In this document: in pieces, positions 1 to 12,440 of the stretch
How positions within the stretch are numbered: the first letter of the stretch is position 1
How the letters are laid out: each line of letters opens with the position of its first letter
IMG/VR virus record: IMGVR_UViG_2698536348_000004
DNA from: a virus
Taxonomy: Duplodnaviria > Heunggongvirae > Uroviricota > Caudoviricetes
DNA length: 12,440 nucleotides
Strand: one strand, 5' to 3'
Made by a program: the position numbers and the translations under genes
Notes under the pieces: generated by a model
What the model was told of the DNA's origin: nothing
What the model saw: only the letters and a program-made list of their open reading frames with translations
Database searches by the model: none

Positions 1-68
1 TGTGTCAGCTTTTCCGCAAGGTCTGACGGCGACGCCGCCCTGACAACATCATAATGTTTAATCGACAT
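1..68 (-). CDS. Hypothetical protein, N-terminal fragment only (gene runs off the window start); first residues MSIKHYDVVRAASPSDLAEKLT
   Basis: ATG at 66-68 on the minus strand with a GGGAGA Shine-Dalgarno about 7 nt upstream; frame stays open to the window edge. Absent from the ORF track because it is truncated. Competes with overlapping track ORFs 54..287(+) and 117..311(-). Confidence 0.3.
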   Translation of the reverse strand, partial: MSIKHYDVVRAASPSDLAEKLT

Positions 69-611
69 CGAATTTCTCCCGTGTACAGGAACAGAGTTAA
101 AAAGCCGGAACCGGAATCAAATTACAGGATGGCCATCTGCCAGTGGCAGGTCATAAAAAAAAGGCCGCGCCATGCGCAGCCAGAACTCACAAGGAAAATG
201 ATAGAAGGAAATAACATTAGTGATGTACGCATGGCGCCTCCCGCTAAGTTCTGCAATGATCAAACAGAACTCGCTACGTGCCCTTAAAACTCGATCATTT
301 AGCCCCTCCAAGGAGGATTCACCATGCGGTTGATTTTTTAATAAACAGTAAACAAAAAAGTCAAGGATTATTCATTCTGTTTTTTCATCATCGGCCACAG
401 CAATACCACAATGCCGCAGACCAGAGCGCCATCAGTCAGTACCAACATTATCCTGCTGGTGAAATCCATCATCACCATCACTAAAAGCAGGATCACAACA
501 GCAAGCAGACACAGTTTATAAAACAATGTTCAGAAAACGCATTCAGCATGCCTAAGGTTCTATTCCTACGAATAGCCAACTTGCAACTTAAAATATTATT
601 TATGCAGCCAA

Positions 612-1370
612 TTAAATTCTGGTCCTTACAATATCAACCTGAAGATTCTTATCTTGTGCTGATTGATAAATGACAAACCTTTTACTACCTGCATTGAAAG
701 AAGTAGACAAAACCAGACAATTATCATAACGAGCAAGAACATAATACCAACCATCATTATAATTAATCATTTCATATTCTTTCTTAAACTGTGGTTTGTA
801 ATATCCTGTCAGAAATGAAAAAAGCCAGAAATATGCCACAAAAGCAATCATCACAATCTCAAAAAAATGTTTTTTTATAAATGGCTTATCATAGAAGCAT
901 GATACCGATAAAAATCGCCCATAAGATCTTATCGAAATTGTAACCGCCAGCGCAATCGCTGCTGACAGTAGCAAAAGAGGTACCTGAATCTTCTGTCTCA
1001 ATATAGAAAACTCAATAATTGCCGGCACAAACAATAATTCCACAGCAAAATAAAGGCGAAATACATTTAGCTCTTGCATAGAATGTTTTCTTTTCACTGC
1101 GAAAAAGAATACAACACCAATACCCCAACCGATAAGAAATATAGCAATGACGATAACTGCAAAAAATAAACTTCTGGCAACATCATCAACACCTGCACCT
1201 ACAATCCACCATGGGAAGCCGTAGTAAAAAGAAGTACCCCATCCATAGAAATAAGCACTCCCCCATCCAAGGCATCCCATGTAGGCAATAAAAAGTGAAG
1301 AACTCCTGAGCAGCGCACCATCCTTCATAACCACCCCAATACAAGATGATAACATTGGCTTACAACTCAT
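612..1370 (-). CDS. Polytopic inner-membrane protein (about five hydrophobic helices, rich in W/Y/F/G, roughly 60-aa soluble C-terminal tail); function unknown; moron-like
   Basis: 252-aa ORF, AT-rich, first gene downstream of the pR'-like promoter. Five long hydrophobic stretches in the translation. No clear SD at 1370; an internal ATG at 1328 (MKDGALL...) is an alternative start. Confidence 0.65.
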   Translation of the reverse strand: MSCKPMLSSCIGVVMKDGALLRSSSLFIAYMGCLGWGSAYFYGWGTSFYYGFPWWIVGAGVDDVARSLFFAVIVIAIFLIGWGIGVVFFFAVKRKHSMQELNVFRLYFAVELLFVPAIIEFSILRQKIQVPLLLLSAAIALAVTISIRSYGRFLSVSCFYDKPFIKKHFFEIVMIAFVAYFWLFSFLTGYYKPQFKKEYEMINYNDGWYYVLARYDNCLVLSTSFNAGSKRFVIYQSAQDKNLQVDIVRTRI

Positions 1371-1536
1371 AACAAAAGCAATTCAATGCCGTCAAGAGGT
1401 TACAGGCTAAAAAAACTCTATTACATTGCAGTCAGCATGTTTACTACACAAATACAATTCAGAGCATAAAAACTACTCGGCGGCAGGTTATTGAGACTCA
1501 TCAATGACATGTAAAAAACGCCCATTATTGATGTCA

Positions 1537-1565
1537 AGTTTCCCCAAAGTTATTCAAAAAGTCAA
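1537..1565 (-). promoter_or_regulatory. Late promoter pR'-like (Q-dependent), with the Q-utilisation region
   Basis: Minus-strand read TTGACT-N17-GAAACT immediately downstream of the Q stop, followed by TGACATCAATAATGGG. Resembles the lambda pR' segment as I recall it (TTGACTtattgaataaaattgggTAAATT). The -10 is weak. Confidence 0.45.
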
Positions 1566-1607
1566 TATTATGCCGTTAATATGTTGCCATCCGTGGCAAT
1601 CATGGCG

Positions 1608-2231
1608 CTAACGTGTGATCGCATTCAAAATGTTGTCTGCGATTGACTCTTCCTTGTGGCATTGCACAACCAGAGCGTCATACAGCGGCTTAACAGTGCG
1701 TGACCAGGTGGGTTGGGTAAGGTTTGGGATTAGCATCGTCACAGCGCGATATGCGGCGCTTGCTGGCATTCTTGAATAACCGACGCCTTTACATCTTCCG
1801 CACTCTTTCTCAGCAACTATCCCCCACTGCTCTGTTTTGGCTATATCAACCGCACGGCCTGTACCGTGGCAATCTCTGCATCTTGCGCCCGGCGTAGCAG
1901 CACTACGGCAATAATCCGCATAAGCGAATGTTGCGAGCACTTGCAGTACCTTTGCCTTAGTATTTCCTTCGAGCTTTGCCACACCACGGTATTTCCCCGA
2001 TACCTTGTGTGCAAATTGCATCAGATAGTTGATAGCCTTTTGTTTGTCGTTCTGGCTGAGTTCATGCTTACCGCAGAATGCAGCCATTCCGAATCCGGCT
2101 TGTGATTGCGCCATCCCCATAGCAGCCATCACATCAGTACCGGAAAGAGAGTCAGAAGCCGTAGCCCGTGGTGAGTCGCTCATCATCGGGCTTTTTGGCG
2201 AATGAAATTTAGCTACGCTTTCGAGTCTCAT
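1608..2231 (-). CDS. Q: Late-gene antiterminator Q (lambda Q type)
   Basis: 207 aa; starts MRLESVAKFHSPKSPMMSDSPR; Cys-rich zinc-binding segment CRDCHGTGRAV...CGRCKGVG. Near-identical to lambda Q as recalled. Start overlaps the ninH stop. Confidence 0.9.
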   Translation of the reverse strand: MRLESVAKFHSPKSPMMSDSPRATASDSLSGTDVMAAMGMAQSQAGFGMAAFCGKHELSQNDKQKAINYLMQFAHKVSGKYRGVAKLEGNTKAKVLQVLATFAYADYCRSAATPGARCRDCHGTGRAVDIAKTEQWGIVAEKECGRCKGVGYSRMPASAAYRAVTMLIPNLTQPTWSRTVKPLYDALVVQCHKEESIADNILNAITR

Positions 2232-2416
2232 CGTCTTCCCTTTTTGCCTGGCGTTACCATCAGGACGCCGTTAACTATTACGTGACGCTCACCTTTGCTG
2301 TCTCGGTTGTACTTGAGCACTGTTCCTCTTGCGCAGGAAAGTATCCTTGCCACTTCGGTCTGATTACCTCGTGTCTGGATAAGAAGCTCTGGTATCGTTT
2401 GAATTGTGGCGTTCAT
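2228..2416 (-). CDS. ninH: NinH-like small DNA-binding protein
   Basis: 62 aa; TIPELLIQTRGNQTEVARILSCARGTVLKY matches the lambda NinH pattern (TIPDMLVEAYGNQTEVARRLKCSRGTVRKY). Sits directly upstream of Q as in lambda. Confidence 0.8.
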   Translation of the reverse strand: MNATIQTIPELLIQTRGNQTEVARILSCARGTVLKYNRDSKGERHVIVNGVLMVTPGKKGRR

Positions 2417-2775
2417 ACGTTCTCCAGTTCGGTGATTTTTATTCCAAGCCGTCCGCCTGGTACTTTCACACCACGAATTACGCGAATGTCATCGAATTGC
2501 TCGTCGTCTTCCGCAAATCCGGCGTGGATAAGGGAGTCGAGTAAACCTTTCAGGATGTTATCGAGGTCGCGGCGGCGGGAGTCTGGAACGTCTGCTATGA
2601 CTTTGATGCGGAGTCGTGATTTGGTGAAAATATCTAACTTGAGTTGGTGGATGATTTGCTGAACGTCTTTTCGGTATTTCTGGCCTTTATCGCTGATGTA
2701 GTATTGGCTTCCCCGTCTTCGCCAGTAGGTATTCACCGACGGCGGGTATGGAAGCACAAACTGATATTCGTTCAT
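2413..2775 (-). CDS. rusA: Holliday-junction resolvase RusA
   Basis: 120 aa; motifs LPYPPSVNTYW, RRRDLDN, GGRLGIKITE typical of the RusA family; overlapping start/stop with neighbouring genes. Confidence 0.9.
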   Translation of the reverse strand: MNEYQFVLPYPPSVNTYWRRRGSQYYISDKGQKYRKDVQQIIHQLKLDIFTKSRLRIKVIADVPDSRRRDLDNILKGLLDSLIHAGFAEDDEQFDDIRVIRGVKVPGGRLGIKITELENV

Positions 2776-3062
2776 GACTTAATCTTCCCCTCCTTCAGCA
2801 GTATCGCCTGCGTCCTGATTACGCCTTCGAGGTGGTAAAGTCTGGCGTCTTTGTTGTCGAGATTATGGGTGCGTCTGTCGATTTCATCGTGACACGCGCT
2901 ACAAGCCCATGCGCCGATCAGGTCTTCAGGCTTCATTCCAGTTCCGCAAATTCCAGCCATCCGGTAATGTGCCAGAACTGTAGTTTCAGGATTGCCATTG
3001 CATATGCCGTAAATACGAACCTGGCATTCTCTGCCGCGTGCTTCTTTGCGTAGGTTAGCCAT
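2772..3062 (-). CDS. ybcO: DUF1364/YbcO-like Cys-rich nin-region protein (putative nuclease)
   Basis: 96 aa; RGRECQVRIYGICNGNPETTVLAH ... CSACHDEIDRR resembles DLP12 YbcO as recalled; translationally coupled to rusA. Confidence 0.65.
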   Translation of the reverse strand: MANLRKEARGRECQVRIYGICNGNPETTVLAHYRMAGICGTGMKPEDLIGAWACSACHDEIDRRTHNLDNKDARLYHLEGVIRTQAILLKEGKIKS

Positions 3063-3775
3063 TAAGCAGCCTCCCCTGTTACTTTCAGCATTCCGTTATC
3101 GAGCAGCTTTCTGGTCAGCCACTGTTGACCACGCCCGGTGATTTTTGTGGTGAACGATATCTGTATTCCGTGATTTGTGTTGACCGCTGTTTCTTTCACT
3201 GTGAAATAGCCGCGCTCCATATATTCCTGCATTGGCACATTTCGCCGGGAACCTGAAGCAATAAGGATTTTGTGATCACGCATCCACGCAAACAGTTTGT
3301 TTGGACCAATACCAACAACCTTTGCATAGTTTCCAATCAAAATTCCGCTGGCCTCGCCAACGCGATCGGCAAACTCAACTTTAGGTGCGGCAATTGCGAG
3401 CTGGTTTTCTAGTTGCATTTTCTGCTCAGCAAGATCAGCAGCAAGGCGTAACGCTTCTGGTAGCGTTTTTGGGATATTAACCGCAGCTTCTTCAAGCTCT
3501 CGCCAACGGTCAACAAGACGAGCGGTGAATTCCGGCGACAACTGGGCAACGACAATAATGCTGTCGCGCTTACCTTGTTCTCCTTCGAAGATGTAATAGC
3601 TTACCGGTCGGCCTGCGGTGGGCTTCTCCCCCATTGGGGGAAAAGCTATTACACCTCGTCCCGCCAGTCGTTCAATAGATTGTTTCACCTTGTCATGACG
3701 ACTTCCCACCAACTCAGCGATTTCAATGCTGGTCATTTTGATGGCGTTGCTATTTATCAGCTCATTCATTGTCAT
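3062..3775 (-). CDS. Phage antirepressor/regulatory protein (Rha-like N-terminal domain with KilA-C/ANT-like C-terminal domain)
   Basis: 237 aa; N-terminal TSIEIAELVGSRHDKVKQSIERL resembles the Rha family HTH segment; family call from motif memory. A second in-frame ATG at 3769 has better SD spacing (AGAGGA). Confidence 0.7.
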   Translation of the reverse strand: MTMNELINSNAIKMTSIEIAELVGSRHDKVKQSIERLAGRGVIAFPPMGEKPTAGRPVSYYIFEGEQGKRDSIIVVAQLSPEFTARLVDRWRELEEAAVNIPKTLPEALRLAADLAEQKMQLENQLAIAAPKVEFADRVGEASGILIGNYAKVVGIGPNKLFAWMRDHKILIASGSRRNVPMQEYMERGYFTVKETAVNTNHGIQISFTTKITGRGQQWLTRKLLDNGMLKVTGEAA

Positions 3776-3802
3776 GTCCTCTCATATTGAAAATTCAGCA
3801 AT

Positions 3803-3830
3803 AAAAAACCCAGCCGAAGCTGGGTTTGTT
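3803..3830 (-). terminator. Rho-independent terminator (bidirectional hairpin; stronger on the minus strand)
   Basis: Stem CCCAGC (3809-3814), loop CGAA, stem GCTGGG (3819-3824); minus-strand read is followed by TTTTTTAT, plus-strand read by TTTGTT. Confidence 0.7.
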
Positions 3831-3892
3831 AAGTTGTCAATGGTCAGTAGTAATGCAGTGAAGGAGGTAAACTTACGCTGAAGGATTTGTAC

Positions 3893-3920
3893 AAAAAAAC
3901 CACCTGAAGGTGGGTTACTG
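3893..3920 (-). terminator. Rho-independent terminator immediately after the stop of the 3921..4934 gene
   Basis: Minus-strand read CCACC-TTCA-GGTGG followed by TTTTTTT (plus 3893-3899 is an A7 run); begins one nucleotide after the stop codon at 3921-3923. Confidence 0.8.
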
Positions 3921-4934
3921 TTACTTGTCTGAATCATCCAGTTCGTCTGTTTTCACATCCTCAAACCTTGGATGCAGGCGATTCATTTTTGCAATAAAAT
4001 CTGAATAGTCGTTAGATAGCTTCATAATCGTAACGGTTGATGACAGATGCTCTCTTAATTTTTGATATCCAATATTTGGCGTCAGCCCCTGAAACAACTT
4101 TGTACCTTTTGAGGCCTTTACGTTCTGCTTTTTAAGCTCCTCAAGGATGTTTGGTGCCAATCTCTTGTAGACGATATCATTTGTCAAAACGCCAAAATAC
4201 TGAGGCCGGAAGCGGGGATTTTCCGGCGGGTATTCTAAGCCCCTTAACCTGAAAAGCTCTTCATAATAATCAGCAGGAAATGTTGTAATATAAGGTTGAA
4301 TTTCCTTTGCGACAAAGGCCTCGAGTATTTTGGCGAGCGCATCTTTTTCTCTATCTCGCTGGTACCCCGTCGCTTCATCAACAAGCGCTATTATTCCGAC
4401 TTTAGCTAATGAGCGCACCAGAATTTCAGCTTTCTTGGCTGTCTCTAACTGGTTTGGCCTGGTGATAGCGCCTGCCTCTCTTGCCTTTAAATAAACATCG
4501 CAGACAAGAGGTATTATGGATGCGTCATAACCTTCCTGGACGGAGCCAGTAATCGTCTTGTATTTGACCTTATTGATCACATCCATAACATCTTGATTTA
4601 TATATTTTTTAAGGTTTGCAGCATCCATAAAAGCGGGCATATTGATCACCCCCTCTTCTTGAGGTGCTCTACCCCCTCTTTGTGGTCGGCCAAATGCTTT
4701 AAAAACAGAAGCTTGTGATATGATACGCCGTCCATTTTCGAGAACCGCGACATCTAATTCCGCATCACCGATCTTTAACTTTCCCTCATTCGCAGATACG
4801 GGCAATAAAGCTTTTTCTTTTTTTGCGGCAACAGCCTTTCTTGAGGATTCTTTTCTTTGCTCTGCTGTCATTTTTGCCGCGCGTGCCTTACCGCCTTTGG
4901 CCTTCCCACTAACATCATCATTTTTCATGAGCAT
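3921..4934 (-). CDS. Hypothetical phage protein with a lysine/alanine-rich basic N-terminal region (possibly P63C-domain family, unverified); moron
   Basis: Track ORF 3921..4988, but the first 18 codons overlap a promoter and dyad elements, so the start is more likely ATG 4934 (MLMKNDD) or 4928. Own promoter upstream and terminator downstream. Confidence 0.7.
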   Translation of the reverse strand: MLMKNDDVSGKAKGGKARAAKMTAEQRKESSRKAVAAKKEKALLPVSANEGKLKIGDAELDVAVLENGRRIISQASVFKAFGRPQRGGRAPQEEGVINMPAFMDAANLKKYINQDVMDVINKVKYKTITGSVQEGYDASIIPLVCDVYLKAREAGAITRPNQLETAKKAEILVRSLAKVGIIALVDEATGYQRDREKDALAKILEAFVAKEIQPYITTFPADYYEELFRLRGLEYPPENPRFRPQYFGVLTNDIVYKRLAPNILEELKKQNVKASKGTKLFQGLTPNIGYQKLREHLSSTVTIMKLSNDYSDFIAKMNRLHPRFEDVKTDELDDSDK

Positions 4935-4959
4935 ATCTCGTGTTGTGATTGATAAGTCA

Positions 4960-5006
4960 ATCATACACATGCACGTTGTAACGTGCAATATTTAAATATG
5001 CACGTA
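4960..5006 (-). promoter_or_regulatory. Sigma70-like promoter for the 3921..4934 gene, overlapped by GCACGT dyad operator-like elements
   Basis: Minus-strand read TTGCAC (plus 4983-4988) - 17 nt - TATGAT (plus 4960-4965). Half-sites GCACGT at 4971-4976, ACGTGC at 4981-4986, GCACGT at 5000-5005 form two inverted repeats. Confidence 0.5.
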
Positions 5007-5151
5007 AATTGCGAATCAGATAATGAGGAGACTTTCTCCCCCTTGCACTGACATCATGGTATTCTGCTCAAAACTAAATTTCTGGAGCGTTTCGTTGGAA
5101 GGTATTTGCAGTTTTCGCAGATTATGTCGGTGATGCTTCGTCGCTGTCGTC

Positions 5152-5562
5152 TCATTCGTACCTCCTGTCGGTAAATCTGACACCCTGACCAATAGCCCAG
5201 GCTGTTGTGTACTCGATCAGACTTGCCATACGCTTCACGCTCATCTGCGCGCTGCTTTCGCGAATGTTGACGTATTCGCCTTCAAGCCCGGGCAAAACAT
5301 CAGCTTCCTGCTTTGTTGCCACTGCATGACCGCTAATCAACAAAACCTTCCATTGTTCTGGTTTTAACCACTTATCGCACCATTGAACCTGACGTGCGAT
5401 ATCCGCCAGCATCGCGTGAAATTTTGCGTTCTGGTCAAGGTTGCGCTTGTAGTCAGTAATGCGGATGGTGACTGGCTTGTCTTTATCGAGAGGAGTTGCG
5501 AGGATGGCGTTGATTGCGGCTTGCTGTTGTTGCTTAGTTCGGAGGAAGATTGTTTGCTTCAT
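5152..5562 (-). CDS. ninB: NinB (Orf-family recombination mediator)
   Basis: 136 aa; [20 protein letters not shown] and overall pattern resemble lambda NinB (RSLDQNRKLWACLGDVSRQVEW); GGAG SD; 2 nt after the upstream gene's stop. Confidence 0.8.
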
Positions 5563-5564
5563 CG

Positions 5565-5897
5565 TTACTCCTTCACTTTGACTTCAGCGGCTATGATGGC
5601 TTTCATCACTGCAATTACCGTTTTGTCCTTCCCATCCTCATGCCCCATCGCATAAGCGCCTTCTTCGCCACCTTTCCAAAAGTTGTCATTCGATTCGGGC
5701 CAGTCGATATCCAGTTCAATAGCTGCTCGCGATGCCTGCCACGTTTGCCAGTGGCCTTGAACATCGTCCATCACGTATTGACCACCAATATTACCGCTGC
5801 CAATTTCATGGTGATTTTCAGGGTAACGGATAAGGTCTGAGGATTCGCCTCCACGTCGCAACCAACTTTCTTCAAACTGCTTTCTTGATTCGTCCAT
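5565..5897 (-). CDS. Hypothetical acidic protein (110 aa)
   Basis: ORF with a good SD (GAGGA) upstream of ATG 5897; tightly packed between the small membrane ORF and ninB; no recognised motif. Confidence 0.6.
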   Translation of the reverse strand: MDESRKQFEESWLRRGGESSDLIRYPENHHEIGSGNIGGQYVMDDVQGHWQTWQASRAAIELDIDWPESNDNFWKGGEEGAYAMGHEDGKDKTVIAVMKAIIAAEVKVKE

Positions 5898-5914
5898 CGA
5901 TACTTATCCTCAGT

Positions 5915-6121
5915 TCAACTCACAAAACGCCACGCCATTTTTGCTACAGCGACAGGCGCAACACCGATAATCACCCACAGGAGAATGCTACCGAAAAGCA
6001 CACCCACCAGGTCTTTACCTTCGCCTACCAACCGGACAAAACTTCCGACAACCGCAATGAACGTCGACACCATCCACATAGCACCGAGAATCCTCAATGC
6101 AGAGAAAATTAACTCAGCCAC
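5915..6121 (-). CDS. Small two-helix membrane protein (68 aa), GTG start
   Basis: Two hydrophobic segments (IFSALRILGAMWMVSTFIAVVGSF and LVGVLFGSILLWVIIGVAPVAV); GTG start at 6119-6121 with GGGGGAGAG SD; directly downstream of a terminator. Confidence 0.55.
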   Translation of the reverse strand: MAELIFSALRILGAMWMVSTFIAVVGSFVRLVGEGKDLVGVLFGSILLWVIIGVAPVAVAKMAWRFVS

Positions 6122-6134
6122 GATTTACTCTCCC

Positions 6135-6170
6135 CCAAATAAAAAGGCCTGCGATTACCAGCAGGCCTGT
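6135..6170 (-). terminator. Rho-independent terminator after ren (tR2-like position)
   Basis: Minus-strand read GGCCTGC-TGGTAATC-GCAGGCC followed by TTTTTATTT; lies between the ren stop (6194) and the next gene. Confidence 0.75.
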
Positions 6171-6193
6171 TATTAGCTCAGTGATGTAGATGG

Positions 6194-6484
6194 TCATCTT
6201 TTAACTCCATATACCGCCAATACCCGTTTCATCGCGGCACTCTGGCAACACTCCTTAAAAATCAGGTTCGTGCTCATCTTTCCTTCCCGTTCTTCCTTGG
6301 TAGCAAACCGGTAATACACCGTTCGCCAGACCTTACCTTCGATAACCAGAAGACCTGCCCGTGCCATTTTAGCCGCGGCCTGATTTATGCTGGTTACTGT
6401 TGCGCCTGTTAACGCGGCAACGTCCGGCGCACAGAAGCTATTATGCGTCCCCAGGTAATGAATAATTGCCTCTTTGCCCGTCAT
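6194..6484 (-). CDS. ren: Ren (protects against Rex exclusion in lambda)
   Basis: 96 aa; MTGKEAIIHYLGTHNSFCAPDVAALTGATVTSINQAAAKMARAG matches lambda Ren as recalled; ATGA overlap with the P stop, as in lambda. Confidence 0.85.
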   Translation of the reverse strand: MTGKEAIIHYLGTHNSFCAPDVAALTGATVTSINQAAAKMARAGLLVIEGKVWRTVYYRFATKEEREGKMSTNLIFKECCQSAAMKRVLAVYGVKR

Positions 6485-7182
6485 ACACTTGCTCCTTTCA
6501 GTCCGAACTTAGCTTTAATTTCTGCGATCTTCGCCAGCGCCTGAACACGATTTAGAGGTCTGCCGCCCATGACAGGAAGTTGTTTTACTGGTTCAGGTAT
6601 CGTCTCACCACGGTTAATTCGCGCTGTCATACAGGTCAGTTCATCGGCAGCCTTACGGCGTAATTCCGCATCAGTAAGCGCATTGGCCCGCATGTTCTGA
6701 TACAGGTTGGTGACCAGCCAGTAGTGCGCGTTTGATTTCCACGGATAAGACTCCGCATCCGGATACAGGCCACGCTTCCGGCAATACTCGTAAACCATAT
6801 CAACCAGCTCGCTGACGTTTGGCAGTCCGGCGATAACGGATGCTTCTTCCCGGCACCATGCAACAAACTGCCCGGGAGATGGCAGAAATGGTCGATTCTG
6901 CCGACGGGCTACGCGCATTCCTGCGTTAACCTGTTCCATTGTGGTGATCCCGTTTTCCCGGAAAGCCAGAACCCACTGGCGGCGGATTTCGTTCAGTTCG
7001 TTCTGGTCACGGTTAGCCAGGCTCGCCGGGAAAGTTGCCAGTAACTGGCTGAACACACCGTTGATGATCTGCGCTACCTGCTGTACCTGCGGCTTTTCGT
7101 CGTACTGTTCCGGCATGTTGTTGGCGATCCGACGCATCTGCTCACGGTCAAAATTAACCATCTGTGCGGCGATGTTTTTCAT
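6481..7182 (-). CDS. P: Replication protein P (DnaB helicase loader)
   Basis: 233 aa; MKNIAAQMVNFDREQMRRIANNMPEQYDEKPQVQQVAQIING... essentially the lambda P sequence as recalled; ATGA overlap with O. Confidence 0.95.
   Translation of the reverse strand: MKNIAAQMVNFDREQMRRIANNMPEQYDEKPQVQQVAQIINGVFSQLLATFPASLANRDQNELNEIRRQWVLAFRENGITTMEQVNAGMRVARRQNRPFLPSPGQFVAWCREEASVIAGLPNVSELVDMVYEYCRKRGLYPDAESYPWKSNAHYWLVTNLYQNMRANALTDAELRRKAADELTCMTARINRGETIPEPVKQLPVMGGRPLNRVQALAKIAEIKAKFGLKGASV

Positions 7183-12440: not shown

Follow-up and report, generated by a model that had tools for sequence, protein, structure and literature searches.

At the left end of the window, the 12,440-nucleotide stretch of DNA analysed here, two open reading frames occupy opposite strands of the same sequence. 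This raises the question of which of them is a gene, and what its product might be. A first-pass annotation had proposed that the plus-strand frame is the antisense of a small hydrophobic peptide gene on the minus strand. The ORF listing contains the minus-strand frame as described: read from a TTG codon it encodes a protein of 52 aa, MFYKLCLLAVVILLLVMVMMDFTSRIMLVLTDGALVCGIVVLLWPMMKKQNE, and read from the ATG at position 478 it gives the 36-aa peptide quoted in that annotation. Two details had to be corrected. The right boundary had been placed at 523, which is 3 nt short, as the TTG occupies 526..524 and the feature ends at 526; and the plus-strand frame ends in five histidines (HHHHH) rather than six. 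The frames 278..484(+) and 368..526(-) sit in exactly complementary register. The length of the minus-strand frame is not significant on its own, since the first 2 kb of the window contain 23 ORFs of at least 30 aa. Its significance comes from family matches in Pfam and PHROG.

The window derives from a lambdoid E. coli prophage, with the early-right and late-control genes on the minus strand and a cI-like repressor and a eukaryote-like kinase on the plus strand (Table 1). A RefSeq locus 100% identical to the window, NZ_CP148578.1, extends beyond the left edge of the window. Past that edge it carries, on the same strand, genes for a SASA/NanS-type esterase, a class II holin, a YdfR-family protein and a lysozyme. 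Every gene of this locus from Q through the lysis cassette lies on one strand. This co-directional arrangement places the small ORF in the late-transcript moron slot, the interval that separates Q from the lysis genes and houses accessory genes in lambdoid phages.

Table 1. Features of the window, with positions counted from its first nucleotide
Feature	Position	Strand	Remarks
Orphan tciB, DUF3927-family ORF	368..526	minus	52 codons and a TAA stop
TTG start codon	524..526	minus	Sole start giving the full-length protein; without a Shine-Dalgarno (SD) sequence
Antisense ORF, 68 aa	278..484	plus	Ends in HHHHH; read as not a gene
STnc100/PasD-family sRNA-like element	152..357	minus	Rfam RF02076, 37.7 bits, E 4.5e-6
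Intrinsic terminator	153..181	minus	8-bp G+C-rich stem (181..163) and T-run; the sole one in the region
Recombination junction	515..530	minus	Homology with tciA-linked copies from codon 4 (AAA CTG, 517..512)
Multi-pass membrane protein, 252-aa ORF	612..1370	minus	Pfam PF27470 'TfpB', PHROG 1521
Antiterminator Q	1608..2231	minus	Pfam PF03589, E 1e-57
Replication genes	6481..8117	minus	
NinB, P63C protein, antirepressor, RusA		minus	Among the early-right/late-control genes of the window

The minus-strand protein matches Pfam PF13064 (DUF3927) with 54.2 bits (cutoff 25, E 1.4e-14). The match passes the gathering threshold and aligns residues 7-50 with profile positions 7-49 of 53. It also matches PHROG 1470, 'TciB-like', with an E-value of 1.2e-17. 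An identical protein is present in RefSeq as WP_000499456.1, 'DUF3927 family protein', and CPT_434_69 of phage 434, named 'TciB' (GenBank OL657226.1), is 96% identical to it. NCBIfam has no model for either of the two proteins searched, this one included, and searches of PDB sequences and of PADLOC with the window TciB recovered no match. TciB proteins are about 52-55 aa long, and two hydrophobic segments flank their core, V-D-F-T-S ... D-G-x-L-V. The second of these segments is followed by a basic residue, and the window copy conforms to this pattern. Residues D21, F22, T23, I26, V29, L30, D32, L35, V36, P45 and K48 are invariant in alignments that include TciB of P1, and W44 is invariant as well in the full-length alignment with the P1 protein. 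When 1.84 billion representative proteins were searched with a profile, 138 clusters (at 50% identity) were recovered, nearly all of 45-65 aa. Judged by these profile matches, 368..526(-) truly belongs to the DUF3927/TciB family. The first-pass annotation described the gene as masked, but RefSeq and the phage 434 record both list it, and its family is known from Pfam and PHROGs; it is not new in itself.

The product was expected to be a small, very hydrophobic helical peptide, and the family match, the helical model and the hydropathy profile agree on this. AlphaFold2, run with an 11-sequence alignment, predicts one continuous helix over residues 2-51 (pLDDT 91, pTM 0.49), with no hairpin drawn. 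The hydropathy profile has two maxima with D-F-T-S-R between them, and basic residues are found at both ends of the protein (K4, K48 and K49). A hairpin with an N-in/C-in topology would fit these basic ends; the AlphaFold2 model, though confident, is that of a single straight helix and does not bear on the hairpin. In some DUF3927 variants of Escherichia albertii (P0042, P0063, P0071 and P0030) the second hydrophobic segment is interrupted by one to three tandem 7-aa units, GGWRLEA or CGIVGLWD. The repeats suggest a slippage-prone 21-nt unit that would destroy or diversify the helix.

To decide on the coding strand by the conservation of each frame over homologues, as the first-pass annotation had proposed, we compared codons 4-45 of 20 distinct homologous DNAs. 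These were drawn from 231 loci, for which scans of viral contigs were the main source (the scan of genome contigs gave only 2). The result favours the minus strand. The minus-strand gene frame has the lowest pN/pS ratio, 0.47, with pairwise dN/dS between 0.19 and 0.45, and it alone is open in 20/20 sequences. The other five frames have pN/pS ratios of 0.63-1.49 or contain stop codons. The antisense frame with a ratio of 0.63 shares its wobble positions with the gene frame, and its low ratio is an expected by-product of that. The plus-strand frame in register, 278..484, has a ratio of 0.87 and is broken by stops in the P1-like homologues and in the homologue L229. Comparison of the homologous sequences thus indicates that the minus-strand frame is the coding one and that 278..484(+) is its antisense shadow, as had been supposed from the single sequence.

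The reverse assignment, with 278..484(+) as the real gene and the minus-strand frame as the artefact, could draw on the greater length of the plus-strand frame and on its being open in both E. coli prophage lineages. However, besides its higher pN/pS ratio and its stops in distant homologues, the plus-strand frame has no Pfam match and is called by no annotation pipeline (RefSeq or the phage 434 record). Its 5' third overlaps the sRNA region, where indels separate the lineages. We regard this assignment as hardly conceivable.

The relatives of the window copy occur in a fixed genetic context. Outside the window lineage, a TciA-like sequence lies directly 5' of tciB in all 146 sampled loci (146/146). 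This TciA is full-length and free of stops in about 115 of them; in about 30 it is interrupted by a stop codon or truncated at the N-terminus. Matches of the TciA-like proteins to Pfam TerB (PF05099) have E-values from 1e-16 to 2e-6; the tci names derive from TerB homology. The tciA stop and the tciB start overlap, as GTGA in the E. coli lambdoid prophages and as TGATG in P1. Starts of the GTG type are preceded by a GGAG SD (-6.4 kcal/mol), and the other homologues start with ATG. Phages Evi and LMessi carry a tciA-tciB pair in the interval from Q to the holin gene, and another is present in the N4-like phage vB_SalP_TR2. The N4-like phage Pollock contains a TciB-like sequence detectable by tblastn, and its genome announcement mentions a homologue of P1 TciA (PMC4319500). 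In P1, tciB is followed by tciC, which encodes a 35-aa single-pass peptide. The P1 genes tciA, tciB and tciC were found to be non-essential in a CRISPRi screen (PMC10695390).

The gene tciB is the second of a tciA-tciB(-tciC) module in most lambdoid prophages, in N4-like phages and in P1-like phage-plasmids. There it is translationally coupled to tciA, the gene of a soluble TerB-domain protein. From gene order alone, we infer that TciB is an inner-membrane partner or anchor of TciA, because the coupling is strict in three unrelated phage types. The invariable association with TerB in P1-like, N4-like and lambdoid elements provides a testable hypothesis for DUF3927, namely that TciB is the membrane partner of TciA. 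Fusions between TerB and DUF3927 were sought among the 138 clusters from the 1.84 billion representatives, and none was found. The few long hits proved to be chimeric or frameshifted calls: P0147 joins a histidine-phosphatase N-terminus, junk sequence and TciB, and in P0186 a frameshifted C-terminus of TciA continues into TciB.

TciB of P1 (P1_gp075, 54 aa) is 42% identical to the window protein over the full length, and the two resemble each other in size and in hydrophobic helical character. Both have the core V-D-F-T-S ... S-V-L-x-D-G-x-L-V ... W-P-x-x-K. The genetic setting is different: P1 tciB is coupled to tciA and followed by tciC, whereas the window copy has neither partner, starts at an SD-less TTG and is located in a lambdoid late region.

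The loss of the partner is shared by the whole lineage of the window. In 85/85 loci of this lineage, the window included, tciA is absent, and the tciA-tciB module is thus lacking. The lineage includes phage 434, phage 2B8, CP-933K of EDL933 and Sp3 of Sakai. The place of tciA is taken by the unrelated TfpB-family gene 612..1370(-), and the orphan tciB starts 85 nt 3' of it. The closest tciA-linked relatives are those of the MTV type, a sister lineage of E. coli prophages named here for the TciB N-terminus MTVKL. Ungapped identity between the window copy and MTV-type loci is 0.71-0.75 over codons 4-20 and 0.75-0.87 over codons 21-48, and falls to 0.20-0.22 on the 5' side of codon 4. This collapse of identity places a recombination junction at the very start of the gene. 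Past K48, a 2-nt indel shifts the C-terminal tails of the two lineages into different frames (KKQNE in the window copy, KRNSLHNA in the MTV type); the tail after K48 is therefore not conserved.

The MTV-type protein (sORF XECs205 in Sakai) is 58-60% identical to the window TciB, with 87% DNA identity over codons 21-48. Like the window copy, MTV-type tciB lies between Q and the esterase and lysis genes; it is followed by an STnc100 sRNA, the window copy by an STnc100/PasD-like element. Unlike the window copy, it starts at a GTG that overlaps the tciA stop (GTGA) and has the GGAG SD. Of the 80 MTV-type loci (L087-L166), about 30 contain tciA as a pseudogene, with an internal stop or a lost N-terminus, next to an intact tciB with its SD and GTG; L088 2402..3001 is an example.

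Phage 434 has the same gene order as this locus: Q, a TfpB-like membrane protein, tciB, terminator, SASA esterase and pinholin. A further RefSeq protein, WP_000499454.1, represents the same gene in the same arrangement as WP_000499456.1 and the phage 434 copy. The Q genes themselves differ, being lambda-type in the window and Q82-like in phage 434. This difference shows that the segment is a mobile mosaic block. The orphan arrangement is present in 682/5426 complete E. coli genomes, about 13%, including O157:H7 EDL933 and Sakai, and 670/682 of the copies are at least 99% identical. On these identities, the block that carries the orphan is young and nearly clonal. What is new at this locus is limited to one detail: the widespread copy is an orphan without its TerB partner and without initiation signals.

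The missing initiation signals were already suspected from the sequence, where no convincing SD had been seen. The duplex with the 3' end of 16S rRNA has a free energy of +0.4 kcal/mol for the TTG and +0.6 kcal/mol for the ATG at 478, compared with -5.3 to -11.8 kcal/mol for other genes of the window and -6.4 kcal/mol for the coupled tciB homologues. An in-frame TGA is located two codons 5' of the TTG. The leader 5' of the TTG is rich in A/U, and SD-independent initiation at this codon is thus possible. Recombination at codon 3/4 removed tciA, the SD sequence and the coupled start codon, and the remaining orphan can initiate only at the SD-less TTG. Annotation pipelines call such an orphan, devoid of initiation signals, as a normal gene, which calls for caution with catalogues of small proteins.

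Downstream, the orphan adjoins an sRNA family of current interest, STnc100/PasD. The element in the window begins 11 nt past the tciB stop codon and finishes at the terminator. Its match to RF02076 covers the full model length and keeps several helices and the terminator, with a score of 37.7 bits against a gathering score of 47; the equivalent element behind tciA-linked, MTV-type copies scores 94-105 bits. The phage 434 record annotates a terminator at the same position. PasD is a structural relative of STnc100 according to Zhu, Shabalina and Storz, who also describe the order pasD2, sialate esterase, holin/lysozyme (bioRxiv 10.64898/2026.05.13.724894), and the order at this locus matches it. 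STnc100 copies are expressed in uninduced EDL933 (PMC5331693).

Several minor features accompany the element. A TTGACT-N15-TATTAA motif over the tciB stop codon is conserved in both lineages and may be the promoter of the sRNA. Inside the element, at 284..309(-), a strong SD, GGAGG (309..305), is followed after 6 nt by an ATG (298..296) and a 4-codon ORF, MIEF*. In EDL933, ribosome coverage is high on several STnc100 copies (PMC5331693); binding of ribosomes to SD/ATG sites of this kind might be the cause. Two annotated features, a partial 'hypothetical protein' pseudogene of RefSeq at 45..287(+) and a 62-aa 'putative membrane protein' of the phage 434 record at 117..311(-) (CPT_434_70), are probably spurious, as both span the sRNA and the terminator.

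On the upstream side, RefSeq places the start of the TfpB-family gene at 1355. The length of its homologues, 237-238 aa, makes the ATG at 1328 the probable true start. A promoter-like site, TTGTTA-18-TATCAT with a TG, is found at 1375..1346. Homologues of this protein (45-68% identity) lie beside eltAB, which encodes the heat-labile enterotoxin, on ETEC plasmids and beside lpxR in Citrobacter rodentium, and come after Q in Yersinia prophages. No TciB was found beside the homologues at the eltAB, lpxR and Yersinia Q loci, which rules out an obligate TfpB-TciB pair. Among sequenced phages, a TfpB-like gene occurs only together with orphan tciB.

The small size and hydrophobicity of the peptide had led to its comparison with holins and type I toxins. 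The likeness is of this general kind, and no family match goes with it. As a holin or antiholin, or as a type I toxin held down by an antisense RNA, TciB would be in keeping with its small size, two hydrophobic segments, basic C-terminal tail and position in the phage late region, and a structured sRNA does lie immediately 3' of the gene. Class II holins and pinholins (S21-like) of lambdoid phages are likewise small membrane proteins in which two helices are hydrophobic, and the late transcript encodes them. However, they share no sequence or profile similarity with TciB, and tciB is not beside an endolysin gene. The window TciB has no match to a holin or toxin family in Pfam, PHROGs, NCBIfam or PADLOC, and its alignment by hhalign with the resident class II holin has a probability of 0.1%. 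This holin is the real one of the same prophage, in a lysis cassette about 2.5 kb downstream, and tciB is separated from the holin-YdfR-lysozyme genes by the sRNA, the terminator and a 1.85-kb esterase gene.

The toxin version fares no better. The neighbouring sRNA is not antisense, since it lies on the same strand as tciB and downstream of it. An Rfam-type RNA search recovered no antitoxin RNA family over tciB, and consensus scans, as weak negative evidence, gave no promoter-like site on the plus strand between 250 and 560. The relatives of TciB are operon partners of a TerB protein, not of an antisense RNA. We consider a role as holin, antiholin or type I toxin very unlikely.

Evidence on expression comes from O157:H7 Sakai, in which the orphan ORF is present at 901027-901185 and unannotated. 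Hücker et al. used RNA-seq and RIBOseq to examine every intergenic ORF of 30 aa or more in this strain, permitting TTG and rare start codons (PMC5597208). In their data XECs205, the SD-bearing and tciA-linked TciB paralogue, has an RPKM of 6.5 in the transcriptome and 15.9 in the translatome, with an RCV of 3.01 in LB, and is predicted to be an inner-membrane protein with two TM helices. Among the entries listed there for uninduced Sakai, there is no novel sORF at 900.9-901.3 kb and no MFYKL or LFYKL peptide (PMC5597208). This negative result has only moderate weight, as the cultures were uninduced and the result concerns the listed entries. The phage 434B is viable with its Q-to-holin segment swapped for DLP12 DNA (PMC9119081). 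According to the phage 434 feature table, the replaced segment includes the orphan tciB.

None of the 85 orphan loci has a broken ORF, and the frame is likewise intact in the 682 complete E. coli genomes. Of its polymorphic sites across the 85 loci three are synonymous, and the only other one is the non-synonymous K49E, which lies in the unconserved tail. The ORF is free of indels; its flanks, 200 nt, contain three 1-nt indels. The pattern would fit continued selection, with only 4 polymorphic sites in a nearly clonal lineage. In so young a lineage, the intactness of the ORF counts for little.

Two readings of the orphan have to be weighed here. The late transcript could still yield from it a small inner-membrane protein with an autonomous function, which would act alone or with its TfpB-family neighbour, for example in lysis timing, in superinfection or colicin entry, or on membrane potential. 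The integrity of the ORF and the excess of synonymous changes and flanking indels point this way, as does the moron-slot location of the gene. The MTV-type loci with a pseudogene tciA and an intact tciB suggest that tciB may persist without tciA, and the restriction of phage TfpB-like genes to the company of orphan tciB would suit a joint function. However, the TTG is without an SD and the coupling is gone, TfpB homologues do without TciB at eltAB, lpxR and the Yersinia Q loci, and tciB of P1 is non-essential. The orphan is also absent from the listed translated intergenic sORFs of Sakai, among which its paralogue is reported. We regard an autonomous function as possible, though rather doubtful.

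The reading that we favour over it, and hold to be somewhat probable, is that the window copy is an orphaned, dispensable passenger: a copy of the small helical membrane protein that would be the partner of TerB-like TciA. The orphan still has an intact coding sequence and would be transcribed within the Q-dependent late (moron) transcript, but would probably be translated weakly or not at all, and would have no role in lysis.

A more far-reaching scenario can also be drawn. TciA-TciB would be a widespread module in which the DUF3927 peptide tethers a TerB protein to the inner membrane, where it senses or counters insults to the envelope, such as colicins, tellurite-type stress or superinfection. 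The 434-type orphan would then have been co-opted to act by itself or jointly with its TfpB-family neighbour, with translation starting at the SD-less TTG only under the flood of Q-dependent late transcription. We consider this scenario unlikely.

Elsewhere in the window, at 8891..11569(+), the cI-like repressor (S24 peptidase and HTH) is followed downstream by a DUF3024 protein at 9659..10000, a 153-aa ORF that matches no family and a eukaryote-type protein kinase of 348 aa (Pfam Pkinase, E 2e-46). This arrangement of repressor and kinase presumably resembles that of the repressor-linked kinase (Stk) of phage 933W.

Follow-up and report, generated by a model that had tools for sequence, protein, structure and literature searches.

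An optional STM1630-family membrane protein gene directly downstream of Q and a lambda-like pR' in a lambdoid prophage

The region downstream of Q and pR'

The DNA analysed here (the window) is a stretch of 12,440 nucleotides from a Caudoviricetes record of IMG/VR (IMGVR_UViG_2698536348_000004). Near its left end, an antiterminator gene and a late promoter are followed on the same strand by a gene for a membrane protein (the post-Q gene) and by several smaller features, listed below from left to right.

1..68 (-), start of a SASA-family (NanS-p-like) carbohydrate esterase gene, from the RefSeq annotation of the 100%-identical locus NZ_CP148578
117..311 (-), 64-aa small ORF starting with TTG; its counterpart in phage 434 is CPT_434_70 (62 aa, 'putative membrane protein')
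155..181 (-), first strong intrinsic terminator after pR', with an 8-bp GC-rich stem (181..163) and U8 (-15.2 kcal/mol, z = -3.2)
368..526 (-), tciB-like gene (DUF3927) for a small hydrophobic protein of 52 aa (PF13064, E = 1e-14; phrog_1470)
612..1328 (-), most likely extent of the post-Q gene, for a 238-aa inner-membrane protein of the STM1630/PF27470 'TfpB'/phrog_1521 family, as judged from family matches, hydropathy, model and selection
1329..1370 (-), in-frame upstream extension of 14 codons, not conserved; the -10 elements overlap or follow its first ATG
1331..1337 (-), Shine-Dalgarno-like GGGGTGG, read from the sequence, ending 2 nt before the ATG at 1328
1346..1395 (-), promoter-like block with two candidates, the second from a tool scan; conserved in Escherichia copies
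1468..1487 (-), degraded remnant of a terminator, counterpart of the one preceding the gene in phage 434
1521..1565 (-), late promoter pR' of lambda type, from alignment with lambda (NC_001416)
1608..2231 (-), antiterminator gene Q of lambda type (PF03589, E = 1e-57; 203 of 207 residues, or 98%, identical to lambda Q)

The elements of pR' are named here according to established lambda biology. The promoter consists of a -35 hexamer TTGACT (1565..1560), a 17-nt spacer that holds a region homologous to the Q-binding element of lambda, and a -10 hexamer GAAACT (1542..1537), which is weaker on paper than the TAAATT of lambda. It is followed by a -10-like pause element, AATAATGGG, at 1529..1521, where the homology with lambda stops. 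In lambda-like prophages without the post-Q gene, homology is lost at about 1521-1533.

The post-Q gene is the first gene downstream of Q and pR'. The initial annotation had placed it there, in the region where Stx phages carry their toxin genes, and this is borne out by the alignment of Q and pR' with lambda and by a published account (PMC6266700), in which the stx genes occupy the region after Q and pR'. With a lambda-like pR' and Q directly upstream, strong late transcription of the gene would be expected, as had been proposed. Between pR' and the gene there is no credible terminator in this arrangement, which makes plausible the further suggestion of readthrough from pR' in the absence of Q. 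The hairpin at this place in phage 434 has a stability of -13.3 kcal/mol, a U8 tract and z = -3.65, against -5.1 kcal/mol, U5 and z = -0.52 for the version in the window. The remnant lies at the joint of the lambda-Q/pR' segment and the cassette described below, the homology with phage 434 running from 1472. A lenient scan detected no other terminator in 1329..1607, the predicted fold of the leader RNA between Q and the gene is as stable as that of shuffled sequence (z = 0.14), and the window contains no tRNA or Rfam element.

The promoter-like block contains TTGACG (1395..1390) with an 18-nt spacer and TGtTATGAG (-10 at 1371..1366), and TTGTTA (1375..1370) with an 18-nt spacer and TGtTATCAT (-10 at 1351..1346). 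The TTGACG...TTAT block is kept in Escherichia copies, including one adjacent to the LT genes, and it may thus be regarded as a candidate promoter that accompanies the gene.

On the other side, the terminator at 155..181 closes a unit of post-Q gene, tciB and small ORF before the esterase and lysis genes, and a terminator is annotated at the equivalent place in phage 434. The small ORF has no family match and is of uncertain reality, because it runs into this terminator. The esterase gene extends past the left end of the window, and in the annotation of NZ_CP148578 it is followed by a class II holin, lysozyme and Rz. The literature on DUF3927/TciB and on ORFs of the pR' region yielded nothing relevant.

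In the ORF list of the window, the post-Q ORF (612..1370, -) has 252 codons without interruption. Since a stop is expected in about 7% of codons at about 35% GC, the probability of 252 stop-free codons is, by our own estimate, about 1e-8 per start, and occurrence by chance is therefore excluded. The gene is real, conserved and under purifying selection: its dN/dS against near relatives is 0.06-0.20 with dS reaching 0.32, and full-length homologues of the protein number in the hundreds, contrary to the possibility, raised initially, that the ORF is not conserved. The GC content around it is 0.30-0.41, compared with 0.46-0.54 over Q and the nin genes, in agreement with its earlier description as AT-rich. 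This region is the AT-richest part of the left half of the window, and in other genomes too the gene is AT-richer than its surroundings.

The length of 252 aa given initially appears to be too large. Met15 of the ORF is invariant and conservation begins there (alignment A1), homologues are mostly 237-238 aa long, GGGGTGG precedes the ATG at 1328, and both promoter-like elements are placed at or downstream of the first ATG of the longer ORF. Accordingly, 612..1328 is the most likely extent of the gene, with a product of 238 aa, and the 14-codon extension is probably not translated. Public start calls disagree, the product being a 247-aa 'hypothetical protein' in one RefSeq record and a 238-aa 'STM1630 family protein' in another, while the annotators of phage 434 took Met6 as the start of CPT_434_68.

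Architecture and family of the post-Q protein

Hydropathy and an AlphaFold2 model agree on five long helices followed by a C-terminal beta domain (pLDDT 79 and pTM 0.73 with a deeper alignment; pLDDT 58 with a shallow one). The helices are predicted at residues 10-36, 47-78, 89-111, 116-139 and 155-181, and the beta domain, of five predicted strands, at residues 184-235 (a tail of about 55-60 aa). The loop charges alternate across the STM1630 family, consistent with five helices. Topology prediction thus gives five transmembrane (TM) helices, and the initial picture of five helices, the first rich in aromatic residues, with a C-terminal tail of about 60 aa, holds.

The N-terminus is predicted to be inside and the C-terminus outside. 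In helix 1 and its loop, 12 of 27 residues are aromatic (counted from the sequence), and the end of the helix bears a strongly conserved motif, A-Y-x-Y-x-x-G...Y-Y-G-F-P-W-W. Both this aromatic/Gly motif and the beta tail are predicted to face the periplasm. Residues conserved family-wide are A15, A25, Y26, Y28, G37, F167, G175 and Y195 only; no polar residue is conserved over the whole family, and there is no catalytic signature. Within the enterobacterial subgroup, D48, R52, S53 and R91 are invariant and E106 is nearly so, and in that subgroup the protein may have an enzymatic or transport role.

The family, described initially as unknown, is a catalogued one. The protein matches phrog_1521 with E = 2e-154 over profile positions 1-222 of 222, and all 103 of its 103 homologues, including the identical cluster P0001, bear the precomputed label PF27470 'TfpB'. 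RefSeq (NCBI) gives the name 'STM1630 family protein' to a near-identical copy, the locus of which shows 98.6% DNA identity. The protein is 100% identical to CPT_434_68 of phage 434 (OL657226), where the gene is already annotated as a 'putative membrane protein', and 98% identical to its equivalent in phage 2B8. It is thus a member of a catalogued but uncharacterised family.

STM1630 of Salmonella Typhimurium has the same length and architecture, the same N-terminal aromatic/Gly motif and the same C-terminal domain, the Salmonella copies being 46-49% identical over the full length (48-49% over residues 1-238 for the 238-aa proteins of Salmonella diarizonae and arizonae). Unlike the post-Q gene, it lies on the chromosome outside any prophage, next to sseJ; it has a promoter of its own and is not accompanied by tciB. 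In Salmonella diarizonae and arizonae the family gene is directly adjoined by a 408-aa ORF, identified here as SseJ, and STM1630 adjoins steB (STM1629) as well (PMC4219756).

Neither sequence nor fold searches returned a relative of known function. Nothing rose above noise in the Pfam, NCBIfam and PADLOC scans, no weak match recurred when 34 diverse members were compared with Pfam, and a sequence profile search of the PDB gave nothing at E <= 10. Fold searches with the model gave nothing specific in the PDB by Foldseek (best E = 0.45) or in BFVD (best E = 0.04). Weak local Foldseek matches to the SH3-like C-terminal domain of HIV integrase and to MscS-type channels are not treated as homology.

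The Pfam name 'TfpB' was presumably taken from the tfpB ORF of Moraxella, a lead that yielded no named family member. The label raises the alternative that the post-Q protein is a type IV pilus or pseudopilin accessory that binds the membrane-embedded N-terminal helices of pilins, as proposed for TfpY/FimB-like proteins. These have conserved N-terminal TM helices and a periplasmic C-terminal domain with beta sheets, a plan which the post-Q protein resembles, and like it they have no known biochemical function and no HHpred relatives (PMC11841053). Moreover, an N_methyl pilin-type gene lies 2 kb downstream of one metagenomic relative, and deletion of STM1630 is reported to affect motility (PMC4219756). 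However, TfpY-like proteins cross the membrane three times, bear a much larger alpha/beta domain in the periplasm and are encoded directly after the major pilin gene (PMC11841053), whereas the post-Q protein, with five TM helices, a short all-beta tail and no adjacent pilin, is set apart from them by description. No pilin gene is adjacent in more than 10 contexts examined, no TfpB-named or Moraxella member appeared in any homologue search, and the Salmonella motility phenotype is flagellar. A role in pili is considered quite improbable.

Distribution of the cassette and of its relatives

From position 1472 to its left end the window is 98.6% identical to phage 434. In both 434 and 2B8 the gene directly follows Q and is followed by the same tciB, small ORF and terminator. 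The differences lie upstream: phage 434 has a Q82-like Q, an intact terminator and lpxR just upstream of Q, while the window has a lambda-type Q with pR', a degraded terminator and no lpxR. Among 80 IMG/VR loci, lambda Q is upstream in 47 and a Q82-like Q in 32; tciB follows the post-Q gene in every locus with downstream sequence, and gene, tciB and terminator are intact in 79 of the 80. The post-Q gene and tciB therefore form a small cassette placed after two unrelated Q alleles. A view of tciB as an obligate partner of the family was rejected, as it is missing outside E. coli phages; it is not beside the relatives in Salmonella and Pasteurellaceae.

The post-Q gene is present in 692 of 5,426 complete E. 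coli genomes (13%), many of which are O157:H7; two copies per genome are frequent, and 679 of the 692 have a copy at least 99% identical. Comparison of prophages with the same Q allele, which the initial annotation had suggested, shows a lambda-type Q in 1,230 of these genomes but the junction of lambda Q and post-Q gene in only 572. The gene is absent from lambda and from about half of the lambda-Q prophages, and is therefore optional. It is also absent from 434B, in which no tblastn match is found and the segment is replaced by DLP12 DNA. Since 434B was propagated and purified as virions, there is indirect evidence that the gene is dispensable for lytic growth, the swap in 434B having covered the whole region, lysis genes included.

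These observations bear on the suggestion that the post-Q protein is a late-phase lysis accessory, antiholin-like or acting on lysis timing, and active only after induction. It would suit such a role that the gene lies in the late operon after Q and ahead of the holin, that its product is a membrane protein and that strong transcription is expected once Q acts. Against this, the gene is kept apart from the holin by tciB, by a strong terminator and, in most cases, by an esterase gene, and the downstream region already supplies a complete set of class II holin, endolysin and spanins. A protein of 238 aa with five TM helices is unlike holins and matches no holin family of Pfam or PHROG, so that the initial proviso that it may prove to be a known holin or lysis-cassette component does not apply. 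Finally, 434B is viable without the gene (with the limit on that swap given above), and chromosomal and plasmid relatives have no lysis genes nearby. Lysis timing is the least likely of the three functions proposed initially (the others being lysogenic conversion and exclusion), and we consider it very improbable.

Following Hendrix and colleagues, a moron is an additional transcription unit carried by a phage genome. The post-Q gene is present or absent at the same site in related phages (434 vs 434B; lambda-Q prophages), its base composition is unlike that of neighbouring phage genes, and judging from the sequence it may have signals of its own, the strong terminator (181..163) and the candidate promoter block conserved with it. 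In its late-operon position, AT-richness and optional presence, it resembles the cargo of the slot between Q and the lysis genes (stx in Stx phages; nanS-p esterases). It differs from stx in that it is not a toxin gene and sits upstream of the first strong terminator after pR', so that its expression may be independent of Q. Of the Stx phages sequenced among 50,697 phage records, none has the post-Q gene.

Alternatively, the gene may be a bacterial hitch-hiker that recombined into the Q region and is kept by linkage, useless to phage and lysogen alike. That about half of the lambda-Q prophages do without it, that truncated or frameshifted family copies exist, and that ST313 Salmonella has lost the STM1630 promoter are in line with this. 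However, purifying selection is strong at dS up to 0.32, and both the intactness of the cassette in all but one viral locus, behind two Q alleles, and the near identity of copies in 679 of 692 genomes speak against a useless gene. This explanation is judged improbable.

Family members are confined to Enterobacterales, Pasteurellaceae and Neisseria. Outside phages the relatives stand alone, on chromosomes or plasmids of Salmonella, Citrobacter, Klebsiella, Pasteurellaceae and Neisseria. For example, they are flanked by housekeeping genes in H. ducreyi, Aggregatibacter, Glaesserella, Neisseria and Avibacterium; others are found beside sseJ in Salmonella, beside eltAB and STb, and adjacent to a Bor gene and a pair of iroBC-like genes. 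In several pathogens the neighbours thus include LT/STb, cdt, sseJ, iro-like genes and lpxR. LpxR adjoins the family gene in two contexts and is about 1.4 kb off in a third, and the LpxR copies have diverged in step with the family gene. The nearness to virulence genes and LpxR may, however, reflect a mere shared pool of AT-rich cargo. The LT-adjacent copy has only the gene and about 70 nt upstream in common with the phage copies, and a phage origin of the LT locus was rejected for want of evidence.

STM1630 is co-regulated with the SPI-2 regulon (PMC2639726). Its study was prompted by macrophage transcriptome data; its deletion left replication in macrophages unaffected, and its promoter is lost in ST313 Salmonella (bioRxiv 10.1101/689075). 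The deletion was hypermotile in a screen (PMC4219756), and a follow-up paper on motility gave it little detail. Possible pointers to a link with lipid A are the LpxR/PmrD neighbourhood and PhoP/SsrB-type regulation in Salmonella.

Proposed role of the post-Q protein

P22 SieA, HK97 gp15 and T4 Imm are small-to-medium, stand-alone inner-membrane exclusion proteins, carried as prophage cargo and expressed by the lysogen. The post-Q protein resembles them by functional analogy only. It could likewise act in superinfection exclusion, anti-phage defence or immunity to a bacteriocin or effector: made by the lysogen, it would keep the DNA of other phages from entering, or counteract a toxin directed at the membrane, by means of its predicted periplasmic motif and beta domain. 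It is polytopic, without catalytic residues, and encoded by a single gene with no conserved partner that is patchily distributed on mobile elements, often in two copies per genome. In Klebsiella the copy belongs to the integrase-proximal cargo of an integrated element and has umuDC and a reverse transcriptase in its vicinity. Defence-type cargo is also present in the same prophage, namely a PDC-S43 candidate and a PD-T4-6-like kinase (10523..11569), which strongly matches PD-T4-6 and mad6 in PADLOC-DB 2.0.

On the other hand, neither the post-Q gene nor tciB has a match in PADLOC-DB 2.0 at E <= 0.01, the 34 diverse members scanned matched no exclusion or immunity family of Pfam, and no exclusion or defence similarity was found in PHROG. 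The STM1630 family is also chromosomal and far more conserved than SieA, gp15 and Imm: the periplasmic motif hardly varies between E. coli and Neisseria, which suggests a conserved host partner rather than a fast-evolving invader. The chromosomal copies of Salmonella, Neisseria and Pasteurellaceae have ordinary genes on either side, and that of Salmonella is co-regulated with virulence genes. Exclusion or immunity is possible but on the whole unlikely.

The explanation we favour, to which we give about an even chance, is that the post-Q gene is optional cargo outside the lytic machinery, a moron expressed in the lysogen and acting on the host envelope. The cassette would have been inserted directly after pR', and so into the pR' leader, because no credible terminator precedes it and the first strong one (181..163) follows it. 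In lambda, the pR' leader gives only a short terminated transcript. In the lysogen, the cassette would be transcribed without Q, from pR' or from the candidate promoter block borne by the gene, with a large increase when Q comes into action on induction. The protein would most likely bind a conserved envelope component, without catalysis. Such binding would alter a surface or envelope property of the carrier bacterium, and the gene would thereby be a lysogenic-conversion or fitness factor for life in the animal host.

A broader proposal, which is tentative and rather doubtful, is that the family represents a new kind of mobile single-gene lysogenic-conversion factor. Its members would be non-enzymatic tuners of the envelope in the inner membrane, perhaps connected with lipid A remodelling, with phages, toxin plasmids and pathogenicity islets as their common carriers in Enterobacterales, Pasteurellaceae and Neisseria. 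In the phage examined here, the member would be expressed in lysogens without Q, from the pR' leader, and boosted on induction.

Taken by itself, the post-Q gene is one more annotated 'hypothetical membrane protein', its slot is a familiar one for cargo, and its importance is modest. Nevertheless, the family is common in pathogenic E. coli, in the slot where Stx phages carry toxin genes, and the degraded terminator suggests a simple route by which Q-dependent cargo may become lysogen-expressed cargo. A phenotype would reveal which non-toxin cargo lambdoid phages put under late-promoter control. As no STM1630-family member has a known function, a defined phenotype would also annotate thousands of genomes at once.

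Reading frame, start codon and family

On the minus strand, a frame of 252 codons is open from 1370 to 612, in the AT-richest part of the left half of the window (GC 0.30–0.41 over the ORF region vs 0.46–0.54 over Q and the nin genes). With about 7% stops per random codon at this composition, we estimate the probability of 252 stop-free codons at about 1e-8 per start. The ORF is real and conserved, as the initial annotation supposed, because it has homologues (103 related clusters from the first word-indexed search; an exhaustive profile search of 1.84 billion proteins gave 72 representatives, clustered at 50% identity) and is under purifying selection, with dN/dS of 0.055, 0.086 and 0.196 against near relatives (dS up to 0.32).

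The open frame stands, but the 252-aa product probably does not: the likely start codon is the ATG of Met15, at position 1328, which gives 238 aa. This start is favored because Met15 is invariant in the homologue alignment while the sequence 5' of it is not conserved, full-length homologues are mostly of 237–238 aa, the run GGGGTGG (1337..1331) ends 2 nt before the ATG, and both upstream promoter-like elements overlap the first ATG of the frame or fall downstream of it. RefSeq is inconsistent for two near-identical copies, giving a 247-aa 'hypothetical protein' in one (L001 6612..7355, corresponding to window 612..1355) and a 238-aa 'STM1630 family protein' in the other (L002 4611..5327, window 612..1328). 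The phage 434 record chooses the 247-aa start.

The family had been called unknown, but the gene is already catalogued (Pfam, PHROG, an NCBI name and the phage 434 annotation) and widespread. The protein matches phrog_1521 (function unknown) end to end (E = 2e-154), and every homologue bears a precomputed PF27470 tag, with the short name 'TfpB' in the neighbourhood tables. A scan of a Pfam copy lacking PF27470, which included 34 diverse family members, gave no match. NCBIfam, PADLOC and a PDB sequence profile search gave none for the protein, and the best E values were only 0.45 (Foldseek against PDB) and 0.04 (BFVD fold search).

The family has a single architecture (full-length members about 230–307 aa, no fusions seen) and is found solely in host-associated Gram-negatives, namely:
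Enterobacterales: E. coli, Shigella, Citrobacter, Cronobacter, Klebsiella, Enterobacter, Raoultella, Lonsdalea, Mangrovibacter, Salmonella, Yersinia
Pasteurellaceae: Haemophilus ducreyi, Glaesserella, Aggregatibacter, Pasteurella, Actinobacillus, Gallibacterium, Avibacterium, Mannheimia
Further members: Neisseria

A 3-kb contig in a 'Veillonella sp.' MAG (L005, JAIITD010000172.1) has an allele 100% identical to that of E. coli, together with tciB, and a partial copy (P0069, 55% identical) is labelled as from an Acinetobacter MAG; both appear to be enterobacterial DNA that was binned wrongly.

The slot after Q

The gene is the first after Q and pR', as had been described, and is followed by tciB (DUF3927, 52 aa), with which it forms a cassette.

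Features of the slot in the window (all on the minus strand)
1608..2231, Q, 203 of 207 residues identical to lambda Q
1565..1560, pR' -35, TTGACT, by lambda homology
1542..1537, pR' -10, GAAACT, lambda counterpart TAAATT
1529..1521, -10-like pause element AATAATGGG, by lambda homology
1468..1487, degraded terminator remnant at the recombination joint, -5.1 kcal/mol, U5, z = -0.52
612..1328, the gene
368..526, tciB
181..163, first strong terminator after pR', -15.2 kcal/mol, U8

Homology to lambda runs from Q through the late promoter, whose spacer aligns with the lambda spacer holding the Q-binding element, and ends after the pause element. From 1472 to the left end of the window the DNA is 98.6% identical to coliphage 434 (L003), which encodes a 100% identical protein behind a different, Q82-like Q and has a terminator before the gene (L003 4880..4905; CCCGCT-gccg-AGTGGG and U8, -13.3 kcal/mol, z = -3.65). 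Apart from the degraded remnant, neither the tool scan nor a more lenient one found a terminator between pR' and the gene; the strong one at 181..163 is downstream of the gene, of tciB and of a small, doubtful ORF. With no intact terminator in between, the cassette occupies the pR' leader. In lambda, pR' is constitutive; if the same holds here, transcription of the cassette would not need Q but would be much stronger in its presence. Another route may be offered by a promoter-like block that goes with the gene and consists of two overlapping elements (TTGACG-18 nt-TGtTATGAG and TTGTTA-18 nt-TGtTATCAT). Other Escherichia copies keep this block, one of them in quite another context.

The small ORF (117..311, minus strand) is a putative membrane protein according to the 434 annotators. 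On the plus strand, RefSeq has a truncated pseudogene fragment (45..287) that overlaps this ORF and the terminator.

The gene is present in 692 of 5,426 complete E. coli genomes (679 at ≥99% identity), at a median of two places per genome, and many of the carriers are O157:H7. When prophages with the same Q allele were compared, as the initial annotation had proposed, the exact Q-to-gene junction, which holds the degraded terminator, was found in 572 of the 1,230 genomes with the lambda-type allele (~46%). Prophages with this allele and without the gene (BL21's lambda DE3, for example) lose homology at about 1521–1533. A relative is encoded by 188 IMG/VR contigs; in the best 80 of these loci the Q directly upstream is lambda Q in 47 and Q82-like in 32, tciB is always next downstream, and a SASA (NanS-p-like) esterase is optional. 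In the source genome the downstream order is esterase, class II holin, lysozyme and Rz. Only three of 50,697 phage records have any relative (434, and 2B8 in two records). Since no sequenced Stx phage among these records carries the gene, the gene and stx are alternatives for this slot.

Morons are known to differ among lambda, 21 and 434 (PMC9119081). In 434B, the segment of about 5.5 kb that carries Q, the lysis region and the late promoter in 434 was swapped for DLP12 DNA (PMC9119081); its record has Q, nmpC::IS5 and holin in the swapped place, and no relative of the gene. As 434B was grown and purified, the gene is dispensable for lytic growth, in a swap that also took the lysis region. 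A cassette of two genes after pR' with two Q alleles, its AT-richness, strong terminator and dispensability, and the non-phage relatives fit optional cargo (a moron). The earlier framing as toxin-like or lysis-timing cargo is only partly right: control of lysis timing, disfavored by 434B, the position of the gene and the non-phage relatives, is the least probable of the roles considered. A functionless hitch-hiker is very unlikely, given purifying selection and intact retention.

Elsewhere in the window, the immunity region adjoining cI (8891..9598) holds an AT-rich stretch (GC 0.31–0.37) of defence-type cargo (9659..11569, plus strand):
9659..10000, plus strand, 113-aa ORF, PADLOC candidate PDC-S43, full length, E = 5e-42
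10068..10529, 153-aa ORF, no match
10523..11569, plus strand, 348-aa Ser/Thr kinase, PD-T4-6 (E = 1e-37) and mad6 (E = 7e-50), presumably resembling the Stk exclusion kinase of phage 933W

Predicted architecture

Hydropathy indicates four clear TM segments and a less hydrophobic, aromatic- and Gly-rich N-terminal segment. AlphaFold2 performed poorly with a shallow alignment (pLDDT 58), but with a deeper one that took in 12–30%-identical relatives it reached pLDDT 79 and pTM 0.73, and every segment scored at least 50. The five helices, aromatic first helix and C-terminal tail of the initial annotation are borne out by this prediction.

Segments predicted by AlphaFold2
Helix 1, residues 10–36
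Helix 2, residues 47–78
Helix 3, residues 89–111
Helix 4, residues 116–139
Helix 5, residues 155–181
C-terminal beta domain, residues 184–235, five strands

Among 34 family members, the mean number of K+R is 1.9 in the N-terminus and 0.06, 2.7, 0.5 and 2.9 in loops 1 to 4, respectively. By the positive-inside rule, this alternation predicts the N-terminus inside and the C-terminus outside. With this topology the C-terminal beta domain would face the periplasm, as would LGWGSAYFYGWGxSFYYGFPWW, the most conserved stretch, at the end of helix 1 and in loop 1. The C-terminal tail may be a small barrel; weak local Foldseek hits, ~75 residues long, fall on the HIV integrase C-terminal domain, which is SH3-like.

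Only A15, A25, Y26, Y28, G37, F167, G175 and Y195 are invariant or nearly so across the family. No polar residue conserved family-wide was found, which argues for binding over catalysis. Within the enterobacterial subgroup D48, R52, S53 and R91 are invariant, and E106 nearly so.

The Pfam name 'TfpB' suggested a possible analogy with TfpY/FimB-like proteins. Those pilin accessory proteins are pilin-adjacent, with three TM helices and a larger alpha/beta periplasmic domain (PMC11841053), a description that the present protein does not fit. A pilus or pseudopilin accessory role in general, misfitting both architecture and context, is slightly less probable than a functionless hitch-hiker.

Neighbours of the relatives and a candidate role

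The family also occurs outside phages, often amid virulence or fitness genes of animal-associated bacteria.

Contexts of family members
Salmonella: 48–49%-identical gene adjoining sseJ, frmRA on the opposite side
Citrobacter: frmA-side neighbourhood as in Salmonella, fragmented lpxR in place of sseJ
Another E. coli prophage type (68% identity): Q, methylase, gene, lpxR (convergent), PmrD in one locus, esterase, holin
Phage 434 and EC4115: lpxR just upstream of Q
IS-rich E. coli contigs of 70–112 kb (L028–L032, 6001..6714): 59%-identical copy, ~870 bp to eltAB (LT, divergent), ~3 kb to STb
E. coli chromosomal islet: 57%-identical copy flanked by an iroBC-like pair and a Bor gene
Klebsiella: integrase-proximal cargo of an integrated element, with SRAP, umuDC, reverse transcriptase and resolvase
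H. ducreyi, Aggregatibacter, Glaesserella, Neisseria arctica, Avibacterium: lone gene amid housekeeping genes

No partner gene is conserved across the contexts examined, and tciB is absent outside E. coli phages. The moving unit is the coding sequence with about 50–70 nt upstream; for example, the LT-adjacent and phage copies share only the gene and ~70 nt upstream.

In Glaesserella parasuis (L012 6955..9017, minus strand), as read from translations, the family gene lies 8 nt after a 248-aa ORF, putatively tsaB, and adjoins three ORFs that resemble the cytolethal distending toxin genes cdtC, cdtB and cdtA.

The lipid A deacylase gene lpxR, absent from the window, lies 0.2–2 kb from family members in three arrangements (L121–L123 6972..7919; L124 4863..5823; phage 434, L003 2708..3667; L021 7092..8051), once with PmrD alongside. 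The LpxR copies are 70–77% identical; their differences between contexts (23–30%) are similar to those of the family gene (32–34%), which suggests an old linkage and not one recent shared insert.

In Salmonella, STM1630 is listed as co-regulated with SPI-2 in virulence-regulator mutants (PMC2639726). It was picked from macrophage transcriptome data for a study in which a macrophage replication defect was not found; ST313 strains carry a disrupted -10 in its promoter (bioRxiv 10.1101/689075). Its deletion was hypermotile in a screen (swimming 1.72x, swarming 1.62x; PMC4219756), and the mutant was re-made in a follow-up study without further analysis (PMC4534456).

The non-enzymatic look of the protein and its conserved surfaces, predicted to be periplasmic, favor an envelope factor. 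The cassette, inserted after pR' and downstream of one or the other Q allele, would supply the lysogen with an inner-membrane protein that binds a conserved envelope component and so alters a host surface property, a reading we hold with about equal measures of confidence and doubt. Hints that the target is the outer surface or lipid A come from the LpxR/PmrD neighbourhood, PhoP/SsrB-type co-regulation and the motility phenotype; they serve only as leads. A role in exclusion, defence or immunity is unlikely, as the protein matches no defence model and its motif is unusually conserved.

Loss of the terminator may free late-operon cargo from Q dependence, but none of these findings would surprise a phage specialist. 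The gene's modest interest lies in its abundance in EHEC, its occupation of the stx slot, and its recurring company of toxin and envelope-remodelling genes.

Follow-up and report, generated by a model that had tools for sequence, protein, structure and literature searches.

The gene studied here lies on the minus strand of a 12,440-nt stretch of tailed-phage DNA (IMG/VR record IMGVR_UViG_2698536348_000004), referred to below as the window, between a remnant of ninE and the antirepressor gene roi. Its reading frame ends at 3921, and an earlier note on this DNA, written from the sequence alone, had described it as a 337-aa gene opening at the ATG at 4934-4932. The frame itself stands, but comparison of 5' leaders suggests that the true start is the ATG at 4928-4926, because a box in the ribosome-binding region (CACAACACGAGA, 4936-4947, minus strand), which is kept in the window and in loci L002, L012 and L013, has this ATG 7-8 nt behind it. 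The coding sequence (3921-4928, minus strand) would then comprise 335 codons and a stop. The RefSeq start, which gives 349 aa, falls within the predicted promoter and is probably too far upstream.

The protein is 99-100% identical to L0095 of phage 933W (NP_049495; EDL933_1377), annotated as a 'P63C domain-containing protein', and nucleotide identity to 933W and BP-4795 is 99.4-99.5%. Besides 933W, the gene is carried by BP-4795, Stx2-converting phage I, Lahn1 and Nil3. In 933W the same gene occupies the same place between the ninE remnant and roi. The surroundings differ in that 933W carries a dam methylase gene between ninB and the remnant, whereas here ninB abuts the remnant, and in that roi is followed here by ybcO-rusA-ninH and a lambda-type Q, as opposed to ninG-ninH-Q933W in 933W.

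The P63C gene belongs to an inserted cassette of about 1.2 kb (3867-5077, minus strand) that contains a leader hairpin, the operators and promoter, the gene and a terminator, t1. Its boundaries, which are approximate by a few bases, were taken from the 2,179 E. coli genomes in which only the flanks match (positions 1 to about 83 and 1299-1381 of a query spanning 3780-5160) and agree with an alignment to VT2-Sakai, where ninE is intact and another gene fills the slot. The upstream junction is the truncated ninE itself (5054-5155, minus strand), whose ATG at 5155 overlaps the ninB stop and whose 33 codons are made up of 26 native NinE codons and 7 foreign ones before a stop; homology to VT2-Sakai ninE ends after 5078, and PGAP calls the remnant a pseudogene ('NinE family protein, missing C-terminus'). 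About half of the 160 bp or so of upstream DNA that had been described as non-coding is therefore ninE remnant. The GC content of the cassette is 0.39-0.46 as compared with 0.48-0.51 in the flanks. Of 5,426 complete E. coli genomes, 49 carry the cassette in full, as against 2,179 with the flanks. Given the truncated ninE, the lower GC content and this rarity, the cassette is an accessory insert and not a core nin gene. Nin family HMMs did not match the P63C gene, while its neighbours matched NinB, NinH, YbcO and RusA. The earlier description of a self-contained moron in a variable slot is thus borne out, and the converse possibility, that this is a conserved core nin gene, finds no agreement with a gene that is rare among E. 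coli prophages and has no Nin homology.

Tandem terminators had also been proposed downstream of the gene, and a terminator scan found both. The first, t1 (3893-3913, minus strand; CCACC-TTCA-GGTGG followed by T7, stem 3913-3900), begins 7 nt past the stop codon; with a 5-bp stem and a folding z of -1.6 it is weaker than t2 (3800-3827, minus strand; stem 3827-3806), which has a 9-bp stem, a UUCG loop and T6 and folds at -15.1 kcal/mol (z = -3.8). Only t1 is the cassette's own. The t2 sequence is common to VT2-Sakai-type phages that carry another gene in the slot, and therefore belongs to the roi backbone; it adjoins roi on its upstream side in many phages, whatever fills the slot. Sister cassettes in gamma- and betaproteobacteria have a terminator directly 3' of the stop codon, but among 80 cross-phylum relatives a canonical terminator was seen in only 9. 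Terminator-like sites number 9 in the region against 2.8 expected, and lambdoid pR operons have terminators in the nin region anyway: the intrinsic terminators tR2-tR4 of lambda lie in the pR operon between P and Q. Like these, t1 and t2 stand in the way of Q expression unless the polymerase has been modified by N; unlike them, t1 came with the cassette. A small RNA between t1 and t2 is not supported, as no Rfam family was found in 3800-5100.

Promoter, operators and leader

A putative sigma-70 promoter is located at 4960-4988 on the minus strand (TTGCAC at 4988-4983, a 17-nt spacer and TATGAT at 4965-4960), with transcription predicted to start near 4953. It had been rated a good promoter, which holds for the -10 element (5 of 6 consensus positions) but not for the -35 element, where 3 of 6 positions fit; a strict consensus scan made no call at TTGCAC-17-TATGAT. 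The Chromobacterium locus L136 has the same layout (TTGCAC-17-TATACT), and the conservation of this region at unrelated insertion sites supports the view that the gene has its own promoter and operator region.

The candidate operators consist of three TGCACGT heptads and a second palindrome, so that the operators proposed earlier do appear to be present. Two exact heptads (5005-4999 and 4987-4981) form the inverted repeat O1 (I16; ACGTGCA-N11-TGCACGT, 4981-5005, minus strand), the centre of which is approximately 40 bp upstream of the predicted start. The O1 half-sites are invariant in the window, L002, L012 and L136, with a variable spacer between them. A third heptad (ACGTGCA, 4970-4976, minus strand) sits within the promoter spacer as part of the inverted repeat I11 (TGCACGTT/AACGTGCA), tightly spaced with 4980-4987, and is kept in sister cassettes. 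Together the heptads span -52 to -17 relative to the predicted start, and the arrangement ACGTGCA-N11-TTGCACGTT-N3-ACGTGCA is invariant in four insertion contexts in which the spacers vary and one of the proteins is only 58% identical. For the window by itself the heptad count does not reach significance (3, with 1.5 expected); in the 50 kb of 933W, however, where 7.25 are expected genome-wide, all 3 fall within 36 bp upstream of L0095. No further O1-like sites or operator copies were found in those 50 kb, and hence no phage regulon is visible. The sequences of the cassette operators and the 933W CI operators are not alike, and an identity between the two was rejected. The exact O1 pattern was also discarded as a probe for the gene: scanning viral contigs for ACGTGCA-N11-TGCACGT gave 120 loci, of which only 12, all of the 933W type, contain the gene, and the others fit chance.

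The second palindrome (I15; TGATTGA-CTTA-TCAATCA, 4946-4963, minus strand) lies over the -10 element and +1. It occurs only in the 933W-type cassette and is absent from L002, L012 and L136. FNR sites have the form TTGAT-N4-ATCAA, whereas this palindrome reads TTGA-N4-TCAA, and it was rejected as an FNR or CRP site. Further upstream, a weak hairpin without a T-run can be read from the sequence (GGAGA-AAG-TCTCC, 5027-5039, minus strand); it aligns with a hairpin followed by T6 in L002, L012, L013 and L014, sister cassettes in which that hairpin makes a strong upstream terminator.

Protein architecture and covariation with the operator

The earlier note had tentatively linked the larger domain of the protein to the P63C family, and this assignment is secure: Pfam P63C (PF10546) matches residues 203-293 over its full profile (1-93) with 84.3 bits against a cutoff of 26.1 (E 9.2e-24), and the profile is matched by 40 of 40 aligned homologues. 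The whole protein (residues 5-336) also matches positions 2-337 of the 338 in PHROG 2384 (E 1.8e-146), a family in the category 'unknown function'. At permissive thresholds Pfam and NCBIfam gave no match other than P63C, and a PDB sequence search returned nothing useful (best E 0.47). The PADLOC-DB 2.0 defence models did not match the protein either (best E 0.006, at chance level). Elsewhere in the same window, an stk kinase and a 113-aa ORF match the PADLOC systems PD-T4-6 and PDC-S43.

Three parts can be recognised in the predicted structure. A basic two-helix module (GKAKGGKARAAKMTAEQRKESSRKAVAAKKEKA; codons 8-40, 4809-4907, minus strand) has predicted helices at residues 9-19 and 22-40 with pLDDT values of 93-96. 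The basic, Lys/Ala-rich N-terminus described earlier is therefore real, but extends over about 40 aa and not about 80, a beta-rich domain following from residue 44. This second part, an alpha/beta domain (codons 42-152, 4473-4805, minus strand), shows in the predicted model a weak fold likeness to winged-helix and Bro-N-type DNA-binding domains. The third is the P63C domain (4056-4328, minus strand, by Pfam bounds), which is helical in the predicted model and, by its invariant columns, is the best conserved portion of the protein (ALVDEATGYQ...TFP..YYE...TND.VY.RLAP); a model built from 150 sequences raised its pLDDT to 90, from 71 with 40 sequences. No homologue of solved structure was found for it. 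Invariant polar residues of the protein are D184, E185, T187, R193 and Y254. The founder of Pfam P63C is p63 of Myxococcus phage Mx8 (245 aa), which has the domain in common with the present family and whose BFVD model matches our predicted model with an E-value of 2.6e-10. Unlike Mx8 p63, the members of the present family are always built of three parts, of which the N-terminal basic module is absent from the Pfam model. In some relatives this module is replaced by HTH_3 or by an IS1595-type Zn ribbon.

The N-terminal module can be connected to the upstream heptads through comparison of 78 loci from many phyla. The motif ATGCAAGCAT is enriched 50- to 77-fold upstream of the gene in these loci, the top upstream 7-mer being GCAAGCA (120 copies in 49 loci, 52-fold enrichment), and a generalised motif averages 1.86 copies in each upstream window as compared with 0.12-0.13 in control windows. 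The central base of the operator covaries with the residue that corresponds to position 28 of the window protein. A central A is accompanied by Ile, Val, Leu or Phe (44 loci) and a central C by Ser, Ala or Gly (14 loci), to which the window, with S28, belongs; there are no discordant base/residue pairs, and about six independent switches were counted on a tree built from residue 45 to the end. That one residue covaries with an operator base supports the earlier suggestion of a nucleic-acid-binding N-terminus, and S28 is predicted to be the single residue that sets DNA specificity. An S28I substitution would then move the preference from TGCACGT to TGCAAGC, with the reverse change expected in a TGCAAGCA-class relative. 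The covariation, taken together with cognate sites over the gene's own promoter, argues for autoregulation: most likely, to judge from these sequence comparisons, the P63C protein regulates its own gene. Covariation may in principle also mark a co-transferred factor, but the cassette encodes one protein only.

Relatives on phages and transposons

The family is large (approximately 4,900 clusters at 50% identity), with 43-50% identity maintained from E. coli to Actinobacteria and Chloroflexi, and cassettes of this type are carried by phages and transposons of many bacterial phyla. Four genomes (L002, L140, L156 and L159) have a relative immediately 3' of a cI-like S24 repressor. In prophages of Pseudomonas, Morganella and Gilliamella the relatives are flanked by tail genes, and one Chromobacterium relative is part of an accessory block. 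Each of these phage-slot relatives carries its own upstream palindromes.

The genes rexAB, bor and lom of lambda are lambdoid morons or lysogen-expressed accessory genes, a concept developed by Hendrix and colleagues. The P63C cassette resembles these in that a supernumerary gene, equipped with a promoter-like element and a terminator of its own and deviant in GC content, stands among conserved neighbours and is missing from close relatives, and the position of rexAB in lambda, 3' of cI, is the one occupied by its sister copies in the four genomes above. It differs from classical morons in its conserved operators, its apparent self-regulation and its occurrence far outside the lambdoid phages.

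Of 80 loci sampled, 17-18 (about 20%) are relatives borne on IS1-like transposons. Here the P63C gene has a divergent IS1-like DDE transposase gene on one side and, on the other, the gene of a small protein with the same DNA-reading module. The units have 20-bp terminal inverted repeats and 8-10-bp target duplications, and the intergenic region between the transposase and P63C genes contains three to four repeats. Transposon inverted repeats were sought around the phage-borne cassettes and were absent, the best candidates having 7-8 mismatches, which is the random level.

Proposed role and competing explanations

The explanation that we favour, and consider reasonably probable, is that a horizontally acquired, insulated and self-regulating single-gene moron has been inserted into ninE of a 933W-like prophage, with a function in conflict between mobile elements as a guess. 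The N-terminal module would bind the three TGCACGT heptads over the cassette's sigma-70 promoter and so bring about autoregulation, while the alpha/beta and helical P63C domains would complete the three-part protein. On the grounds of operator geometry, with one site near -40 and another in the promoter spacer, the outcome would mainly be steady-state repression, and entry of the DNA into a cell that lacks the protein would give a burst of synthesis. Relatives have further sites over the -10 element and the ribosome-binding region. The second palindrome (4946-4963) is left unexplained by this autoregulation model. Several copies of a short palindromic site over a gene's own promoter recall lambda CI at PRM/OR and Tn3 TnpR at res, whose genes regulate themselves through operators placed in the gene's own promoter or in a divergent one, and in the transposon relatives the sites likewise lie between divergent transposase and P63C genes. 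The likeness to CI and the serine recombinases is one of mode only; there is no kinship of sequence or fold, and the two-helix basic module is not a classical HTH.

During lytic growth the gene would in addition be transcribed by read-through from pR, with N-modified polymerase passing t1 and t2. Published lysogen expression data for the L0095 gene are ambiguous. In ciprofloxacin-induced EDL933 the downstream genes roi, ninG and Q rose 56- to 67-fold and the L0095 gene 16.9-fold, a ratio 3-6 times below that of every neighbour (PMC11125564), and the L0095 protein was detected by proteomics (PMC11125564, Table S1); in another EDL933 data set the ORF that is annotated between dam and roi received zero reads. 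Our best guess for the effector function, which would be exerted via the P63C domain, is that the protein excludes other phages or mobile elements, defends against them or interferes with the regulators they encode. We propose this because relatives fill classical prophage accessory and defence slots and ride on a transposon; the guess of a conflict or defence role is drawn from genomic position only.

It is possible, although on balance unlikely, that the protein is instead a regulator of the antirepressor or transcription-factor type, which tunes induction or host genes and does not exclude invaders. A winged-helix/Bro-N-like domain joined to P63C would be in keeping with shuffled KilA-N/Bro-N-type regulators, of which P63C is reportedly defined as a C-terminal module in its Pfam description, and the targets would be the repressor or the DNA of this or another prophage, or host promoters. 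The fold matches are to DNA-binding domains, and the protein is like P22 Ant and the Roi proteins of HK022 and 933W in its modularity, its N-terminal DNA-binding-like alpha/beta domain, its shuffled C-terminal module and its neighbourhood. PHROG 2899 'anti-repressor Ant', matched weakly (E 0.0027), points in the same direction, but the ANT/KilAC, P22_AR_N and P22_AR_C HMMs did not match, those of Bro-N, KilA-N and pRha matched 0 of 40 members at E-values up to 5, and kinship with the neighbouring Roi (pRha+ANT) was rejected by hhalign profile comparison (probability 0.1%). Antirepressor-type neighbours do recur (roi here, Arc and P22_AR_N in Pseudomonas and Morganella), and VT2-Sakai-type phages carry an Ant-like gene in the same ninE-roi slot; such neighbours may, however, only mark common accessory hot spots. 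The lack of a visible regulon in 933W speaks against this explanation, and the cross-phylum identity of the family would be unusual if the target were the repressor of one phage.

An improbable alternative is that P63C proteins carry out DNA transactions that serve mobility, working as enzymes or as architectural factors on the repeats upstream of the gene, in a resolvase-like, transposition-regulating or homing-type capacity, the phage copies being domesticated or selfish. The IS1-like units with their terminal repeats and target duplications would fit such a role, as would the repeats between transposase and P63C gene, which recall Tn3 res-tnpR, the Zn_ribbon_IS1595 fusions in some relatives and the invariant polar residues. 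However, these repeats are found on one side of the gene only and overlap the promoter in the manner of operators, and no Pfam, NCBIfam or PDB match to recombinase, transposase or nuclease families was obtained by HMM or fold comparison. The sharp boundaries of the cassette at many unrelated phage sites would likewise fit such a role, but there are no inverted-repeat remnants around the phage-borne copies, and ordinary phage mosaicism accounts for the spread.

That this is an ordinary delayed-early gene, transcribed from the pR-N operon only, with palindromes that are host-bound or functionless and generic nin terminators, is highly unlikely, since the upstream element is kept with the gene outside pR operons (in opposite-strand tail clusters, behind a terminator 3' of cI and on the transposon), no host factor is shared all the way from Chlamydiae to Actinobacteria, the covariation of protein and operator speaks against a host factor, and the induction ratio in EDL933 falls below that of every neighbour.

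Under the favoured explanation of a self-regulating moron, a gene listed as a 'hypothetical protein' since 1999 now has a mapped cassette, a predicted promoter, a 7-bp element and a candidate specificity residue, S28. It is part of the early-right operon in Shiga-toxin phages of clinical importance, with the replication genes on one side and Q, which turns on toxin synthesis, on the other, and the presence of the family on prophages and on a transposon suggests that what it does is useful to mobile elements in general. There is a slim chance that P63C proteins constitute a new class of DNA-transaction enzyme or architectural protein acting at their own ATGCA(A/C)G(C/T) repeats, with the 933W cassette as a minimal selfish module; examples would be a resolvase or transposition controller of IS1-like transposons, or a self-spreading one-gene element. 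A less radical outcome would be a new single-gene family of anti-phage defence extending over many phyla. If phage exclusion or regulator interference proves to be true, a widespread family would be added to the known repertoire; otherwise, the N-terminal module and its operator code would represent a compact and apparently undescribed DNA-recognition system.

Identity and setting of the gene

The window spans the early region of a lambdoid prophage whose immunity genes are of the 933W type; its rightward operon lies on the minus strand, in the order O, P, ren, two small ORFs, ninB (5152-5562), the gene in question, a Roi-like pRha+ANT gene (3062-3775), ybcO, rusA, ninH and Q. The gene ends at 3921 and encodes 337 residues if it starts at the ATG at 4934, or 335 from the ATG at 4928. 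Its DNA is 99.4-99.5% identical to L0095 of the Stx2 phage 933W and to the BP-4795 copy, both of which lie in the same place upstream of roi. The RefSeq/PGAP gene model (3921-4970) has 349 residues and starts near 4970, within the operator and promoter region; the N-termini of homologues and the conserved leader indicate that the true start is probably 4928, possibly 4934. RefSeq names the product "P63C domain-containing protein", PHROG 2384 is matched across the whole protein, and the tentative link to P63C in the earlier note was right (PF10546, 84.3 bits against a threshold of 26.1). The protein matched none of the PADLOC defence models searched. The P63C domain is its most conserved part, with D184, E185, T187, G188, R193 and Y254 almost unvarying among sequences 31-57% identical, and no solved homologue was found by sequence search of the PDB or by fold comparison. 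Conservation of this domain across phyla suggests that it may be an enzyme, or that its partner is itself universal.

Elsewhere in the window, a block 3' of cI (9659-11569, plus strand) matches defence models: a 113-aa ORF matches the candidate system PDC-S43 (E 5e-42) and a 348-aa Ser/Thr kinase (933W stk) the PD-T4-6 and mad6 models (E down to 7e-50), with no match for the intervening 153-aa ORF, annotated as RuvC-like in 933W. Downstream of Q, where Stx phages have stx, a strongly hydrophobic 252-aa ORF (612-1370, minus strand) matched nothing in Pfam, NCBIfam or PADLOC. At 152-357 (minus strand) Rfam gives a match to the sRNA STnc100 that falls below threshold (37.7 bits, gathering score 47, E 2.4e-5).

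Boundaries and transcription of the cassette

The earlier description of a self-contained moron, flanked by non-coding DNA upstream and two terminators of its own and encoding a nucleic-acid-binding tail joined to a P63C domain, is largely borne out and now stands on much firmer ground, three points apart: what the upstream gap contains, which DNA the second terminator belongs to, and how long the tail is. The 217-nt gap that separates the gene from ninB is more than non-coding DNA: the ninE reading frame opens at an ATG overlapping the ninB stop, keeps 26 native codons and then diverges and reaches a stop, and PGAP labels it a NinE pseudogene. Comparison with VT2-Sakai and with 5,426 complete E. 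coli genomes puts the limits of the insert at about 3867 and 5077. Of these genomes, 2,179 have the flanks and only 49 have the entire cassette, and in VT2-Sakai-type phages the slot is filled by another gene, annotated as Ant-like or hypothetical. GC content is 0.39-0.46 within the insert against 0.48-0.51 outside. A terminator scan recovered both minus-strand terminators at the positions first proposed, namely t1 (3893-3913), a short 5-bp stem followed by a T7 run, and t2 (3800-3827), a strong hairpin (z = -3.8). Together, the ninE frame, the genome counts, the VT2-Sakai comparison and the GC drop show that the gene does not belong to the conserved nin genes, that t1 is part of the insert, and that t2 is backbone DNA preceding roi whatever occupies the slot.

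The dam methylase gene that 933W has between ninB and the ninE remnant is missing from this prophage (window 5152-5155 against L001:5451-5978, the compared record), which also has ybcO-rusA and a different Q downstream of roi; these differences show mosaic exchange on either side of the cassette.

After 2 h of ciprofloxacin in EDL933, every 933W early-right gene was up 56-100-fold (ninB 62.5, dam 62.5, roi 55.6, ninG 58.8, Q 66.7) except EDL933_1377, the L0095 gene, annotated "Unknown protein", which rose only 16.9-fold; both time points have a value for its protein, 1.4-fold and 17.7-fold (PMC11125564, Table S1). On these data, transcription reads through t1 and t2 on induction. The smaller rise would fit either a higher basal level supplied by the putative promoter of the cassette or a difference in mRNA stability.

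The upstream operators and the predicted DNA-reading module

Enterobacterial and Chromobacterium copies keep an upstream element, ACGTGCA-N11-TTGCACGTT-N3-ACGTGCA, with invariant half-sites and free spacers, in which TTGCAC, 17 nt and a -10-like hexamer are embedded; a conserved leader box follows in the enterobacterial copies and is missing from the Chromobacterium copy (L136). In the window the three heptads lie at 5005-4999, 4987-4981 and 4976-4970, with a weak putative -35 at 4988-4983 and a putative -10, TATGAT, at 4965-4960 (all minus strand). Since a strict consensus scan did not call this putative promoter and its -35 is weak, its support is comparative rather than intrinsic. Immediately upstream of the operators, sister cassettes carry a strong terminator and the window only a weak hairpin (5039-5027) that would allow pR transcription to pass.

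A perfect palindrome, TGATTGA-CTTA-TCAATCA (4946-4963), spans the -10 and +1 of the putative promoter; it is seen only in the 933W-type cassette, in place of the second operator of the Morganella copies. In 50 kb of 933W (L142) TGCACGT/ACGTGCA has only three copies, all no more than 36 bp upstream of L0095, against about seven expected from dinucleotide-preserving shuffles, a scarcity for which either avoidance of off-target sites or a general avoidance of palindromes may account.

Clustered at 50% identity, the family forms about 4,900 groups. Scanning one genome from each species yielded 80 relatives (43-70% identity) from Proteobacteria, Actinobacteria, Chloroflexi, Acidobacteria, Chlamydiae and other phyla. 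In an unbiased 7-mer count over 150 nt upstream at 78 of these 80 loci, GCAAGCA ranked first (120 copies, 49 of 78 loci, 52-fold over the remainder of the loci) and ATGCTTG showed a 77-fold enrichment. The generalised motif TGCA[A/C]G[C/T], of which TGCACGT in the window is a variant, occurs 1.86 times per upstream window against 0.12-0.13 per control window, usually as an inverted pair 8-13 nt apart with one or two more copies near the -10 or ribosome-binding site.

Across hosts, the sole component shared by the cassettes is their own protein. When loci were grouped by operator class and alignment columns tracking class were sought, the best was window residue 28, within the conserved N-terminal stretch GGxARAxx(L/M)TxExRxE[I/S]AxxAA: Ile, Val, Leu or Phe accompanies a central A in the operator (44 loci) and Ser, Ala or Gly a central C (14 loci), with no discordant locus and about six independent switches on a tree of the remainder of the protein. 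Other pairings of tail and operator agree by eye (E-L-G with TGCCAG, E-F with CAAGTA). In a structure model from a 150-sequence alignment (mean pLDDT 90) the stretch forms two confident helices, 9-19 and 22-40, and relatives lacking this module have an XRE-type HTH or IS1595-type zinc ribbon instead. From the covariation, the helix model and these replacements we conclude that the basic N-terminus, taken in the earlier note as a tail of about 80 residues, is probably a sequence-specific DNA-reading module by which the gene would regulate itself. We infer that regulation may be negative, positive or both: O1, the paired heptads ACGTGCA-N11-TGCACGT at 4981-5005, is centred ~40 bp before the predicted start, where binding could activate, and the remaining sites are placed where binding should repress.

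Carriage by prophages and transposons

Relatives at unrelated sites span 87% down to 54% identity. In four genomes the relative lies directly 3' of a cI-like S24 repressor gene, past that gene's terminator; rexAB is located directly downstream of cI in lambda. Pseudomonas, Morganella and Gilliamella prophages carry relatives within tail-gene clusters, sometimes on the opposite strand and adjoining Arc/antirepressor modules, and others occur in an accessory block of a Chromobacterium prophage and, in one case, in a Pseudomonas chromosomal island. The cassette moves as one unit.

At 17-18 of the 80 cross-phylum loci the P63C-family gene lies between a divergent DDE transposase gene, distantly IS1-like (73 bits, under the 100-bit cutoff), and a convergent small-protein gene. 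These transposons end in the inverted repeat GGTAGTGTCTCAGTTTGAAA with 8-10-bp target duplications; for example, at locus L180 the repeats at 924 and 4469 are flanked by CTGGCGGAGG (element L180:924-4488). Copies of ATGCAAGCAT occur solely between the transposase and P63C genes and none at the element ends. No trace of the inverted repeats was found around phage-borne cassettes, the window's included. Since P63C genes occur within transposon units and in phage cassettes, the family is cargo, or a component, of two kinds of mobile element.

The transposons are about 2.3-3.6 kb in size, occur in several phyla and are also present at L172, L177, L190, L204, L210, L220 and other loci; L165 seems to be a transposase-less derivative, and L180 has an extra 318-aa ORF without family match. 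The small protein (75-95 aa), encoded right after the P63C gene (L173:4017-4268, L180:3981-4214 and 16 further loci), has no match in Pfam or NCBIfam. Its N-terminus is conserved (MPKGPKGxKRPxDVIGNAV..IATGE) and its C-terminus has the same pattern as the DNA-reading module of the P63C protein (GGKARAxxLTPExRxEIAKKAAxKRW). It may act at that protein's operators, either as its partner or as its competitor.

A role in defence is a guess from location, namely the rexAB-like and tail-cluster hot spots and transposon carriage. The ORF was already known and annotated, though uncharacterised, and it is organised like a known kind of element; the novelty appears to lie in the putative self-regulatory module and its operator code, and in how broad the family is.
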